A stretch of 64,000 bases of DNA from Minisyncoccota bacterium (GTDB lineage: Bacteria; Patescibacteriota; Minisyncoccia; Minisyncoccales; Minisyncoccaceae): NCBI GenBank assembly GCA_041651655.1, contig JBAZIW010000003.1:8917-72916 (forward strand), written 5' to 3'. The position numbers and the translations under genes were made by a program. Of the stretch, positions 1 through 64,000 are shown in pieces. The notes below the pieces were generated by a model, which was not told where the DNA came from, did not search any database, and was given only the letters and a program-made list of their open reading frames with translations. Each line of letters begins with the position of its first letter. Within the stretch, counting starts at the first letter, position 1.

Positions 1-486
1 GTGGGAATTAACGATTTCAACTGCGGAACCGAATTCTCCCATATGCTGAGAAGCAATCGATTCAACTAATTCCTGAGTAGTCAATCGAATCATGTTGTCC
101 GGCACTTCGTTTTGAATCGGAAATCCTTCCGATTTTTCAATGAAGCTGTCAAAGTACATCGCATTATTGTTACCCGCAACAAAGAGGGTAAAGAAGAATG
201 CAACAACTATTATGCCGGTAATTCCACCACTAAGAATTGTCAGAGGTGATGAATTACCAAAGAAATCCCAGGTCAGGGAAATCCCGAATGCGATTACCAG
301 GTACCAAATCATGAGACTGTCGTTCACGTTGACGAAAATCAACAGCAAGCCGATGATCAGATAGGTTATTTCTTTTAGCAATACTACTGCACGGCTGTTT
401 TGGTTTCTCTTCCCAAAGCCAAGCACGAACTTGCCGATTGGCAAGCCGATTACGACCCATAATAAGAGCCAAATCCACCAAATCAT
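1..486 (-). CDS. hypothetical integral membrane protein (N-terminal part; ORF runs off the left window edge)
   Basis: Frame is open from ATG at 486 down to position 1 with no stop; it is absent from the ORF track because it is open-ended. The N-terminus MIWWIWLLLWVVIGLPIGKFVLGF is hydrophobic. A minus-strand TTGACA(565-560)-N17-TATAAA(542-537) promoter lies upstream. Confidence 0.55.
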   Translation of the reverse strand, partial: MIWWIWLLLWVVIGLPIGKFVLGFGKRNQNSRAVVLLKEITYLIIGLLLIFVNVNDSLMIWYLVIAFGISLTWDFFGNSSPLTILSGGITGIIVVAFFFTLFVAGNNNAMYFDSFIEKSEGFPIQNEVPDNMIRLTTQELVESIASQHMGEFGSAVEIVNSH

Positions 487-608
487 AGTAAACACCTTGA
501 GCTTTTCGGATTTCAAAGAGCGAAAAAGCTAACTATTTTATACAAAATATCAGCCAAACTGTCAATAATTTTGGTTTTTTAATTTAATTTTTGCTATAAT
601 CGATTTAT

Positions 609-1337
609 ATGAAAAATTGGATAAAAATTTCTATTATTATCATTTGTCTTTTTGTCGGACCATCTCTGTTTTCTTTTTTAATTAAAGAAGAACCGAAACC
701 TATATCTGTTAATGAAGATGCTATCAAAAAAGTAAAAACAGTTGTTGATACTTCTGCTTGGAATGAATACATTAATACCCAATTAGGATTTTCGATAAAG
801 ATTCCTCCCGAAACTCAAGGCCTTGATAGGTGCGGTGGAAGTAAAGAATCGCTTGTTCCTGTTAAAATCTTTCAAGACAACAATAATAACGCCGTCTATA
901 TCACACCCGAATATTATTATGACTACAGAAATGAAAAATGCGAAAAGATAGAAGCATCTCTTGCTTCATTAAAAGCTCAAGGCAATATTAATAAACCTTT
1001 TGTTGCCTGGAAAATTGATGTGGTAAAAATCAATAATCTTGATGATATTAAAAAATTCATCGATGATTATTATCATAATGGTTGTATCTATGCAAGCCAA
1101 CAATTAAATAAAGATGGCTTATATGATATTTATGTCACCGACGACGGTAAAACAACCGATGAAAACGGTTTAGGCTGTCCTGGAGAAATGCACTATAAAA
1201 TATTATATTCTCCAGAAAGACAAAAAATGATATCGATAAAACTTTCTATTGATTACGATTTCTTTCTATACAACGGTCCCTCCGGAGGCTTTGAAAATTT
1301 CGATCAGGAAATGATTAAAAGCTTAAAGTTTGAATAA
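609..1337 (+). CDS. hypothetical exported/membrane-anchored protein
   Basis: 242-aa ORF with an N-terminal hydrophobic segment (ISIIIICLFVGPSLFSFLI). An extended -10 TGCTATAAT (592-600) lies 8 nt before the ATG. Confidence 0.7.
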   Translation: MKNWIKISIIIICLFVGPSLFSFLIKEEPKPISVNEDAIKKVKTVVDTSAWNEYINTQLGFSIKIPPETQGLDRCGGSKESLVPVKIFQDNNNNAVYITPEYYYDYRNEKCEKIEASLASLKAQGNINKPFVAWKIDVVKINNLDDIKKFIDDYYHNGCIYASQQLNKDGLYDIYVTDDGKTTDENGLGCPGEMHYKILYSPERQKMISIKLSIDYDFFLYNGPSGGFENFDQEMIKSLKFE

Positions 1338-1404
1338 AATCTCCTACTATTGACAATATAGATTAATATATTGTATAATATATTTATAACAAGGAGGCTT
1401 GTTA

Positions 1405-1635
1405 TTGATTAACATTACTGATGGTCCAACAAAAGAAGAGCTTATCAAAGCTTTCGCCGATCGTACCAGAGTCGTAATGACCCTGAACGGTAACAAAAAG
1501 GAACAGAAGGTAATCAACACCCTTCAACACGAAGATGGAAGCGGATACAGTTTCAACTTCGTCACAATGGATGGTGTCAACGGGTATTACGATACTCGCA
1601 AAAGGCAGGGGATAATCAATTCTCAAAAAAAGTAA
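1405..1635 (+). CDS. small hypothetical protein (probable TTG start)
   Basis: TTGACA-N18-TATAAT promoter at ~1352-1381. AAGGAGG (1391-1397) sits 7 nt before TTG 1405; the ORF track starts the same frame at 1399. A hairpin terminator follows at ~1683-1720. Confidence 0.5.
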   Translation: MINITDGPTKEELIKAFADRTRVVMTLNGNKKEQKVINTLQHEDGSGYSFNFVTMDGVNGYYDTRKRQGIINSQKK

Positions 1636-1769
1636 GTCCCCATACTCCTAAATGCCCTCCAAAGGTTTAGGACGATGCAATAGCTCTCAGAGAAAATTCT
1701 CATCGAGAGCTTCTTTTATTATTGGGCTTATCCTATTGACAATATAATAATCTATTGTATGATGCAACA

Positions 1770-2003
1770 ATGCTCATTAAAAATTTAAAGAAAAGTCGTT
1801 CGAATAAATACATTTACGAGTTACGTTGGGAAAAGGAAACAAGTGGATTCTTTCCCTCTATAATCTTCGCTGATTCGGAAGTGATAGAAACCGCTCCCAC
1901 CAGTGAAGTGAAGCTTGCAGATATAATGGTTCAGAACGTAGAAAAGAGAATTCAAAAGATTCGCGACGATTTCATTCGCGAGGCAGCACGATCAAACTCA
2001 TAG
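1770..2003 (+). CDS. small hypothetical protein (leaderless start)
   Basis: TTGACA (1735-1740)-N17-TATGAT (1758-1763) lies 6 nt before ATG 1770. This is the same frame as track ORF 1755..2003. Confidence 0.5.
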   Translation: MLIKNLKKSRSNKYIYELRWEKETSGFFPSIIFADSEVIETAPTSEVKLADIMVQNVEKRIQKIRDDFIREAARSNS

Positions 2004-2084
2004 AGTTGATCGTTTTTTATTTTATAAACTTGCCAGTCCTTATTATAATTTAGTATAATAAATGCAGATAATAATAAAAATCAT

Positions 2085-2615
2085 ATGAAAAATTCTTGGA
2101 CCAAAGATGCTCCCAATCTTCTAGTGATTAATGGAATATTCACTGCCTTGTCAGTAATCTTAATTCCGATAGTTTTGCAAGACAACGGAGCGTTAAAAGA
2201 GAATTGGATTGCCCCAATATTTTTATTAATCTTCACTTTCGGTTTATTTGCCTTAACCGCGGCTAAGATAGCCGAAGCAGTTGAACAGAACAATCTGCAA
2301 AAATACGTTTCTTATCTATTATTATACAATCTAGCGGTAATCCTTTTGTTTGTTTCGATAGGATTGGTGATATATTATCATTATTCACCGTCTAATACGG
2401 TTTTAATCTATCTTATCGCCTCAATTACGCTGGTTTGTCTTCCTTGGATCAGAGACTTCTTCTGGCTGTTATTTGTGAACAAAAAAGACTTTGATAAATA
2501 CTTAGCCGGATTAAGGGGAGACACCGAACCGCAGACCGATTACTGGATATTCTCTTTCACCAAGCTATTCGGAGAGATAAGAGGATGGAATGACGCTCCA
2601 CGCAAAAAGAAATAA
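2085..2615 (+). CDS. hypothetical multi-pass membrane protein
   Basis: 176-aa ORF with several hydrophobic helices. Confidence 0.7.
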   Translation: MKNSWTKDAPNLLVINGIFTALSVILIPIVLQDNGALKENWIAPIFLLIFTFGLFALTAAKIAEAVEQNNLQKYVSYLLLYNLAVILLFVSIGLVIYYHYSPSNTVLIYLIASITLVCLPWIRDFFWLLFVNKKDFDKYLAGLRGDTEPQTDYWIFSFTKLFGEIRGWNDAPRKKK

Positions 2616-2757
2616 ATCAGTCTTTTTCATTTGACCGATTAAACATTGGATGCTATCATAGTTACAAGATAGTTAATTAATAGTAATATAGTCGAGACTA
2701 TTAAGGAACTAAACTTTAGGGTAAAACCTTAAAAATTATCAAGTAAATTTTAAATCA

Positions 2758-2955
2758 ATGGAAGGAACAATCAAAAACCTTACCGACAAAGGATTCGGCT
2801 TCATCACAGTTGATGGAGAGGAAAAAGATTTATTTTTTCACAGTAATGAACTTAAGGGCGTAAGCTTCGACGAGTTGAAAACTGGTGACAGAGTATCTTT
2901 CGAAAAAGGTGAATCTCCAAAGGGTCCTAACGCAGTAAACGTTAGCCGCATCTAA
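2758..2955 (+). CDS. cold-shock domain protein (CspA family)
   Basis: 65 aa with RNP-1-like KGFGFI and FFH motifs (MEGTIKNLTDKGFGFITVDGEEKDLFFHSNEL). Long ~100 nt 5' UTR downstream of TTGACC-N17-TATCAT. Confidence 0.9.
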   Translation: MEGTIKNLTDKGFGFITVDGEEKDLFFHSNELKGVSFDELKTGDRVSFEKGESPKGPNAVNVSRI

Positions 2956-2970
2956 GGAAATCAAACAAAG

Positions 2971-2996
2971 CCAGACTCTCTCGAGTCTGGTTTTTT
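2971..2996 (+). terminator. rho-independent terminator after the csp gene
   Basis: CCAGACTC-tctc-GAGTCTGG hairpin followed by TTTTTT. Confidence 0.8.
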
Positions 2997-3032
2997 GTTT
3001 GCATTAAAAATAAGGCTTGATATAATAAAAAC

Positions 3033-3542
3033 ATGGAAAAGATAACTTTTAGAGAACCGAAGACAAACGATGTGAAATCAGCCCTGGAAATGATTAGTTC
3101 TTTGGTAGACGAAAAAGCATACATACTGGTTCAGAAAAAACCAACCCTGAAAGAAGAAAAAGAATTTTGGAAAAAACTAATGAAAGAATCGAAAGAAAAA
3201 ATAAGGGTTGTTTCACTAATAGATGTTAACGGAAAAGTATACGGTATTAGCGATATTTCTCTGGTTGATAAAGAAGTAAGAAAACATGTCGGTGATCTCG
3301 GAATATCATTAAAAAAAGAAATAAGAGGTAGGGGATTAGGAGAAAAACTTTTAAGAAAGATTATAGATAAAGCTCGTAAAGAATTAAAAATAGAAATAGT
3401 AACCCTTACTGCTTTTTCAAAAAACAAGGTCGCCATCAATTTATACAAAAAGGTGGGTTTCAAAAAATTAGGCACCATTAAAAAGGGTGTAAGCCACTAC
3501 GGAAAATTAATGGATCAAGATATAATGGTAAAATATATATAA
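3033..3542 (+). CDS. GNAT-family N-acetyltransferase
   Basis: The R/QxxGxG/A-like acetyl-CoA motif IRGRGLGEKLLRKII and the overall 169-aa size fit GNAT. An extended -10 TGATATAAT ends 6 nt before the ATG. Confidence 0.8.
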   Translation: MEKITFREPKTNDVKSALEMISSLVDEKAYILVQKKPTLKEEKEFWKKLMKESKEKIRVVSLIDVNGKVYGISDISLVDKEVRKHVGDLGISLKKEIRGRGLGEKLLRKIIDKARKELKIEIVTLTAFSKNKVAINLYKKVGFKKLGTIKKGVSHYGKLMDQDIMVKYI

Positions 3543-3544
3543 AT

Positions 3545-3961
3545 ATGACAAAAACAACAAAAATAGTAATGACAGTTTATCTCTACACCGTCTCATTGAT
3601 TGCCTTAATCTTCTTTGCAGTCGGAATGGGCAATCTAATTAACACTTCTCTTAAAGCATTTGTTTTTACCGAAGCGGAAAAGAGAGATTACAGTATGTGT
3701 AACGAACAACCTTATTTCTATTCAACCGTTCAGGCTGAAAAGATAAAGGAAAGCGGAATAACTTTAGAAGAGCAGCAACAAATAGATAATATGATTAGCG
3801 ATTACAATAATTGGAAGATCAGAAACACCGGAGACTCCTGTATTAAGTCAGAACGACAGAAAAGAATGCTTGATTCAATCACTATGATTCTAATTGCTTT
3901 CCCAATCTACATTCTTCACTGGAGAATGGCCAGAAAAGAAAGAAATGAGGCTGAAAGCTAA
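3545..3961 (+). CDS. hypothetical membrane protein
   Basis: 138 aa with N- and C-terminal hydrophobic helices. Tightly coupled to the preceding gene. Confidence 0.65.
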   Translation: MTKTTKIVMTVYLYTVSLIALIFFAVGMGNLINTSLKAFVFTEAEKRDYSMCNEQPYFYSTVQAEKIKESGITLEEQQQIDNMISDYNNWKIRNTGDSCIKSERQKRMLDSITMILIAFPIYILHWRMARKERNEAES

Positions 3962-4043
3962 TATGTGGAAGAGGGCAGTTGCCCTCTTTTTTCTTTTATG
4001 CTAAAACATATTTAGTGTTATTTGACAACTATTGGTGATTACG

Positions 4044-4373
4044 ATGTTTGACAAAGAAAAAATCAAGGAAGAACTGAAAGGTGTACCGAACGATGAACTC
4101 AAGGAAAACATCAGGAAGCTTTTATATAAGAAAGACTTACCCGAAAAAGATGTTTTCTCATTAAAAATTCTAATCATTGAAGAACTGATCAGAAAAGGAA
4201 AACTGATTGTCTTACTCGATGATCCTTCCGGGATTCCGTATAAGACAAGAATCGAAACACTCAAACCTCAAGATATGGATCTCATTCTCAAGCAATACCT
4301 GTACCACAGTATACCCTTGGAATGCATTGTCCATACAGAAGGAGTAATCTTTAACCACATAGAGACGACATAA
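4044..4373 (+). CDS. hypothetical protein
   Basis: ORF-track frame 4032..4373; the first ATG is at 4044 (MFDKEKIKEEL). Confidence 0.5.
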   Translation: MFDKEKIKEELKGVPNDELKENIRKLLYKKDLPEKDVFSLKILIIEELIRKGKLIVLLDDPSGIPYKTRIETLKPQDMDLILKQYLYHSIPLECIVHTEGVIFNHIETT

Positions 4374-4418
4374 CCGTCTCTCTTTTTTTATAAAATAAAA
4401 GTGCTATAATATTACCAT

Positions 4419-4943
4419 ATGAAAAAAGCAGCTATTATTATCGCTTCGGAAAACTTTCGCGATGAAGAATATTTCGTCACCAAAGAAGTTCTTGAAAAGA
4501 ATGGCATTTCCGTTACCACGGTTTGCGACAAAACTAAAGCGATTGGAAAGTTCGGCGGGGAAGCTTTTGCCGACCTTTTGATTGATGATTTAAATATCGA
4601 TGATTTCGACGCTATCATCTTTGCCGGAGGTCAGGGAGCGGTAAAACTATTGGATAATGAAATGACCTATCTGATCTTAAGAAAAGCCATGATTATGAAA
4701 AAGCTGATTGCCGCAATCTGTATTGCTCCAACATTATTGGCCAACGCTGGAATCTTGAAAGAAAAGAGGGCCACTGTCTGGTCAACTGACATGGACAAAT
4801 CAGCCATCAGAATCCTTCAATTAAACGACGCTATTTATGAAAGAAAGTCCATTGTTCAAGACGGCAATATTATTACCGCTGAAAACGCTGAATACGCTCA
4901 GGAATTCGGAGAAGCCATTGCGGCTTATTTGACAAAAAGCTAA
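4419..4943 (+). CDS. DJ-1/PfpI family protein
   Basis: Nucleophile-elbow context AAICIAP and FAGGQG are typical of DJ-1/PfpI. An extended -10 TGCTATAAT (4402-4410) lies 8 nt before the ATG. Confidence 0.85.
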   Translation: MKKAAIIIASENFRDEEYFVTKEVLEKNGISVTTVCDKTKAIGKFGGEAFADLLIDDLNIDDFDAIIFAGGQGAVKLLDNEMTYLILRKAMIMKKLIAAICIAPTLLANAGILKEKRATVWSTDMDKSAIRILQLNDAIYERKSIVQDGNIITAENAEYAQEFGEAIAAYLTKS

Positions 4944-4956
4944 AAATAGATATAAT
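4929..4956 (+). promoter_or_regulatory. consensus sigma70-type promoter of rplJ-rplL
   Basis: TTGACA 4929-4934, 16-nt spacer, TATAAT 4951-4956. Confidence 0.7.
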
Positions 4957-4973
4957 CAGAGTATAAATAAATA

Positions 4974-5049
4974 TTCCACAGAAAACAGGCATTCATAAGT
5001 CCTGTTGAGGAAAAAACAATAGCAATATTGTGTTAGGTCGTCTGTGGAA
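4974..5049 (+). promoter_or_regulatory. structured rplJ leader (candidate L10-leader autoregulatory RNA)
   Basis: A 9-bp closing helix TTCCACAGA (4974-4982)/TCTGTGGAA (5041-5049) encloses hairpins AACAGG..CCTGTT and ACAATA..TATTGT. A U-run follows before ATG 5069. Confidence 0.5.
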
Positions 5050-5068
5050 TCACAGATTTTTTAATTAT

Positions 5069-5590
5069 ATGGCATTAACAAGAGAACAAAAGCAAAAAAT
5101 CATCACCGACCTTGAAACCAAAATCGATAAGCAAAAGTCAATCGTTTTCATGGACTTTAGCAAGATTAAGGTTAAGGAATTGGCTAAATTAAGAGAAAGC
5201 CTTAAGAAAGAAGGCAGTGAGATGAAAGTAGCCAAGAAGAGTTTAATGGAAATCGCTTTAAAGAATAAAAACGTTTCCCTTGATTCAAACAAATTAGCAG
5301 GAGAGGTAGCCATCGTCTTCGGTTACGAAGATGAGATCGCTCCCAGCAAAATAGTCTATCAATTCTCAAAAGAGAACGCTAACGCTAAAATCTTAGGAGG
5401 ATTTCTAGAAAACAAGTTTTGCGAAATGGCCGATGTTATCAAATTAGCCGAATTGCCAAGTAAAGAACAGTTATTGGGAATGCTTGTTGGAACATTATCC
5501 GCTCCAGCAACTAACCTAGTCGGTGTTCTTTCCGGTAATATGAGGAAATTGGTATTAGCCCTTTCCCAGATAAGAGATCAAAAAGCATAA
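5069..5590 (+). CDS. rplJ: 50S ribosomal protein L10
   Basis: MALTREQKQKIITDLETKIDKQKSIVFMDFSKIKVKELAKLR is a typical L10 N-terminus. Located directly upstream of rplL. The upstream extension to 5030 in the track is unlikely. Confidence 0.92.
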   Translation: MALTREQKQKIITDLETKIDKQKSIVFMDFSKIKVKELAKLRESLKKEGSEMKVAKKSLMEIALKNKNVSLDSNKLAGEVAIVFGYEDEIAPSKIVYQFSKENANAKILGGFLENKFCEMADVIKLAELPSKEQLLGMLVGTLSAPATNLVGVLSGNMRKLVLALSQIRDQKA

Positions 5591-5611
5591 TAAATAATAA
5601 AATATAAACAT

Positions 5612-6025
5612 ATGGCAGAAGAAACAGAAGTAATCGAAGTTCCTGAAAAGTTCAAAAAGTTAGTTGAAGAAGTAGAAAAAATGTCAGTTCTAGATTTAGC
5701 TGAATTAGTAAAAGTATTAGAAAAGAAGTTCGGTGTATCAGCTGCTCCTCAAATGATGGCTGCTGCTGCCGCTCCAGCTGCCGGCGCTGCCGCTGCTGAA
5801 GAGAAATCTTCTTTCAACGTAGTATTAACATCAGCCGGTGACAAGAAAATCGAAGTCATCAAGGTTGTAAGAGACTTGACCCAGAAAGGATTAAAAGAAG
5901 CCAAGGATTTAGTTGACGCTATCGCTACAGCTCCTCAAACAATCAAGGAGGATGCTAAGAAAGAAGAAGCTGAAGAAATGAAAAAGAAATTCACAGAAGC
6001 TGGTGCAACTGTAGAATTAAAATAA
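5612..6025 (+). CDS. rplL: 50S ribosomal protein L7/L12
   Basis: Ala-rich hinge [16 protein letters not shown] and C-terminal [18 protein letters not shown]...GATVELK. Confidence 0.96.
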
Positions 6026-6037
6026 GGATAACAAAAC

Positions 6038-6061
6038 GACTCCGTGAAAACGGAGTTTTTT
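6038..6061 (+). terminator. rho-independent terminator of rplL
   Basis: GACTCCGT-gaaa-ACGGAGT followed by TTTTT. Confidence 0.8.
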
Positions 6062-6066
6062 GTTTT

Positions 6067-6832
6067 AAAAAAAGAAAACCGCGGAAGCAATTTGTTTGCT
6101 TACGCGGCGGTGTTTGAAATAAGAAGTTGGTCGGAGGAGATGAGGGCTTTTGGGATTATCGAGCCTACTTGAACGAATTCTTTCGGTCTATTGATCTTTC
6201 CCTTGGGATGCCCTTACCTTGTAGCTGTTTGTAGCAACTACTTCACTGTGGTGTGGTTTGTCCTAGCTAACTTTGTAGCTTTTTAGCAATTCTCCTTTTT
6301 GTATTGCTATAGATTTTTTTGTTCGGGGGGTCACGGGGGACGAGAAAAAGCTGATCTTCCAGGGGTGTGAGCGGGTATCGATATCACTGATCAATGTGAG
6401 AGCAGAAACGCTTCTCCAAGATGCCGGCTCTTAACGCTCCGATGATGAGCTATGAACATTTAGACTCGTCGCCCAACAGGTCAGAAGAAACATGAGTGAG
6501 GATATTATCCCCATCATCCAACGGCGCTAAGAAGCGCCGAACTGTCAAAGATTTTTTATCATTGAAGTCCTCCTTACAGGGGGGTCCGGGCAGGCCTGGG
6601 TTACGGGTAGATCTCGGTACCGGCATTCATCACATAGGTGTTGGTAAGCTGCCTTATCACGATCATATTTCCCACCACCTCCAGGGGTGAAAAGTGTTCG
6701 AACGTTCTTACGTGCAATAGCTTTCTAGTGCCACCACTTCTTGGTGGCTGTTTTCAAGGATAATCAATATCCCTTAAAACAACCACCAAAACCATCTTCT
6801 TATTTAAATAAAATGAGCTATTAACTTACAAG
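6067..6832 (-). ncRNA. candidate ~760-nt structured non-coding RNA (unclassified)
   Basis: Minus-strand TTGACA (6865-6860)-N17-TATTGT (6842-6837) promoter. Minus-strand terminator hairpin 6079-6107 followed by UUUUCUUUUUUU (6078-6067). No ORF of 60 aa or more on that strand. G+C is visibly higher than in the flanks. Long helices are present, e.g. 6743-6759/6771-6787. Confidence 0.45.
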
Positions 6833-6913
6833 CCATACAATAACTTCTTTTGTTAATTTTGTCAAGAGGGGGACAATAAAACAAAAACACCCTCTCGGGT
6901 GCTTTGTTTTAAA

Positions 6914-7642
6914 TTACTGACAAAGACTGGCTGGTTGATTTCCTGTCGCAAGACAGATAACCTTCTTTAAAGAAGCTTTTTCAGATTCTTCTCCGGCAGA
7001 TTCGCCTGATCCGATTCTGAAATATTTACAACCAATTACCAAAGTGGGAACTGATCCGGTACTGTATTTATTAAAAACATCAGAATCTGTATCACTATCA
7101 ATGTTCTCGTGGTATGAAATAGTATCTCCGAATTCTTTAACTACACCTTGAAGGATCGGCTTCTCCCAGACACAGTGAGGACAGCCTGATGAACCAAAGA
7201 AGTATACAATCGGTTTTCCATTTTCAGAACAAACCTCTGTATCCTTTGCTTCAGAGAAACTTCCATCTAATTGTGTATCAGTAGTTTCTACTGTTGAACC
7301 TGTTTGTGTAGTGGATCCTGTTCCTTGATTTGGATCTTTAGTCATATCATATGGTTCACTGGCAAAAAGGTATTTTCCATCAGTACTTACATATGAACCG
7401 AATTTGTTTCCAGAAATTTCGATAGTTATTTTTCTAAGATTTCCAATCTGTTCTTTATCAACACTAACCAATGTTGCTGTTGTGCCTTCGGCTAATAAAT
7501 ATTTGTTAATGTATTCGATTCCTTTCTGAGCCGCTTTATCGGCCGAACCGAACATTGACTGAGAAAGCATTAACGCAAGAACGATAGAAATAACTGCAAG
7601 GATTATGGTGGCAATCTTCCACCTGTCTAACTTGATTTTCAT
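6914..7642 (-). CDS. membrane-anchored thioredoxin-fold (DsbA/thioredoxin-like) protein
   Basis: N-terminal TM helix (IATIILAVISIVLALML) and the CPHC active-site motif (FFGSSGCPHCVWEKP). Confidence 0.75.
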   Translation of the reverse strand: MKIKLDRWKIATIILAVISIVLALMLSQSMFGSADKAAQKGIEYINKYLLAEGTTATLVSVDKEQIGNLRKITIEISGNKFGSYVSTDGKYLFASEPYDMTKDPNQGTGSTTQTGSTVETTDTQLDGSFSEAKDTEVCSENGKPIVYFFGSSGCPHCVWEKPILQGVVKEFGDTISYHENIDSDTDSDVFNKYSTGSVPTLVIGCKYFRIGSGESAGEESEKASLKKVICLATGNQPASLCQ

Positions 7643-7736
7643 GACGTGTTTTTTATTATTATATTTTGAATTATATCAACTTAAGAATAAAAAAGCAATA
7701 ATCAAGCCCCGCGCTTGCGGGGCTGTTAATTAAATA

Positions 7737-8006
7737 TTATTCTTCTTCGTCCGCATCATCGTCGTCATCGCCGAATTCTTCATCAATATCGTCATCGTCT
7801 TCGTCGATATCATCGTCGTCGTCAATGTCGTCATCGTCTTCGTCATCATCATCAGATACTTCGTCATCAGAATCAAACTCTCCGGTAACTTCTTCATCTT
7901 CTTCTGTTTCTTCCTCTTCTGTCTCCTCTTCTTCAGGAGCTTCACAAGATTCGTCTTCTTCTAACATTGATACAACTTCTTCGTTTACTGTTTCTTCAAA
8001 AATCAT
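7737..8006 (-). CDS. hyper-acidic small protein (Asp/Glu-rich)
   Basis: 89-aa ORF, more than half D/E (…DDDDEDDDDIDDDDDIDEDDDDIDEEFGDDDDDADEEE). A hairpin AGCCCCGC-gctt-GCGGGGCT lies downstream at 7703-7724. Confidence 0.55.
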   Translation of the reverse strand: MIFEETVNEEVVSMLEEDESCEAPEEEETEEEETEEDEEVTGEFDSDDEVSDDDDEDDDDIDDDDDIDEDDDDIDEEFGDDDDDADEEE

Positions 8007-8210
8007 AAAATTTTATTAAAGGTTAATTGTGAACACTTTATCTTTTTTAGAAAAGATAATATTTGTTATTTTTGTTATAAAGTGCCGACCTTTTTCTATT
8101 GATGTTATCCATTATAATTATGGAAAGATTATTGTCAAGAGTCAAAATTATGGACATTTTAATCAAAACAGTTATAATCAATATAACGACATAAAGATTG
8201 CCAAAAAAGA

Positions 8211-8585
8211 ATGAATATTTTTATCAAATATCTATACTGGCAGCTAATACTCACTCCCAAAAAAGTTTTATTTATCCTTAAGAATTATCTTGCTTTTGGA
8301 TTTGATTTCTTTTCCATAAAAGAGACTTTACGCTCTCTTTTTTCTCCCTGGAGAAGATACCTCTGGGATTACGGCCGGGGATTTGATTTCGGTAGATATT
8401 TCGAAGTCTTCCTTTCCAATATCATCACCAGAGTAATCGGATTCATTATGAGGCTTTTCCTGATTGCTTTCTTTTTAATCTATGAAATTATCGTTCTAGC
8501 GCTGGGGATAATCCTGTTCTTCGCTTCAATAGTTTATCCCTTCTTCTTTATTGCAGCTTTAATATACGGCTTTAAATACCTATGA
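8211..8585 (+). CDS. hypothetical membrane protein
   Basis: 124 aa with a hydrophobic C-terminal half. 4-nt ATGA overlap with the following Clp-family gene. Confidence 0.6.
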   Translation: MNIFIKYLYWQLILTPKKVLFILKNYLAFGFDFFSIKETLRSLFSPWRRYLWDYGRGFDFGRYFEVFLSNIITRVIGFIMRLFLIAFFLIYEIIVLALGIILFFASIVYPFFFIAALIYGFKYL

Positions 8586-11095
8586 TTAACTTAGAAAAAA
8601 CAGACATTTGCGAAGCAGCACAAGTAGAACCTTTCTTCTGGTGCCTTAACCTCATTAAAAAGATTTCTCTCTTCTGTTTTGTTTTATTTTTAGCTTTCTA
8701 TGTCTACAACCTCATTAGTGCTCAAGAAACCGACCAGCTTTTTGGAGGAGCCATTATCACTCTGTCTCTTTTCTTTTTAATGTATAATCTTAATTCTTTT
8801 TTCAACGAATGCCTGAAAAGACTGAAAAGAAATACAACCCTCGAAAAAGCTTTAAGCGACAAGAGAGAAAATCTGGCTCAATTCCTTAATTTAAAATCAG
8901 CCAAGTATTTAGACGAAGCATATAGAAACTCAAAAAGAAAAGGATTACCTTATCCCAACTACGAAATAATCTTGGAAGCCTTTTTAGATGTTAAAAATCC
9001 TAAAATCATTTTTATCTTCTCAAGATTGTTGATTGATTTAAACGGACTAAAGAAAGAATTGAATTCAAAAGATTATTCAACTCAAGTAACAAGAGAAGAA
9101 TTTGAAGCCGTTTTTGAAGAAGCGGGAAAAATATCATTGAAAAGGGGAGGAGAAGAAATAAAAGAAGGTGATGTTATCGCGGCCTTGGCCAAAATTGAAC
9201 CCAATTTAAAACAAATCATTGTCGAATCGGATATTGAAGAAGAAGATTTTGAAAAGGTGAACGAATGGCAGGAAAGAATATATATTAAAATACAAAAAGC
9301 AAAACAATTCTGGGATTATGAAAATCTTTTGAAATTCGGATCATTAGGAAAAGATTGGACTGCCGGTTACACTCCTACTTTAGACAATTATTCCATCGAC
9401 TGGACCGATATTGTTAAAAGAAGGGGATTTGAAGATATTGTCGGCCACAAAGAAAGTGTTTCTCAATTGGAAAGAATCTTATCAAAGAAAGATGCTGGCA
9501 ATGCTTTGATTATCGGTGAACCGGGAACAGGAAGAAAAAACATCATTCACGGAGTGATTAAAAAAAGCTTAACCGGACAATCCTTACCTAATGTAAATAA
9601 CAATCGCTTTATCGAACTCGATATTATTTCTCTTTCTTCAACCACCACTTCTTTTGAGCAGATGGAAAGAATCTTAGAACAATGCTTCAGGGAGGTTTCT
9701 AATGCCGGCAATGTGATTTTAATCATTAACGACATTCATGACTTCTTAGGAGGCAAACAAAAGGCTGGAATCGTAGATATTTCCGGAATCCTTGGACCTT
9801 ATTTAAATTCTCCGTCTTTTAAGACTATCTGTTTAACTTCCTTTAAAGGATTGCATCAATACATTGAAGACAAGCCGTCTCTCTTAGCCCAATTCCAAAA
9901 AATAGAAGTTGAAGAGATGAGCAGTGAAGACACTTTGCATATTTTAGAGAATAAAGTTTTCAGATTAGAAACCGAACACCAGAAATTCATTCCTTTTAAT
10001 TCTTTAAAAGAAACTGTTGTTTTGTGTGAAAAATATATTTCTAATTTTCCTTTCCCGCAAAAAGCAATCAATCTTTTAGATGAAGCGGTGATATACAGTA
10101 GCCGAGATGCCGAAACAAATATTGTCATGCCGGAACATATTGATAAGATGCTTTCGGAAAAAACAAAAATCCCGGTTGGAAAAATTAGAAGTAAAGAAAA
10201 AGAAGTCTTATTGAACCTTGAAGAAACATTACATAAAAGAGTGGTCGGACAACACGAAGCGATTGATGAGATATCTTCGGCCTTACGAAGGGCCAGAACA
10301 GGCGTACAGACCCGCAAAGGACCAATGGGAAGCTTCTTGTTCTTAGGACCAACTGGAGTTGGAAAAACAGAAACCGCTAAAGCTTTAGCAGAAACATATT
10401 TCGGTTCAGAAGAAAAGATGATCAGAATCGATATGTCTGAATTCCAAAGAATCGATGACATTCCCAGACTTCTCGGTTCCGACGGACAACCAGGAATACT
10501 AACCTCCCAGGTTTCAGAAAATCCATTCTCTTTAGTTTTATTGGATGAAATAGAAAAAGCTCATCCCGATATTTTAAATGTCTTCCTTCAGGTATTGGAT
10601 GAAGGATATGTTAATGATAATTTGGGAAGAAAAATCAGCTTTACCAACACTATTATCATCGCTACCTCCAATGCCGGCTACAAGACCATTTTAAAGGCAA
10701 TAGAAGAGGATAAAGAGATGCCAGAGATAAAAAGAGAACTAATGTCTGACATCTTTGAAAAAGGAACCTTCAGGCCGGAGTTCATTAACAGGTTTGACGG
10801 AACAATCGTTTTCAAATCTTTAACTAAAGAAGATTTATTAATGATTGCTCAAATACAATTAAATAAATTGAATAATAATTTAAAGATAAAAAAGATTCAA
10901 TTAGTTATTACCGAAGAATTGAAGAATAAAATAGTTGAATTGAGTTACGACCCGGTCTTCGGAGCCAGAGAAATGAAAAGAGTCATTCAAGACAAGGTTG
11001 AAAATGTCATTGCGAGAAACCTCTTAAAAGATGCCATTCCTCAGGGAAGCAAGGTTCAAGTTGACCCCAATACTTTTGCGATAAATATTTCTTAA
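8582..11095 (+). CDS. ClpA/ClpB-family AAA+ ATPase with an N-terminal membrane segment
   Basis: The second nucleotide-binding domain is canonical (VGQHEAIDEISSALRRARTG...FLFLGPTGVGKTETAKALA, LLDEIEKAHPD, sensor GAREMKRVI). The first domain has the atypical P-loop GEPGTGRKN. The N-terminal ~70 aa are hydrophobic. Confidence 0.85.
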   Translation: MINLEKTDICEAAQVEPFFWCLNLIKKISLFCFVLFLAFYVYNLISAQETDQLFGGAIITLSLFFLMYNLNSFFNECLKRLKRNTTLEKALSDKRENLAQFLNLKSAKYLDEAYRNSKRKGLPYPNYEIILEAFLDVKNPKIIFIFSRLLIDLNGLKKELNSKDYSTQVTREEFEAVFEEAGKISLKRGGEEIKEGDVIAALAKIEPNLKQIIVESDIEEEDFEKVNEWQERIYIKIQKAKQFWDYENLLKFGSLGKDWTAGYTPTLDNYSIDWTDIVKRRGFEDIVGHKESVSQLERILSKKDAGNALIIGEPGTGRKNIIHGVIKKSLTGQSLPNVNNNRFIELDIISLSSTTTSFEQMERILEQCFREVSNAGNVILIINDIHDFLGGKQKAGIVDISGILGPYLNSPSFKTICLTSFKGLHQYIEDKPSLLAQFQKIEVEEMSSEDTLHILENKVFRLETEHQKFIPFNSLKETVVLCEKYISNFPFPQKAINLLDEAVIYSSRDAETNIVMPEHIDKMLSEKTKIPVGKIRSKEKEVLLNLEETLHKRVVGQHEAIDEISSALRRARTGVQTRKGPMGSFLFLGPTGVGKTETAKALAETYFGSEEKMIRIDMSEFQRIDDIPRLLGSDGQPGILTSQVSENPFSLVLLDEIEKAHPDILNVFLQVLDEGYVNDNLGRKISFTNTIIIATSNAGYKTILKAIEEDKEMPEIKRELMSDIFEKGTFRPEFINRFDGTIVFKSLTKEDLLMIAQIQLNKLNNNLKIKKIQLVITEELKNKIVELSYDPVFGAREMKRVIQDKVENVIARNLLKDAIPQGSKVQVDPNTFAINIS

Positions 11096-11108
11096 TAAAG
11101 AAAAATCA

Positions 11109-11157
11109 CTGTGGATAATTAACACCTAAAAAGGTGTTTTTTATTTCCCTGTGGATA
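11109..11157. promoter_or_regulatory. two perfect DnaA-box 9-mers (TGTGGATAA = TTATCCACA)
   Basis: TGTGGATAA at 11109-11117 and 11149-11157, in the same orientation. A third 8/9 copy AGTGGATAA is at 11287-11295. Confidence 0.5.
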
Positions 11158-11206
11158 ACTCAAAAAAACCTTTTAAATAAAGGGCTTTTGACGTGTTGAC
11201 GAGTGG

Positions 11207-11235
11207 TTGACAAGTTTTTTCAAGTGGTGTAAAAT
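11207..11235 (+). promoter_or_regulatory. promoter of the mraZ (dcw) operon
   Basis: TTGACA 11207-11212, 17-nt spacer, TAAAAT 11230-11235. Confidence 0.6.
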
Positions 11236-11243
11236 GGTCTTAC

Positions 11244-11268
11244 AGTGTTAATAAGTGGGGGAAAGTGT
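11244..11268 (+). promoter_or_regulatory. candidate MraZ operator (three AGTG[GT] direct repeats with 10-bp period)
   Basis: AGTGT 11244, AGTGG 11254 and AGTGT 11264. Further phased copies are at 11202, 11223 and 11287. Confidence 0.5.
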
Positions 11269-11303
11269 GGAAAACACCAAAACCCTAGTGGATAACCAAA
11301 AAC

Positions 11304-11735
11304 ATGATCATCGGTCAATACAATTACAATTTAGACCCAAAGAAGAGGTTAACCATTCCTACTAAATTTAGAAATGTCTTATCAGAAGGCGCTGTCATAA
11401 CCAGAGGTATTGATGGATGCCTTTTTTTGTACCCACAAAAACAATGGAACGAATTAGCTGACAAGTTAAGCAAACTTCCTTTATCACAATCCAATGCCAG
11501 AAGCTTTGCAAGAGTAATGCTAGCCGGAGCGATGGATGTTAAAGTTGATAGCCTAGGAAGAATTTTAATCCCTGATTATTTGAAAGAATACGCAAAGTTA
11601 AACAAGAGTGTTGTTATCGCCGGTCTATACGACAGAATTGAAATCTGGGATGAAGATGCTTGGAAGAAATACGGACAAACAACCAACACCCAAGTTGAAA
11701 GCATGGCTGAAGGATTAAAAGAATTAGGAATATAA
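11304..11735 (+). CDS. mraZ: transcriptional regulator MraZ
   Basis: Two SpoVT/AbrB-like halves with the DxxxR-type motifs LDPKKRLTIP and VDSLGRILIP. Located directly upstream of rsmH. Confidence 0.92.
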   Translation: MIIGQYNYNLDPKKRLTIPTKFRNVLSEGAVITRGIDGCLFLYPQKQWNELADKLSKLPLSQSNARSFARVMLAGAMDVKVDSLGRILIPDYLKEYAKLNKSVVIAGLYDRIEIWDEDAWKKYGQTTNTQVESMAEGLKELGI

Positions 11736-11736
11736 G

Positions 11737-12597
11737 ATGCACATACCAGTATTATTAAAAGAGGTCATTGAATACTTAGATATCAAGCCCGCAGGAAACT
11801 ATATCGACTGCACCTTGAACGGTGGCGGACATACCAGAGAGATATTAAAGAGAACCAAAGGAAAAGTATTGGGAATCGAAATAGATAAAGAGATATTTGA
11901 AAAGATTGAAAGAGAAAAGATAGAAAGATTGATTCCAATCAATGATTCATACATTAACATTAAGAGGATAGCAGAAGAGAACGGATTTAATAAGGTAGAG
12001 GGAATACTATTCGATATCGGAATGTCTTCATACCATATCGATGAAGCGGAGAGGGGATTCAGCTTTAACAAAGACGAACCACTGATAATGAATTACTCAA
12101 CCGGATTAACCGCTGAAGAAATATTAAATGAATGGAGCGAAGATGAGATTGAAAAAATATTAAAAGAATACGGCGAAGAAGATTTCAGTAAAAAGATAGC
12201 AAAAAAGATTATCGAAAGAAGAAAAGGAGAAAGAATAAAAAGCACCTTGCAATTAGTAAATATTATCAAAGAAGCGACTCCCGGATGGTACCATCATTCT
12301 AAAACACACTTTGCCACGAGAACCTTCCAAGCGCTTCGCATCAAAGTCAATAACGAGCTGGATAACTTCCGTAAAGCTCTCCCAGAGGCGTTAGAACTGT
12401 TAGAAAAGGAGGGAAGGTTAGTAGCCATTTCCTTCCATTCCTTAGAAGACAGGATTATCAAAGAATTCCTAAAGGAGAAAGAGAAAAACGGAGAAGTTAA
12501 AATAATAACCAAAAAGCCGATTGTTCCTCAAGATGAAGAGATAGCTCTTAATCCGAGAAGCAGATCGTCAAAATTAAGAGCCGCAATAAAAATATAA
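11737..12597 (+). CDS. rsmH: 16S rRNA (cytosine1402-N4)-methyltransferase RsmH
   Basis: MHIPVLLKEVIEYL...DCTLNGGGH...FDIGMSSYH...SFHSLEDRIIK is the typical MraW/RsmH signature. Confidence 0.93.
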   Translation: MHIPVLLKEVIEYLDIKPAGNYIDCTLNGGGHTREILKRTKGKVLGIEIDKEIFEKIEREKIERLIPINDSYINIKRIAEENGFNKVEGILFDIGMSSYHIDEAERGFSFNKDEPLIMNYSTGLTAEEILNEWSEDEIEKILKEYGEEDFSKKIAKKIIERRKGERIKSTLQLVNIIKEATPGWYHHSKTHFATRTFQALRIKVNNELDNFRKALPEALELLEKEGRLVAISFHSLEDRIIKEFLKEKEKNGEVKIITKKPIVPQDEEIALNPRSRSSKLRAAIKI

Positions 12598-12601
12598 AAA
12601 C

Positions 12602-12898
12602 ATGACCATCGCAAAAAACAATTCAAAAAGATTCTTCATGGTAATAACCTTAGCCTGCTTAGCCTTAGTTTGCTTTTATATTTTTCAGGTGGTAAAATTG
12701 ACTGAGTCGGGATATATAAAAGGAGAAAGAGAAACAACTATCAAAGAATTGAAGAAAGAAGTAGCTTCTTTAAAGCTTTCTGTTTCTAAAGACAGAAACC
12801 TCGTTAATATTGAAGAAAAGGTTTTAGAAGAAGGCTTTGAAAAGGTGAGTAAGCTAAACTATATCGTTGTTTCTGAAGCATCCGTTGCTTCCAAATAG
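12602..12898 (+). CDS. FtsL-like cell division membrane protein
   Basis: 98 aa with a single TM followed by a coiled-coil-like segment. Positioned between rsmH and the PBP gene. Confidence 0.6.
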   Translation: MTIAKNNSKRFFMVITLACLALVCFYIFQVVKLTESGYIKGERETTIKELKKEVASLKLSVSKDRNLVNIEEKVLEEGFEKVSKLNYIVVSEASVASK

Positions 12899-12904
12899 TT
12901 TCTT

Positions 12905-14626
12905 ATGTCTAATTTAAGAATAAACATCGTCATTGTCATCATCTTTTTAATAGGAGGGATAGTTTTATCCCGCTTATTTTATTTACAAATAGATCAGGCA
13001 GAATTTTATAAAGCCATGGCCCAAGGCCAACAGACCTCTTTATCGGAAACTCAGGGAGAAAGGGGAGAGGTAGCGTTTAAAAACGGAGAGATCTTGGCGA
13101 TGACCGAAAAAGAAGCCTATCTTTTTGTTTCTCCGGAAGAAATAAAAGAAAAAGAATCAACTGCGCAGATATTAGCCACCGAAACCGGAAAAGACGTATC
13201 TGTTCTTTTAAGTCTAATGAGTAAATCGGGAAGCTTCTACGAAATAGTAGAAGAAAGTATCAGCAAAGACAGGGCTGATAAAATTTCTGATTTAGAATTA
13301 GAGGGAGTGCATATCGGATACAAAACTAAAAGATACTATCCTCAAGAAGATACAGCTTCGCAAATCATCGGCTTCATCAATCAAGAAGGATTAGGCCAAT
13401 ACGGACTCGAAAGCTACTACGATGAACAGATAAAGGGAGAAACGACTGTTTCTAAGACTGAAAAGAATCCCTGGAGCTTCCTTTTTAAGCTTTCAGAAAA
13501 AGAATCTCTTAATGGAGCTTCTCTCGGTTTAACGATTGATTACAATATTCAATACATGGCGGAAAAAGTATTGTCTGCCGGGGTAAAAAAATATGCAGCC
13601 GAAGGAGGAGAAATAATTGTCATGAATCCCAACACCGGAGCAATCATCGCCATGGCTCAGAGTCCCAATTTCAATCCCAATAATTACCATGATGCATCAA
13701 TGGAATCTTTCCAAAATTCATGCGTCCAAAAATTATTCGAACCAGGCTCTATTTTTAAACCGATAACCATGGCTATGGCTATTAATGAAAAAGCGGTAAC
13801 ATCCGATACTGTTTTTGATGATAAACTAGGATATGCCCAATGTGGAACATATAAGGTATACAATTATTCACAAAAAGTCTGGGGCAAGGTAACCATGACT
13901 GAAGTTTTACAAGGTTCCATTAATACCGGAGTCATGTATGCGGAAAACCTAATTGGAAACAATAAATTCTATAACTATCTAAAATCATTCGGACTCTTTG
14001 AAAATACCGATATTGATTTAAGTGGAGAAGTATCTTCAAGAAACAATCAATTAAAAGAAGCTCTGGAAAGCAATAACCCGAACAACACCAGTTTTCCCAA
14101 TGCTTCTTTTGGACAAGGAATAGGAATTACTCCTTTGCAAATGATCAGAGCTTTTTCCACCATTATTAACGGAGGAAAACTATACAAGCCATATGTTGTT
14201 GAAACAATCACAACAGGGGACAAGACGGAAAAGATAGAACCGGTGATAGTTAAGGAAAATGTTGTCTCACCAGAAACCAGTACGACTTTAAAAAGCATGC
14301 TTATTAATGTAGTTGAAAAAGGATTTGGACACTTAGCGAAGATTCCCGGCTACTGGATTGGAGGCAAAACCGGAACCTCCCAGGTCCCTTACACTTCTTT
14401 AGGGATAAGCAAAGCCGGATATTCAGAACATACCTGGCAAACCTTTATGGGATTCGCTCCCGCTTTAGATCCTAAATTCATTATTCTGGTAAAATTAAAT
14501 AATCCGACCGCCACTAAAACATCTGAATATTCAGCCGTGCCTGTTTTCCATGATTTAGCCAAATACATCATTGATTACTGGCAAATTCAGCCTGATTACG
14601 ATGAAACGAGCTTGGACAAAGAGTAA
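12905..14626 (+). CDS. ftsI: penicillin-binding protein (FtsI/PBP2-type transpeptidase)
   Basis: N-terminal TM. Candidate transpeptidase motifs: SxxK-like SIFK (in LFEPGSIFKP) and KTG (GGKTGTSQ). dcw-cluster position. Confidence 0.85.
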   Translation: MSNLRINIVIVIIFLIGGIVLSRLFYLQIDQAEFYKAMAQGQQTSLSETQGERGEVAFKNGEILAMTEKEAYLFVSPEEIKEKESTAQILATETGKDVSVLLSLMSKSGSFYEIVEESISKDRADKISDLELEGVHIGYKTKRYYPQEDTASQIIGFINQEGLGQYGLESYYDEQIKGETTVSKTEKNPWSFLFKLSEKESLNGASLGLTIDYNIQYMAEKVLSAGVKKYAAEGGEIIVMNPNTGAIIAMAQSPNFNPNNYHDASMESFQNSCVQKLFEPGSIFKPITMAMAINEKAVTSDTVFDDKLGYAQCGTYKVYNYSQKVWGKVTMTEVLQGSINTGVMYAENLIGNNKFYNYLKSFGLFENTDIDLSGEVSSRNNQLKEALESNNPNNTSFPNASFGQGIGITPLQMIRAFSTIINGGKLYKPYVVETITTGDKTEKIEPVIVKENVVSPETSTTLKSMLINVVEKGFGHLAKIPGYWIGGKTGTSQVPYTSLGISKAGYSEHTWQTFMGFAPALDPKFIILVKLNNPTATKTSEYSAVPVFHDLAKYIIDYWQIQPDYDETSLDKE

Positions 14627-14652
14627 TATATATGATATCTAAAGATTGTATT

Positions 14653-14728
14653 GGTCCTATCGTCTAGAGGCCTAGGACATTAGATTCTCAATCTAAGAAC
14701 ACCGGTTCGAATCCGGTTAGGACCGCCA
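14653..14728 (+). tRNA. tRNA-Glu (anticodon CTC), CCA encoded
   Basis: Hand-folded cloverleaf: acceptor GGTCCTA/TAGGACC, anticodon stem TTAGA/TCTAA with loop TTCTCAA, T-arm ACCGG-TTCGAAT-CCGGT, then G-CCA. Confidence 0.9.
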
Positions 14729-14769
14729 ATTCATCTAAATGTAACTTTCTACTCTTTTTTTGTTTTATA

Positions 14770-15101
14770 AAAAAAGAAGAGGGACTGTTGATTTCAACAT
14801 TCCCTACAATATTGGTCCAGAGGTTTTTTGAACTTTCTCAGATGAGAGTATCTCATTGTCGACTCGTGCGATCATTAAGACGCGATCAAGAACCGGAGTC
14901 TTGCAATAGTGATTAGCTCACCATGCTTTACACTTGATCTCATTGTCTCCTCTTCTATTCTGCGAACCTGAGTCGTTTCTTCAAAACCAGTTGCCGGGAC
15001 TCGAACCCGAATTCCTTTCCTTTTTCTATTTTCCATAGCTAATGTTAGGAAAACCATATCCGGAAAGGCGCTTGCCGGAAGCCAACGCTTTTATCTGAAC
15101 C
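14770..15101 (-). ncRNA. candidate ~330-nt ncRNA containing a tRNA-like T-arm (unclassified)
   Basis: Minus-strand TTGACA (15135-15130)-N16-TAATAT (15113-15108) promoter. Terminator hairpin GGGA-TGTTGA..TCAACA-TCCC (14781-14804) followed by UCUUCUUUUUUU. Internal CGGGTTCGAGTCCCG (complement of 14995-15009). Confidence 0.35.
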
Positions 15102-15199
15102 AGCCTTATATTAGTTCAAATATTAAATTTGTCAATATTTGATAAAACTTTATTGACAGAATAAAATCATGTATATACAATTAATTTGGAGGTTTAAAA

Positions 15200-15271
15200 A
15201 TGGCATCTGGTATACTAATTGCTCTTCTTGGTCTTGGAGCAGTAGCCTGGATAATAACAAGGAGACGCTAA
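15200..15271 (+). CDS. 23-aa hydrophobic peptide MASGILIALLGLGAVAWIITRRR
   Basis: TTGACA-N17-TACAAT promoter (~15153-15181). GGAGG lies 8 nt before ATG 15200. A hairpin plus T-run terminator is at ~15273-15306. Confidence 0.45.
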   Translation: MASGILIALLGLGAVAWIITRRR

Positions 15272-15388
15272 AAGGTTTGCACATAACATGCAGCCTTTAT
15301 TTTTTTACTATCAACAGACTCAAAACTGACTTTTAGTCTGTTTTTGTTTATGATATAATAATAAAAAATAAGTATTGATAATTATAAA

Positions 15389-16351
15389 ATGACAACTCTA
15401 CTTTATATCCTTGTTTTCCTTGCTTCCTGTTTTGCTTTTTATCTATCGGGAGAATTGATAGTCAAAAGTTTGATAAAAATTGCTAAATTTCTCGGTTGGA
15501 AAGAATTCGTAGTTTCTTTTTTGGTAATGGCTCTGGTTGGATCTTTACCCAATCTATTTGTCGGTATTTCTTCAGCCCTGCATAATGTTCCGCAACTATC
15601 ATTCGGAGATGTTATCGGAGGAAACGTGGTAGATATGACTTTAGCAATCGCTTTGGCAGCTTTTTTTGCTAAAGGAGGAATTCCCGCTAAAAGCAAAACT
15701 GTACACAGCACTTTATTATTCACCGTTATTGCCGCTATTCTACCGATACTTCTTGTATGGGATAATAATCTTTCTCGAATTGACGGTGTCATTATGATTT
15801 CCTTCTTCTTTATATATGTTGCCTGGTTATTCTCTAAAAAAGAAAGGTTTACCAAGACTTGTGAAGATAGTGAAGCTCCGACTAAAAGCTTTAAGGCTTC
15901 TTTCAGTGGAGTATTTAAGATTCTTTTAAGTTTAGCGGTCTTTGCTATTGCTTCCGAAGGAATAGTGAGATCAGCCAAATACTTTGCCATTACTTTTGAT
16001 TGGCCAATCGTTTTAATCGGTTTATTCATTGTCGGATTAGGGAATTGTGCCCCGGAAATATTCTTTGCTATCTCTTCTGCGAAAAAGAATATGGAATGGA
16101 TGATTTTGGGAGATTTGATGGGAACAATCGTTGCTCCCGCCACCCTGGTTTTGGGAATCGTCGCTTTGATCAATCCGATCTATATCTCTGACTTTTCTCC
16201 CTTCGGAGTCGCCAGAATCTTCTTATTTATCGCGATAATCTTCTTCTTTTTCTTTATCAAAAACGACAGTCAAATTACCAAGAAAGAGGCTATCTTCCTG
16301 CTCTTTATCTATATCGCTTTCATCTTAACCGAGGTCTTTATCAGAATCTAA
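15389..16351 (+). CDS. Ca2+/cation antiporter (CaCA, Na+/Ca2+ exchanger family) membrane protein
   Basis: Two alpha-repeat signatures: GDVIGGNVVDMTLAIAL and GLGNCAPEIFFAISSA. About 10 TM segments. Confidence 0.8.
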   Translation: MTTLLYILVFLASCFAFYLSGELIVKSLIKIAKFLGWKEFVVSFLVMALVGSLPNLFVGISSALHNVPQLSFGDVIGGNVVDMTLAIALAAFFAKGGIPAKSKTVHSTLLFTVIAAILPILLVWDNNLSRIDGVIMISFFFIYVAWLFSKKERFTKTCEDSEAPTKSFKASFSGVFKILLSLAVFAIASEGIVRSAKYFAITFDWPIVLIGLFIVGLGNCAPEIFFAISSAKKNMEWMILGDLMGTIVAPATLVLGIVALINPIYISDFSPFGVARIFLFIAIIFFFFFIKNDSQITKKEAIFLLFIYIAFILTEVFIRI

Positions 16352-16415
16352 GCCGATTATTGACTATCTGACGATAAAATGATATAAACAAAAAGTATTA
16401 ATTAAGCAAAAAAAC

Positions 16416-16727
16416 ATGTTAGCAGTAATAAAAACAGGAGGAAAACAATACAGAGTTTCCCCGAAAGACAAATTAAAGATAGAAAAGATTGCCGCCGAAG
16501 AAGGCGCTGAAGTTGTATTTGACAATGTTCTTTTGGTTGAGAATGGAAAAGACTTAACTATCGGAGAACCATTAGTTAAAGGAGCTACCGTAACTGCCAA
16601 GGTTTTAAAACAAGCCAAAGCTGATAAGGTAATGACTTTCAAATACAAATCAAAGAAAAGATACAAACTTAAGAAAGGACACCGACAACAGTATACTGAA
16701 GTTGAAATCGTCGACGTCAAGAACTAA
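16416..16727 (+). CDS. rplU: 50S ribosomal protein L21
   Basis: MLAVIKTGGKQYRVSPKDKLKIEKI...KKGHRQQYTEVEI is typical L21. Confidence 0.94.
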   Translation: MLAVIKTGGKQYRVSPKDKLKIEKIAAEEGAEVVFDNVLLVENGKDLTIGEPLVKGATVTAKVLKQAKADKVMTFKYKSKKRYKLKKGHRQQYTEVEIVDVKN

Positions 16728-16743
16728 TTAAACTATTTAAAAA

Positions 16744-16770
16744 CCTGCTTCTCTATGGAGCAGGTTTTTT
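16744..16770. terminator. bidirectional terminator between rplU and dnaB
   Basis: CCTGCT..AGCAGG hairpin flanked by an A-run and a T-run. Confidence 0.7.
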
Positions 16771-18145
16771 AGTATCCGATGTCTCCTTCAAAGGAGTCTC
16801 GTCCGGTTTCAATATTCCTGAAGCAGGCTCTCTGTTTATCAAAGAATAGCTCCACTCTTCCAATCGGTCCGTTTCTGTGCTTGGCGATAATAATATCAGC
16901 AATTCCTTTTCTCGGACTTTCTTCCTGGTAAACATCTTCACGATAAATAAACATCACGACATCGGCGTCTTGCTCAATTGAACCGGAATCTCTCAAATCG
17001 GAAAGTCTGGGAATCTTAGGTGTTCTTTGTTCTACCGCTCTTGATAATTGAGATAAGGCCAAGACGGGAATATTCAATTCTCTGGCCAATCCTTTCAATT
17101 GTCTTGATATCTCGGTAATCTGTTGAACACTGTTAATGATTTTATTACTCGGCTCAATCAACTGTAAATAATCAACAATAATCAATCCTAGTCCGTGACT
17201 AGCCTGTAATCTTCTGGCCATAGCTCTCATCTGCAAAACACTGCAGCTGGAAGCATCATCAATATAGATGGGGGCCTCGGAAAGAGTTCCCAAAGCATGC
17301 TGAATACAAACAAAATCATTCTGATCTCCTTCGGTTGAAAGCATTCCTTGTCTTAATTTCCAAGAATCAATATTTGATTCGGAACTGATTAATCTATCAA
17401 TCAATTGATCTTTACTCATTTCAAGAGAGAAGATACCAACCGGCTTCTTTTCTTTTAAAGCAATATTCTTGGCAATGTCTAGTGCTAAACTTGATTTACC
17501 CATTGATGGTCTGGCCGCCAAAATAATCAAGTCTGAATTCTGCAAACCGGAAAGAAGGGAATCTAGGCCATTAAATCCAGTTGATGTTCCTCTTAAAGCT
17601 CCTTTCTGTTTTGATATTCTTTCAATTCTTTCAAAAGCTTCTTCCAAAAAAGGCTTGATCGGTAAGAAAGATTGAGTTAAGTTCTTTTGCGTAATACTGA
17701 AAATTCTTCTTTCAGCCGTATCTAATAAATCATCTGACTCGTTTTCTTCTTCATAACCCATTAAAGATATTTCTGTTCCGGCGGAAATCAAATCTCTCAA
17801 GATTCTTTTCTTCTGGACGATTTTAGCATAGGTCATCACGTGACTGGCAGTGGGAACAGTATTGATCAGTTCAGTTAGGTAAGCAGTTCCGCCCACATTC
17901 TCCAGCTGATTCCTTTCTTTCAACTTAGAAGAAACGGAAATCAAATCAATCGGCTCACCGCGGGCAAATAAGTCTTCGACCACCTGATAGATGTACTGGT
18001 GGTTCTTTTTATAGAAATCTTCGGAGTGTAAAATATCAGCAACCTTAGTGATTGCTTCCTTATCAAGCATTAAAGAGCCTAAAAGGCTTTTTTCTGCTTC
18101 AATGTCTTGAGGCGGTACTTTGATATTTGTATTTTCACTACTCAT
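16769..18145 (-). CDS. dnaB: replicative DNA helicase DnaB
   Basis: PPQDIEAEKSLLGSLMLD N-terminal motif, Walker A ARPSMGKSSLAL and IIVDYLQL. Start is set at ATG 18145, which lies 7 nt after TTGACG-N17-TACATT (leaderless). Confidence 0.93.
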   Translation of the reverse strand: MSSENTNIKVPPQDIEAEKSLLGSLMLDKEAITKVADILHSEDFYKKNHQYIYQVVEDLFARGEPIDLISVSSKLKERNQLENVGGTAYLTELINTVPTASHVMTYAKIVQKKRILRDLISAGTEISLMGYEEENESDDLLDTAERRIFSITQKNLTQSFLPIKPFLEEAFERIERISKQKGALRGTSTGFNGLDSLLSGLQNSDLIILAARPSMGKSSLALDIAKNIALKEKKPVGIFSLEMSKDQLIDRLISSESNIDSWKLRQGMLSTEGDQNDFVCIQHALGTLSEAPIYIDDASSCSVLQMRAMARRLQASHGLGLIIVDYLQLIEPSNKIINSVQQITEISRQLKGLARELNIPVLALSQLSRAVEQRTPKIPRLSDLRDSGSIEQDADVVMFIYREDVYQEESPRKGIADIIIAKHRNGPIGRVELFFDKQRACFRNIETGRDSFEGDIGY

Positions 18146-18183
18146 TAAGTATAATGTAGCAAACAACAAATTAAACGTCAATT

Positions 18184-19284
18184 ATGAAAATAGGCTTCAT
18201 TTCCTTTCATTCCTTCAGTAATCCGGGGGGAGTGAAAAACCATATTTTGGGATTATCCAAAGAATTTGAGAAAAGAGGCATTGAAACCAAAATAATCGTG
18301 CCCAGAAGAAAACTCAAAGAAAGCTACGGCAAGAATGTCATTCTCTTGGGAACTTCGATTCCTTTAAATATCGGAGGAACGCAAGGGGATTTGGTTTTCA
18401 ATTTTAATCCTTTGGCGATAAAAAGAATGCTTAATAAAGAAAATTTTGATATTTTGCATTTCCATAACTTTATCATTCCTTCCGCTTCTCAGATATTAGA
18501 AAGGTCTGATGCAACCAATATTATTACTTTTCACGCCAACACCGAATCAGTGCCACTTTTGGATGCGATGATAAATAACTTGAGTGGATTAATTAATCAC
18601 AAAGTTAAAGGAGTAATCGGAGTCGCTTCTTTTAATCTTGAACCATTTAAGAAGTACAACGGCTTAAAGAGGGTAATTCCCAATGGAATTGATTTGGAGA
18701 AATTTAATCCCGGAATTAAAAGATTGGATAAATTTGATAACAGTAAAATCAATATTCTTTTCTTGGGAAGAATTGAAGAAAGAAAAGGATTAATTTATTT
18801 ATTGAAAGCTTATAAAATTCTGCAAGAAAAACACGATAATTTAAGATTGATTATTGTCGGTGACGGTCCGCTCAAAGAAGAGTGTGAATCATATGCCAAA
18901 GAAAACAATCTTAAAGAAATCTATTGGGAAGGAGCTCAGGCCGGGGATGTTGTTCCTCAATATTTCTCAACTTGTGATATTTATTGCAGTCCGGCCATCT
19001 TCGGAGAAAGCTTCGGAATTGTTTTATTAGAAGCTATGGCCTTAGGTAAACCAGTTTGCGGCTTTGCCAATATGGGATACAAAGAATTATTACAAAATAC
19101 TGCCGGAGAAGAATATTTAGTTGAACCAAAAAATGAAATTGCATTAGCAGAAAAACTTGATAAATTAATTGGTGATGAAAATCTAAGAAAAGAAATGAGG
19201 AAGTGGGGACTACAAGAGGTTCAGAAATATTCTTGGGAAAAAATAGCCGATCAGGTTTTAGATTTTTACAAGGAATGCCAATAA
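18184..19284 (+). CDS. glycosyltransferase family 4 (GT-B fold)
   Basis: C-terminal EX7E-like region (ESFGIVLLEAMALGKPV) and FLGRIEERKG, typical of GT4. Confidence 0.85.
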   Translation: MKIGFISFHSFSNPGGVKNHILGLSKEFEKRGIETKIIVPRRKLKESYGKNVILLGTSIPLNIGGTQGDLVFNFNPLAIKRMLNKENFDILHFHNFIIPSASQILERSDATNIITFHANTESVPLLDAMINNLSGLINHKVKGVIGVASFNLEPFKKYNGLKRVIPNGIDLEKFNPGIKRLDKFDNSKINILFLGRIEERKGLIYLLKAYKILQEKHDNLRLIIVGDGPLKEECESYAKENNLKEIYWEGAQAGDVVPQYFSTCDIYCSPAIFGESFGIVLLEAMALGKPVCGFANMGYKELLQNTAGEEYLVEPKNEIALAEKLDKLIGDENLRKEMRKWGLQEVQKYSWEKIADQVLDFYKECQ

Positions 19285-19427
19285 TTTTTATTATTTTTAA
19301 AAATTAATCTTAAAAAAAGATATTCGTGCGGTATCTTTTTTTATTTTTAAGAGAATTATACCAAAAAAGTATTGACGTCTTTTATTATTTAAAGATATAA
19401 TAGATTTATTAAAATAATAAACAACAT

Positions 19428-19865
19428 ATGAAGGCAAAAAAATCCGCAAAAATAGAGTGGAAAAAAGTTACATGGTACTCAACAGCTCTCGCTGTGATTT
19501 TATATGTTGGTGTTTTTTTAATTGGTTTTTATCTTGGTCAAAAAATGAATGAACTAAAAACAGCAATTGAACAGATACCTACCAGCACTTACGTTCAAAA
19601 ACAAACAAATAACAATACCATTACTGCCGCAAATTTTGATTGCAAAAATGGTAAGACTATTAATGCTATCTTCTTCGATGACAAAGTAGAATTAACTTTA
19701 AGCGAAGGCAGTACTTTATTGCTTTTAAGAGCTGTTTCTGGTTCTGGAGCACGCTACACCAACACTGGTGAAACTTATATTTTCTGGAATAAAGGCGATA
19801 CCGCTTTCTTAGAAGAAGGAAGCGAAACTACATACGAAGATTGTGTCGTTGTTCCAGCTGAATAA
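19428..19865 (+). CDS. membrane-anchored MliC-like (lysozyme inhibitor family) protein
   Basis: N-terminal TM. C-terminal domain with two Cys and the SGSGARY motif (…FDCKNGKTI…RAVSGSGARYTN…FWNKGDTAFLEE…EDC). Confidence 0.65.
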   Translation: MKAKKSAKIEWKKVTWYSTALAVILYVGVFLIGFYLGQKMNELKTAIEQIPTSTYVQKQTNNNTITAANFDCKNGKTINAIFFDDKVELTLSEGSTLLLLRAVSGSGARYTNTGETYIFWNKGDTAFLEEGSETTYEDCVVVPAE

Positions 19866-19943
19866 ACTGTTTGACAAAAACAATTTATAGGTATATTTTC
19901 CACTTAAGGTTTTGTGCTCGTTCACAACCTAGGAGGAATTAAA

Positions 19944-20144
19944 TTGGACTTAAAACAACTAAGGAAAGAGTTTTCTAATTACTTACTCATCGTTTTTCTT
20001 TCGGCCTTCTTTTCAGCAATGTTCGCACTATATATGTATGTCTGGGACGTACGAAGCGGATTGCCCATATTCTTCATCGGATTCTTTATCGCTTCCTTTG
20101 CAGTTCTTTCTCTAATCTTACCCAAGGCGCCGAAAAAAACTTAA
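19944..20144 (+). CDS. small membrane protein (TTG start)
   Basis: TAGGAGG lies 7 nt before TTG 19944. Two hydrophobic helices. A terminator hairpin AGAGG-ataa-CCTCT plus T-run follows. Confidence 0.5.
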   Translation: MDLKQLRKEFSNYLLIVFLSAFFSAMFALYMYVWDVRSGLPIFFIGFFIASFAVLSLILPKAPKKT

Positions 20145-20198
20145 AGAGGATAACCTCTTTTTCTTTTTTAAAAAACCTGCATTGCTGCAGGATTTTTA

Positions 20199-21650
20199 TT
20201 ATTTCTTTTTAATTACCGTTTTCTCTCCCGAATCTTCAACTTGCCAACCCTTCTCATCTATTTCTTTTCTTATCTGATCTGATTTATCCCATTCTTTATT
20301 TTTTCTGGCTTCATTTCTCGCTTCAACTAATTTCATAATATCTTCAGGAACAATACTGATATCACTGGTCCAGACGGGAATACCGTCTTTTTCTATTTTA
20401 ATAATATACTTTGACTCAGAAAGATCTTCTGATTTAACTGAAGATAGTTTTAATCCGAAAACTTTATCAAAGTCAATTAATAAATCGTATTTCTCTGAAT
20501 CGGTAAGATTGTTATCTTTTAGCATATCCCAAGTTAAAGCAAGAGCCGAAGGAATATTCAAATCATCATCAATGAAACTGATGAATTTATTCTGGTATTC
20601 TTCATATTTTTTTGAATGATCGGTTTTCTCACTCCTTGATAACTCAACTGTCTTTTCGTAAAGCTTGCTCAAACTTGTTTCGGCAAATTCAAGACTTTCA
20701 TCACTGAAAACAAGCTTGCTTCGGTAGTGAGTATTTAAACATAAATAGCGATAGGCAAGGGGACTGATTCCTTTTTCTTTTAATGTTCCCAAGGTGACAA
20801 TATTACCGGAAGACTTGGACATCTTTCCGTCTTTCAAATTAAGGAATTCTCCATGCATCCAATAATTAGCCATCGGCTTGTCATATACCGCTTCGGCTTG
20901 GGCAATCTCATTAGTATGATGAATAAAGACATGGTCAATGCCTCCGCAATGAATATCAAAAGGTATTCCTAAATTATTCACACTCATTACCACACATTCA
21001 GTATGCCAGCCGGGAAAACCGACTCCCCAAGGAGATTCCCATTCCATTTGTCTCTTTTCATTCTTGGGACTGAATTTCCACAAAGCAAAGTCAGCTTTGT
21101 TTTTCTTTTCTTTTACTTCTTCAATTCTTCCTTTCATTTCTTTTCTTTCGTTCTCTCCCCAAAGTCTGCCGTACTTGTCTAATTTTGAAGTATCGAAATA
21201 TACTCCGTCACTAATAATATAAGTGAATCCTTTCTTTTCCATTTCCTTGATTAGTTCTATCTGCTCAGGAATGGTATCAGTCGCTTTAACCCAGATAGTT
21301 GGATCAATGACATTTAGAGACTTTAAATCTTTTTTAAAGAAGTCTGCATAGAACTGAGAAATTTCCCAAACGGTTTTTCTTTCTTTCTTGGCTCCTTTTT
21401 CCAGCTTGTCTTCTCCGGAATCAGAATCGGAAGTTAAATGTCCGACATCGGTCAGATTCATTACATGCTTAACTTTGTATCCATTATATATCAAAACTCT
21501 CTTTAAAAAATCTTCAAAGAGATAGGTTCTCATGTTTCCGATGTGAGCAAACCAATAAACTGTCGGTCCGCAGGTGTAGATTCCGACTTCTTTGTCTTTA
21601 ATCGGCTTAAACTCTTCTTTTTTCTTGGTCAGGGTATTATATATTTTCAT
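20199..21650 (-). CDS. cysS: cysteinyl-tRNA synthetase
   Basis: HIGH-type motif (FAHIGNMRTY), KMSKS, and the CGGIDH/WHTEC zinc-site context. ATG 21650 lies 6 nt after a TATAAT. Confidence 0.93.
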   Translation of the reverse strand: MKIYNTLTKKKEEFKPIKDKEVGIYTCGPTVYWFAHIGNMRTYLFEDFLKRVLIYNGYKVKHVMNLTDVGHLTSDSDSGEDKLEKGAKKERKTVWEISQFYADFFKKDLKSLNVIDPTIWVKATDTIPEQIELIKEMEKKGFTYIISDGVYFDTSKLDKYGRLWGENERKEMKGRIEEVKEKKNKADFALWKFSPKNEKRQMEWESPWGVGFPGWHTECVVMSVNNLGIPFDIHCGGIDHVFIHHTNEIAQAEAVYDKPMANYWMHGEFLNLKDGKMSKSSGNIVTLGTLKEKGISPLAYRYLCLNTHYRSKLVFSDESLEFAETSLSKLYEKTVELSRSEKTDHSKKYEEYQNKFISFIDDDLNIPSALALTWDMLKDNNLTDSEKYDLLIDFDKVFGLKLSSVKSEDLSESKYIIKIEKDGIPVWTSDISIVPEDIMKLVEARNEARKNKEWDKSDQIRKEIDEKGWQVEDSGEKTVIKKK

Positions 21651-21680
21651 ATTTCTATTATATATCAATGTGCTCTATAT

Positions 21681-22526
21681 TTAAAGATATCTTTCTCCGC
21701 GGTCAGGGAAGACCGTTACAATCGTCGCTTCCGGGTGTTCTTTCTGTATTTCACGACAAACATACATGGCCGCTCCCGAACTGGGCCCAACTAACACTCC
21801 TTTTCTGGCTAATTCGTCTTTAGTGTTTAAAGCTTTTTCTGCTTCTAGGTCGTATATCTCATCAATCAAATCAAAATCAATGATGGTTGGCACGAATCCG
21901 TCTTTTAAAGATCTTAAGCCTTCAATCGTCTGATTCTGGACCGGCTGGACGCCAATGATTTTAATCTGAGGATATTTTTCTTTCAATTTTCTTCCGATTC
22001 CAGTGATCGTTCCTCCCGTTCCCATCCCAGCGATAAAATAATCAATCTGTCTGCCTTCCATTTGTTTTAATATTTCTTCGGCTGTTCCATGATAGTGAGA
22101 TTCGGGATTGGCCTCGTTTTCGTATTGATTTAAAAAAACATGTCTTTCTCCGCTCTTGGCCATATCTTTCACATCGTTGATGGCAAACTTCCTGTATCTT
22201 AAATTCTCCATCAAGATCACTTCTCCGCCAAACACCTTGACCATCTTTATTTTTTCTTTACTGGTGCTCTCCGGCATTATCACTTTAACTTTGTATCCTT
22301 TCATCGCCGCAACCATCGCTAAACCGACTCCGGTATTACCACTGGTCGGCTCAATCAAAGTGTCTCCTTTTTTTATATATCCCGCTTTTTCCGCTTCATT
22401 AATCATATTTAAGGCAATCCTGTCTTTAATCGAACCACCGGGATTGAATCCCTCCATCTTTGCGAAGATATTATTTTCTATTTTTACCAACGGCGTATCG
22501 CCGATATGCTCTAAAATTGTTTTCAT
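21681..22526 (-). CDS. cysK: cysteine synthase (O-acetylserine sulfhydrylase, CysK/CysM family)
   Basis: PLP lysine context NPGGSIKDRIA, TSGNTGVGLA, and the GTGGT loop (GMGTGGTITG). Confidence 0.88.
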   Translation of the reverse strand: MKTILEHIGDTPLVKIENNIFAKMEGFNPGGSIKDRIALNMINEAEKAGYIKKGDTLIEPTSGNTGVGLAMVAAMKGYKVKVIMPESTSKEKIKMVKVFGGEVILMENLRYRKFAINDVKDMAKSGERHVFLNQYENEANPESHYHGTAEEILKQMEGRQIDYFIAGMGTGGTITGIGRKLKEKYPQIKIIGVQPVQNQTIEGLRSLKDGFVPTIIDFDLIDEIYDLEAEKALNTKDELARKGVLVGPSSGAAMYVCREIQKEHPEATIVTVFPDRGERYL

Positions 22527-22540
22527 ATTTTATTATTAAC

Positions 22541-22563
22541 AAAAAATCTCTGGTTAAGAGATT
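22541..22563 (-). terminator. attenuator terminator (segments 3:4) in the cysK leader
   Basis: Minus strand: AATCTCT-taacc-AGAGATT followed by UUUU-G-UU, ending 14 nt before the cysK ATG. Confidence 0.55.
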
Positions 22564-22601
22564 AGTTTTATATTCCGTATTATTAAAAACAAACCAATCT
22601 C

Positions 22602-22655
22602 TTAGTCTAATGGGGGACAGCAACAGCAGCAGATTTGTTTGTTTACGTTTTTCAT
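22602..22655 (-). CDS. Cys-rich leader peptide MKNVNKQICCCCCPPLD (candidate attenuation leader)
   Basis: ATG AAA AAC GTA AAC AAA CAA ATC TGC TGC TGT TGC TGT CCC CCA TTA GAC TAA read on the minus strand. The ATG lies 8 nt after the -10 hexamer. Confidence 0.6.
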   Translation of the reverse strand: MKNVNKQICCCCCPPLD

Positions 22656-22663
22656 ATGTTTCT

Positions 22664-22691
22664 ATTCTAACAAAAGAGATTATATTGTCAA
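22664..22691 (-). promoter_or_regulatory. promoter of the cys leader/cysK transcript
   Basis: TTGACA 22691-22686, 16-nt spacer, TAGAAT 22669-22664. Confidence 0.65.
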
Positions 22692-22728
22692 GAATTGACA
22701 AAATTATTCGGTTTGATAATATTTAATC

Positions 22729-22954
22729 AGCCACCTCGACATATTCTGATGTGGCAAAGAAATGCTGGCAAAGAAATCGGGAACATGCACACCTCGATAT
22801 AATGCAACATCTCTCTTTGTCAAGAATAAATATGATTGACTAATGGATCAACCAAGTAATTCGGTATCTTTTCACCTCCTCAATTACCATACTTGGAAAA
22901 CCATAACAGGATCCATTAGTCATGATATCTTCAAAGAGCAAACAAGCTCTTTTT
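22729..22954 (+). ncRNA. candidate sRNA cassette A
   Basis: TTGACA 22695-22700, TAATAT 22717-22722. 12-bp helix GACTAATGGATC (22848-22859)/GATCCATTAGTC (22910-22921). Terminator AAGAGC..GCTCTT plus TTTT at 22934-22954. Confidence 0.4.
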
Positions 22955-22992
22955 CATTTGACAAAAATTAATTCAAAAGATAATATATTTAC

Positions 22993-23179
22993 AGAACGTT
23001 TCCAAAATCGTTCAAAACTAAAGACTCAAAGAGGTCTTTTTAAGTTGAAAGCGATACTATATACTTTCTAAAACTTAAGATATAGAAAGTTGCAGAAGAG
23101 TTTGGTGAATATGTCGCGACAAATTTATTTCACACAAAACTCTTCTCCCTTATTACGGGGACCTGGTGGGTCTTTTTTT
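22993..23179 (+). ncRNA. candidate sRNA cassette B
   Basis: TTGACA 22958-22963, N17, TAATAT 22981-22986. 10-bp helix AGAAGAGTTT/AAACTCTTCT. The terminator ends in a T7 run at 23173-23179. Confidence 0.4.
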
Positions 23180-23213
23180 GTTTGACAAAAAATAGAAATG
23201 GTATAAAGATATA

Positions 23214-23346
23214 CTTGTTCAGTATTACCCATACTGAACACCTTGAAAGCCAAAAAGCTTTCCAAAGGGGAGGAGGATTGATTAACCACGATCATTTTCT
23301 TCTCCCCATCTCATATAATTTAAAACGAACCCGAAAGGGTTCTTTT
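23214..23346 (+). ncRNA. candidate sRNA cassette C
   Basis: TTGACA 23182-23187 and an extended -10 TGgTATAAA (23199-23207). 11-bp helix GGGGAGGAGGA/TTCTTCTCCCC. Terminator GAACCC-GAAA-GGGTTC plus TTTT (23327-23346). Confidence 0.4.
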
Positions 23347-23383
23347 GTTTGACAAATTTTTCTATTACCCTTATTATCAAATT

Positions 23384-23499
23384 GTAGCGACGGCTCTGGT
23401 GTGTTGAATAGGAGTTGCAGTTCCTTTAAAATTAGCTGAATGACCTACCCTCCAAAGCAAAACAAAAGAGCCACAAAAATTGTGGCTCATTTCTTTTTT
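23384..23499 (+). ncRNA. candidate sRNA cassette D
   Basis: TTGACA 23349-23354, N17, TATTAT 23372-23377. Terminator GAGCCACA-aaaat-TGTGGCTC (23468-23488) plus a T-run. Confidence 0.4.
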
Positions 23500-23535
23500 A
23501 TTGACAAAATCTTAAAAAAGACTAAGATAAAAAAG

Positions 23536-23729
23536 TACAAAAAATTAACACAAATCCTCGGACATGATGAAGAGGCGTATCTTTAAAAGAACAAGTTTCT
23601 TAAGGAGGTCTTACCAAGATTTGCTGTTAAATACAATTAAAAAGGTGGAAGGTTCTTTCCCGACACTATCCATAAAAATCCTTCCACCTTTATCCAATTT
23701 CCCGTGTTTTGAGCTTAAGGCTCTTTTTT
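23536..23729 (+). ncRNA. candidate sRNA cassette E
   Basis: TTGACA 23501-23506, N16, TAAGAT 23523-23528. 10-bp helix AGGTGGAAGG/CCTTCCACCT. A weak GAGC..GCTC hairpin plus T6 is at 23711-23729. Confidence 0.35.
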
Positions 23730-23776
23730 GTTTGCAAAACCATTGACAAAATATTATAAAGGTTTACAATTAAGAT

Positions 23777-24010
23777 AGAACCTTGAATAACCTGTATGTA
23801 ATATTTTTCCTCTGTTTATTTAAACCGAGGAGTCTGAACTTTTTTCAGAATACTACATACGATGGTGTTTCAAAGCACCATAATCAAATTGATTCTATTT
23901 TAATAATTTCTATCTCTATAAAATTATTTTAATACTATCAATCAATTGGAGAGCCATTTACATCAGTGCTCTCCTTTCTCTTTTATACGGAGCTTATCGC
24001 TCTTTTTTTT
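23777..24010 (+). ncRNA. candidate sRNA cassette F
   Basis: TTGACA 23743-23748, N16, TACAAT 23765-23770. Helices GTATGTA/TACATAC and ATGGTG/CACCAT. Terminators GGAGAGC..GCTCTCC (23948-23974) and GAGC..GCTC plus T8 (23990-24010). Confidence 0.4.
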
Positions 24011-24048
24011 ATTTGCTTTTTCAAGGAAAAAATAATAGAATATGGTAT

Positions 24049-25146
24049 ATGTCAAACTTAGTTTTATATCGTAAATACAGACCACAGTCATTTAAAGAGT
24101 TCATTGGACAGAAACACGTGGTTACCACCATCACTAACGAAATAGCCTCGGGAATGATTTCCCACGCCTATATGTTTTCCGGACACCGGGGAACAGGAAA
24201 GACAACTCTGGCTAGATTATTTGCTAAGGCCATCAACTGTCAAAACTTGAAAGGATCCGAACCGTGCAACAAATGTCCTTCCTGTTTGGAAATCAACGGA
24301 GGCAAGGCAGTAGATATTATTGAAATTGATGCCGCTTCAAACAGAGGCATTGATGAAATCAGAAGCATCAGAGAGGGAATTAAATTTGCTCCCAACTTTT
24401 TAAAATACAAAGTTTTGATTTTGGATGAAGCTCACCAATTATCAAAAGATGCGGCCAATGCATTATTGAAAATATTGGAAGAACCGCCCTCATATGCAAT
24501 TTTCATTTTAGCCACCACCGAAGCTCACAAAATGATTCCGACGATTGCTTCCCGCTGTCAGAGATTTGATTTCTATAAACTCTCTTTTGATGAGGTGGTA
24601 GAAAAACTTTCTTTCATTTGCAAAAAAGAAGGAATTGAAATCGAGAAAGAAGCCTTGGGATTGATCGCTTCCGCTTCCGAAGGTTCAATGAGGGACGCCG
24701 AGGGAACACTGAATCAAGTTTTAAATTTCTTACCGGGCACTAAAATCAAAGCAGAAGACGTTCAACTGCTTTTAGGATTAGTAGATATCAATTTGGTAGT
24801 TGAATTAACCGATTATTTGATAAAAAAAGACAAAGCCGGAGCTTTGAAGTTTTTGAATGACAATATTGAGAAGGGAATAGATATTTCTGAATTTACCAGA
24901 ACTCTTATTGACTATTTACGAAAATTGCTTATCCTAAAGATTGATTCAAGTTTAATCAGTTCAGTAATGCCTGGAGAAACTAAAGAAGTAGGGGAGAAAG
25001 CTAAAAAACAAGCCGAAGGGTTATTAGAAGACAATTTAAAGAAAACCCTTAATCTACTCTTAGACGCTGACAATAAAAGCAAGTATGCTTCAATACAGCA
25101 ATTGCCTTTAGAATTGGCTTTAATTGAATCAATCGGAATTGAATAG
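24049..25146 (+). CDS. dnaX: DNA polymerase III subunit gamma/tau (N-terminal clamp-loader core)
   Basis: LYRKYRPQSFKEFIGQKHV, Walker A GHRGTGKTT, zinc module CNKCPSC, LDEAHQLS, SRCQRFDF. ATG 24049 lies 7 nt after TAGAAT (leaderless). Confidence 0.92.
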   Translation: MSNLVLYRKYRPQSFKEFIGQKHVVTTITNEIASGMISHAYMFSGHRGTGKTTLARLFAKAINCQNLKGSEPCNKCPSCLEINGGKAVDIIEIDAASNRGIDEIRSIREGIKFAPNFLKYKVLILDEAHQLSKDAANALLKILEEPPSYAIFILATTEAHKMIPTIASRCQRFDFYKLSFDEVVEKLSFICKKEGIEIEKEALGLIASASEGSMRDAEGTLNQVLNFLPGTKIKAEDVQLLLGLVDINLVVELTDYLIKKDKAGALKFLNDNIEKGIDISEFTRTLIDYLRKLLILKIDSSLISSVMPGETKEVGEKAKKQAEGLLEDNLKKTLNLLLDADNKSKYASIQQLPLELALIESIGIE

Positions 25147-25151
25147 AATAT

Positions 25152-25222
25152 TGCGGGATCGTCTAATGGTAGGACAGTGGCCTTTGAAGCCATTAATCTT
25201 GGTTCGAGTCCAGGTCCCGCAG
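25152..25222 (+). tRNA. tRNA-Gln (anticodon TTG), no encoded CCA
   Basis: Hand-folded: acceptor TGCGGGA/TCCCGCA, anticodon stem GTGGC/GCCAT with loop CTTTGAA, T-arm CTTGG-TTCGAGT-CCAGG. Confidence 0.88.
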
Positions 25223-25301
25223 CCGTCTTATGCTAAGTCAGGTGACTGAGATGCATACATGAAAATCACTGGTTTCATTCAGTGATTTTTCATTAGCGAT
25301 A

Positions 25302-26588
25302 TTATTCAAGAATAATCTTTTTATCCTTTAATACCAATTTACTTTTTAAAAATGATAGAAGTTCTCGCTTTTCGGTAATCGTGCCCTCTTTTAATAAATA
25401 CTTAGCGTAATTGCGGATATCGATGTCTGAATTACTAACTTCCTTTTTATGCCCAAGCACTCCAATTCTAAATTTATTGAATCTCATTAATTCTTTTTCA
25501 ATTTTGTCTTTTATTCCTAGATTATCTAAATCAATCTTATCCACGAGTTCCGTCAATTCGTCTATTAGGCTCGTTTCGCTTATCGGCTGATTCTTGCAAT
25601 CAATATTCCTAGCTTTGGTACAAAAGTAATAAACATGACGGTTAGTACCGCCATCTTTTAATTTCCTAAACTTTTCATCAGCCGATATTCCTGATCCGCA
25701 ATATCCGCATTTGATTAATTTAGTAAAAGCGAATTCTTTTGATTCTGTCTTAGGTATAAAATTCTCACCAAGACTCATTTGCACTTTATCAAATAACTCC
25801 TTAGTTATGATCGGAACATGTTTGCCAATATACCAATTACCACTGCCAACTGGATATTCAAATTCTCCATAATAAAAGGGATTTCTTAAGATAAGGTAAA
25901 TATTAGCAAGAACTAATGGTTTGCCAGTTTTAGTTTTGAATCCTATATCTATCAGCCATCTGAATATTTTCCTGCCACTATATTGTTCGTTAGCCACTCT
26001 TTCAAACATTTGCTTGATTATCGGTGCTCGTTTATGATCTATTCTGCATTGGCATTTCTTATCAACATGCTTTTCATTAAGATATCCAGTTGGTGCAACT
26101 CCTGGACGATAGCCCATTTCACATCTAGTTCTTAATCCTCGTTTCACGTTGACCGCTTTATTATCATTCTCAAGTTTAGCTTGAGAACCTAATATCATTA
26201 AAAGAAACTTCTCGTTTGGGTTATTGGTAAACTTCTGACCATAAGTTCTTATCTCGATTAATAACTTTTGATCCATTAAATCTACAATCGAGCCTAAATC
26301 TCCAGCATTTCTACTCAATCTATCTGGAGCCCAGGTTAAAATACCGTTATATTTTCCTTCTCTTATCTCTTTAATTATCTGATTGAAAACCTCTCTTTGG
26401 CCGACTTCTTTAGAAGAATGAGATTCTCTTTTAATTTCAACTATATCTAAATTATCCCGTTCTGCTAAGGATAGCATTTCCTTTATTTGGGACTCTATTG
26501 AAAGAGCTTGTTTATCCTCAGCCTCAGTTGATTTCCTAGCATACAAACAATACTTAATCTGAGTGCCTGTAATAGGGGACTGCTCCAT
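25302..26588 (-). CDS. large serine recombinase (resolvase/invertase N-terminal domain + recombinase domain + zinc ribbon)
   Basis: Catalytic region YARKSTEAEDKQALSIESQ, WAPDRLSRN, and a zinc-ribbon CGYCGSG...YYFC. Located immediately downstream of tRNA-Gln. Confidence 0.88.
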   Translation of the reverse strand: MEQSPITGTQIKYCLYARKSTEAEDKQALSIESQIKEMLSLAERDNLDIVEIKRESHSSKEVGQREVFNQIIKEIREGKYNGILTWAPDRLSRNAGDLGSIVDLMDQKLLIEIRTYGQKFTNNPNEKFLLMILGSQAKLENDNKAVNVKRGLRTRCEMGYRPGVAPTGYLNEKHVDKKCQCRIDHKRAPIIKQMFERVANEQYSGRKIFRWLIDIGFKTKTGKPLVLANIYLILRNPFYYGEFEYPVGSGNWYIGKHVPIITKELFDKVQMSLGENFIPKTESKEFAFTKLIKCGYCGSGISADEKFRKLKDGGTNRHVYYFCTKARNIDCKNQPISETSLIDELTELVDKIDLDNLGIKDKIEKELMRFNKFRIGVLGHKKEVSNSDIDIRNYAKYLLKEGTITEKRELLSFLKSKLVLKDKKIILE

Positions 26589-26746
26589 ATTTTCATTACT
26601 TATTATCTTATGGATAAGGATGACGCAATGGCTCTATGGAGTCCAGGCCTCATATGTAGACAAAGTGGAGACTGAAAAACGGTGTTCTATTTTGTCATAT
26701 GGGTGTATAATAAATTTAGTCGAAATATTATAATGAATAAAATAAT

Positions 26747-27460
26747 ATGAAAAATATAATTTTAACAGTAATCCTTTTAGGAATCGTTTTAGCTGGCAAT
26801 GCATATGCCGTAGGCCAGAATAGTAATCCTGGAACAGTCAATCAACAGAATCAAGTTGATAACCAGGGGGAAAACACTCAAATCAAAACCGACGATACGG
26901 TAAATAGCGGCGGTCAAGTCCAGCAAAAAACTCAACAACAGTTGCAAGACGGCACCGGCGATGGAAATCAAGTTCAAAATCAGCAACAGGTGCAAAATCA
27001 AGTAAGCAATCAAGAAGAAACAAAACAAGTCCAGAACGACTCAGGGGTCCAAAGAAGAAGCCAAGTGTCCAATGCCGTTCAAGAGATGATTCAAGTGGCT
27101 GAGAGAAGTGGCGGTATTGGAGAACAGATAAGAACAATTGCTCAGGCTCAAAACCAGAATCAAATTAAACTGGAAGAAAGTATTGAGAAAGTACAGAAGA
27201 GGAGCAACTTAGTCAAATTTATCGCTGGCCCCGATTACAGGGAAATAAGCAATGCTGAAAAAATACTAGAGCAGAACCGAGAACAAATTCAGCAGATAAA
27301 TCAAATTAAGATGCAATTAGAAAATTCAGCCGACCAGCAGGTTTTAACCGAACAAGTTCAGCTTCTTGAAGTCGCCAACCTTGAAATAGAGAATGTATTA
27401 AATAATTCTCAAAAAGAATTTAGCTTGTTAGGATGGATGTTTAAATTATTTAAAAATTAG
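26747..27460 (+). CDS. secreted Gln/Asn-rich hypothetical protein
   Basis: Signal peptide MKNIILTVILLGIVLAGNAYA, a long Q/N-rich low-complexity region, and a C-terminal coiled-coil-like half. Confidence 0.65.
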   Translation: MKNIILTVILLGIVLAGNAYAVGQNSNPGTVNQQNQVDNQGENTQIKTDDTVNSGGQVQQKTQQQLQDGTGDGNQVQNQQQVQNQVSNQEETKQVQNDSGVQRRSQVSNAVQEMIQVAERSGGIGEQIRTIAQAQNQNQIKLEESIEKVQKRSNLVKFIAGPDYREISNAEKILEQNREQIQQINQIKMQLENSADQQVLTEQVQLLEVANLEIENVLNNSQKEFSLLGWMFKLFKN

Positions 27461-27589
27461 CCTATTTAAAAAGTCGGCCACAAATATGTGGCTGTTTTTT
27501 CTCTTGACAAATAATAGTTATGAATATATACTCATAATAGATAGAGATGTTGTCCCATCTCTGTATAAGAAACAATAAATTAAAAATAT

Positions 27590-27817
27590 ATGCCAGGTTT
27601 AGACAAGACAGGTCCTGCAGGAATGGGAGCAGGAACAGGAAGAGGAATGGGTCCATGTTGCGGAAGGACAGGTCGTGGATACGGATGGGGAATGGGAGCA
27701 AGAAGATTCTTCACTAAAAAAGAAGAAGCTGAATTGCTGAAAGAAGAGGCCGAAGCTCTTGAAGAAGAATTGAAAGCTGTAAAAGAAAGAATCAGCGAGA
27801 TAGAGAACCAGAAATAA
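27590..27817 (+). CDS. DUF5320-like small protein (Gly-rich N-terminus, coiled-coil C-terminus)
   Basis: MPGLDKTGPAGMGAGTGRGMGPCCGRTGRGYGWGMG followed by EEAELLKEEAEALEEELKAVKERISEIE. Confidence 0.7.
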   Translation: MPGLDKTGPAGMGAGTGRGMGPCCGRTGRGYGWGMGARRFFTKKEEAELLKEEAEALEEELKAVKERISEIENQK

Positions 27818-27859
27818 GAAATACCCGCTCTGCAAGGGGCGGGTTTGACTATTAATAAA

Positions 27860-28126
27860 ATGAAAGTAATAAAAATTGGAGCAATTTGGTGCCAGGGATG
27901 TAAAATAATGGGTCCGAGATGGAAAGAAATAGAAATAGAAAACCCTTGGCTTAAAACCGAGTTCTATGATTTTGATCAGAATAAAGAAATTGTCAGTAAA
28001 TACAATCCCACAGCCATGCCTTCTTTCATCTTTTTAGATAAAAATGACAATGAAATCTTGCGTTTAAGCGGAGAAGTAGATAAAATGAAAATAATAGAAG
28101 CTATTAATCAAAACAAAGACAAGTAA
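27860..28126 (+). CDS. thioredoxin-like protein
   Basis: WCQGC active-site motif (IGAIWCQGCKIMGP) and a cis-Pro context (PTAMPSFIF). The first ATG of track ORF 27845..28126 is at 27860. Confidence 0.65.
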   Translation: MKVIKIGAIWCQGCKIMGPRWKEIEIENPWLKTEFYDFDQNKEIVSKYNPTAMPSFIFLDKNDNEILRLSGEVDKMKIIEAINQNKDK

Positions 28127-28127
28127 T

Positions 28128-28406
28128 ATGGTAAGGCCAGTAAAACCAAGAAAGATATGCTTTAATCCAGGGGTGACATATTTTAAACCCCGAGCAATAC
28201 CTTTATCTTCGCTAGAAGAAGTTGATTTGGGCATGGATGAACTGGAGGTTTTGAGGCTTTGTGATTACAAGGGGCTTAATCAAAAAGAGGCCGCAATCAA
28301 GATGAAAGTATCGCAAAGTACATTGCAGAGAATTTTAGTCTCTGCCAGAAAAAAAGTTTCCGAAGCTATTGTTGAAGGTAAAGCTATAAAAATAAATAAT
28401 AAATAA
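28128..28406 (+). CDS. DUF134/UPF0251-family putative DNA-binding protein
   Basis: MVRPVKPRKICFNPGVTYFKPRAIP... followed by the sigma-70 region-4-like HTH LNQKEAAIKMKVSQSTLQRIL. Confidence 0.75.
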   Translation: MVRPVKPRKICFNPGVTYFKPRAIPLSSLEEVDLGMDELEVLRLCDYKGLNQKEAAIKMKVSQSTLQRILVSARKKVSEAIVEGKAIKINNK

Positions 28407-28410
28407 AAAT

Positions 28411-29322
28411 ATGAAAAAATCTATATTTTTAATTTTAATAATTTTAGTAGTTATCCTTTCTGCTGTTTTCTATTTTTATCAAAACAAAGCTACTAATGGA
28501 ATGATCATGCTGATTGAATTCGAAAAGATTGAAGGAGTCCTAAATTGGGAAAGAGAACTGGACAACAGAGGAATAGGTGCCTTAGTTAAAGTTCAAGATA
28601 ATGTACTAGAAGAATATCCAGACGTTTTTAAGAGATTGGCCAATAAAGGATACGAAGTGGCCGGAGGATATGATATCGCACCTTTTTGGGATATGCCCTA
28701 CGAAGAGCAATATCAATACATGAAAGAAGCTCAAGAATTGATTTATAATACCACTGGCAAGGAAATGAGAGTCTTTGGAAGCAGGTATTTCGCTTATGAT
28801 GAAAACACATTAAAAGCAGCTGATGCCTTAGGGATAGAATATGTATTAGCCAGGGGAACTCAAGGAGTCAAAGCTACAGTCTATGATCCCGAAGAATACA
28901 AAGTTAAGATAATATCTGTTTCAAACATAGTATTTGAAGATATGGGATCAGGCTCTTTATGTGATTATAGCCTTTGGGCCAGAGGAGCTGATGCCAATGA
29001 TTTTCAAAAGGTCGTCAATGAAAGTTTTTCAGAAGATGCAGAAAACCTGATACTTGTATCTCATGCCTATCTTGGCGGGACAAGGCAGGAATGGTGGAAT
29101 GTTTATCAAAACGCTTTGAATTCTAATAAGGTAGATTGGACATCTTTTGATTCTTGGATTTCCAAGGTCAAAGTATCTTCAATGCCCAACAAAGACATTC
29201 CTATCAACAAAGAGGTTAAATATGTCGCTCCTACTCCCGCTAAAGCAATAGAGGATTTTGAGCCAATTCCTAATCTTGACCAATTATTAAAAGAGGAAGA
29301 ATTCTGCCCAGTTTGTTATTAA
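28411..29322 (+). CDS. hypothetical membrane-anchored protein (C-terminal CPVC)
   Basis: 303-aa ORF with an N-terminal TM. No family confidently recognised by eye. Confidence 0.6.
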   Translation: MKKSIFLILIILVVILSAVFYFYQNKATNGMIMLIEFEKIEGVLNWERELDNRGIGALVKVQDNVLEEYPDVFKRLANKGYEVAGGYDIAPFWDMPYEEQYQYMKEAQELIYNTTGKEMRVFGSRYFAYDENTLKAADALGIEYVLARGTQGVKATVYDPEEYKVKIISVSNIVFEDMGSGSLCDYSLWARGADANDFQKVVNESFSEDAENLILVSHAYLGGTRQEWWNVYQNALNSNKVDWTSFDSWISKVKVSSMPNKDIPINKEVKYVAPTPAKAIEDFEPIPNLDQLLKEEEFCPVCY

Positions 29323-29431
29323 AAGCACGAGGAGACACGATATAATTCCTTTTGATATGTACCCCAAAAAGTAGACACATGGTGTCTCTTTTTTGTACGA
29401 TATAAGAAAAGGATAAAATAAAGATATAAAT

Positions 29432-29812
29432 ATGCAGGAAAAATTCACAAAAGGGCAGATTAAAAAGCTGTCGGAGAATAAGAATGTGGAAAGGTGCGGC
29501 TTAAGTTCGATAAGATACACTAAGAGCTTTAAAGAAAAAGCTTTGAAGCAATATAATGAGGGGCTGTCTGCGATTGAAATATTCGAAGCAGCGGGATTCG
29601 ATCTAGGCATAATCGGCAAAAGAGCGCCGAACCGGCTGATGAACCAATGGAATAACTCTCGTCGGCCGAAGCATAAGGAAATAGAATCCGACGAGGGCAA
29701 AGAAAAAAGAACTGGAAGGAGGAGGGAAATTAATGATCTTCGAGACAGAATAACCTACCTTGAGGCCGAGAACGATTTTTTAGCCAAGCTCCGGGCAAAG
29801 AAAAGAAGATAA
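29432..29812 (+). CDS. IS3-family transposase OrfA (HTH + leucine zipper)
   Basis: 126 aa. C-terminal heptad-like ITYLEAENDFLAKLRAKKRR. Confidence 0.85.
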   Translation: MQEKFTKGQIKKLSENKNVERCGLSSIRYTKSFKEKALKQYNEGLSAIEIFEAAGFDLGIIGKRAPNRLMNQWNNSRRPKHKEIESDEGKEKRTGRRREINDLRDRITYLEAENDFLAKLRAKKRR

Positions 29813-29871
29813 TCTTAGAGCCGTTCCAGAAATTTAGGATAATCAGAAAGATAGGAAGGAATCCGAATAAA

Positions 29872-30690
29872 ATGTGCAAGCTGGCTAAGGTATCCAAATC
29901 TGGATACTACAGATGGCTCAAAAATGAAGATAAGAAGCCCAAGGACTACGACGATTACCTTTTAGTCAAGGAAATATTCGAAAAAGGCAGATCAAAATAC
30001 GGCTGGCGGACGATCCAGATGAAGCTCTTGGAAAAAGGAATTAAGATGAATCACAAAAAGATAGAAAGGATTAAAAGGAAATATGATTTGATAACTAAAA
30101 TAAGAAGAAGAAATCCATATAAGGAAATGATGAAAAGGACAAAAGAGCATCGGACCTTCGGCAATATCCTGAACCGAGAATTCAAGCAGGAGGGTCCGCA
30201 GAAAGTATTCTGCACGGATATCACGTACTTGCCCTTTAACAGTAAAATAGCCTACCTCTCAGCAGTCAAAGACATCGCTACTAAGGAAATCGTCGGATGG
30301 AACCTTTCCAAGCGCCTGCAGATGGATATCGTCCTTGATACAATCAAGAGCATGGAAAAGAACGACGGCATTGATTCATTGAAAAACATAGTCATCCATT
30401 CAGACCAAGGATTCCACTATACCAGCCCAGGATACGTTTCAAAGATTAAAGAATTAAAGATGGTGCAATCCATGTCCAGGAAAGGCAAGTGCATCGACAA
30501 CGCTCCGATAGAATCATTCTTCGGGCACTTCAAAGACGAGGTCGACTACAAAAATTGCAAGACCTTTGAAGAGCTGAAAGAATTGACAGAAGAATACATT
30601 AGCTATTACAATAATGAAAGAAGGCAATGGAACATCCAAAAGATGACTCCGATAGAGTACAGAAACCATCTTTTAAATGCTATCCGTTAG
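29872..30690 (+). CDS. IS3-family transposase OrfB (DDE/rve catalytic domain)
   Basis: HSDQGFHYTS and CIDNAPIESFF motifs. This frame is open from 29764 and is -1 relative to orfA, overlapping its A-rich end (GCAAAGAAAAGAAGATAA). That is consistent with an OrfAB frameshift product. Confidence 0.88.
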   Translation: MCKLAKVSKSGYYRWLKNEDKKPKDYDDYLLVKEIFEKGRSKYGWRTIQMKLLEKGIKMNHKKIERIKRKYDLITKIRRRNPYKEMMKRTKEHRTFGNILNREFKQEGPQKVFCTDITYLPFNSKIAYLSAVKDIATKEIVGWNLSKRLQMDIVLDTIKSMEKNDGIDSLKNIVIHSDQGFHYTSPGYVSKIKELKMVQSMSRKGKCIDNAPIESFFGHFKDEVDYKNCKTFEELKELTEEYISYYNNERRQWNIQKMTPIEYRNHLLNAIR

Positions 30691-30767
30691 CTAAATTGTG
30701 TCTACTAAACGGGGTACAGATCACTTTTTTAAAGCAAAGATTTTTTAATAATTAAAAGATTAAAAAT

Positions 30768-32486
30768 ATGGGAATAGAGCAAATAGGTAATTTTCAACAA
30801 GATGAATTATCGGCAGAAAATTTTCGTAAATCAGAAGAAGAGAAGGAGGAATGTCGAAAAGTAGAAAATGGGCAAGAAGAAAGCGAGCGAATACATTCTG
30901 AAAATACAAAAAACGGAGAAGAATCGAAAGAAGAAATTTTAGAACTAAAAAATAAGGTAAGTAATGGTAATATGTATTTTATGAATACATGCTTTTCCTA
31001 TGAGGATTCCAAGTCAATCCCTCCTGAATTTATGGAAAAGTATACGAAATTTCAATTATGCCAAAAAGATGGAAAGTTAAAAGAAGCTTTAGAAATATAC
31101 GAAAAAGATAAAGCGGAGTTTGAAAAAACTAAAGAATTTAGAGAAGCTCTGGCTTATGCAGAAAGTAAATATATCGGCGGTTCTTATGCAAATGAACATG
31201 GACAGGAAAATATGGATAGAATAAAGAAAAGTATAGAGGAAGGAAACTACGAAGAACTTTTTGAAGTATATAAAAATAGAAAAGGCCCACAATTTGAAAA
31301 ACAAAAGGCATTTAAGGATGCTTGGGAGTATTTAGCTAAAAAATATCCTCAATCTTCTCATGAAGATAGACTAAAACTAAAGGGACGCGAGTATATGATA
31401 GCAAAAGAAAAAAATTCTTCTCGGGAAAATATAGAATTTCTGAAAGAAAAAGGATACTACGAAGAACTTTTAGCCATGTACTATAAAGAAGTCGAGGAGG
31501 AAGAAGCGGCAGAAGAGGGGAATAAAAACATAAATGAAAACAAGGAAAAGGAGCAGGAAAGAAAAAATAGAAAAGATCTAAATTTGGAAGAACAAAAAAG
31601 ATTGGAATATTTACAGCAAGAGCTAGGAATAAAAAACCACACAGAGCAAGAATCTAAGCAAGAACAAGAAAAAAAAGAATTACTTACTTTAATATCCCAA
31701 GAGGGAGGATTTAGGGCAATGATGTCTATGCCCCACAATAGAAAAACTCATGGTTCTGGATTTTCAATGATAGGAGATGAAAAGTCATTAAACAATGGTT
31801 CCATTGGAGCAGATTATCAATTTTATCCTAGAGATAATAGTAAGGTTCTTGATGTGTTAAGCGAAAAAGGATTAAATGAATTTGCAATGATCTATGAACC
31901 TTTGACAAAAAAAGAATATGAGACGATTGACGTTAAAGAAAGTAGTTTGTTTGGTCTTCGAAAAACAACAAAACAAGAAGAGCGACCAATTGGAGAAAAA
32001 CAGATTTTACATTCAGAACTTGTAAGAGGAGGTAAGGACGAAGCTTGTGTTCCTTTTAGGTACTATGTTTTTAGTCAGCGAGGAGACGAAAAAAAAGGTC
32101 ATAAGTGGTATGATTATATGAAAGGAGGAAGGGATGGTCAGCAACTAGAATTAGAAGTATTGCTTCCTAAATCAACAGCAAGTAAGCTACAGAAACTTAT
32201 GAATACAGATCCAATAATAGTTCGAGAAATCGCAGAACATTTTATGAAAAAAAAGCTTACAGAATTATATAATGGTGATGTTTGGGAGGGCAAAAAACCC
32301 GAAGAAGGAAGTATTGATCCAAACAAGACTAATTATGATTTTGATCATAATAATCCATTATGTCCGCCATGGGAAAAATGGGATAAAGAAGAAGGCGGAG
32401 GAAGGATATATATGCCAGCAAATTCTACTGTTGTTGGATGGAAAGATGAATTTGTAAAAAATGTAAAGAAAAAGGGGAATTCTTAA
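30768..32486 (+). CDS. hypothetical protein (E/K-rich repeat N-terminal half, unknown C-terminal domain)
   Basis: 572-aa ORF with repeated motif variants EGNYEELFEVYKN / EKGYYEELLAMYYKE. It exactly fills the gap between the IS right end and a solo IS end. Confidence 0.65.
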   Translation: MGIEQIGNFQQDELSAENFRKSEEEKEECRKVENGQEESERIHSENTKNGEESKEEILELKNKVSNGNMYFMNTCFSYEDSKSIPPEFMEKYTKFQLCQKDGKLKEALEIYEKDKAEFEKTKEFREALAYAESKYIGGSYANEHGQENMDRIKKSIEEGNYEELFEVYKNRKGPQFEKQKAFKDAWEYLAKKYPQSSHEDRLKLKGREYMIAKEKNSSRENIEFLKEKGYYEELLAMYYKEVEEEEAAEEGNKNINENKEKEQERKNRKDLNLEEQKRLEYLQQELGIKNHTEQESKQEQEKKELLTLISQEGGFRAMMSMPHNRKTHGSGFSMIGDEKSLNNGSIGADYQFYPRDNSKVLDVLSEKGLNEFAMIYEPLTKKEYETIDVKESSLFGLRKTTKQEERPIGEKQILHSELVRGGKDEACVPFRYYVFSQRGDEKKGHKWYDYMKGGRDGQQLELEVLLPKSTASKLQKLMNTDPIIVREIAEHFMKKKLTELYNGDVWEGKKPEEGSIDPNKTNYDFDHNNPLCPPWEKWDKEEGGGRIYMPANSTVVGWKDEFVKNVKKKGNS

Positions 32487-32488
32487 AC

Positions 32489-32516
32489 TGTACCCAAAAA
32501 GTGCAACCAGTGTCTC
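32489..32516 (+). repeat. solo IS3-type left-end inverted repeat (remnant)
   Basis: TGTACCCAAAAAGTGCAACCAGTGTCTC resembles the IS left end TGTACCCCAAAAAGTAGACACATGGTGTCTC. No transposase follows. Confidence 0.5.
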
Positions 32517-32733
32517 ATTTGTCTCATTTTATCCCGACTGAGACGCCTCAAATTAATCAATATTAAACAGTCAAAGAACCCTTACATTGATTGAAGAACA
32601 GAGGTTCCAGACTGACCATCACAGCCAACGATATAATATGAAAAGCAGGGAATTATTACCCTTGCTTTTTTTATACCAATCAATTAGGATAAGCCCAGCC
32701 CGTTTCAAATTAAAAATGGGTAAGGAAAAACTC

Positions 32734-33471
32734 ATGGGAAGATTTGTTACGCAAGTACTTTGTATTGCTGCGTGTATCGTTTTACTCGCATGCATGTTTT
32801 CAACCGGCTGTGTTGGACAGCAGAAAGCAACCATATCGGATCCTCAAGAATACTTTCCGTTAGCGGCAACATGGTCCTACCGGATAGATTCGGGAGACAC
32901 TGATGCTTTAACGTACCGAACTACGGAAAATAACGGCACCATCAAAATTGTGAGGTCTACTGTTAAATTCCAAGGATCTGAATCGTACTATCTGAAACTC
33001 AGAACAAAAATTCATTCTGTCACGACTGACAATCATGAAGGAGCGGTCATCGAAATTTACAGAGACGACCTCGGTCTCTTCAAAGATACTGATTCTTTTT
33101 ACTGGATAATGTCCAAAGAGAACGGCATCAAGGTTGATCAGTTAACCTATCATCCAGAAGGTATTTATCCGAGAGCGATATTCTTTATGCCTCCCTACGG
33201 ACAAAAAGGTTCAATTGATAACTATCTTGTCGGTGAAGAGGAAAGCATAACGTATATCGGGCCTGACGATAAAACGCCGGGATGCCAAGAACAGCCCTGC
33301 ATGTACTTTGTCCGAGAAATAAAACCGGGTAGCGGAAATTACGGTTATACGGATAAAGGATTTACCGAACAGCAGTGGTTTGCCAAAGGCAAAGGCTTGA
33401 TTCTGCTCAAACAGCAGGTCGACGGTAAAACCTCAATGACCTGGACCCTCGAAAAAGTTGTTCTTCTGTGA
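32734..33471 (+). CDS. putative lipoprotein (higher-GC, probably acquired)
   Basis: AAGGA lies upstream of ATG 32734. Signal plus lipobox MGRFVTQVLCIAACIVLLACMFSTGC. G+C is visibly above the neighbourhood. Confidence 0.6.
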   Translation: MGRFVTQVLCIAACIVLLACMFSTGCVGQQKATISDPQEYFPLAATWSYRIDSGDTDALTYRTTENNGTIKIVRSTVKFQGSESYYLKLRTKIHSVTTDNHEGAVIEIYRDDLGLFKDTDSFYWIMSKENGIKVDQLTYHPEGIYPRAIFFMPPYGQKGSIDNYLVGEEESITYIGPDDKTPGCQEQPCMYFVREIKPGSGNYGYTDKGFTEQQWFAKGKGLILLKQQVDGKTSMTWTLEKVVLL

Positions 33472-33527
33472 ATAAACATTATTTTTTAAAAATCGCCTAA
33501 TTGGTGATTTTTTGATAGAATAAAAAT

Positions 33528-33911
33528 ATGGAAATGGAAAGGTTTGAACAACTAGTAAACGAAGGGATTAAAGATATTCCGCAAAAATTCTTAGACAAAT
33601 TAGACAATGTCGGAATTGTTATTGAAGACGACCCGACTCCCGAACAATTGAAAAAGTTAAAAATCAGAAAAAATTATGTTCTTTTCGGATTATACGAAGG
33701 AATTCCCAAAACAGCGAGGTGGAACTACGCCGATGTTTTACCTGACAAGATTACCATCTTTAAAAATCCAATTGAAGAATCTGCTCAATCGGATGAAGAG
33801 ATAAAAAATATTGTTAAGGAAACTGTCTGGCATGAAATCGCTCATCATTTCGGCATGGACGAAAAAGAAGTAAGAGCAGCTGAATTAAGAAAAAAATCAA
33901 ATGACAAGTAA
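33528..33911 (+). CDS. zinicin-like metallopeptidase family protein (DUF1025-like)
   Basis: HExxH motif in VWHEIAHHFGMDE. Confidence 0.72.
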   Translation: MEMERFEQLVNEGIKDIPQKFLDKLDNVGIVIEDDPTPEQLKKLKIRKNYVLFGLYEGIPKTARWNYADVLPDKITIFKNPIEESAQSDEEIKNIVKETVWHEIAHHFGMDEKEVRAAELRKKSNDK

Positions 33912-34443
33912 TGAAGTTATAAAAGAAATCGGAGAAGATATTAAAAAGGAAGGAATCGGAGTGATTCCCACTGATACTATTTACGGAATAGTCTGTTCGG
34001 CATTAAAAAAGAAAAGCGTTGAGAAACTTTATAAAATCAGAAAGAGAGATTCGAAAAAGCCGATGATTGTTCTCATCTCTTCTCTCAAAGATTTAAATCT
34101 GTTTAACGTTAAGATAGATAAAAGTATTACTAATAAATACTGGCCGGGGAAGGTGAGTATTATCGTTCCCGTTAAAAAGTTTGAATATTTGCACCGAGGA
34201 AAAAACAGCTTGGCTTTTAGACTGCCGGACAATAAAGCCTTAATTAAGTTAATTAAAATAGCCGGACCGATTGTTGCTCCCAGTGCCAATACCGAAGGAA
34301 ACAAGCCGGCAGAAACAATTGAAGAAGCCAGAGAATACTTTAAAGATAAAATTGATTTCTATGTTGATTGTGGAAAACTGAAATCTAAACCGTCAAAGAT
34401 AATCTCGCTGTTAAATAATAATATTGAGATTATCAGGAAATAA
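33901..34443 (+). CDS. tsaC: L-threonylcarbamoyladenylate synthase (YrdC/TsaC domain)
   Basis: GVIPTDTIYGIVC, KIRKRDSKKPMIVLI and VAPSAN are typical of the YrdC/Sua5 family. Single-domain size (180 aa). Confidence 0.82.
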   Translation: MTSNEVIKEIGEDIKKEGIGVIPTDTIYGIVCSALKKKSVEKLYKIRKRDSKKPMIVLISSLKDLNLFNVKIDKSITNKYWPGKVSIIVPVKKFEYLHRGKNSLAFRLPDNKALIKLIKIAGPIVAPSANTEGNKPAETIEEAREYFKDKIDFYVDCGKLKSKPSKIISLLNNNIEIIRK

Positions 34444-34458
34444 TAGTAAGATATTAAT

Positions 34459-35142
34459 ATGAATAAATTAATCATCGTCAGACACGGAGAAAGCGTCTGG
34501 AACAAAGAAAATGTCTTTACCGGTTGGATTGATGCTCCTTTGTCAGAAGAAGGAATTAATCAGGCCAAAGCAGCCGGCAGAATCCTTAAAGAAAAAGGTT
34601 TTACTTTTGATTTAGCTTTTACTTCAGTTTTACAAAGAGCCTACAATACTCTCGATTTGATTTTAGAAGAAATGAATCTTGTTGTCCCAACAGAAAAATC
34701 TTGGAGATTAAATGAAAGACATTATGGCGGATTACAGGGAATGAATAAAGACGAAGCCAGAACAAAATTCGGTGAAGAACAAGTAAAGATATGGAGAAGA
34801 AGCTACGACGTCAGGCCTCCAGTTGAAAAAGAGGTAGAAGAATATAAATACGAAGAGATTAGAGAGGGGAACGTTCCTTTAACTGAAAGCTTAAAAGACA
34901 CCGAAGAAAGACTTCTTCCTTACTGGCAAGAAACAATTGTTCCACAAATCATGTCCGGTAAAAAGATAATCATTGCCGCTCACGGAAACAGCATCAGAGC
35001 TTTAATTAAAAACATTGAAGGACTCTCGGGAGAAGAAATTGTTAAAATAGAAATACCGATGGGTAATCCTTTGGTTTACGAATTGGATGATAATCTAAAG
35101 CCAATCAACAAATACTATTTGTCAGTCCCGGTTCTTGACTGA
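34459..35142 (+). CDS. gpmA: 2,3-bisphosphoglycerate-dependent phosphoglycerate mutase
   Basis: Catalytic RHGESVWN, ERHYGGLQG and AAHGNSIRAL. Confidence 0.93.
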   Translation: MNKLIIVRHGESVWNKENVFTGWIDAPLSEEGINQAKAAGRILKEKGFTFDLAFTSVLQRAYNTLDLILEEMNLVVPTEKSWRLNERHYGGLQGMNKDEARTKFGEEQVKIWRRSYDVRPPVEKEVEEYKYEEIREGNVPLTESLKDTEERLLPYWQETIVPQIMSGKKIIIAAHGNSIRALIKNIEGLSGEEIVKIEIPMGNPLVYELDDNLKPINKYYLSVPVLD

Positions 35143-35170
35143 TAAAATACATATGGTATATTAAATCCAT

Positions 35171-35869
35171 ATGTTAAGTGAAAGACAAGAACAGATAATA
35201 AAAAGCTTGGTTCGGGAATACATTAAAACCGCCGAACCGGTGAGCTCTAAATTCTTAGCCGAAAAACACGATTTCGGCCTTTGTCCTTCAGCGATAAGAA
35301 TTGAATTGCAAGCATTAATCAGGGAAGGCTTCTTGGAACAACCCCACACATCAGCGGGAAGAATTCCAACCGACAAGGCTTACCGATTTTTTGTCGATCA
35401 CTTAAAAGAAAAAAGAGAAGAAAAAATGGAAGAGGAATTGGAAGATATAATTAAGGGAGTGGAAGATAAATTCAGAATGGCTTCGGAAATCGCTAAGTTC
35501 ATTGCCGACAATTCATCAAGCTTTGTTAATTTGTATTTCGCTAAAGAAGGATTGAACCTGAAAGAAGGATTGGATGAAATATTTAAAGAACCTGAATCCA
35601 GAGATGAAAGTTTCATTAACAGCTTTGTTAACTTTCTGACAAACTTCGAAAAGAATGTTGATAAGCTGCAAGCTAATTCAAAAACACAAATATTTATTGG
35701 AAAAGAAAATCCGATTGTTAAATCTAAAGACATGACGATGATTTGTTCCGAATGCAATCTGCCTTCGCAAAAAGTAATCATTACCATTATGGGACCAAAA
35801 AGAATGGACTACGAAAAAAACATAAAATTAATTAATTCATTAAATAAAGTATTAGAAGAACTCATATGA
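35171..35869 (+). CDS. hrcA: heat-inducible transcription repressor HrcA (short form)
   Basis: N-terminal winged helix LSERQEQIIKSLVREYIKTAEPVSSKFL...LEQPHTSAGRIPTDKAYRFF. Upstream of grpE-dnaK-dnaJ. Only 232 aa. Confidence 0.8.
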   Translation: MLSERQEQIIKSLVREYIKTAEPVSSKFLAEKHDFGLCPSAIRIELQALIREGFLEQPHTSAGRIPTDKAYRFFVDHLKEKREEKMEEELEDIIKGVEDKFRMASEIAKFIADNSSSFVNLYFAKEGLNLKEGLDEIFKEPESRDESFINSFVNFLTNFEKNVDKLQANSKTQIFIGKENPIVKSKDMTMICSECNLPSQKVIITIMGPKRMDYEKNIKLINSLNKVLEELI

Positions 35870-36339
35870 AAGAAGAACAAACAACAGAAGAACCAAACAA
35901 GGAGTTGGAAGAGTTAAAGCAGAAAAAAGAAGAATACTTTGCCGGATGGCAGAGAGAAAAAGCCGACTTCCTTAACTACAAAAAACAGGAATTTGAAAGA
36001 TTGAAAGGCACCCTTTGTATTGCCAAGGAAAGCGTCTTTGAAGACATTATTCCTATTTTAGATAATTTCAGATTAGCGGAAAAAGCCATTTCAGAAGAGG
36101 ACAAAAACAACCAAAGCGTTATCGGCCTATTAATGATTAAAAAGCAGCTAGAAAGCGCCTTAAAGGCCTTGGGATTAGAGGAAATTCAAAGCATCGGCCA
36201 GAAGTTTGACCCCAGTCTTCATGAAGCCGTAGAAGAGATAGAAGGAGGGGAAGAGGGAGTAATAATTGAAGAAATAGAGAAGGGATATTCGTACAACGGC
36301 AAGATATTAAGACCTTCAAAAGTTAAGGTAGGAAAATAG
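35866..36339 (+). CDS. grpE: nucleotide exchange factor GrpE
   Basis: DNFRLAEK..., FDPSLHEAV, and a C-terminal beta domain GYSYNGKILRPSKVKV. ATGA overlap with hrcA. Confidence 0.9.
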   Translation: MKEEQTTEEPNKELEELKQKKEEYFAGWQREKADFLNYKKQEFERLKGTLCIAKESVFEDIIPILDNFRLAEKAISEEDKNNQSVIGLLMIKKQLESALKALGLEEIQSIGQKFDPSLHEAVEEIEGGEEGVIIEEIEKGYSYNGKILRPSKVKVGK

Positions 36340-36343
36340 CATA

Positions 36344-36370
36344 TTATCACTCTTGACAAGAGAGTGATAA
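36344..36370. promoter_or_regulatory. CIRCE-like HrcA operator (TTATCACTC-N9-GAGTGATAA)
   Basis: Perfect 9-bp inverted repeat with a 9-nt spacer. It differs from the canonical TTAGCACTC-N9-GAGTGCTAA at one position per arm. Confidence 0.7.
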
Positions 36371-36381
36371 TCAAATAATAT
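36353..36381 (+). promoter_or_regulatory. dnaK promoter embedded in the CIRCE element
   Basis: TTGACA 36353-36358 forms the CIRCE spacer; 17-nt spacer; TAATAT 36376-36381. Confidence 0.6.
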
Positions 36382-36411
36382 TGAAATATAAGAATAAAAA
36401 ATAAAAGAACT

Positions 36412-38310
36412 ATGTCAAAGATTTTAGGAATAGACTTGGGTACAGCCATAACCAAATCTGCTTCAATTATTAATGGAGAACCAAAAGCACTAGAAAATAG
36501 AGAAGGCTCGATTTTAACACCTTCAATTATTGCTCAGACCAAAGGAGGAGAAAGGGTGGTTGGAATTCTTGCTCAAAGACAGGCGATCACCAATCCAAAA
36601 AATACCATTTCTGCAGTTAAGAGATTTATCGGCAGAAGATTTTCCGATGCCGAAGTGCAAAAAGAATTAAAACTTCTTCCTTACGAAACCAGAGAAAAAT
36701 CAGACGGTGAAGTTGAGGTTAAAATGGGAGACAAATGGTACAACCCGATTGAAATCTCTTCAATGATTTTACAGAAAATAAAAGCTGACGCTAAAGACAA
36801 ATTAGGAGAAGATATTAAAAACGTTGTTATCACTTGTCCGGCCAACTTTGACGACTCTCAAAGAAAGGCAACCATTGCGGCCGGAGAAATTGCCGGATTC
36901 AATGTTTTGCGTGTCATCAATGAACCAACCGCCGCAGCTCTAGCTTACGGCTTCGGTAAAAAAGATGCTCAAAAAATATTGGTATACGATTTTGGAGGAG
37001 GTACGTTTGATGTGACCATCCTTGATGTTTCTCCCGAAGTAGTTGAAGTTTTAGCTACCGGCGGAGAACCTCACTTAGGAGGAAATGATTTCGATCAAAG
37101 AATAATCGATTGGATTTTAACTGAATTTAAAAAAGAACAGGGAATTGATTTAGTTAAAGATCCTTTAGCTTTACAGAGATTAAAAGAAGCAGCAGAAAAA
37201 GCCAAGACTGAATTATCTAGTGCCATGGAAACTAACATCAATCTTCCTTTCATCACTTCCGATGCTGACGGTCCAAAACACTTGGAATACAAGCTATCAA
37301 GGTCTCAATTCGATTCAATGACTAATGATTTAATTACAAGGTCAATTGATAGGGTTAAAAAAACCTTGGAAGAAATCAAGATGGACAAAAACGAGATTAA
37401 CGAAGTTATTCTTGTTGGAGGAACAACATTGATTCCGGCCGCCAGAGACGCAGTTAAAAACTTCTTCGGCAAAGAACCAAACAAATCAATTAATCCTGAA
37501 GAAGTAGTTGCTATCGGTGCCGCCATCGAAGCAGAAATATTAACGGCTAAAAAAGAAGGCAGAACTCCCGAAGGAGATATTAAGAGTGTCCTATTGCTTG
37601 ATGTCTTACCGTTATCACTAGGAATCGAAACCTTGGGCGGAGTCTCAACTCCGATGATTATGAAGAACACCACCATTCCCACTACCGGCTCACAAGTTTT
37701 CTCAACTGCGGTTGATAATCAGCCGTCGGTTGAGATAAACGTTTTGCAGGGAGAAAGATCAATGGCTACCGATAATCGTTCTTTGGGCAAATTCGTTTTA
37801 GACGGTATTCCTCCAGCACCAAGAGGCATTCCTCAGGTTGAGGTTAAATTCGATATTGATGCTAACGGAATTTTAACCGTAACCGCGATTGATAAGGCTT
37901 CGAATAAATCTCAATCAATTAAAGTTGAAGGTTCGATTGGAATCTCCAAAGAAGATATTGAAAAGATGAAAAAGGATGCCGAAGTTCATGCCGCTGAAGA
38001 CCAAAAGAAAAAAGAATCTATCGAGGCAAAGAACATCGCCGACAATTTAATCTACCAATCGGAGAAAACAATCAAAGATGCGGGAGAAAAAGTTTCCGCT
38101 GAAGCAAAAAAAGAAGTGGAGGACAAAATTTCTGAATTGAAAAAAGTAAAGGATGGTGATAATATAGAAGAAATAAAAAAGAAAACTGAGGAACTATCCC
38201 AAGCCATTCAGAAAGTCGGTGCCGCAATGTATCAAACAACTCAAAATCAGGAACCGAAAAAAGAAGAAGGACCTGAAAGCGCACCGGAAGCTGAAACTGA
38301 AAAAGAATAA
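36412..38310 (+). CDS. dnaK: molecular chaperone DnaK (Hsp70)
   Basis: ILGIDLGT, DFGGGTFDV, VILVGGTTLIPA and the overall Hsp70 layout. Confidence 0.97.
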   Translation: MSKILGIDLGTAITKSASIINGEPKALENREGSILTPSIIAQTKGGERVVGILAQRQAITNPKNTISAVKRFIGRRFSDAEVQKELKLLPYETREKSDGEVEVKMGDKWYNPIEISSMILQKIKADAKDKLGEDIKNVVITCPANFDDSQRKATIAAGEIAGFNVLRVINEPTAAALAYGFGKKDAQKILVYDFGGGTFDVTILDVSPEVVEVLATGGEPHLGGNDFDQRIIDWILTEFKKEQGIDLVKDPLALQRLKEAAEKAKTELSSAMETNINLPFITSDADGPKHLEYKLSRSQFDSMTNDLITRSIDRVKKTLEEIKMDKNEINEVILVGGTTLIPAARDAVKNFFGKEPNKSINPEEVVAIGAAIEAEILTAKKEGRTPEGDIKSVLLLDVLPLSLGIETLGGVSTPMIMKNTTIPTTGSQVFSTAVDNQPSVEINVLQGERSMATDNRSLGKFVLDGIPPAPRGIPQVEVKFDIDANGILTVTAIDKASNKSQSIKVEGSIGISKEDIEKMKKDAEVHAAEDQKKKESIEAKNIADNLIYQSEKTIKDAGEKVSAEAKKEVEDKISELKKVKDGDNIEEIKKKTEELSQAIQKVGAAMYQTTQNQEPKKEEGPESAPEAETEKE

Positions 38311-38366
38311 TTTAAAGAATTATAAGAATGGCAAAATGAATAATTTTGCCTTTCTTATTTATTGCC

Positions 38367-39452
38367 ATGACAAAAGACTATTACAATATATTAGGAGTGG
38401 AAAAGACAGCTTCGGCTGAGGATATCAAGAAGGCCTACTACAAACTGGCCAATCAACATCATCCTGATAAAAAAGGAGGGGATGAGGCTAAATTTAAGGA
38501 AATCAATGAGGCCTACCAAACTCTGTCCGACAAAGACAAAAGAGCACAATATGACCGCTTTGGAAGGACATTCAACGGCGCTCAGGGCGGTTTTAATCAA
38601 CAGAACGTTAACTGGGAAGATATCATGGGCGGCATGGGAGGTGATTTTGGAAATATTGAAGATATCTTTAATATGTTCAGCGGTGGTTTTGGTGGGGGAA
38701 GAAAAAAACAAAAAGATGTGAGAAAGGGAAATAATCTTGAAATGATTCTTGAGCTTGATTTAGAATCAATTCTTCATCCTCAAGACAAAGAAGTGATCAT
38801 CACTAAAAAATCTACCTGTGAAAGATGCAGTGGTGCTGGTGCTGAACCGGGAACAGCAGTTAAAGAATGTTTTACCTGTCGAGGAACGGGAAGGGTTCAA
38901 GAACTCAGAAGAACATTCTTGGGAACCATCAGTCAATATGTCATTTGTCCTGATTGTCATGGCGAAGGGGTAAAACCGGAAAAACCGTGCAATGTTTGCC
39001 ACGGCGAAGGAAGGATTAAAAAAGAAGAAAAGATAAGGATAAATATCCCGGCTGGTGTTGACAATAACCAGATAATTAAGGTAAAAGGGAAAGGTGAAGC
39101 AGGGAAACGTGGAGGGGAAGCAGGAGACCTATATATCAGGATATCCATCAAGCCTCACAAAGTTTTTGAAAGAAATGGAGATGATATTTATCTAAAACAA
39201 ACCATTACTTTTTCTGAAGCAACACTGGGAGGAAAGATAAAGATACCGACTCTGGAAGGAGAAAAAATAATCGTCAAAGTTCCCAACGGAACTGAATCAG
39301 GAAAGATACTCAAAATTTCTAAAAGGGGTATTCCTCATTTTTCAGGCATTGGCAGAGGTAACTTGTATTTACAGTTAAATATTGATACTCCCGAAAAGTT
39401 AACCAGAAGACAAAAAGAATTGTTAGAAGAATTAAAAAAAGAGGGACTTTAA
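38367..39452 (+). CDS. dnaJ: molecular chaperone DnaJ
   Basis: J domain with HPD (DYYNILGV...[12 protein letters not shown]), a G/F region, and four CxxCxGxG zinc motifs. Confidence 0.95.
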
Positions 39453-39465
39453 AATCCCTCAATAC

Positions 39466-39541
39466 GCCCCAATAGCTCAGTTGGTAGAGCAACATCCTTT
39501 TAAGATGAAGGTCACAGGTTCGAATCCTGTTTGGGGCACCA
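39466..39541 (+). tRNA. tRNA-Lys (anticodon TTT), CCA encoded
   Basis: Acceptor GCCCCAA/TTGGGGC, D-arm GCTC-AGTTGGTA-GAGC, anticodon loop CTTTTAA, T-arm ACAGG-TTCGAAT-CCTGT, then A-CCA. Confidence 0.9.
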
Positions 39542-39636
39542 CAATTAAACTTTCAAAATTTGCCGCGTGAAGCGCGATATTGTCGAAAGCCCTTAAAATT
39601 AGTATTGATAATTTAATAAATTAAAATAACAATATT

Positions 39637-40296
39637 ATGAACAACGAAGAACAAAATCAGAGCAAGGTTCATATAATTTCTATCGGTTTGGTATTGAGTT
39701 GGGTTTTTGGAGTATTGACAGCAATAAGTGGTGTAATGTTTTTATTTTCGCAATTCCTTACAGGTATTTTGATGTTACTACTTTCGGCGATATTATTACC
39801 ACCGGTAAATAAATTTATTGCCAATAAATTACATTTCTCAATTTCTAGAGGATTGAAATTTGTTATGGTAATTATTTTACTCAGTGTTATTGGGGCAACA
39901 ATGCCTACTAATCAAAATACTATTTCTAACACAAATACAGTTCCAAGTGCAGAACAAGCAGACGAGATTGAAACAGAAGATACGAGTATACCCAGAGAGT
40001 ATAAATCTGCCCTCAACAAAGCCTCTTCGTATGCTAACACAATGCACATGTCTAAGCGCGGAGTTTACGATCAGTTAGTTTCGGAATATGGAGAGAAGTT
40101 TTCGGCAGTCGCCGCACAGTATGCAATAGATAATGTAAAAGCTGACTGGAATGCAAATGCCTTAGTTAAGGCAAAGAGTTATCAAGACACTATGAACCTT
40201 TCGCCATCTGCCATTCATGACCAATTAACTTCTGAGTATGGTGAAAAATTCACTGAAGCAGAAGCGGACTATGCTATTCAACACCTTAATGATTAA
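39637..40296 (+). CDS. membrane protein with two Ltp-like (host cell surface-exposed lipoprotein family) repeats
   Basis: N-terminal TM helices, then a duplicated module: YKSALNKASSYANTMHMSKRGVYDQLVSEYGEKFSAVAAQYAIDN and ALVKAKSYQDTMNLSPSAIHDQLTSEYGEKFTEAEADYAIQH. Confidence 0.68.
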   Translation: MNNEEQNQSKVHIISIGLVLSWVFGVLTAISGVMFLFSQFLTGILMLLLSAILLPPVNKFIANKLHFSISRGLKFVMVIILLSVIGATMPTNQNTISNTNTVPSAEQADEIETEDTSIPREYKSALNKASSYANTMHMSKRGVYDQLVSEYGEKFSAVAAQYAIDNVKADWNANALVKAKSYQDTMNLSPSAIHDQLTSEYGEKFTEAEADYAIQHLND

Positions 40297-40406
40297 AAAT
40301 ATATAAAAATTTTCAATACAATCATTGGCTCAAATTTCATTAAACAAACGCACAAAACAAAAACTGACTATTAGTCAGTTTTTGTTTATGATATAATTTA
40401 AAAAAC

Positions 40407-40814
40407 ATGAAAAGTTTACTAAATATTTTTAAACCTATAATAAGTATCTTTCCGAGCAATATATTCTTTGTGAGCGGATTATTGTTTTTATTAATCGGAA
40501 TGAGTGCGAATGTATTCTTCTTGAATAGAACGCTCGGAGATAAATTTGCTTGTTTAACCGTTAATAGTAACAGTTGTCCGATTGCGGATAGCTTTTTTGG
40601 TTATACTTTAATCTATTTTTATCTTATGATATTTTCTTACGGACTTTCTATATTTTTATTGTTATCAGCTTTTATTTCGATAAAACTATTTAAAAAATTA
40701 CCCGACAGAAAGCCATCAACCCTAACAAAAATATTTTCTAATCTTTGTTCTTTAATTATTATAATCATATTTTTCCTTTTACTTTTAATCATTTACGAAT
40801 TAGTGTGGTTGTGA
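40407..40814 (+). CDS. hypothetical multi-pass membrane protein
   Basis: 135 aa, very hydrophobic. An extended -10 TGATATAAT (40389-40397) lies 9 nt before the ATG. Confidence 0.6.
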   Translation: MKSLLNIFKPIISIFPSNIFFVSGLLFLLIGMSANVFFLNRTLGDKFACLTVNSNSCPIADSFFGYTLIYFYLMIFSYGLSIFLLLSAFISIKLFKKLPDRKPSTLTKIFSNLCSLIIIIIFFLLLLIIYELVWL

Positions 40815-40873
40815 TTGACAATGAATTATTGAAATAGTAGTATGGGGGCATAAACCTCAGGGAGGGTTTAATA

Positions 40874-41353
40874 ATGTACATTAAAGCATTTGAGTATGGA
40901 CATGAATGGGAACTTGTTCTTGATTTCCTTAAATGGTGGATTAAGAGCGACAACTGTTCAAAAGACATAAAGATAGGCGATAGTGTCAATGGCGGTAAGG
41001 CCGTCCGAGACATAGATCACACTATCTGTGTCACCCAAAAGGGAAAATTTGAACTGCTAATTGAAAAAGATGCCATCATGAGCGACGGACCCAAAAGAAA
41101 GCTGAAATCTGATGAGCTCTATTTAAACAAAAAATTACTGCTCGGCGGGACTGGCTTTGATAAGTCCGTCAAAAAAATCAAAGAGTGGCTCAAAAAAACC
41201 GAGGATTACGATCCCCGGGCAATAGACTACGAAAAAGCATGCTTGGAAGGACAAAAATTCGACATGGTAGGAACAGGCTTCTATTTCGAAACTATTGATA
41301 CAAGCTACCGTAAAATTCTTATCACTGCTTCCGTTGTCGGCATCCCTAAATAA
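40874..41353 (+). CDS. hypothetical protein
   Basis: 159-aa ORF with no recognisable motif. Confidence 0.55.
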   Translation: MYIKAFEYGHEWELVLDFLKWWIKSDNCSKDIKIGDSVNGGKAVRDIDHTICVTQKGKFELLIEKDAIMSDGPKRKLKSDELYLNKKLLLGGTGFDKSVKKIKEWLKKTEDYDPRAIDYEKACLEGQKFDMVGTGFYFETIDTSYRKILITASVVGIPK

Positions 41354-41418
41354 ATCTGGAAAAATTTCCAGTTTTTTTATTGTTATTTTCATTATCTTGT
41401 GTTAATTTATGATAAACA

Positions 41419-41895
41419 ATGAATAAATACGTTTTCCCATATGAAGAGCAATTAGATAGGATAAAAAGACTGGAAGAAGATATCCAGCGTTTTTCTATTT
41501 CCTCGGATGATAATTTTGAAAAAGCGATTGATGCTTTTACCTCTTTCTTTATCCAGTGCTATCACTTGCGGGACTGGCTGGTTGAAAGCCGTTACAGCCG
41601 AAGGGATATTGATATCTTCATTTCGGAAAGCTTTTCCTTATCTCTTTGCCGGGATATCGCCAATAAGCAAAAACACAAAACTATTGATAAATACGAACCG
41701 CAAAATCATTTAGTCGAACACAAGGTTGAAGGTTCTAATATTTTATCACCGATTATCCGCTATTACGATCCTCACCGAAAAGAAAATAGATACGGTGTTG
41801 ATGTTGAAGAATTTGGGACATTGGTTGATGTGATTGAGTTGGCGAAAAAATGCATTGACGAATGGCAAAGATTCTTATACATCTACTCAATATGA
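41419..41895 (+). CDS. hypothetical protein
   Basis: 158-aa ORF. Its stop overlaps the mnmA start (ATGA). Confidence 0.55.
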   Translation: MNKYVFPYEEQLDRIKRLEEDIQRFSISSDDNFEKAIDAFTSFFIQCYHLRDWLVESRYSRRDIDIFISESFSLSLCRDIANKQKHKTIDKYEPQNHLVEHKVEGSNILSPIIRYYDPHRKENRYGVDVEEFGTLVDVIELAKKCIDEWQRFLYIYSI

Positions 41896-42986
41896 AGACA
41901 AAAAAAGAAACAACTATCGCGGTCGGAATGAGTGGAGGAGTTGATTCAACCATGACCGCATTAATGCTGAAAAACAAAGGATACAACGTTGTTGGACTAA
42001 CAATGCAGATTTGGGATAATAATCCTAATATTAAAGGAACTAGCAGCGGCTGCTACGGACCAAATGAAAAATACGATATTATGGATGCCAAGAAAGCAGC
42101 TAAAATGATTGGGATTAAGCATCATGTCATTAATCTGCAAAAAGAATATCAGAAAGCAGTAATAGAGTATTTCAAAGGAGAATATCAGAAGGGAAGAACT
42201 CCCAATCCCTGTGTGATGTGCAATTCAAAAATAAAATTTGGATTATTGATTGATAAAGCATTAAAAAGCGGAATCGAGTTTGATTATTTTGCTACTGGGC
42301 ACTACGCCAGAGTTTCTTTTGATAAAAAAAGAAATCTATATTTATTAAAAAAAGGATTGGATAAAAATAAAGATCAATCTTATTTTCTTTACCGATTAAA
42401 ACAGAATCAATTATCAAGGATAATGTTTCCTATGGGAAATAAAAAGAAGGACGACATTAAATTATTTGCCAAGAAACATGGATTCAGTGAATATGCCAAC
42501 AAGCAAGAAAGCCAGAACTTTGTAGAATGCGACAGCTATTCGGAATTGCTTCCAAACGGAAAACCGGGAATGATTATCGACTACAACGGCAAGGTATTGG
42601 GAGAACACAAAGGAATCACCAATTATACTTTAGGACAGAGAAAGAATATTAATATTGGAGGATTAAAAGAACCGTATTACGTTCTTAAAATAAATGCCAA
42701 GAAAAATAGCATTGTTGTCGGACCGAGACGTCTTGCTTTCTTTGATAAAGTTTCGGTCAAAAATGTTAATTGGATAATTCCTTTTGATTCAATTAAAAAG
42801 AAAAAGATTGATGTGAAGGTGAGATACGGAGCAAAATCAGCTCCGGCCGTATTCGTTTCAAAGAATAAAGACAAGGCTGTTTTAAAATTCAGCAAGCCTC
42901 AGTTTGCAGTTACACCCGGCCAATCAATTGTCTTTTACGATAAAGACTATGTGGTCGGAGGCGGAATAATTGATAAAAATGAATAA
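41892..42986 (+). CDS. mnmA: tRNA 2-thiouridine(34) synthase MnmA
   Basis: PP-loop VGMSGGVDS, the catalytic Cys context TPNPCVMCN, and ATGHYAR. Confidence 0.93.
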   Translation: MKTKKETTIAVGMSGGVDSTMTALMLKNKGYNVVGLTMQIWDNNPNIKGTSSGCYGPNEKYDIMDAKKAAKMIGIKHHVINLQKEYQKAVIEYFKGEYQKGRTPNPCVMCNSKIKFGLLIDKALKSGIEFDYFATGHYARVSFDKKRNLYLLKKGLDKNKDQSYFLYRLKQNQLSRIMFPMGNKKKDDIKLFAKKHGFSEYANKQESQNFVECDSYSELLPNGKPGMIIDYNGKVLGEHKGITNYTLGQRKNINIGGLKEPYYVLKINAKKNSIVVGPRRLAFFDKVSVKNVNWIIPFDSIKKKKIDVKVRYGAKSAPAVFVSKNKDKAVLKFSKPQFAVTPGQSIVFYDKDYVVGGGIIDKNE

Positions 42987-43017
42987 CAAAAAAAGACCCT
43001 TGCGGGTCTTTCTTGTT

Positions 43018-43764
43018 TTATCTGAATAGATAAGTGATACTGACGGTTGAAGTAATCTTGTTTTCTCCTGTTTGTATTGTCGGAGACATAACTCCCGCAC
43101 CGGCGGCTGATTCTAATTTATAAGAATAGTTTTGATCGTATGATACGTAAGGAGTGTAAGAACTGTCTGAGAAGTTCATGATTTTCACCATTTTAATTCC
43201 CAAAGCTTTTTCTAAGTTCTTAGCTTTTTCCTGAGCATCTTTAATAGCTAAGTTCTTAGCATCTTCTTTTACCTTTTCATCATCGTCAACGATGAAAGAA
43301 AGACTACTGATGTCGTTAGCTCCTTTTTCTGTTGCTCCAGAAATCACAGCTCCAATTTTGCTCAAATCTCTAATCTTTACATTAATGGTCTGAGTAATTT
43401 CATATCCAGTCAAACTTCTGGCTCCTGTCTTATCGTTCCATTCATAATAAGGATTAATATTAAAGTTGGTTGTCTTAATATCCTTATCTGCGATTCCTTG
43501 GCCTTTAATGAATGATAGAATTTCATTCATTTTTACCGTGTTTTCATTAGTGGCGGTGGCAACGTCTTTGCCTTCTGTCTTAACCGATATGTTTATTAAA
43601 CCGACGTCGGGAGTGGCATAGACTTCTCCAGTTCCAGAAACGGTAATTATTTGATTTTCATTAGCTTGGCTTTTCTCGTTTATCGAAGCGGCGAGGAAAG
43701 CAATAATCATTATTACTAAAACGATTATTAAAAATTGAAAGAATTTGTTTTTAATTATTTCCAT
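43018..43764 (-). CDS. SIMPL-domain (DUF541, BP26-like) protein
   Basis: N-terminal TM, then ITVSGTGEVYATPDVGLINISV and a C-terminal ISVTY-like end, as in SIMPL proteins. Confidence 0.78.
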   Translation of the reverse strand: MEIIKNKFFQFLIIVLVIMIIAFLAASINEKSQANENQIITVSGTGEVYATPDVGLINISVKTEGKDVATATNENTVKMNEILSFIKGQGIADKDIKTTNFNINPYYEWNDKTGARSLTGYEITQTINVKIRDLSKIGAVISGATEKGANDISSLSFIVDDDEKVKEDAKNLAIKDAQEKAKNLEKALGIKMVKIMNFSDSSYTPYVSYDQNYSYKLESAAGAGVMSPTIQTGENKITSTVSITYLFR

Positions 43765-43776
43765 ATTTTTTAATTA

Positions 43777-44178
43777 TTATTTATTATATACTTCCGAGTG
43801 GACGAGAACATTTCTGTTGTTAAAGTACATTTTTGTTGTCGTTCCACCTTCGACCATTTGCAATACATTTGTTTTTTCTCCATTAAATGTTTCTTCTCCC
43901 ATACCACTGACGTTGGGGCTACTTTCTATCGTTTTATAAAAATCATTACTTTCTAGTGTTACTTGATTGGTATTTCCGCCGGAAGAAATAATTGAAACTG
44001 AAAAAATGATAAGCAGGGCGGAAAAGGAAAGGGAAGAGAAAGTAAGCTTCCAGTCCCAGTATTCTTTTTCCACATCAAAATACTCATTCTTTAGAAGAAC
44101 TGCTTTAAGTTTCTTTTGGTGTCCTTTCAATTCTATTCTATCCTTATTCGCTTTTTGAAATAATTCTTCTATTGTCAT
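43777..44178 (-). CDS. putative anti-sigma factor (single-pass membrane protein)
   Basis: 4-nt overlap with the upstream ECF sigma gene. A central TM (LTFSSLSFSALLIIFSVSII). Confidence 0.5.
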   Translation of the reverse strand: MTIEELFQKANKDRIELKGHQKKLKAVLLKNEYFDVEKEYWDWKLTFSSLSFSALLIIFSVSIISSGGNTNQVTLESNDFYKTIESSPNVSGMGEETFNGEKTNVLQMVEGGTTTKMYFNNRNVLVHSEVYNK

Positions 44179-44759
44179 ATGTTTACTAAAAACTCGCTGG
44201 CATCTTTTTCAAGAATGATTCTTAACTCTTCTTTAGCTCTTTTACTATAGACCCTAATTGTTGATTCGTTCTTATTCAAGACCTGGGATATTTCTTCGTA
44301 GGACATTTCTTCAAAATATTTCAAATGAAGGATATCCTGATAGATTGGTTTCAATTGCTTAATCGCTTTATTCAAAATCAAAAGATGTTTGTCGTTATCA
44401 ATCTTCTTTTCTATTTCTTCAACCACCTTATTATTATCTCCCAATTCTTTAAAGTCCGGATCATCAATGGTTAATTTGTATCGGTTCTGTTTTCTGAAAT
44501 ACTGATTGACTTCGTTGGTGGCTATTTTAAATATCCAGCCACTGAAACTGAAAGGTCCGTTCCTCCATTCAAACTGGTCTAAATTCTTCAAGGCTTTCAA
44601 GAAAGCATTGGAAGTAATGTCCTTGGCATATTCAGTGTTTAAGACTCTTCGAAAGACATAATTTAAGACTTTGTCGTAATACAAATCAAACAGACTCCCG
44701 AAAGCGTCTCGGTCTTTATTCTGCGCTCTTTCTACTAATTCTTTTACATCTGTGTCCAT
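44175..44759 (-). CDS. ECF-type RNA polymerase sigma-70 family factor
   Basis: Region 2 (DRDAFGSLFDLYYDKVLNYVFRRV) and region 4 HTH (MSYEEISQVLNKNESTIRVYSKRAKEEL). ATG 44759 lies 6 nt after TATAAT. Confidence 0.85.
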   Translation of the reverse strand: MDTDVKELVERAQNKDRDAFGSLFDLYYDKVLNYVFRRVLNTEYAKDITSNAFLKALKNLDQFEWRNGPFSFSGWIFKIATNEVNQYFRKQNRYKLTIDDPDFKELGDNNKVVEEIEKKIDNDKHLLILNKAIKQLKPIYQDILHLKYFEEMSYEEISQVLNKNESTIRVYSKRAKEELRIILEKDASEFLVNI

Positions 44760-44843
44760 ACATCTATTATAATACATTTAAAGGAATATTGTTACAGTCC
44801 TTTGTTGAAAAAAGGGCAAAAATACCCTAAGATTGTATTATTA

Positions 44844-44914
44844 GCGAGATTAGTATAGTGGTAATACGTTTGCTTCCCAAGCAAAGGACGCCAGTTCGAT
44901 TCTGGTATCTCGCT
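44844..44914 (+). tRNA. tRNA-Gly (anticodon CCC), no encoded CCA
   Basis: Acceptor GCGAGAT/ATCTCGC, anticodon stem TTTGC/GCAAA with loop TTCCCAA, T-arm GCCAG-TTCGATT-CTGGT, discriminator T. Confidence 0.85.
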
Positions 44915-44915
44915 C

Positions 44916-46193
44916 ATGAATTTCTATCTTAAAACATATGGTTGCAAGCTTAATCAGGCTGACTCAGAACTGATTATAGGACTGCTATTAAAGGAACATA
45001 AAGAATCCTCAAAAGAAGAGGCTGATTTTGTCGTTTTAAATACTTGCGGAGTAGTTGAGAGAACCGAAAGGAAGATTTTAAAAGAAGCAACTGAATTAAA
45101 GAAAAAAGGTAAAAAGATTATCATTTCCGGTTGCCTGCCTTTAATCTCTTTTGATGAGTGCAATAAAACAGCTGACGGAATTATCGGACCGACAAATATT
45201 TCTTCCATTCCTTTAATTGTTAAAAAAGTATTAAAAGGAGAAAAGGCAGTTGATGTTAAAAAGAAAAAGATTGATAAGTCTGATCTTTGTTTAAAAAAGA
45301 AAAGAGGAGAAAGAGAATCTTGTTCGGCCATCATTCCTATTGCCGAAGGATGCTTGGGCTCCTGCTCTTATTGCGCCACCAGATTGGCAAGAAAAGAATT
45401 GAACTCTTTTGATATTGAAAATATTGTCAAAGAAGCAAAGTCTATCATTTCTTCTAATTTCAAAGAAATACAACTGACTTCCCAGGATCTTTCCGTTTAC
45501 GGAATGGAAAAAGGAAAACAAATGCTGCCCGAATTATTGGAAGAATTGATAAAGATAAAGGGAGATTTCAAAATTAAATTAGGAATGATGAATCCGGGCC
45601 ATGCCTTAAAAATGATTAAAAAACTTTTAAAAGTCTATGAATCGGAAAAGATGTATAAATTCATTCATATTCCTCTGCAGTCAGGAGATAATGATTTGTT
45701 AAAAAAGATGAACAGGGGATATTCTGCTTCTGATTTTATATCCGTTGCCGAAGCTTTTAAAAAGAAATTCAAAGACGGGGTCATCGCTACTGATATCATT
45801 GTCGGGCATCCCTTGGAAACCGAAGCATCTTTTGATAGAACAATTAAAGTTATTAAAAAGATAAAGCCGGATATAATTCATATTTTCAAGTTTTCTAAAA
45901 GAAAGGGGACTCCTGATTTTAAATTAAAAGACTATCCCGACAGAATCAAGAAAGACCGATCAAGAATTGTTTCTGAATTGTTCGAAAATTTGAATCTAGA
46001 GAAGAATAAAAAATATTTAGGAAAAGAATTCAAAGTTTTAATTGTTGAAAAAAGAAAGAACAAATACTTATCCCGAACTGACTCGGGCAGGGCAGTGGTT
46101 TTAGATAAAGGAGAAGTCGGCTCTTTTGTTAAGGTTAAAATAGCTGACTATCGCTGGAATTATTTACTCGGAGAAATCATTGACAATTATTAA
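44916..46193 (+). CDS. radical-SAM methylthiotransferase (MiaB/MtaB/RimO family)
   Basis: UPF0004 N-domain (YLKTYGCKLNQADSE, VLNTCGV), radical SAM CSYCATR, and a C-terminal TRAM-like domain. Confidence 0.88.
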   Translation: MNFYLKTYGCKLNQADSELIIGLLLKEHKESSKEEADFVVLNTCGVVERTERKILKEATELKKKGKKIIISGCLPLISFDECNKTADGIIGPTNISSIPLIVKKVLKGEKAVDVKKKKIDKSDLCLKKKRGERESCSAIIPIAEGCLGSCSYCATRLARKELNSFDIENIVKEAKSIISSNFKEIQLTSQDLSVYGMEKGKQMLPELLEELIKIKGDFKIKLGMMNPGHALKMIKKLLKVYESEKMYKFIHIPLQSGDNDLLKKMNRGYSASDFISVAEAFKKKFKDGVIATDIIVGHPLETEASFDRTIKVIKKIKPDIIHIFKFSKRKGTPDFKLKDYPDRIKKDRSRIVSELFENLNLEKNKKYLGKEFKVLIVEKRKNKYLSRTDSGRAVVLDKGEVGSFVKVKIADYRWNYLLGEIIDNY

Positions 46194-46244
46194 TATTATG
46201 TTATACTAAAGCCAGTTCTTACTATTAAAGAACCGAGGTTTGAA

Positions 46245-46967
46245 ATGGAATTCATCGAAAAAATCCGTAATCTTTACGAGGAAGGGAAGATAGAGGAAGC
46301 AATGAACGCTATCTCCTCAAAGTATCCTCTGATTGACGAAATGCCCAGAGATGTGCTTGAAGTCGAAGCGTGGTGCCTCTTCCGGTTCGAAAAATACGAA
46401 CTGGCAACAAAGGCCGCACTCATGCTGACTGAAAAAGGAAGTCAGAAGGGATATGAGCTTCTCGCTCAAATTGTCGGATATGTGAACAAAGATGACGCGC
46501 TACTGGAGCAAATTTTCCAGAAGCTGCCCGTCAACGTCAGCGTATGTAATGCGTACGCGATACGTGCACGAGACCCGGATAGCCATATCGAGGTCAAGAA
46601 AGTACTCCTGGCGGCTATCTTGTATATGAACGAGGAAGAAATCGCTGCTGCCCATCTCCTCAACAACACTGCCAGACTATTAATGGCAAAAGGTTACGAG
46701 GGTATAAATATGGACGTCGTGACAGCGATCGGGTTCTGGCAAATCTCTCTCTCAAAGTATGGTAGCAAAAACTACCACCATCGAGCGGCAGTCTACTTCT
46801 GGCTATCGAAAGCATATGAAAAGCTCGACATGCTGGACGAAGCCAGAGAAAACGCAAAAAAATCGCTGGCCCTCTGGGTAAAACAAATTAGTCTTGACCC
46901 AGGCAACCCGAAGTTCAACAAAAATCTTACCGGAGCAGAAAAAAGGCTCGAAGAGTTAATGCGCTAA
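46245..46967 (+). CDS. hypothetical helical-repeat (TPR-like) protein, higher GC
   Basis: 240-aa ORF with a helical-repeat-like composition. G+C is visibly above the surroundings. A strong terminator lies at 46985-47010. Confidence 0.55.
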   Translation: MEFIEKIRNLYEEGKIEEAMNAISSKYPLIDEMPRDVLEVEAWCLFRFEKYELATKAALMLTEKGSQKGYELLAQIVGYVNKDDALLEQIFQKLPVNVSVCNAYAIRARDPDSHIEVKKVLLAAILYMNEEEIAAAHLLNNTARLLMAKGYEGINMDVVTAIGFWQISLSKYGSKNYHHRAAVYFWLSKAYEKLDMLDEARENAKKSLALWVKQISLDPGNPKFNKNLTGAEKRLEELMR

Positions 46968-46984
46968 CTCTAAAAAAGCGCAAC

Positions 46985-47010
46985 CCAAGAAACAATTTCT
47001 TGGTTTTTTT
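46985..47010 (+). terminator. rho-independent terminator
   Basis: CCAAGAAA-caa-TTTCTTGG followed by T7. Confidence 0.8.
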
Positions 47011-47081
47011 ATTGTTTTTTTCAATGTTGTTTGATTTTTCAAAATATGATATTCTTTAAGTATTAAATAACAAACTTTATT

Positions 47082-48275
47082 ATGCCAAACTTCAATAAAA
47101 ACATCGTCGGATTGATTCTTATCGCTATTTCTTTTGTTGCCGGCTTCTATTACCATGAATTTATTTTTCAACAGTACTACAAAGCCGCTTACTCTTTTGA
47201 TCAAATCGATTTTTCTCTATTGAAAAAAGTTTGGGATCAGGTTTCAACCGATTACGTTGACCCGAGCAAAATTGATAAGACAAAAATGACTTACGGAGCG
47301 ATTGCCGGAATGGTTGAAGCAATCGGTGACCCTTATACTGAATTCTTTAACCCGGAAGAAGCTAAAAAACTGGAAGAAGATTTAGCCGGAAGCTTTGAAG
47401 GAATCGGATTGCAAATAGGCGTTAAAGATGATCAAATTATCGCCATCTCTCCGATAAAAGGAACACCCGCTGAAAAAGCCGGATTAAGACCAGGAGATTT
47501 AATTTTAGCGGTTGATAAAACACCGACCACCGGTTTATCAGTTGACGAGGTTGTTAACATAATCAGAGGACCAAAAGATACTAAAGTTACCTTAACTATT
47601 TCCCGAGAAGAAACCGGAACTAAAGATATTGAAATCACCAGAGCGATAATTAAGGTTCCTTCCATGGATTATGAAATAAAAGAGATTGCCAATGGAAAAA
47701 AAATAGCCCACATTACTCTTTATCAATTCTCAGACTCCGCATCTCAAGATTTTAAAAACTCGGCAATTGAAATTTTAAACAATAACGTTTCGGGAATCAT
47801 TCTTGATGTCAGAAGTAACCCTGGAGGATTGGTAAATCAAGCCACCGCTATTGCCGGATGGTTCTTGGAAAGAGGCCAACTGATTGTTATCGAAAAAGAT
47901 AAAAACGGGGAACAAGTAGAATTAAAATCAAACGGACCGTCAAACTTTGCTTCTTTACCCGTAGTCGTTTTAATTAATGATGGTAGCGCCTCTGCTTCAG
48001 AAATATTAGCCGGAGCCTTGAAAGATGACAGACAAATACCGATCATCGGAACAAAATCATTTGGTAAAGGGACTGTTCAACAAATAACCAGTCTTGATGA
48101 CGGCTCAAGCTTGAAAATCACTACCGCTAAATGGTATACTCCTTCAGGGGTAGCCATCCAGGATACCGGCATTGAACCGGACATCAAAGTTGATTTGACT
48201 CAGGAAGACTACGACCAAAACAAAGACCCTCAGTTCGACAAAGCAATGGAAGAAATACAAAAACTAATAAAATAA
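47082..48275 (+). CDS. carboxy-terminal processing protease (peptidase S41)
   Basis: PDZ segment GLRPGDLILAVD, catalytic Ser context GSASASEI, and FGKGTVQ. Confidence 0.88.
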   Translation: MPNFNKNIVGLILIAISFVAGFYYHEFIFQQYYKAAYSFDQIDFSLLKKVWDQVSTDYVDPSKIDKTKMTYGAIAGMVEAIGDPYTEFFNPEEAKKLEEDLAGSFEGIGLQIGVKDDQIIAISPIKGTPAEKAGLRPGDLILAVDKTPTTGLSVDEVVNIIRGPKDTKVTLTISREETGTKDIEITRAIIKVPSMDYEIKEIANGKKIAHITLYQFSDSASQDFKNSAIEILNNNVSGIILDVRSNPGGLVNQATAIAGWFLERGQLIVIEKDKNGEQVELKSNGPSNFASLPVVVLINDGSASASEILAGALKDDRQIPIIGTKSFGKGTVQQITSLDDGSSLKITTAKWYTPSGVAIQDTGIEPDIKVDLTQEDYDQNKDPQFDKAMEEIQKLIK

Positions 48276-48279
48276 AAAT

Positions 48280-48732
48280 ATGAAGGTAATATTATTAAAA
48301 GACGTGCCGAACACTGGTCGCAAGAACGACCTCAAAGAAGTTTCTCCCGGCTTTGCCAGAAACTTTTTAATCTCCAAGGGATTAGCAGTTATTGCTGATG
48401 CTGACTCTTTAAAAAAGTTGGAACTGAAAAAGAAAGTTGATACAGAAAATGCTGCCAAGGAATTAAAGGAAGTTGAAGCGATTGTTTCAAAGATTGACGG
48501 ACAGGAAATTGAAATCAATGTTAAGACCGGAAAAGAAGGACAGCTTTTCGAATCAGTTAACAAACAGAAGATTAGCGAACACTTAAAAGAAATGGGATAC
48601 AATGTCGACAAAGAAGATGTTGTTTTGGAAGCCCCCATCAAGGAAGCAGGTGAATTTCCAGTCAAATTAAGGTTCGGCCACAATTTGGAAGCCGAGGTAA
48701 GAATAATAATTAAGAATTCAGAAGAGAAATAG
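48280..48732 (+). CDS. rplI: 50S ribosomal protein L9
   Basis: MKVILLKDVPNTGRKNDLKEVSPGFARNFLI is typical L9. Confidence 0.93.
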   Translation: MKVILLKDVPNTGRKNDLKEVSPGFARNFLISKGLAVIADADSLKKLELKKKVDTENAAKELKEVEAIVSKIDGQEIEINVKTGKEGQLFESVNKQKISEHLKEMGYNVDKEDVVLEAPIKEAGEFPVKLRFGHNLEAEVRIIIKNSEEK

Positions 48733-48767
48733 TTTTTATTTCTCTTTTTGATTAAATATATATAGAT

Positions 48768-50402
48768 ATGGCATATTATATTTTTGTCGGAGGCGGAGTA
48801 ATGAGCAGTGTTGGAAAAGGAGCCGCCACCGCTTCAATCGGAAAAATACTGCAAGGAAGAGGATTTAAAGTTTCGGCTATTAAAATTGATCCTTATATCA
48901 ATGTTGATGCCGGTACTATGAACCCCATTGAGCATGGAGAAACTTTTGTCACCAATGACGGAACCGAATGCGATCAAGATGTAGGTAACTACGAAAGATT
49001 CTTGAATATCGAATTATCAACTGATAATTACATGACCACCGGCAGAGTTTATCAAACCGTTATTCAAAAAGAAAGGAATCTTGAATTCAACGGCCGCTGT
49101 GTAGAAGTGGTTCCCGACATTCCCAATGAAGTAATTTCTCGAATTGAAAAAGTAGCCAAAAAAGACAAAGCTGATTTTGTGATGATTGAAATCGGAGGAA
49201 CAGTGGGGGAATACCAAAATCTTCTTTTCTTGGAAGCAGCCAGAATGATGAAATTGAAACATCCCAAAAAGGTTCTTTTTGCATTGGTTACTTATTTACC
49301 GACCATTAAGACAATCGGAGAAATGAAAACCAAACCATCTCAAACTTCAGCCCGACTATTAAATGAAGCGGGAATTCAACCTGACTTCATTTTAGGCCGA
49401 GCTTCGGTTTCATTAGACGAACCGAGAAAAAGGAAAATTTCTGTTTTTTGTAATTTAGATACAAAGGATGTTATTTCCGCTCCCGACGCCGATTCAATCT
49501 ATGAAATACCTTTCAATTTTGAAAAAGAAGGATTAGGAGACAGAATCTTAAAGAAGTTAAAATTAAGATCCAAAACCCATGACATGAAAGAGTGGGATAA
49601 GATGGTTAAGACGATTAAAAAAGAAAAGGAAGATGTGAAGATTGGAATCGTCGGAAAGTATTTCGAATCAGGAGAGTTCTCTTTAACCGATTCATATATC
49701 TCTGTCATCGAAGCGGTAAAGCATGCTGCCTGGGCCAATAACAAAAACCCGGATATTCATTGGTTATCAGCTCAGAAGTTTGAAACTGGAGACAAAACTG
49801 AATTAAATAAGTTAAAAGAATACGACGGTATTATCGTTCCCGGAGGATTCGGTACCAGAGGAACGGAAGGGAAGATAAAGGTGATTGAATATTGCAGAAA
49901 AAATAAAATCCCTTTCTTGGGACTATGTCTCGGACTACAATTAGCCACCATTGAATTTGCAAGAAATGTTTGCGGTATCAAAGATGCAACTTCAAGAGAG
50001 TTTGATGCTAAAGCCAAAAACCCGGTAATTGATTTGATGGAAGAACAGAAAGATTTAATGAAGAAGCACAACTACGGCGGAACAATGCGTTTAGGTTCTT
50101 GGGATTGCAAAGTCATAAAAGGAACTAACAGCTACAGAGCCTATAAATCAGAATTGATTTCAGAGAGACATCGCCACCGCTATGAAGTCAATAATGATTA
50201 CCGAGATTTATTGATTTCTAAAGGATTGATAATCGGAGGAATTAATGAAAAAAAAGACTTAGTTGAAATTGTTGAATTGAAAGACCATCCGTTCTTTGTC
50301 GGAGTTCAATTCCACCCGGAATTAAAATCAAGACCTTTGTCTCCACATCCATTGTTTAAGGAATTTATAAAAGTAGCGGGAAACAAAAAACCAGAGGCCT
50401 AA
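48768..50402 (+). CDS. pyrG: CTP synthase
   Basis: YIFVGGGVMSSVGKG, the GATase triad context GLCLGLQ, and FVGVQFHPE. Confidence 0.97.
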   Translation: MAYYIFVGGGVMSSVGKGAATASIGKILQGRGFKVSAIKIDPYINVDAGTMNPIEHGETFVTNDGTECDQDVGNYERFLNIELSTDNYMTTGRVYQTVIQKERNLEFNGRCVEVVPDIPNEVISRIEKVAKKDKADFVMIEIGGTVGEYQNLLFLEAARMMKLKHPKKVLFALVTYLPTIKTIGEMKTKPSQTSARLLNEAGIQPDFILGRASVSLDEPRKRKISVFCNLDTKDVISAPDADSIYEIPFNFEKEGLGDRILKKLKLRSKTHDMKEWDKMVKTIKKEKEDVKIGIVGKYFESGEFSLTDSYISVIEAVKHAAWANNKNPDIHWLSAQKFETGDKTELNKLKEYDGIIVPGGFGTRGTEGKIKVIEYCRKNKIPFLGLCLGLQLATIEFARNVCGIKDATSREFDAKAKNPVIDLMEEQKDLMKKHNYGGTMRLGSWDCKVIKGTNSYRAYKSELISERHRHRYEVNNDYRDLLISKGLIIGGINEKKDLVEIVELKDHPFFVGVQFHPELKSRPLSPHPLFKEFIKVAGNKKPEA

Positions 50403-50410
50403 ACCTCTGG
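50391..50410. terminator. bidirectional hairpin between pyrG and rpmA
   Basis: CCAGAGG-cctaaa-CCTCTGG with flanking A- and T-rich runs. Confidence 0.6.
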
Positions 50411-50424
50411 TTTCTCTTTTTAAT

Positions 50425-50703
50425 TTATTTAGCGTCTACATTCACTACCTTAGCCAATCTCTGTGAACCATCAAATATCTTCTTTCTCTTGGTTTCAAAA
50501 GAAACAAGACCGTCCTTTACAGCGTAAAGAGTGTTGTCTTTGCCCATCTTAACGTTGTGACCGGCAATGAATTTAGAACCTCTTTGGCGTATGATAATAG
50601 AACCAATTTTAGCTTTTTGGCCTTCGAATAGTTTAACTCCTAAATATTTTGGTTGGGAATCTCTTCCCAAGCGGCTTGTACCCGCGGCTTTGGTTGTTGC
50701 CAT
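50425..50703 (-). CDS. rpmA: 50S ribosomal protein L27
   Basis: [20 protein letters not shown]...[14 protein letters not shown] is typical L27. Not adjacent to rplU here. Confidence 0.93.
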
Positions 50704-50768
50704 TTTGACTCTTTGTCGATTTTACCTTAATATATATGTATTAATCGGCAGTTATTATTAACAAAGAA

Positions 50769-50954
50769 ATGTTAACAAAAATAATGGATTTTGTCAAAGA
50801 AAACCAGGACAAAATAGTCCTTATTGTCTGTATCCTCCTGATTGCTCTTTTGTGCTTTTTTCTAGGATATATCTTTGCTAAAACTCAAGAAAAAGAGCCG
50901 ATAGAAATAATTGAAGGAAAGAGCTTAATACTAATACAAAATGAAAATTCCTAA
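50769..50954 (+). CDS. small membrane protein
   Basis: 61 aa with one TM (IVLIVCILLIALLCFFLGYIF). Overlaps the uppS start. Confidence 0.45.
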   Translation: MLTKIMDFVKENQDKIVLIVCILLIALLCFFLGYIFAKTQEKEPIEIIEGKSLILIQNENS

Positions 50955-51657
50955 TCACGTCGCAATCATCCCGGACGGCAACAGACGCTGGGCCAAGAAG
51001 AAAAACTTAGCTTCGTTTGTCGGTCACCAGAAAGCTTTTATCGGCCACCAGAAAGGAGCCGGAACAGCAGAAGAAATAATCGAAAAAGCCTTGGAAATGA
51101 AGATTCCATATTTAACAATCTGGGGCAGTTCTTTGGATAATATTTTAAAAAGATCTAAGAGTGAAGTTAATTGCCTTTTAAAGATCTTTGAAAAAGAATT
51201 CGATAAATTAGCTGACAACGAAAAGGTTCACAAAAACAAGGTCAAGGTAGAAGTAATAGGGAAGTGGAGAGAATATTTTCCCGCGTCAACGATTAAGGCA
51301 ATCGAGAACGCAATTGAAAAAACAAAAAACTACGACAAATATTTAGTTACTTTTTTAATGGCCTACAATGGAACCGATGAAATGATTGATTGCATTAAAA
51401 AGATAAAAGAAAAGAGGGGAGACGTGAATGAAAAAACTATATTAGAAAATCTCTGGACTAAAGATTTGCCTCCCGTTGATTTATTAATCAGGACCGGCTG
51501 CGAAAACGATCCTCATCTTTCCGCCGGCTTTATGATGTGGCACACTGCTTACTCTCAATTATATTTTACTAATAAATATTTTCCTGACTTTAAGGAGAAA
51601 CAATTCGAGGAAGCAATAAAAGATTATTCCGAAAGAGAAAGAAGAGGTGGAAAGTAA
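50941..51657 (+). CDS. uppS: undecaprenyl/isoprenyl diphosphate synthase (cis-prenyltransferase)
   Basis: HVAIIPDGNRRWAKK, DLLIRTG and ERRGG. Contains an in-frame GHQKA-FI-GHQKG tandem duplication. Confidence 0.9.
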   Translation: MKIPNHVAIIPDGNRRWAKKKNLASFVGHQKAFIGHQKGAGTAEEIIEKALEMKIPYLTIWGSSLDNILKRSKSEVNCLLKIFEKEFDKLADNEKVHKNKVKVEVIGKWREYFPASTIKAIENAIEKTKNYDKYLVTFLMAYNGTDEMIDCIKKIKEKRGDVNEKTILENLWTKDLPPVDLLIRTGCENDPHLSAGFMMWHTAYSQLYFTNKYFPDFKEKQFEEAIKDYSERERRGGK

Positions 51658-51711
51658 TCAATTGACTTTTTAGTATTTTATATTACTATATAGCCAGCCC
51701 ATAACAACTAA

Positions 51712-52290
51712 ATGGGAGTGATGACAATGATGGCGTTTTACTACGTACCTTTACAAGAGAACAGGATGAATTTCAGCTTGAGCCGTCATCCTACTTTCGA
51801 AAAATATATCGTCAAAGATGGCGTTGGAGTCCTTGTCTGTTATGACAACGAAAGCGACTACAATGAGGAGGCTATAAGAACAAACAACTACGGAGTTCAC
51901 GATACCTGGACTATCATCGAAGGAGAGAATGTCAAAGACGTTATCAAAAAATTCTATCTTTTCTTTGAGGGAACACATATCGGAGGAAATCACATTGACT
52001 CCAAGGCTCTCCGAATAGACAGGGGAAGAAGGATTGTAAAAATTCCTTACTGCCACTTAATGGGAAGAAGTAAAATAGATCAAAGATTTACTTGCGGCCC
52101 AGATGGAATTTTCGGAGGATGCGTTCTTGGAGGAATCACAGATCTTCCAGACGGGGATTGTGCCATGAAAAGATTTTGCCACATCGGTGCATTCGATTTT
52201 TCAAAAAGACTTCCCAAAGGATACGTCATTAAAAAAGTCGTGGTTGAAAACATTGTTTACAACTTTGCCGACACGAGAGCATTAGCTTAA
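51712..52290 (+). CDS. hypothetical protein (higher GC)
   Basis: 192-aa ORF preceded by a TTGACT...TTACTAT promoter-like sequence. Cys/Gly-rich C-terminal half. Confidence 0.5.
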   Translation: MGVMTMMAFYYVPLQENRMNFSLSRHPTFEKYIVKDGVGVLVCYDNESDYNEEAIRTNNYGVHDTWTIIEGENVKDVIKKFYLFFEGTHIGGNHIDSKALRIDRGRRIVKIPYCHLMGRSKIDQRFTCGPDGIFGGCVLGGITDLPDGDCAMKRFCHIGAFDFSKRLPKGYVIKKVVVENIVYNFADTRALA

Positions 52291-52374
52291 ACCAGTAATT
52301 ATTTTTCTGGTTTTTATTTTATTTATAACTTCTTGACAAAATATACTCCTCGTTTTATAATACTCTCAGTAACT

Positions 52375-52731
52375 ATGAACGAGATAAGTAAAGATCCAAG
52401 ACGGGGAACCACAGTTCCTCACAGAATGGTTTGCATATCGAACACCGGCCTTGTTCCTGTCAATGAGATCCCCAAGGATCCAAACCGGCAGGGAAACGAA
52501 CTCTCCATCGCAATGGGGTTTCCGGTAGAAAGGCATGAATATCTTCTCCGGTTAGGAAGACTGAGGGAGATGGTAGAGAATGGTGACATTCGTCCAGCTA
52601 GGGACAACGCCATCAACATGGGCATCGAAGCATCTGATGCCGCAAGCGTTATCGCTTCGGGAATTCTGAAGTATAACGAAGAAATAAATTTGGGAGGCAT
52701 GTTTCCAGAAGTGAGAACATGTTCCTCCTAA
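52375..52731 (+). CDS. hypothetical protein (higher GC)
   Basis: TTGACA 52333-52338, N17, TATAAT 52356-52361, then ATG 52375. This is the first ATG of track ORF 52333..52731. Internal repeat NEISKDPRRG / NEIPKDPNRQG. Confidence 0.45.
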   Translation: MNEISKDPRRGTTVPHRMVCISNTGLVPVNEIPKDPNRQGNELSIAMGFPVERHEYLLRLGRLREMVENGDIRPARDNAINMGIEASDAASVIASGILKYNEEINLGGMFPEVRTCSS

Positions 52732-53070
52732 ATTTTCATCAAACACAGCGAGGGGATACACTTGACAGGCCGCAAAGCCTGATATATTATTAAATCATAA
52801 ACGTCGGACAATGTAGGTTAAGCGACATTTCAGGGGGCTTAAAAGCCCGTGTTACATATCTATCATTGTTTTACACGTTTTAGCCCTAAAATCACGACCT
52901 TTTAAAATGCGTTTATAGAAATCATTTGATAACTATATCACCTGTATTTATTCCCTAAAAATATTTTTGTGAAAAAAAATAAAAATTAAAAATAATTTGT
53001 TTAACAATACATCAATGTTTTACAATTAAGCTCTAATTTACGTTTCTACAATAATAATGATCATAACCTC

Positions 53071-54030
53071 ATGCAAAAATCCAATAAACCAATCATAAAA
53101 CATATTCCTGACTTCTTAGATTATTGTGAAATAGAAAAAGGTCTATCTGATAACACTCAGAAAAACTACGGCCGCTATTTAAAGAAGTTTACCGACTGGC
53201 TGAAGGCCACCAAAAAAGAAAATATGTTGCCGCATGATTTAACTCCCGAAGAAATTTGGAACTATAGATTGTTCTTAGCCAGGTTTAAAGATAAGAACCA
53301 GGACAAGCCGTTATCCAAGCTGACCCAAAACTATTACCTAATCGCCCTACGATCGCTTTTGAGCTTCTTCACTGATAAAGATATTATCTCTTTGCCGGCT
53401 GATAAGATACAATTGCCCAAGGATGCCAAGAAAGAAAAAACTGTGAAGTTTTTGACCTTGGACCAAATAGAAAAACTACTCCTTGCTCCCAATACCGAAA
53501 CTAATGACGGGCTACGTGACCGAGCTATTCTGGAATCCCTCTTTTCGACCGGCCTAAGAATCGCCGAATTAGTAGCTCTTAATAAAGAGCAGTTTAAGGC
53601 CTTAAGTGATAAGAAAGACCTTGAACTTGGCATTATCGGCAAAGGCAAGCATCCCCGTACTGTTTACTTCTCGGAACGAGCCCTGGATTGGGTCAAAAAA
53701 TACCTTAAAACCCGTGATGATGAGGATAAAGCTCTCTTTATTCATTATCGGGCCAGAACCGCCTCAGAAGGCCGTTTAACGGCTCGTTCCATTGAAAGAA
53801 TCGTGAAGAAGTATGCCACGCTCGGCAATATTCCTTTCTTTACCACTCCGCATACTTTAAGGCATAGTTATGCCACGGATTTACTCGGCCAAGGAGTTGA
53901 TTTAAGAACCATTCAAGAATTCTTGGGACACAAAAATATTGCCACCACTCAGATCTATACCCACGTGACCAATAAGAGACTGAGAGATGTTCACCGACAA
54001 TTTCACAGCGGCAAAAACATGAAAAACTAA
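53071..54030 (+). CDS. tyrosine recombinase (XerC/XerD family)
   Basis: C-terminal catalytic region HTLRHSYATDLLGQGVDLRTIQEFLGHKNIATTQIYTHV, and an N-terminal SAM-like domain. Confidence 0.88.
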   Translation: MQKSNKPIIKHIPDFLDYCEIEKGLSDNTQKNYGRYLKKFTDWLKATKKENMLPHDLTPEEIWNYRLFLARFKDKNQDKPLSKLTQNYYLIALRSLLSFFTDKDIISLPADKIQLPKDAKKEKTVKFLTLDQIEKLLLAPNTETNDGLRDRAILESLFSTGLRIAELVALNKEQFKALSDKKDLELGIIGKGKHPRTVYFSERALDWVKKYLKTRDDEDKALFIHYRARTASEGRLTARSIERIVKKYATLGNIPFFTTPHTLRHSYATDLLGQGVDLRTIQEFLGHKNIATTQIYTHVTNKRLRDVHRQFHSGKNMKN

Positions 54031-54149
54031 TCTCGCCTCTTCCCCTTTAAATATGTTCTGATATAAATGTCGCACAATATTGTTGCATATTTATAATTTA
54101 ATAGATATATTAAAAACAGTACATTTGTACTAGGAGGAAAACAGACACC

Positions 54150-54179
54150 ATGACGTGTACCGTTGCAGTCGTTGGCTAA
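54150..54179 (+). CDS. candidate 9-aa peptide MTCTVAVVG
   Basis: TTGCAT-N17-TATATT promoter (54083-54111). 5' palindrome AGTACATTTGTACT (54118-54131). AGGAGG at 54132-54137. Downstream hairpin plus T-run at ~54234-54252. Confidence 0.35.
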   Translation: MTCTVAVVG

Positions 54180-54320
54180 GTTGTGAAGCAGATGTGTGGG
54201 CGGACGAAACAAACAAGTTCGCCCCACTAAAATACCGCATTAGGCGGTTTTAATTTGCACTTTTTTTAATTAATGATATATTGAAAAAAGTACATTGTAC
54301 TGGGAGGGATAAGCAAAACC

Positions 54321-54347
54321 ATGTGTTGTATTGCACTCGTTTGCTGA
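54321..54347 (+). CDS. candidate 8-aa peptide MCCIALVC (paralog of 54150..54179)
   Basis: TTGCAC-N16-TATATT promoter (54255-54282). Palindrome AGTACATTGTACT (54289-54301). GGGAGG at 54302-54307. Confidence 0.35.
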   Translation: MCCIALVC

Positions 54348-54466
54348 GCACCGACACCCAATCTGCTCGTCAAGGTGTATGCCTTGATATGGTCTGAATC
54401 GGAGAAAACATTTCAATAATGTTTATCTCTTGAAACATATGCACTGCAAAAATAGGAGGAATAAGC

Positions 54467-54529
54467 ATGTCTCCATCTCCTGGATATGGGTGCCTCGTCA
54501 CCCGTTTCACAGCGATCGTCGTCCGATGA
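54467..54529 (+). CDS. candidate 20-aa peptide MSPSPGYGCLVTRFTAIVVR
   Basis: AGGAGG lies 7 nt upstream of ATG 54467. An 8-bp hairpin GGGAAGCA..TGCTTCCC lies downstream. Confidence 0.3.
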   Translation: MSPSPGYGCLVTRFTAIVVR

Positions 54530-54802
54530 TTGTTACCTGATCTAAAAAAGGACGACTTGAAAGCACTCGTACCGAATGGGAAGCACGATTTATACATCTT
54601 GCTTCCCCATGAACATCTTGCAAAAAATCAAAAAATAAGTATAATGATTTCAGTACACCAAAGGAGGTGAAGATTATTTCTTTATTTGAATTCATCGTCA
54701 TAATGCGTGAAAACGAAAAGACAAGACCGGTATAGATTATCGAATAACTCACTCTTTTTTATGGAAGATACAATCTTCCGAATCTCACAAAATTGTTCCG
54801 CT

Positions 54803-55525
54803 TTAGGCGGATTTTATTAACTTCAAAAATTCATCAGCTTTGAGAGAAGCGCCTCCGACCAAAACCCCGTCCATTTTAGCTTCAACAATATATGAATGGA
54901 CATTATTTGAATCAACGCTTCCTCCGTATAGAATCCTGATATTTTCAGCAACTTCTTTATTAAACTTCTTGATCAAGAAATCCTGAATAAAAGATTTAAT
55001 TTCTCTAATATCTGAAACTTCGGCAAACTTTCCCGTTCCGATTGCCCAAACCGGTTCGTAAGCTAAAATAATTTTCTCGGGATTAGAAATATTATTCAAA
55101 CAAACATCTAATTGTTCTGATAGGACCTCAAAAGTCTTGCCCTCTCCCCTCTCTTCCCCTTTTTCACCGATACAGAGAATCGGGGTTATTTTAGACTCTA
55201 AAACCTTAATTAATTTAGAATTGATTTCTTCGTTAGTTTCCTTGAAAATATTCCTTCTTTCCGAATGGCCCAGGATAACATATTTAACTCCCAAGTCTTC
55301 AAGCATGGAAACAGAGTTTTCTCCGGTAAAAGCTCCTTCTTTTTCAAAACAATTCTGAGCGCCGAATAGAATTCGGTCATCAATCAAAGAATTGATAAAA
55401 ACAGACGGCGGACAAATAATGACCTCTTCATCATTAACTCCGTTAATTACTTTTTCCAATAATTCTTTAGCCTCGGCAAGGCTTTTAGGATTACACTTCC
55501 AGTTGGCAACGATTAATGGTTTCAT
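54803..55525 (-). CDS. tpiA: triosephosphate isomerase
   Basis: VANWKCN, ILGHSERR, YEPVWAIGTG, GGSV...GGASL. Confidence 0.94.
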   Translation of the reverse strand: MKPLIVANWKCNPKSLAEAKELLEKVINGVNDEEVIICPPSVFINSLIDDRILFGAQNCFEKEGAFTGENSVSMLEDLGVKYVILGHSERRNIFKETNEEINSKLIKVLESKITPILCIGEKGEERGEGKTFEVLSEQLDVCLNNISNPEKIILAYEPVWAIGTGKFAEVSDIREIKSFIQDFLIKKFNKEVAENIRILYGGSVDSNNVHSYIVEAKMDGVLVGGASLKADEFLKLIKSA

Positions 55526-55531
55526 ATATTT

Positions 55532-56515
55532 TTATTTATTTTGATTTCTTAAAAATAAAGCTTGATCTTCAGGATAGATTGATAAGACTTTCATTTGTGA
55601 TTCTATCTCGAATCCGGCCAGAATCGATACTCTCGGAAAAATAGAAAAATACCAATGGAAGTATGGATATTCTTTATCCAGTGGAGCGGTATGCAGATAG
55701 AAATTATATGACGGATTATTCAATCCTTTATACATTCTTAAAAGAACTTCTTTAAATATTTCTGCCAAGCTTTCTTTTTCTTTTTCAGTAATTTCTTCAA
55801 ATCTCGAAGCATGTTTTTTGGGAGAAATAATAGTCTGATATACAAGCTTGGGAGCAAAAGGAATATAGGCGATAAAATCTTTATTCTCAAAAACAATTCT
55901 TTCTTTTAGATTCTTTTCTTCTTTATTGATTTTGCATCTAAGGCATTCATTATTTTTTTTAAAATAATCGTTGTGCTTATCCAGCATTACTTTCAAATCT
56001 TTATCAATTAACGGAGCGGTAAAAATCTGAGAATGAGGATGGGGTTGACTACTAGCAGCTTCTTTTCCGTGATTATGAATAATAACGACATTCTTCACAA
56101 AGTCGTAATTCTTGAAATCAATGATTCTTTCTTGGAAACAAGTAAAGACTTCTTTGATTTTATCTATCGGCAAAAGAGCTAAGCTTTTTTCATGATCTTT
56201 CGTAATAACCAATTCATGAAATCCTTTAGATTTAATCTTGGAATAAATATCTGTTTCTTTTTCTTTTCCGCTTTCCTGAGAAGGGATAAAAATGGGATAT
56301 TTGTTGGGAATAACAGCCGTTGTCCAATCATTGAGATCCTTGGTATCACTCTTAACTCCGTTTGAATAAACCAAAATAGGCTTTTCCTGTTTTTCAATAT
56401 TACAAAAAGGACAATCAGATGACTTGTCTTTTAATCTTTCGGCCCGGAGCGGAGAAATAATGACCCAATCGTCATTTAAAGAATCGTATCTCAATTCAGT
56501 TTCTTTTTTATCCAT
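55532..56515 (-). CDS. galT: galactose-1-phosphate uridylyltransferase-like (HIT superfamily, GalT branch)
   Basis: N-terminal CPFC zinc motif and the HxHxQ active site (QPHPHSQIF). Confidence 0.78.
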   Translation of the reverse strand: MDKKETELRYDSLNDDWVIISPLRAERLKDKSSDCPFCNIEKQEKPILVYSNGVKSDTKDLNDWTTAVIPNKYPIFIPSQESGKEKETDIYSKIKSKGFHELVITKDHEKSLALLPIDKIKEVFTCFQERIIDFKNYDFVKNVVIIHNHGKEAASSQPHPHSQIFTAPLIDKDLKVMLDKHNDYFKKNNECLRCKINKEEKNLKERIVFENKDFIAYIPFAPKLVYQTIISPKKHASRFEEITEKEKESLAEIFKEVLLRMYKGLNNPSYNFYLHTAPLDKEYPYFHWYFSIFPRVSILAGFEIESQMKVLSIYPEDQALFLRNQNK

Positions 56516-56600
56516 ACCGATATTCTATCATTTTAAATTTATTTTTACAAAAAAAAGAAGGGTACTAATTTTCTTTTATTTTAAAAGTAATTAATACCCA

Positions 56601-56855
56601 TTAATGAGAAACATCAAACTCGCCGAGAGCACCGATATTTTGTACTTCTCTGAAGAATGATGATTCACAGAGAGATGATGATCCTACAAGAATCCTGCTT
56701 CCGCCACGGGAAGTTTCTTCCGGAGGAGGCTGAATTACTTGAACAATTTTTCTGGGTATTATTATACCCCTGAATGTTAAAGGAATTGCAGTTTCTCCTT
56801 TGTGCTGTTCAGTTGTTAAGGGAGCTTTGTTTTCAGCGGTGTGTTGTGAAACCAT
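56601..56855 (-). CDS. hypothetical small protein (or non-coding transcript)
   Basis: A perfect TTGACA (56899-56894)-N17-TATAAT (56876-56871) promoter lies upstream. 84-aa ORF with no recognisable motif and higher GC. Confidence 0.35.
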   Translation of the reverse strand: MVSQHTAENKAPLTTEQHKGETAIPLTFRGIIIPRKIVQVIQPPPEETSRGGSRILVGSSSLCESSFFREVQNIGALGEFDVSH

Positions 56856-56945
56856 ATTCCACCAATTAAAATTATAATGTTTTTAAAAAAATCTGTCAAA
56901 TCGACAGATATTTTCCTTAATAATAAAAAGAGAGGGACAAATAGC

Positions 56946-57143
56946 TTATTCGGCTATTGGTAAACCTCTCTTTTCCATGTAGAGTATGGACAGAACGTCC
57001 AATTGCAGAGAAGAAGAGCTCCTCGGCATCTCCACTTGCTCCCGAAATCCTCGGGCGCTGCTGATAGGTGCGTTCAACGACTGTTCAATTCTTTTGGAAG
57101 GAATGGTCCTCCCTGCGACTTTAATGAACCCCTCGTTCATCAT
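56946..57143 (-). CDS. hypothetical small protein (or non-coding transcript), leaderless
   Basis: TTGACA (57178-57173, inside the last codons of map)-N17-TATAAT (57155-57150), then ATG 57143 after 6 nt. A terminator-like helix AGAGAGG..CCTCTCT plus T-run spans its stop. Confidence 0.35.
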   Translation of the reverse strand: MMNEGFIKVAGRTIPSKRIEQSLNAPISSARGFREQVEMPRSSSSLQLDVLSILYMEKRGLPIAE

Positions 57144-57166
57144 GTCTATATTATAAAACACGTTTT

Positions 57167-57967
57167 TTATTCTGTCAATACCCTAACTCCGTCTTTGGTA
57201 ATTGCCACCATGTCTTCAAAGTGGGCCGACAAAGAACTGTCTTCGGTAATATATGCCATTCCCCTTTTTTTAATATCGTAATCTCCCATGGAAAGCATTG
57301 GTTCAATACAGAAGACCATTCCCTCTTTCATTACCTCTCCCCAGCTTTTTTTCCCGTAATTTAAAACATCTGGATCTTCATGTAGTTCCGCCCCGATTCC
57401 GTGGCCGCATAAATTCCTAATTGAACTAAATCCCTGCTGTTCGCTAAACTTGCAAATAGCCTCACCCAATTCACCAAATGTGTTTCCGGCCTTAACCTTG
57501 GAAATACCCCTCTTTAAAGCCTTTTTGGTGGCTTTAACGAGTCTTTGGACTTCTGGGTCAGCCTCTCCAACCAGGTAGGTTCTGGCCATATCAGTATGGA
57601 ATCCTTTCTTTAAGTTGGGATATTTAGTTTCATCGATTTCTGCTACAAATTTATTCAAATGAAAAAAGATGCCTAAATCCAAAGTAACGATGTCTCCATT
57701 TTTTAAAACCCTCTTATCCGGAATTCCGTGAACGATTTCTTCGTTAATAGAAAAACAGAGACAAGACGGAAATCCGTCCTGTCCTTTAAAACTAAATTCT
57801 CCGTCATTTTCTGTAATCATCTTCTCAGCCATTTTTTCCAATTCTGTTCCCGAAACTCCAACGGCAATATGGCTCCCCAATTCATCAATAATTGATTTCA
57901 ATATCTTCCCTCCTTTCGCCATCACTTCTATTTCTTCTTTTGTTTTAATTGTTATCATCTTTTTCAA
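57167..57967 (-). CDS. map: type I methionine aminopeptidase
   Basis: Metal ligands in the contexts DIVTLDLG, HGIG, FCIEP and the AHFEDM region. The start could instead be the in-frame ATG at 57958. Confidence 0.94.
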   Translation of the reverse strand: MKKMITIKTKEEIEVMAKGGKILKSIIDELGSHIAVGVSGTELEKMAEKMITENDGEFSFKGQDGFPSCLCFSINEEIVHGIPDKRVLKNGDIVTLDLGIFFHLNKFVAEIDETKYPNLKKGFHTDMARTYLVGEADPEVQRLVKATKKALKRGISKVKAGNTFGELGEAICKFSEQQGFSSIRNLCGHGIGAELHEDPDVLNYGKKSWGEVMKEGMVFCIEPMLSMGDYDIKKRGMAYITEDSSLSAHFEDMVAITKDGVRVLTE

Positions 57968-58625
57968 TTTCTTTCATAATGTCGTTAAAAACATTTTCAA
58001 TTGATTGTTCACCGTTAATCTTTATCAATCTTCCGGCTGATTCATAATAATTGATTGTTTCTCCGACTTCTTCTCTGAACCATTCCAATCTTTTTTGAGT
58101 TCCTTCGACTGTATCTTCCGGTCTGATGATTAATTTTTCTCCGCATTCCGGACAAACGTCTAAATCATTTGAATCGGAAATGATAAAGATCTTTCCGCAC
58201 TTCGGACAAATCTTTCTTTTGGCAATTCGATTGATCGCTTCTTCGTCAGAAATATCAATCAATAAAATCTTCACCCTCGAATCCCATTCGAACCAACCCA
58301 AAGCGTCATCCATTAATTGTGCCTCCAGTATTTTTCTGGGAGAACCGTCAAGAATAATTCCTTTGAATTCATCTCCTTTGTTTTTAAATTCATCGAACTT
58401 TTCCATCCATAGTTTAAAAACTACTGGTGGTGGAACAATTCCTCCATTGTCGATAACAGCCGAAATCTTATTAGCTGAAAAATCTCCTGCTTTCTTCCTT
58501 TCTCTTAATAATGCTCCGGTGCCCAAGAAATCCAATCCCAGTTTATCTTTCAAAAGATCGACCTGGGTTCCCTTTCCCGATCCGGACTTACCTAATAATA
58601 TTAAGATTAAAGGAGACTTTTCCAT
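57945..58625 (-). CDS. adk: adenylate kinase (zinc-lid form)
   Basis: P-loop LLGKSGSGKGTQ and lid CPKCG...CPECG. Start is set at ATG 58625 (MEKSPLILILLG). Confidence 0.93.
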   Translation of the reverse strand: MEKSPLILILLGKSGSGKGTQVDLLKDKLGLDFLGTGALLRERKKAGDFSANKISAVIDNGGIVPPPVVFKLWMEKFDEFKNKGDEFKGIILDGSPRKILEAQLMDDALGWFEWDSRVKILLIDISDEEAINRIAKRKICPKCGKIFIISDSNDLDVCPECGEKLIIRPEDTVEGTQKRLEWFREEVGETINYYESAGRLIKINGEQSIENVFNDIMKEIEKDDNN

Positions 58626-58718
58626 ATGTTTTCTTTTATGCTTATGTTTTATTATAAAATACAAAACAAAAAAATAGAAGACTGGTTTATCCCCAATCTT
58701 CTATTTCTTTAAATTTAC

Positions 58719-59963
58719 CTATGAATCATATTCTCTCATTTCTAACTGAGAATTGATTTGTTTCATTGTATCCAAGGCTACCGAAACGATAATGATTAGA
58801 GCAGTTCCTCCGATCATAAAGCTGAATTGCTGAACTCCGGTCGCACCCTGAATAATTGATGGCATAACAGCGATTAATCCCAAGCTGGTTGCACCGACTA
58901 CCAAAACTCTTGATAAAATTGCTTGCAAGAATTGAGCAGTGTTTTCTCCTGGTCTAATGCCTGGGATGAATCCTCCCATTTTCTGTAAATTAGTAGAAAT
59001 ACTTTTAGGGTCAAAAGTAACGGCAGTGTAGAAAAATGTAAAAATAAAGACTAAGACGAAATAGATTATTCCGTAAATCCAAGCATTATTTAACGCATCG
59101 GTTATAAAGCCCCAATTAAAGAATGAAGCCAACATTGATGGAATCATCAAAATGGAAATGGCGAAGATGACGGGAATAACTCCGGCCGGGTTAATATTCA
59201 AAGGTAAATAAGTTGAAGCACCGCCGTACATCTTGTTGCCTCTCACTCTCTTGGCATAAGATACGGGAATATTTCTTCTTCCCTCATTAATTAGAACCAC
59301 ACCGGCGATAATAGCCACTGATAATATTAAAAATAGAATGTATGAAAAGATCTGACTCTGGTCAAAAGTTAAAAACATCTTTTGAACGTTGTTTGGGAAA
59401 TCAGCGACGATACCGGCAAAAATCAATAATGATACTCCGTTTCCAATTCCTTTTTCAGAGATTAACTCTCCCAACCACATCAAAATAGTTGAAGCAGCGG
59501 TAATCGCCGCTACGGCCGCAATAATAGTTACTGGGTCCAAAGCTCCGATTACTCCCTGAGCTTTCAAGTAGAACAACATAGCATAACCCTGAATCATCGC
59601 CAAAGGAATACCGGCAATTCTGCAGTATTGATTGAATTTCTGTCTTCCAGCTTCTCCTTCTTCTTTATACAACTTTTCCATTTGAGGAAAAATCATAGTT
59701 AAAAGTTGGAAAACGATGACGGCGGTGATGTAAGGTCCAAGGCCAAGCATGACAATCGATACTTTGTCCAATGCTCCTCCAGTAAACAAGTTCATCATTC
59801 CGAAGAATTGATTGCCAGCAAAGAATTGCTGAATTCTGGCCACATCGATTCCCGGAACGGGAATATTAGCCATTAATCTAAAAGTAGCAAAAACTCCTAA
59901 AACAAAAAGTATCTTATATCTTAAGTCTTTTGCCTTAAAAATTTCTGTAATCTTTTTGAACAT
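58719..59963 (-). CDS. secY: preprotein translocase subunit SecY
   Basis: 10-TM layout. LGLGPYITAVIVFQLL and GIGNGVSLLIFAGI are typical SecY. Confidence 0.96.
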   Translation of the reverse strand: MFKKITEIFKAKDLRYKILFVLGVFATFRLMANIPVPGIDVARIQQFFAGNQFFGMMNLFTGGALDKVSIVMLGLGPYITAVIVFQLLTMIFPQMEKLYKEEGEAGRQKFNQYCRIAGIPLAMIQGYAMLFYLKAQGVIGALDPVTIIAAVAAITAASTILMWLGELISEKGIGNGVSLLIFAGIVADFPNNVQKMFLTFDQSQIFSYILFLILSVAIIAGVVLINEGRRNIPVSYAKRVRGNKMYGGASTYLPLNINPAGVIPVIFAISILMIPSMLASFFNWGFITDALNNAWIYGIIYFVLVFIFTFFYTAVTFDPKSISTNLQKMGGFIPGIRPGENTAQFLQAILSRVLVVGATSLGLIAVMPSIIQGATGVQQFSFMIGGTALIIIVSVALDTMKQINSQLEMREYDS

Positions 59964-59968
59964 AGTTT

Positions 59969-60454
59969 TTACTTTTTAGTTTTTGCTTTAGAAACTCCTT
60001 TCTTTTCAACTTCTTTTACCGATTTAGTTTTAACCGTTCCTCCGGCTTTTTCTATTTTTTCCTGGACAGTCTTTGAAACCAAGCAACCTTCAATAGTTAA
60101 AGCTTTCTTAATTTCTCCTGTTCCTAAAATTTTAATTGTTGGAAGTTTTCCATCAACTTTTCTGATAATCCTTTTAGCAACCAATGATTCGGGATTAACA
60201 AGAGCGTTTGTTTCAAATGCTTTTTCTAAAACATCCAAATTAACTGCTGAAACTTCGGTTTGAGTATTGAAATTATATCCTCTTAGCTTAGGATATCTTT
60301 TGATCCAACCACGGATAATCGGTTTGAACTTTGCACCGGCTCTTCCCTTCTGTCCTTTTCCTCCGCCGCCGCAATATGTTCCTTTCTTTCCTCCGCGACC
60401 AACCCTCTTCTTTCTCTTAGTGGTTGTATTCTTTTTTAATTCGTGTAATTGCAT
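59969..60454 (-). CDS. rplO: 50S ribosomal protein L15
   Basis: MQLHELKK...KRVGRGGKKGTYCGGGGKGQKGR. Confidence 0.93.
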   Translation of the reverse strand: MQLHELKKNTTTKRKKRVGRGGKKGTYCGGGGKGQKGRAGAKFKPIIRGWIKRYPKLRGYNFNTQTEVSAVNLDVLEKAFETNALVNPESLVAKRIIRKVDGKLPTIKILGTGEIKKALTIEGCLVSKTVQEKIEKAGGTVKTKSVKEVEKKGVSKAKTKK

Positions 60455-60455
60455 A

Positions 60456-60935
60456 TTATTTCTTCGTCAATTTAGCCAAAGCTTGCATTGTCGCTTGTGC
60501 ATTGTTTAATTTATTTCTTGTTCTAGATAATGTCTTAGAAGAAATATCCTGAATTCCGGCTAAAGAACAAATAATTCTCACTGTTCCTCCGGCCACCAAA
60601 CCTTTACCTTTCTTTTGTGGTTTTAGTATAACGCGAGAAGGACCGAACTTAGCTTCAACTTCAAAAGGAATTGTTCCTTCAGTTGTCGGAATGTCTTTCA
60701 AATTCTTTTTAGCAACTCTGGTTGCTTTTTCAATGGCTTGAGAAACATCCAAACCTTTGGCAGCACCGATACCAACTTTGCCCATCTTGTTTCCGGCAAC
60801 GATAACGGCTCTGAATCTCATCGTCTTTCCTCCTCCGGTTACCTTAGTAACTCTGGCCAAGTCTAAAAGCTTGGATTCAAATTCATCCTTTACTTCGTTC
60901 TTCTTATCAAATTTTGTGTTTCTTTCTCTTTTCAT
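60456..60935 (-). CDS. rpsE: 30S ribosomal protein S5
   Basis: RVTKVTGGGKTMRFRAVIVAGN..GKVGIGAAKG...LVAGGTVR. Confidence 0.95.
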   Translation of the reverse strand: MKRERNTKFDKKNEVKDEFESKLLDLARVTKVTGGGKTMRFRAVIVAGNKMGKVGIGAAKGLDVSQAIEKATRVAKKNLKDIPTTEGTIPFEVEAKFGPSRVILKPQKKGKGLVAGGTVRIICSLAGIQDISSKTLSRTRNKLNNAQATMQALAKLTKK

Positions 60936-60941
60936 ATTTAA

Positions 60942-61295
60942 TTAGAATTTTAATCCGCCTTCTCTTGCACCTTCGGCTAAGGCCTTAACACGACCGTGAT
61001 ACTTATATCCTCCACGATCAAAAATCACTTCAGTTATCTTTTTCTCAACTGCCTTCTTGGCAATTTCCAAACCAATCTTCTTTGAAGAATCAGATTTCTT
61101 GTCTTTACCTTTAGTGGTTGAATCGTTTACAGCCAAAAGAGTCTTGCCGGTAGCATCGTCAATCAATTGAGCATAAATATGCTGGTTCGAACGGAAAACG
61201 CAAAGTCTTGGCTTACTAGCAGTACCATCAGCCTTTGCTCTTACCCTCTTGTGCCTTATTATTCTTTTTGCTTTTTTTTCTAACATGTATTTCAA
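60942..61295 (-). CDS. rplR: 50S ribosomal protein L18
   Basis: RHKRVRAK...[19 protein letters not shown]...[26 protein letters not shown]. The start may be the ATG at 61286. Confidence 0.93.
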
Positions 61296-61300
61296 ATATA

Positions 61301-61843
61301 TTATGCACCTGCAGCTGCCTTCTTGCCAAGCTTTCTCTTAATAATTTCTGTATCGTATTTAATACCTTTTCCTTTGTACGGTTCTGGTGGCTTAACCTTT
61401 CTAATGGTGGCAGAAGTCTGTCCGACTAATGCTTTGTCTATTCCGGAAACGGTGATAACGTTCTTTTCTACCTTAAATTCAATTCCAGTAGGAGCTTCAA
61501 TATCCACTGTGTGACTTAAACCGACATCTAAAACCAACTTCTTGCCTTCGGTTCTAGCTTTAAAACCGACTCCGTTGATCTCCAATTTCTTTTCAAATCC
61601 TTTAGTGACTCCGTCAATCATGTTTGAAACCAAAGTTCTAGTTAAACCCCAAAGAGCGTTAGATTTCAAATCCAATTTCTTAGGAGTAAAATGAATTGCA
61701 TTCTCTTTTATTTCGATTGCAATCGCATCAACAGCTTTCATTGATAAAGAACCTTTAGGTCCTTTAACCTCGATATCTGTTCCGTTGATCTTTACTTCAA
61801 CTCCGGCTGGTATTAAAATTTCTTTTTTTCCTATTCTTGACAT
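61301..61843 (-). CDS. rplF: 50S ribosomal protein L6
   Basis: [36 protein letters not shown] 61843 lies 1 nt after the rpsH stop. Confidence 0.95.
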
Positions 61844-61844
61844 A

Positions 61845-62237
61845 TTACCAAATTTCACAAATTATTTCTCCTCCGATCTTCGCCTTTCTCGCTTCTTTAT
61901 TAGTCATTATTCCTTTCGATGTGCTGATTAATGAAATTCCGTGTCCTGATTTAACCGGCTTCAACTCATTGTGAGTTGAATAGATTCTCTGTCCTTGTTT
62001 AGAAATCTTCTTAATCTTTGTGATAACAGACTTTCCTTCTGGATCGTATTTAAAATCAACAACAATCTTTCTCTTTGACAATCTTCCTTTCTTATCAATA
62101 CCCTCAATCAAGCCTTCTTTCTTTAAAACCTCAAGAATTGCATACTTGTAATCCGAGTATGGATAAAGAGCTATCTGTTTCTTTTCGACAGCTAAGGCGT
62201 TATTTATTGAACTGATCATGTCTGCTATTGGGTCCAT
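61845..62237 (-). CDS. rpsH: 30S ribosomal protein S8
   Basis: DPIADMISSINNA...ILEVLKKEGLI...GGEIICEIW. Confidence 0.95.
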   Translation of the reverse strand: MDPIADMISSINNALAVEKKQIALYPYSDYKYAILEVLKKEGLIEGIDKKGRLSKRKIVVDFKYDPEGKSVITKIKKISKQGQRIYSTHNELKPVKSGHGISLISTSKGIMTNKEARKAKIGGEIICEIW

Positions 62238-62252
62238 TTTCGTTATATATAA

Positions 62253-62438
62253 TTACCAACTACTTTTCTTAACTCCGGGCAACTCTCCTTTGTTCGCCAT
62301 TTCTCTGAAGCAAATTCTGCATAGGCCGAACTTTCTGATGTAACCATGTTTTCTTCCACACTTAAAACATCTTCTTACTATTCTTGAAGAAAATTTCGGT
62401 GTCTTTGCTGATTTTGCTATTTGTGATGTTTTTGCCAT
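62253..62438 (-). CDS. rpsN: 30S ribosomal protein S14, zinc-binding type Z (61 aa)
   Basis: [23 protein letters not shown]...W. Confidence 0.94.
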
Positions 62439-62457
62439 AATTTAACACTTTTTGACT

Positions 62458-63024
62458 TTAACTTTTCTTAAAGGGAAAGTCAAGTAACTTAAACAATTCC
62501 AATCCTTCGGCTTTGCTCTTGGCAGTGGTTGTAACTGTAACTTCCATTCCTAAAATAATCGGAGACTTTTCTGGAGATATTTCCGGGAAAGCAATATGCT
62601 CTTTAATTCCCAAATTCAAATTTCCTTTCTCATCAATTGATTTAGGATTAATTCCCAAGAAATCTCTGGAACGAGGTAAAACAACGTTAACCAATTTTTC
62701 CAAAAAGTCGCTCATTTTCTTTCCTCTCAAAGTAACCTTTGATCCAATAATACTTCCTTCTCTTAATTTAAAAGTAGAAATTGATTTTCTGGCTACGGTT
62801 GTTACCGGCTTTTGTCCGCAAATACTGGAAAGATTAGTTAAGATATAGTCAACGAATTTTCTCTGTTCATCTTTTGTCTTCGGAGAAATAACTCTTCCAA
62901 AACCAATATTGATAACTACTTTGTCCAATCTTGGAATCGCCATAACGTTTTTGTATCCGAACTTTTCCTTCATTTGAGGGACGGCGATCTTCTTGTATTT
63001 TTCTTTAATGCTTGTTATTGCCAT
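62458..63024 (-). CDS. rplE: 50S ribosomal protein L5
   Basis: NVMAIPRLDKVVINIGFG...RGKKMSDFLEKL...DEKGNLNLGIKEHIAFPE. Confidence 0.95.
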   Translation of the reverse strand: MAITSIKEKYKKIAVPQMKEKFGYKNVMAIPRLDKVVINIGFGRVISPKTKDEQRKFVDYILTNLSSICGQKPVTTVARKSISTFKLREGSIIGSKVTLRGKKMSDFLEKLVNVVLPRSRDFLGINPKSIDEKGNLNLGIKEHIAFPEISPEKSPIILGMEVTVTTTAKSKAEGLELFKLLDFPFKKS

Positions 63025-63034
63025 AATATTTTAA

Positions 63035-63340
63035 TTAAATGCGTGCTCCACATTTCTTACAAACGCGGTATTTCTTTCCTTCAACTATTTCGTATCCGAC
63101 TCTGGTTGCTTTTCCGCACTTAGAACAAACCAACTCAACGTTTGAAATATTGATTGCTCTGGGAGCAGAAACTACCTGTCCTTTCTGTCCGGATTTCTTG
63201 GGCTTAACATGCTTCTTTACCAAAGCAATTCCTTCAACAACAATTCGGCTTTTTGTAGGAATAGATTTCAAAACCTTTCCTTTTTTGCCTTTGTCATTGC
63301 CCGCGATTATTAAAACTTGATCGTCCTTTTTTATCTTCAT
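63035..63340 (-). CDS. rplX: 50S ribosomal protein L24 (with C-terminal CxxC...CxxC zinc ribbon)
   Basis: KOW motif MKIKKDDQVLIIAGNDKGKKGKV, and CSKCGKATRVG...VCKKCG. Confidence 0.93.
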   Translation of the reverse strand: MKIKKDDQVLIIAGNDKGKKGKVLKSIPTKSRIVVEGIALVKKHVKPKKSGQKGQVVSAPRAINISNVELVCSKCGKATRVGYEIVEGKKYRVCKKCGARI

Positions 63341-63344
63341 ATGT

Positions 63345-63716
63345 TTAAACTAAATCTTTTGTCATTGTTGAAATCTTTTCGAATCCTTTTTCTCTCACCT
63401 CTCTCGCAACTGGTCCTAAGATTCTTGTTCCCTTAGGTTCCTTTGATGCGCCTTCAAGCATAACGATAGCATTATCATCGAAACGAATATATGTTCCGTT
63501 GCTTCTTCTAACTGCACCTCTCTCTCTGACGATAACGGCCTTTAGAACTTGGTGCTTCTTTACTACCTTTCTCGGTTCGGCATCTTTTACGGCAACCACA
63601 ATAATATCACCCAGTGATGCGTATCTTCTATATGTTCCGCCTAAAACACGGATACATTTAGCCATCTTGGCGCCTGAATTGTCGGCTACCTTTAATAATG
63701 TCTGTACTTGTATCAT
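63345..63716 (-). CDS. rplN: 50S ribosomal protein L14
   Basis: MIQVQTLLKVADNSGAK...IRFDDNAIV. Confidence 0.96.
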   Translation of the reverse strand: MIQVQTLLKVADNSGAKMAKCIRVLGGTYRRYASLGDIIVVAVKDAEPRKVVKKHQVLKAVIVRERGAVRRSNGTYIRFDDNAIVMLEGASKEPKGTRILGPVAREVREKGFEKISTMTKDLV

Positions 63717-63722
63717 TTTCTT

Positions 63723-63965
63723 TTATTTACTTAGATATTTTGAAACCACTTCCCATTTCTTATCTTTTGACATCGGCTTTGCTTCTCTGATTACAACCTT
63801 GTCTCCCATTTTAAATTCTCCGGTCTCTGTGTGAGCCTTGTATTTCTTGTGAATCTTGTATCTTCTCTTGTACTTCGGATGTTCTTTAATTCTTTCAACC
63901 TCAACTACAACAGTCTTCTGCATTTTATCCGATACTATTTTTCCTATTAATTCCTTTTTTGGCAT
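63723..63965 (-). CDS. rpsQ: 30S ribosomal protein S17
   Basis: GKIVSDKMQKTVVVEVERIKEHPKYKRRYKIHKKYKAH. Confidence 0.93.
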   Translation of the reverse strand: MPKKELIGKIVSDKMQKTVVVEVERIKEHPKYKRRYKIHKKYKAHTETGEFKMGDKVVIREAKPMSKDKKWEVVSKYLSK

Positions 63966-64000
63966 ACTATTTTTTATTTAATATAGTCAAAATCCTAGCA

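What the first reader, a model, noticed from the sequence alone, without database searches (positions are those of the whole stretch)
54083..54760. Paralogous micro-gene cassettes encoding 8-9 aa Cys-containing hydrophobic peptides (MTCTVAVVG / MCCIALVC) beside the tyrosine recombinase
Two cassettes share the same build. Cassette 1: promoter TTGCAT-N17-TATATT at 54083-54111; palindrome AGTACATTTGTACT at the predicted transcript start; SD AGGAGG; spacer of 12 nt; tiny ORF at 54150-54179. Cassette 2: promoter TTGCAC-N16-TATATT at 54255-54282; palindrome AGTACATTGTACT at the predicted start; SD GGGAGG; spacer of 13 nt; tiny ORF at 54321-54347. The peptides align as C-[T/C]-[V/I]-A-[V/L]-V-[G/C]. 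The nucleotide differences give conservative amino-acid changes, which argues for selection on the peptide. A third unit (TTGCAA-N16-TATAAT at 54618-54645) also starts with AGTACA followed by AAGGAGG. A 20-aa ORF (54467-54529) with a well-spaced AGGAGG lies between the units. No plus-strand gene lies downstream, so these are not leaders of an operon. Candidate roles: secreted or modified signalling peptides, RiPP-like or microcin-like precursors, ribosome-arrest peptides, or miniature toxins. The 5'-terminal hairpin could act as an mRNA stabiliser or as an operator.
Basis: partly seen in the sequence, partly recalled or inferred. Interest (0 to 1): 0.65.

Follow-up and report, generated by a model that had tools for sequence, protein, structure and literature searches.

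The report
Conserved micro-gene cluster in a Patescibacteria genome
The 772-base gap between a recombinase gene and tpiA in this tiny-genome (Patescibacteria) bacterium holds real, conserved mini-genes for peptides of only 8-21 amino acids. They use a classical strong ribosome-binding site that the organism's ordinary genes almost never use, and what the peptides do is still unknown.

Summary
The window comes from a Minisyncoccales (Patescibacteria/CPR) chromosome. The cassettes lie in the spacer between convergent xer and tpiA, at a GC-skew and gene-strand switch that looks like the replication terminus.

In about 25 related species the same spacer keeps a promoter, a 5' hairpin, a strong SD and a tiny ORF. 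This is family A, 8-9 aa in 17 of 21 cassettes: MCCIALVC, MTCCIALIC, MSCSIVLIC, MMYILLAG and others. Two further micro-ORF families are also kept:

B and C show clear coding signatures. A shows a weaker one: it keeps its ATG, its frame and its hydrophobicity. Cys is common in A but not universal.

RNA hairpins are also under selection, at the 5' end and across the ORF stops. Ordinary genes in the window lack SD sequences and many look leaderless, so these SD-led mini-genes are exceptional.

The best reading is that A is a stand-alone micro-protein gene that makes a short hydrophobic peptide. A cis-acting ribosome-sensor role is the main rival. Function is unproven. Nothing matches Rfam, and no larger decayed gene is present.

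The parts
54064..54080 (+). Invariant 17-nt motif TAAATGTCGCACAATAT just after the xer stop. It marks the start of the variable spacer and is a probable Xer-related (dif-like or regulatory) site.
   Evidence: Present with at most 2 mismatches downstream of xer in 30 of 34 species loci chosen by Xer homology, with unconserved flanks. It recurs next to xer in many metagenome contigs.
54083..54111 (+). Promoter of cassette 1 (TTGCAT-N17-TATATT)
   Evidence: Sequence. It aligns with the promoter of cassette 2 and with those of orthologous cassettes, which have the consensus TGATATATT extended -10. No transcript data.
54118..54131 (+). 5'-terminal hairpin of the cassette 1 transcript
   Evidence: Pattern unique to this spacer. 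It is the only structure RNAalifold recovered as a consensus, and 2 of its 4 pairs show compensatory changes across 11 cassettes.
54132..54137 (+). Shine-Dalgarno AGGAGG of A1
   Evidence: It lies 12 nt before the ATG. Ordinary genes of the window lack an SD.
54150..54179 (+). Micro-ORF A1, MTCTVAVVG (9 aa)
   Evidence: It belongs to family A, which is conserved in relatives.
54194..54252 (+). 3' hairpin (54194-54227) and intrinsic terminator (stem 54234-54248 plus T run) of cassette 1
   Evidence: Fold; terminator scan.
54255..54282 (+). Promoter of cassette 2 (TTGCAC-N16-TATATT, with TG extended -10)
54289..54301 (+). 5'-terminal hairpin of the cassette 2 transcript
54302..54307 (+). Shine-Dalgarno GGGAGG of A2
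54321..54347 (+). Micro-ORF A2, MCCIALVC (8 aa)
   Evidence: An identical peptide occurs in L041 with synonymous codon changes (GCC, CTT, TGT). Close variants occur in L008, L010, L166 and others.
54346..54430 (+). Conserved structured RNA after A2. Hairpin P1 GAGCA/TGCTC (54346-54368) starts inside the A2 stop codon. It is followed by P2 (about 54369-54388) and P3 (54401-54430).
   Evidence: Stems are kept while their inserts vary in length in L008, L010, L014, L015, L125, L164 and L165. An alternative arm pair, GTCGCA/TGCGAC, occurs in L011, L104 and L163. These stems were read by eye from the alignment. RNAalifold on the 11-cassette alignment did not recover P1, and no pair-count test was run on P1-P3.
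54454..54529 (+). SD AGGAGG (54454-54459) and micro-ORF B (54467-54529), MSPSPGYGCLVTRFTAIVVR
   Evidence: Orthologs in 7 relatives have in-frame indels. pN/pS is 0.31 in frame against 0.98 and 1.58 in the shifted frames. Third-position diversity is 6.0 against 2.8 and 1.8.
54518..54556 (+). Hairpin GTCGTCC...GGACGAC that encloses the stop codon of B
   Evidence: 91% of cells are paired and 2 of 7 pairs show compensatory double changes. Slid controls give 20-54% paired.
54578..54608 (+). GC-rich hairpin without a U tract that ends unit 2, just before the unit 3 promoter
   Evidence: Inverted repeat I5; fold. Every ortholog has an analogous GC hairpin at this position.
54618..54645 (+). Promoter of unit 3 (TTGCAA-N16-TATAAT), highly conserved
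   Evidence: CTTGCAAAAAATCAAAAAATnAGTATAAT is kept in relatives.
54661..54670 (+). Extended Shine-Dalgarno AAGGAGGTGA of C
54673..54735 (+). Micro-ORF C with an ATT start: (I)ISLFEFIVIMRENEKTRPV
   Evidence: In 9 orthologs pN/pS is 0.30 against 0.67 and 2.14 in the shifted frames. Diversity by codon position is 4.5 / 2.1 / 9.1. The ATT is invariant, and a distant ortholog (L018) starts with ATG at the same place.
54763..54816 (+). Conserved hairpin GGAAGAT..ATCTTCC (54763-54779) followed by GAATC, then a bidirectional terminator (54797-54811 plus T run) shared with tpiA
   Evidence: The hairpin arms vary in relatives (GGGAAAT..ATTTCCC, GGGAGAG..TTCTCCC).

Best explanation
The spacer is a cluster of genuine, separately promoted micro-protein genes: A1; A2 followed by B on one transcript; and C.

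Each A cassette is a complete minimal gene. It has a sigma-70-type promoter with an extended -10, a transcript that begins with a short hairpin, a strong SD, an 8-9-codon ORF, and a hairpin or terminator that begins at or just after the stop codon.

Shown here:
- The cassette architecture, and its conservation in about 20 related Minisyncoccales genomes.
- Clear coding signatures for B and C.
- Preservation of start, frame, length and hydrophobic character for A.
- Compensatory changes in the 5' hairpin and in the hairpin enclosing the B stop codon.
- The rarity of SD sequences at the window's ordinary genes.

Inferred:
- The 5' hairpin stabilises the mini-mRNA against 5'-end-dependent decay.
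- The SD recruits 30S subunits in a cell whose other mRNAs are mostly leaderless or SD-less.
- The A product, a 7-9-residue, very hydrophobic and often thiol-bearing peptide, is itself the functional molecule. It would act in trans at the membrane or envelope, or as a short hydrophobic signal, rather than only as a cis leader.

The actual target and role of A, B and C are not known.
For: Conservation:
- A tiny ORF sits at a fixed place after the 5' hairpin and SD in 20 of 21 cassettes. All indels are in frame, and 17 ORFs are 8-9 codons long.
- The same peptide, MCCIALVC, is encoded with three synonymous differences in L041.

Coding signal for A:
- In frame, 84% of residues are A/V/I/L/F/M/C. 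The other two frames give 63% and 52%, and 2000 shuffles give 58 +/- 3% with a maximum of 69%.
- pN/pS is lowest in frame: 0.59 against 0.72 and 0.97.
- The motif P-V-S-A shared by L012, L125 and family B differs only at third codon positions.

Stand-alone character of A:
- A is monocistronic and runs straight into a terminator or GC hairpin in window cassette 1, L013, L166 and L167, so it cannot be merely the leader of B.
- Blocking the A ORF with a ribosome footprint does not change the predicted accessibility of B's ribosome-binding site in any of 6 orthologs.

Context:
- The neighbours B and C are clearly coding.
- The SD design is exceptional here. Only 5 of 61 long ORFs have any SD core. 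By contrast, 22 of 61 have a -10-like box 4-12 nt before the start, against 3.8 +/- 1.9 at random positions.
- The same hairpin-plus-SD design serves other small genes at 19931 and 15188.
- There is no Rfam family, tRNA or tmRNA in the spacers.
Against: - There is no expression, ribosome-profiling or peptide evidence.
- The coding signal for A is modest and the sequences are not phylogenetically independent.
- The SD-to-ATG spacing for A is long, usually 11-14 nt after GGAGG.
- One cassette is only MCCC (L137) and one has lost its ATG (L162), so the peptide is dispensable in some lineages.
- Related genomes with xer and tpiA directly abutting have no cassettes at this locus.
- I know of no precedent for an 8-aa peptide that is directly translated and acts in trans.
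- No receptor, exporter or modifying gene lies nearby.
- RNA hairpins overlapping the stop codons fit a cis-acting role equally well.
Confidence: 0.45

Rival explanations
1. A is a cis-acting sensor ORF. The ribosome pauses while translating or terminating on it. The pause could come from scarce Cys-tRNA at the tandem Cys codons, or from the nascent hydrophobic peptide as with erm, cat and cmlA leader peptides. The paused ribosome then melts the hairpin that begins at the stop codon. This would change the folding, stability or read-through of the transcript, and so the expression of B, C or the downstream RNA.
For: - The length of 4-10 codons is typical of regulatory leader ORFs.
- Tandem Cys codons at positions 2-4 are present in 12 of 21 A ORFs, and they are all that is left in L137 (MCCC).
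- Two consecutive Cys codons are enough for Cys-responsive attenuation by mycobacterial sORFs, where stalled ribosomes block structures that sequester the downstream RBS (10.1101/834739).
- [IV]-A-[LV]-V in A resembles the IAVV stalling motif of the erm(A) leader (motif cited in PMC12698558; the full ErmAL1 sequence is from my memory only).
- The stop codon or last codons of A, B and C sit in conserved hairpins.
- A2 is followed by conserved structured RNA and then by B, whose SD can pair with its own codons 2-5.
Against: - Constrained folding shows no coupling between ribosome occupancy of A and the accessibility of B's RBS.
- A is monocistronic in several genomes.
- There is no Cys-metabolism, resistance or any other ordinary gene downstream, only micro-ORFs and then a terminator.
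- Cys is absent or single in several members.
- The hydrophobic tail is conserved, which a pure Cys-codon sensor would not need.
Confidence: 0.25
2. The functional products are the RNAs. These would be small structured or dual-function sRNAs. The 5' hairpin, SD and mini-ORF of A would serve only as a 5' stabiliser module, with ribosome binding protecting the RNA, so the A peptide itself would be irrelevant.
For: - Several hairpins are conserved and some show compensatory changes.
- Recurrent RNA modules are shared between cassettes of different genomes.
- The long SD-ATG spacing of A is suboptimal for translation.
- The coding signal for A is weak.
Against: - The ATG, the reading frame, the 8-9-codon length and the in-frame hydrophobicity are preserved far beyond what composition predicts.
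- RNAalifold finds no consensus structure across the ORF itself.
- B and C on the same RNAs are unambiguously coding.
- There is no Rfam match.
Confidence: 0.15
3. A cassettes are young, fast-turnover ORFs in a hypervariable spacer at the terminus next to a Xer site. They would be tolerated rather than selected, arising by de novo birth or through recombination debris.
For: - Spacer length varies from about 10 to about 1170 nt among relatives.
- Cassette number and content change between close species, including duplication in the window, loss in L009, L055 and L162, and other peptide types in more distant genera.
Against: The family persists across lineages whose Xer proteins are only about 84-98% identical. 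Synonymous divergence is near saturation (pS about 0.6), yet the start, frame, length and character are retained.
Confidence: 0.1
4. A and B are precursors of ribosomally made, post-translationally modified peptides (RiPP or microcin type).
For: The peptides are rich in Cys, Ser and Thr.
Against: - The peptides are 8-21 aa long, too short to hold a separate leader and core.
- The neighbours are xer, tpiA, galT-like, map, adk, secY, uppS and pyrG. No modifying enzyme or dedicated exporter is among them.
Confidence: 0.03

Closest known systems
Bacterial sORF-encoded small proteins (50 aa or fewer) with their own promoter, RBS and terminator
   Same: These are complete transcription and translation units. 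They are conserved across species and show purifying selection (clear for B and C). They are unannotated because they fall below gene-caller length limits.
   Different: At 8-9 aa, family A is far shorter than characterised trans-acting small proteins. C uses an invariant AUU start. The host genome otherwise hardly uses SD sequences.
Drug-dependent arrest leader peptides of erm, cat and cmlA genes (for example the erm(A) leader with stalling motif IAVV)
   Same: They are SD-led ORFs of about 8-19 codons. They have an aliphatic tetrad (VAVV, IALV, VALV) near residues 4-8. Hairpins overlap the end of the ORF. A stalled ribosome near the 5' end is also known to stabilise such mRNAs (established knowledge).
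   Different: There is no resistance gene or other regulated gene downstream. The exact IAVV or IFVI motifs are not present. The ORF stops right after the tetrad. Stalling has not been tested.
Polycysteine sORF attenuators of mycobacteria ('Cys ribulon', 10.1101/834739)
   Same: Very short ORFs with two or three consecutive Cys codons at the head of a transcript.
   Different: The mycobacterial sORFs are leaderless and precede cysteine-metabolism operons. The ORFs here are SD-led, precede only micro-ORFs, several members lack tandem Cys, and folding gave no sign of RBS control.
Short hydrophobic peptide pheromones of Firmicutes (SHP/Rgg, XIP, enterococcal pheromones and inhibitor peptides)
   Same: The active molecules are 7-8-residue, strongly hydrophobic peptides encoded by tiny genes that diversify as paralogs. 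The cassettes of a distant relative (L021: MKKLGIMVIAIAMLVVGFAMA, MKKLAIIVVGMAMA) look like SHP or signal-peptide-type precursors.
   Different: The known pheromones are cut from precursors of 20 aa or more and sit next to a receptor (Rgg or RRNPP) gene. Here the ORF is already at mature length and no receptor gene is adjacent.
5' stabiliser elements of Gram-positive mRNAs (5'-terminal hairpins; SD-like 'STAB-SD'; ribosome stalled on ermC)
   Same: A hairpin at the very 5' end is immediately followed by a strong SD. This is the classic arrangement that blocks 5'-end-dependent RNases (established knowledge).
   Different: This has not been tested in Patescibacteria. Here the element precedes a conserved translated micro-ORF rather than a long mRNA.

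Membership tests
sORF-encoded small proteins | Start codon with RBS, open frame and stop conserved across species | tested here: met
   A is kept in 20 of 21 cassettes. B is kept in 8 genomes and C in more than 15.
sORF-encoded small proteins | Codon-level signature of purifying selection | tested here: met
   C gives pN/pS 0.30 and B gives 0.31, both with strong third-position variation. A gives only 0.59 against 0.72 and 0.97 in the other frames, but its in-frame hydrophobicity is 84% against 58% in shuffles. The feature is met for B and C and is weak for A.
sORF-encoded small proteins | Evidence of translation or of the peptide | not testable with these tools
   No Ribo-seq, MS or RNA-seq data were available.
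erm-type translational attenuator (arrest leader peptide) | Short SD-led leader ORF | tested here: met
   ORFs of 8-9 codons, 7-14 nt after GGAGG.
erm-type translational attenuator (arrest leader peptide) | Known arrest motif (IAVV, IFVI, RLR and similar) | tested here: inconclusive
   Only similar tetrads occur: VAVV, IALV, VALV, IAFI. The motif is taken from PMC12698558.
erm-type translational attenuator (arrest leader peptide) | Downstream resistance gene whose RBS is sequestered by pairing with the leader region | tested here: not met
   Only micro-ORFs and a terminator lie downstream, and tpiA is on the other strand. The accessibility of B's RBS is unchanged by ribosome-footprint constraints.
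Polycysteine Cys-responsive attenuator sORFs | Two or more consecutive Cys codons | tested here: inconclusive
   Present in 12 of 21 A ORFs. Absent in MTCTVAVVG, MMYILLAG, MTIFSLIAL, MCNVALVA, MICVVLIC, MSCSIVLIC, MGCSIILIC and MYCIALVA.
Polycysteine Cys-responsive attenuator sORFs | Leaderless sORF as the first gene of an operon of cysteine-related genes | tested here: not met
   The 5' UTR is about 30 nt with a hairpin and an SD. No cysteine-related gene lies downstream.
SHP / enterococcal-type hydrophobic peptide pheromones | Precursor of 20 aa or more that is processed to a hydrophobic 7-8-mer | tested here: not met
   The ORF itself is 8-9 codons long.
SHP / enterococcal-type hydrophobic peptide pheromones | Adjacent RRNPP/Rgg receptor gene | tested here: not met
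   The neighbours are xer, tpiA, galT-like, two ORFs with no Pfam match, uppS and others. The rest of the genome was not examined.
Type I toxin-antitoxin | Hydrophobic toxin long enough to span a membrane (about 19-60 aa) plus an antisense RNA | tested here: not met
   A is 8-9 aa. No conserved antisense feature was found. There is only one weak promoter-like site on the minus strand, and the minus-strand ORFs are not conserved.
RiPP / microcin precursor | Leader-plus-core peptide with a neighbouring modification or export gene | tested here: not met
Any Rfam RNA family, tRNA or tmRNA | Covariance-model or ARAGORN match | tested here: not met
   Nothing in the spacer at the gathering threshold. 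At E<=10 the best E-value was 0.53 and every match scored far below its family's gathering score. There was also nothing in the spacers of 12 relatives.

The most novel reading that the evidence does not exclude
Family A peptides are made at their final size (7-9 residues, with no precursor processing) from dedicated mini-genes. They function as hydrophobic, thiol-bearing effectors or signals of an episymbiotic Patescibacteria lineage. This would make them among the shortest stand-alone protein-coding genes known. Together with B and the AUU-start C they would form an SD-dependent 'micro-proteome' that is translated by a different initiation route from the rest of a largely leaderless genome.
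Probability: 0.3. Interest if true: 0.8.

Novelty: new variant of a known kind. Interest (0 to 1): 0.6.

Why it matters
Patescibacteria (CPR) genomes are small and poorly understood, and their small-protein content is essentially uncharted, because gene callers ignore ORFs this short.

This work found three micro-ORF families conserved across species. They combine a canonical, maximal SD, a 5' hairpin and, in one family, an AUU start codon, in a genome whose ordinary genes are SD-less or leaderless.

If the peptides are made, three things follow:
- The practical lower size limit of bacterial genes moves down.
- The locus provides a natural system for comparing SD-led and leaderless initiation in CPR.
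- The peptides become candidate short hydrophobic molecules for symbiont physiology or host interaction.

A cultured relative, Minisyncoccus archaeiphilus, has analogous cassettes at the same locus, so the question can be tested experimentally.

Tried and rejected
- Same-strain contigs (L001-L007) were 100% identical across the spacer, so they carried no information.
- Rfam (gathering threshold and E<=10), ARAGORN, and Rfam on 12 relatives found no known RNA in the spacers.
- Single-sequence folds gave only modest z-scores of -1.4 to -2.8. RNAalifold over the A cassettes supported only the 5' hairpin.
- The idea of a decayed larger gene or an antisense gene was rejected. The minus-strand ORFs of 48-81 aa and the 46-aa plus-strand ORF carry stops or frame breaks in relatives.
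- Alternative genetic code (UGA read as a sense codon) was considered and rejected. The window has long table-11 ORFs, and cassette 1 ends in TAA.
- The attenuator model (a ribosome on A opening B's RBS) was tested by constrained partition-function folding in 6 orthologs and showed no effect.
- The Cys-sensing idea was weakened by Cys-free members of family A.
- A regex and six-frame search for A-like and C-like ORFs in all fetched loci found them only in this spacer. The loci cover only a few kb around xer.
- A literature search on Minisyncoccus and Microsyncoccus turned up nothing on these ORFs.
Full report
**1. Observation.**

- Cassette 1: TTGCAT-N17-TATATT at 54083-54111, AGTACATTTGTACT at 54118-54131, AGGAGG at 54132-54137, and ORF 54150-54179 (MTCTVAVVG).
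- Cassette 2: TTGCAC-N16-TATATT at 54255-54282, AGTACATTGTACT at 54289-54301, GGGAGG at 54302-54307, and ORF 54321-54347 (MCCIALVC).
- A third promoter at 54618-54645 is followed by AGTACA and AAGGAGG.
- A 20-aa ORF lies at 54467-54529.

The features are well beyond chance. The palindrome pattern occurs twice in 64 kb against 0.00 expected. TATAWT-N5-9-AGTACA occurs three times, all here, against 0.08 expected. The two cassettes align from the -35 box through the stop codon and diverge afterwards. Cassette 1 ends in a canonical terminator at 54234-54248 plus a T run. The last unit ends at the bidirectional terminator 54797-54811.

**2. Context.**

The finding lies in the 772-nt spacer between a convergent XerC/D-type tyrosine recombinase gene (53071-54030, plus strand) and tpiA (54803-55525, minus strand). 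The surrounding genes are housekeeping: pyrG, uppS, galT-like, map, adk and secY. Cumulative GC skew peaks at about 52-54 kb and gene orientation switches there, as expected for a replication terminus.

Contigs encoding proteins identical to the window's were also identical across the spacer, so they gave no information. A scan of species-representative genomes with the Xer protein returned 34 loci with 66-98% identity. All are Minisyncoccales/Paceibacterota (Patescibacteria), and they include the cultured Minisyncoccus archaeiphilus. The xer-tpiA arrangement is conserved, but the spacer varies from about 10 to about 1170 nt.

**3. The tiny ORFs are conserved.**

In the close relatives, the spacer carries the same build: promoter, 5' hairpin, AGGAGG and a tiny ORF. 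These relatives came from three sources: the genome scan, a metagenome scan anchored on a conserved 16-mer, and eight further contigs reached through Xer homologs.

Family A members are MCCIALVC (window, L041), MCCVALVC, MCCIAFIC, MCYCVALVA, MYCIALVA, MTCCVVIVR, MSCSIVLIC, MSCCIIVVL, MSCCVALVL, MGCSIILIC, MTCCIALIC, MICVVLIC, MCNVALVA, MMYILLAG, MTIFSLIAL, MCDCVVLICCVPIL, MCCCSCPVSA and MCCC, plus the window's MTCTVAVVG.

Of 21 recognisable cassettes, 20 keep an ATG and an in-frame stop, and 17 are 8-9 codons long. One (L162) has lost the ATG.

The coding evidence for A is as follows.
- All indels are in frame.
- L041 encodes the window's exact peptide with three synonymous differences.
- In frame, 84% of residues are A/V/I/L/F/M/C. 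The other frames give 63% and 52%, and shuffles give 58 +/- 3%.
- pN/pS is lowest in frame, at 0.59 against 0.72 and 0.97.

This signal is real but modest, and the sequences are related by descent. Cys is frequent, with tandem Cys in 12 of 21, but it is not universal.

**4. Two more micro-ORF families.**

It is conserved as MSPSPGYGAL..PVSAIVVR in seven relatives, with in-frame indels. Its pN/pS is 0.31, against 0.98 and 1.58 in the shifted frames, and diversity is concentrated at third positions.

The "third unit" encodes family C at 54673-54735, (I)ISLFEFIVIMRENEKTRPV. It follows a perfect extended SD (AAGGAGGTGA) and has an invariant ATT start. A distant ortholog (L018) has ATG at the same position. 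Its pN/pS is 0.30 against 0.67 and 2.14, and diversity by codon position is 4.5 / 2.1 / 9.1.

Longer ORFs on either strand of the spacer are broken in relatives, so there is no decayed larger gene.

**5. RNA-level constraints.**

- The 5' palindrome is an RNA hairpin. Its arms co-vary and its loop ranges from 3 to 11 nt, and 2 of 4 pairs show compensatory changes.
- By eye, the A2 stop codon lies in the 5' arm of a hairpin kept in relatives, either GAGCA/TGCTC or GTCGCA/TGCGAC. Two more stems with variable inserts follow it. RNAalifold on the 11-cassette alignment did not recover this hairpin, and I ran no pair-count test on it.
- The stop of B lies inside a hairpin with 91% pairing and 2 of 7 compensatory pairs.
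- Each unit 2 ends in a GC hairpin without a U tract, just before the unit 3 promoter.
- Nothing matches Rfam, tRNA or tmRNA.

**6. These genes are unusual for this genome.**

Of the 61 long ORFs in the window, only 5 have any SD core in the right place. By contrast, 22 have a -10-like hexamer 4-12 nt before the start codon, against 3.8 +/- 1.9 at random positions. Many genes therefore look leaderless. A 5' hairpin followed by an SD is also used at 19931 (66 aa), and an SD alone at 15188 (23 aa) and 1392 (78 aa). In this organism the canonical strong SD is reserved for a minority of mostly small genes.

**7. Mechanism.**

Two readings compete.

(a) A is a stand-alone micro-gene whose hydrophobic, often thiol-bearing peptide acts in trans.
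- A is monocistronic and runs directly into a terminator or GC hairpin in window cassette 1, L013, L166 and L167.
- Its hydrophobic tail is conserved.
- Its neighbours B and C are true coding genes.

(b) A is a cis-acting ribosome sensor.
- It has the length of a leader ORF.
- It often has tandem Cys codons. Mycobacterial polycysteine sORFs attenuate downstream genes in this way (10.1101/834739).
- It carries an aliphatic tetrad reminiscent of the erm(A) leader's IAVV motif (PMC12698558).
- Hairpins overlap its stop codon.

Several observations weigh against (b). Partition-function folding with ribosome-footprint constraints did not change the accessibility of B's RBS in any of six orthologs. 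No ordinary gene lies downstream. Several family members lack tandem Cys.

I therefore favour (a) at about 0.45 and (b) at about 0.25. A purely RNA function gets about 0.15, neutral turnover about 0.1, and a RiPP precursor about 0.03. The 5' hairpin most likely stabilises the transcript. This is an inference from established Gram-positive 5' stabilisers and was not tested here.

**8. Novelty and verdict.**

This is a new variant of a known kind, sORF-encoded small proteins. What sets it apart:
- the extreme shortness of family A;
- the AUU-start family C;
- an SD-led design in an otherwise SD-poor CPR genome;
- a location in a hypervariable terminus spacer beside xer.

Function remains unproven, and experiments in the cultured relative are feasible.

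**9. Side finding.**

The 17-nt motif TAAATGTCGCACAATAT (54064-54080) follows xer in 30 of 34 species, with unconserved flanks, and in many metagenome contigs. In M. archaeiphilus and L029 it lies inside tpiA coding DNA.

A diverged direct copy, with the core GTCGNACAATGT, lies 35-282 nt upstream of xer in all 26 loci tested. In the window it is at 52799-52814, downstream of a strong promoter-like site. It is probably the Xer target, a regulatory site, or both. The cassettes sit between it and tpiA.

Noticed in passing
window 54064-54080; also L008-L041 just downstream of xer: The invariant 17-nt motif TAAATGTCGCACAATAT lies right after the xer stop in 30 of 34 related species, with unconserved flanks. 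It also lies next to xer in many metagenome contigs. In Minisyncoccus archaeiphilus (L028) and L029 the exact 16-mer lies inside the tpiA coding sequence. It is probably a dif-like Xer site, although it is shorter than a classical 28-nt dif.
   Followed up: partly
window 52799-52814 (AAACGTCGGACAATGT), with promoter-like TTGACA 52762-52767 and TGATATATT 52780-52788: A second, diverged copy of the motif in direct orientation (core GTCGNACAATGT) lies 35-282 nt upstream of the xer start in all 26 relatives tested, so xer is bracketed by two copies. In the window this copy is just downstream of a strong promoter-like site and is followed by a hairpin (GGGGCTTAAAAGCCC). It could be a leader or small RNA of xer, or an autoregulatory site.
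   Followed up: partly
window about 50000-56000: Cumulative GC skew peaks at about 52 kb, and genes switch from the plus strand to the minus strand at about 54 kb. This is the signature of a replication terminus. In the complete M. archaeiphilus genome the homologous locus lies at about 48% of the chromosome.
   Followed up: partly
whole window (61 ORFs of 120 aa or more): Ordinary genes almost never have a Shine-Dalgarno sequence (5 of 61). A -10-like hexamer ends 4-12 nt before the start codon in 22 of 61, against 3.8 +/- 1.9 at random positions, so the genome looks largely leaderless or SD-independent.
   Followed up: yes
window 54673-54735: A conserved 20-aa ORF (family C) with an invariant ATT (AUU) start codon follows a perfect extended SD, AAGGAGGTGA. 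AUU starts are rare and are discriminated against by IF3, which hints at regulation by the initiation factor.
   Followed up: yes
window 15188-15271; 19931-20144; 1392-1635: Other SD-led small genes. One encodes a 23-aa single-helix peptide, MASGILIALLGLGAVAWIITRRR. One encodes a 66-aa membrane protein with a TTG start, preceded by promoter TTGACA-N17-TATATT and a 5' hairpin. One encodes a 78-aa protein.
   Followed up: no
L021 5230-5500; L028 4990-5040 and 5290-5390; L018 5010-5080: In more distant genera the same xer-tpiA spacer carries other SD-led micro-ORFs. Microsyncoccus has signal-peptide-like MKKLGIMVIAIAMLVVGFAMA and MKKLAIIVVGMAMA as tandem paralogous cassettes. M. archaeiphilus has MGGFGSCIILA and a C-like 28-aa ORF. 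L018 has an ATG-start C homolog, MLTLYCFVKKLVENWRTKPIR.
   Followed up: partly
L011 5590-6099; L165 3060-3200; L128 and L012 spacers: There is a further micro-ORF type, A' (MLCVCNATISVSAAQSSC, MLLACNTTVSVVLPTIC, MVVLSYPTVSVCIVTC). It is followed by a recurrent RNA module, TTGAACC..ACGGAGGTTCGTAAGCCATAAGC. The motif [PT]-V-S-[AV] plus a hydrophobic tail recurs in several otherwise different micro-ORFs.
   Followed up: no
L011 748-865: An Rfam LOOT RNA (RF03000, 75.6 bits) lies upstream of the locus in one relative.
   Followed up: no
L045, L047, L140 (metagenome contigs): These contigs each carry two exact copies of the 16-mer. In L045 the two copies flank a xer homolog.
   Followed up: no
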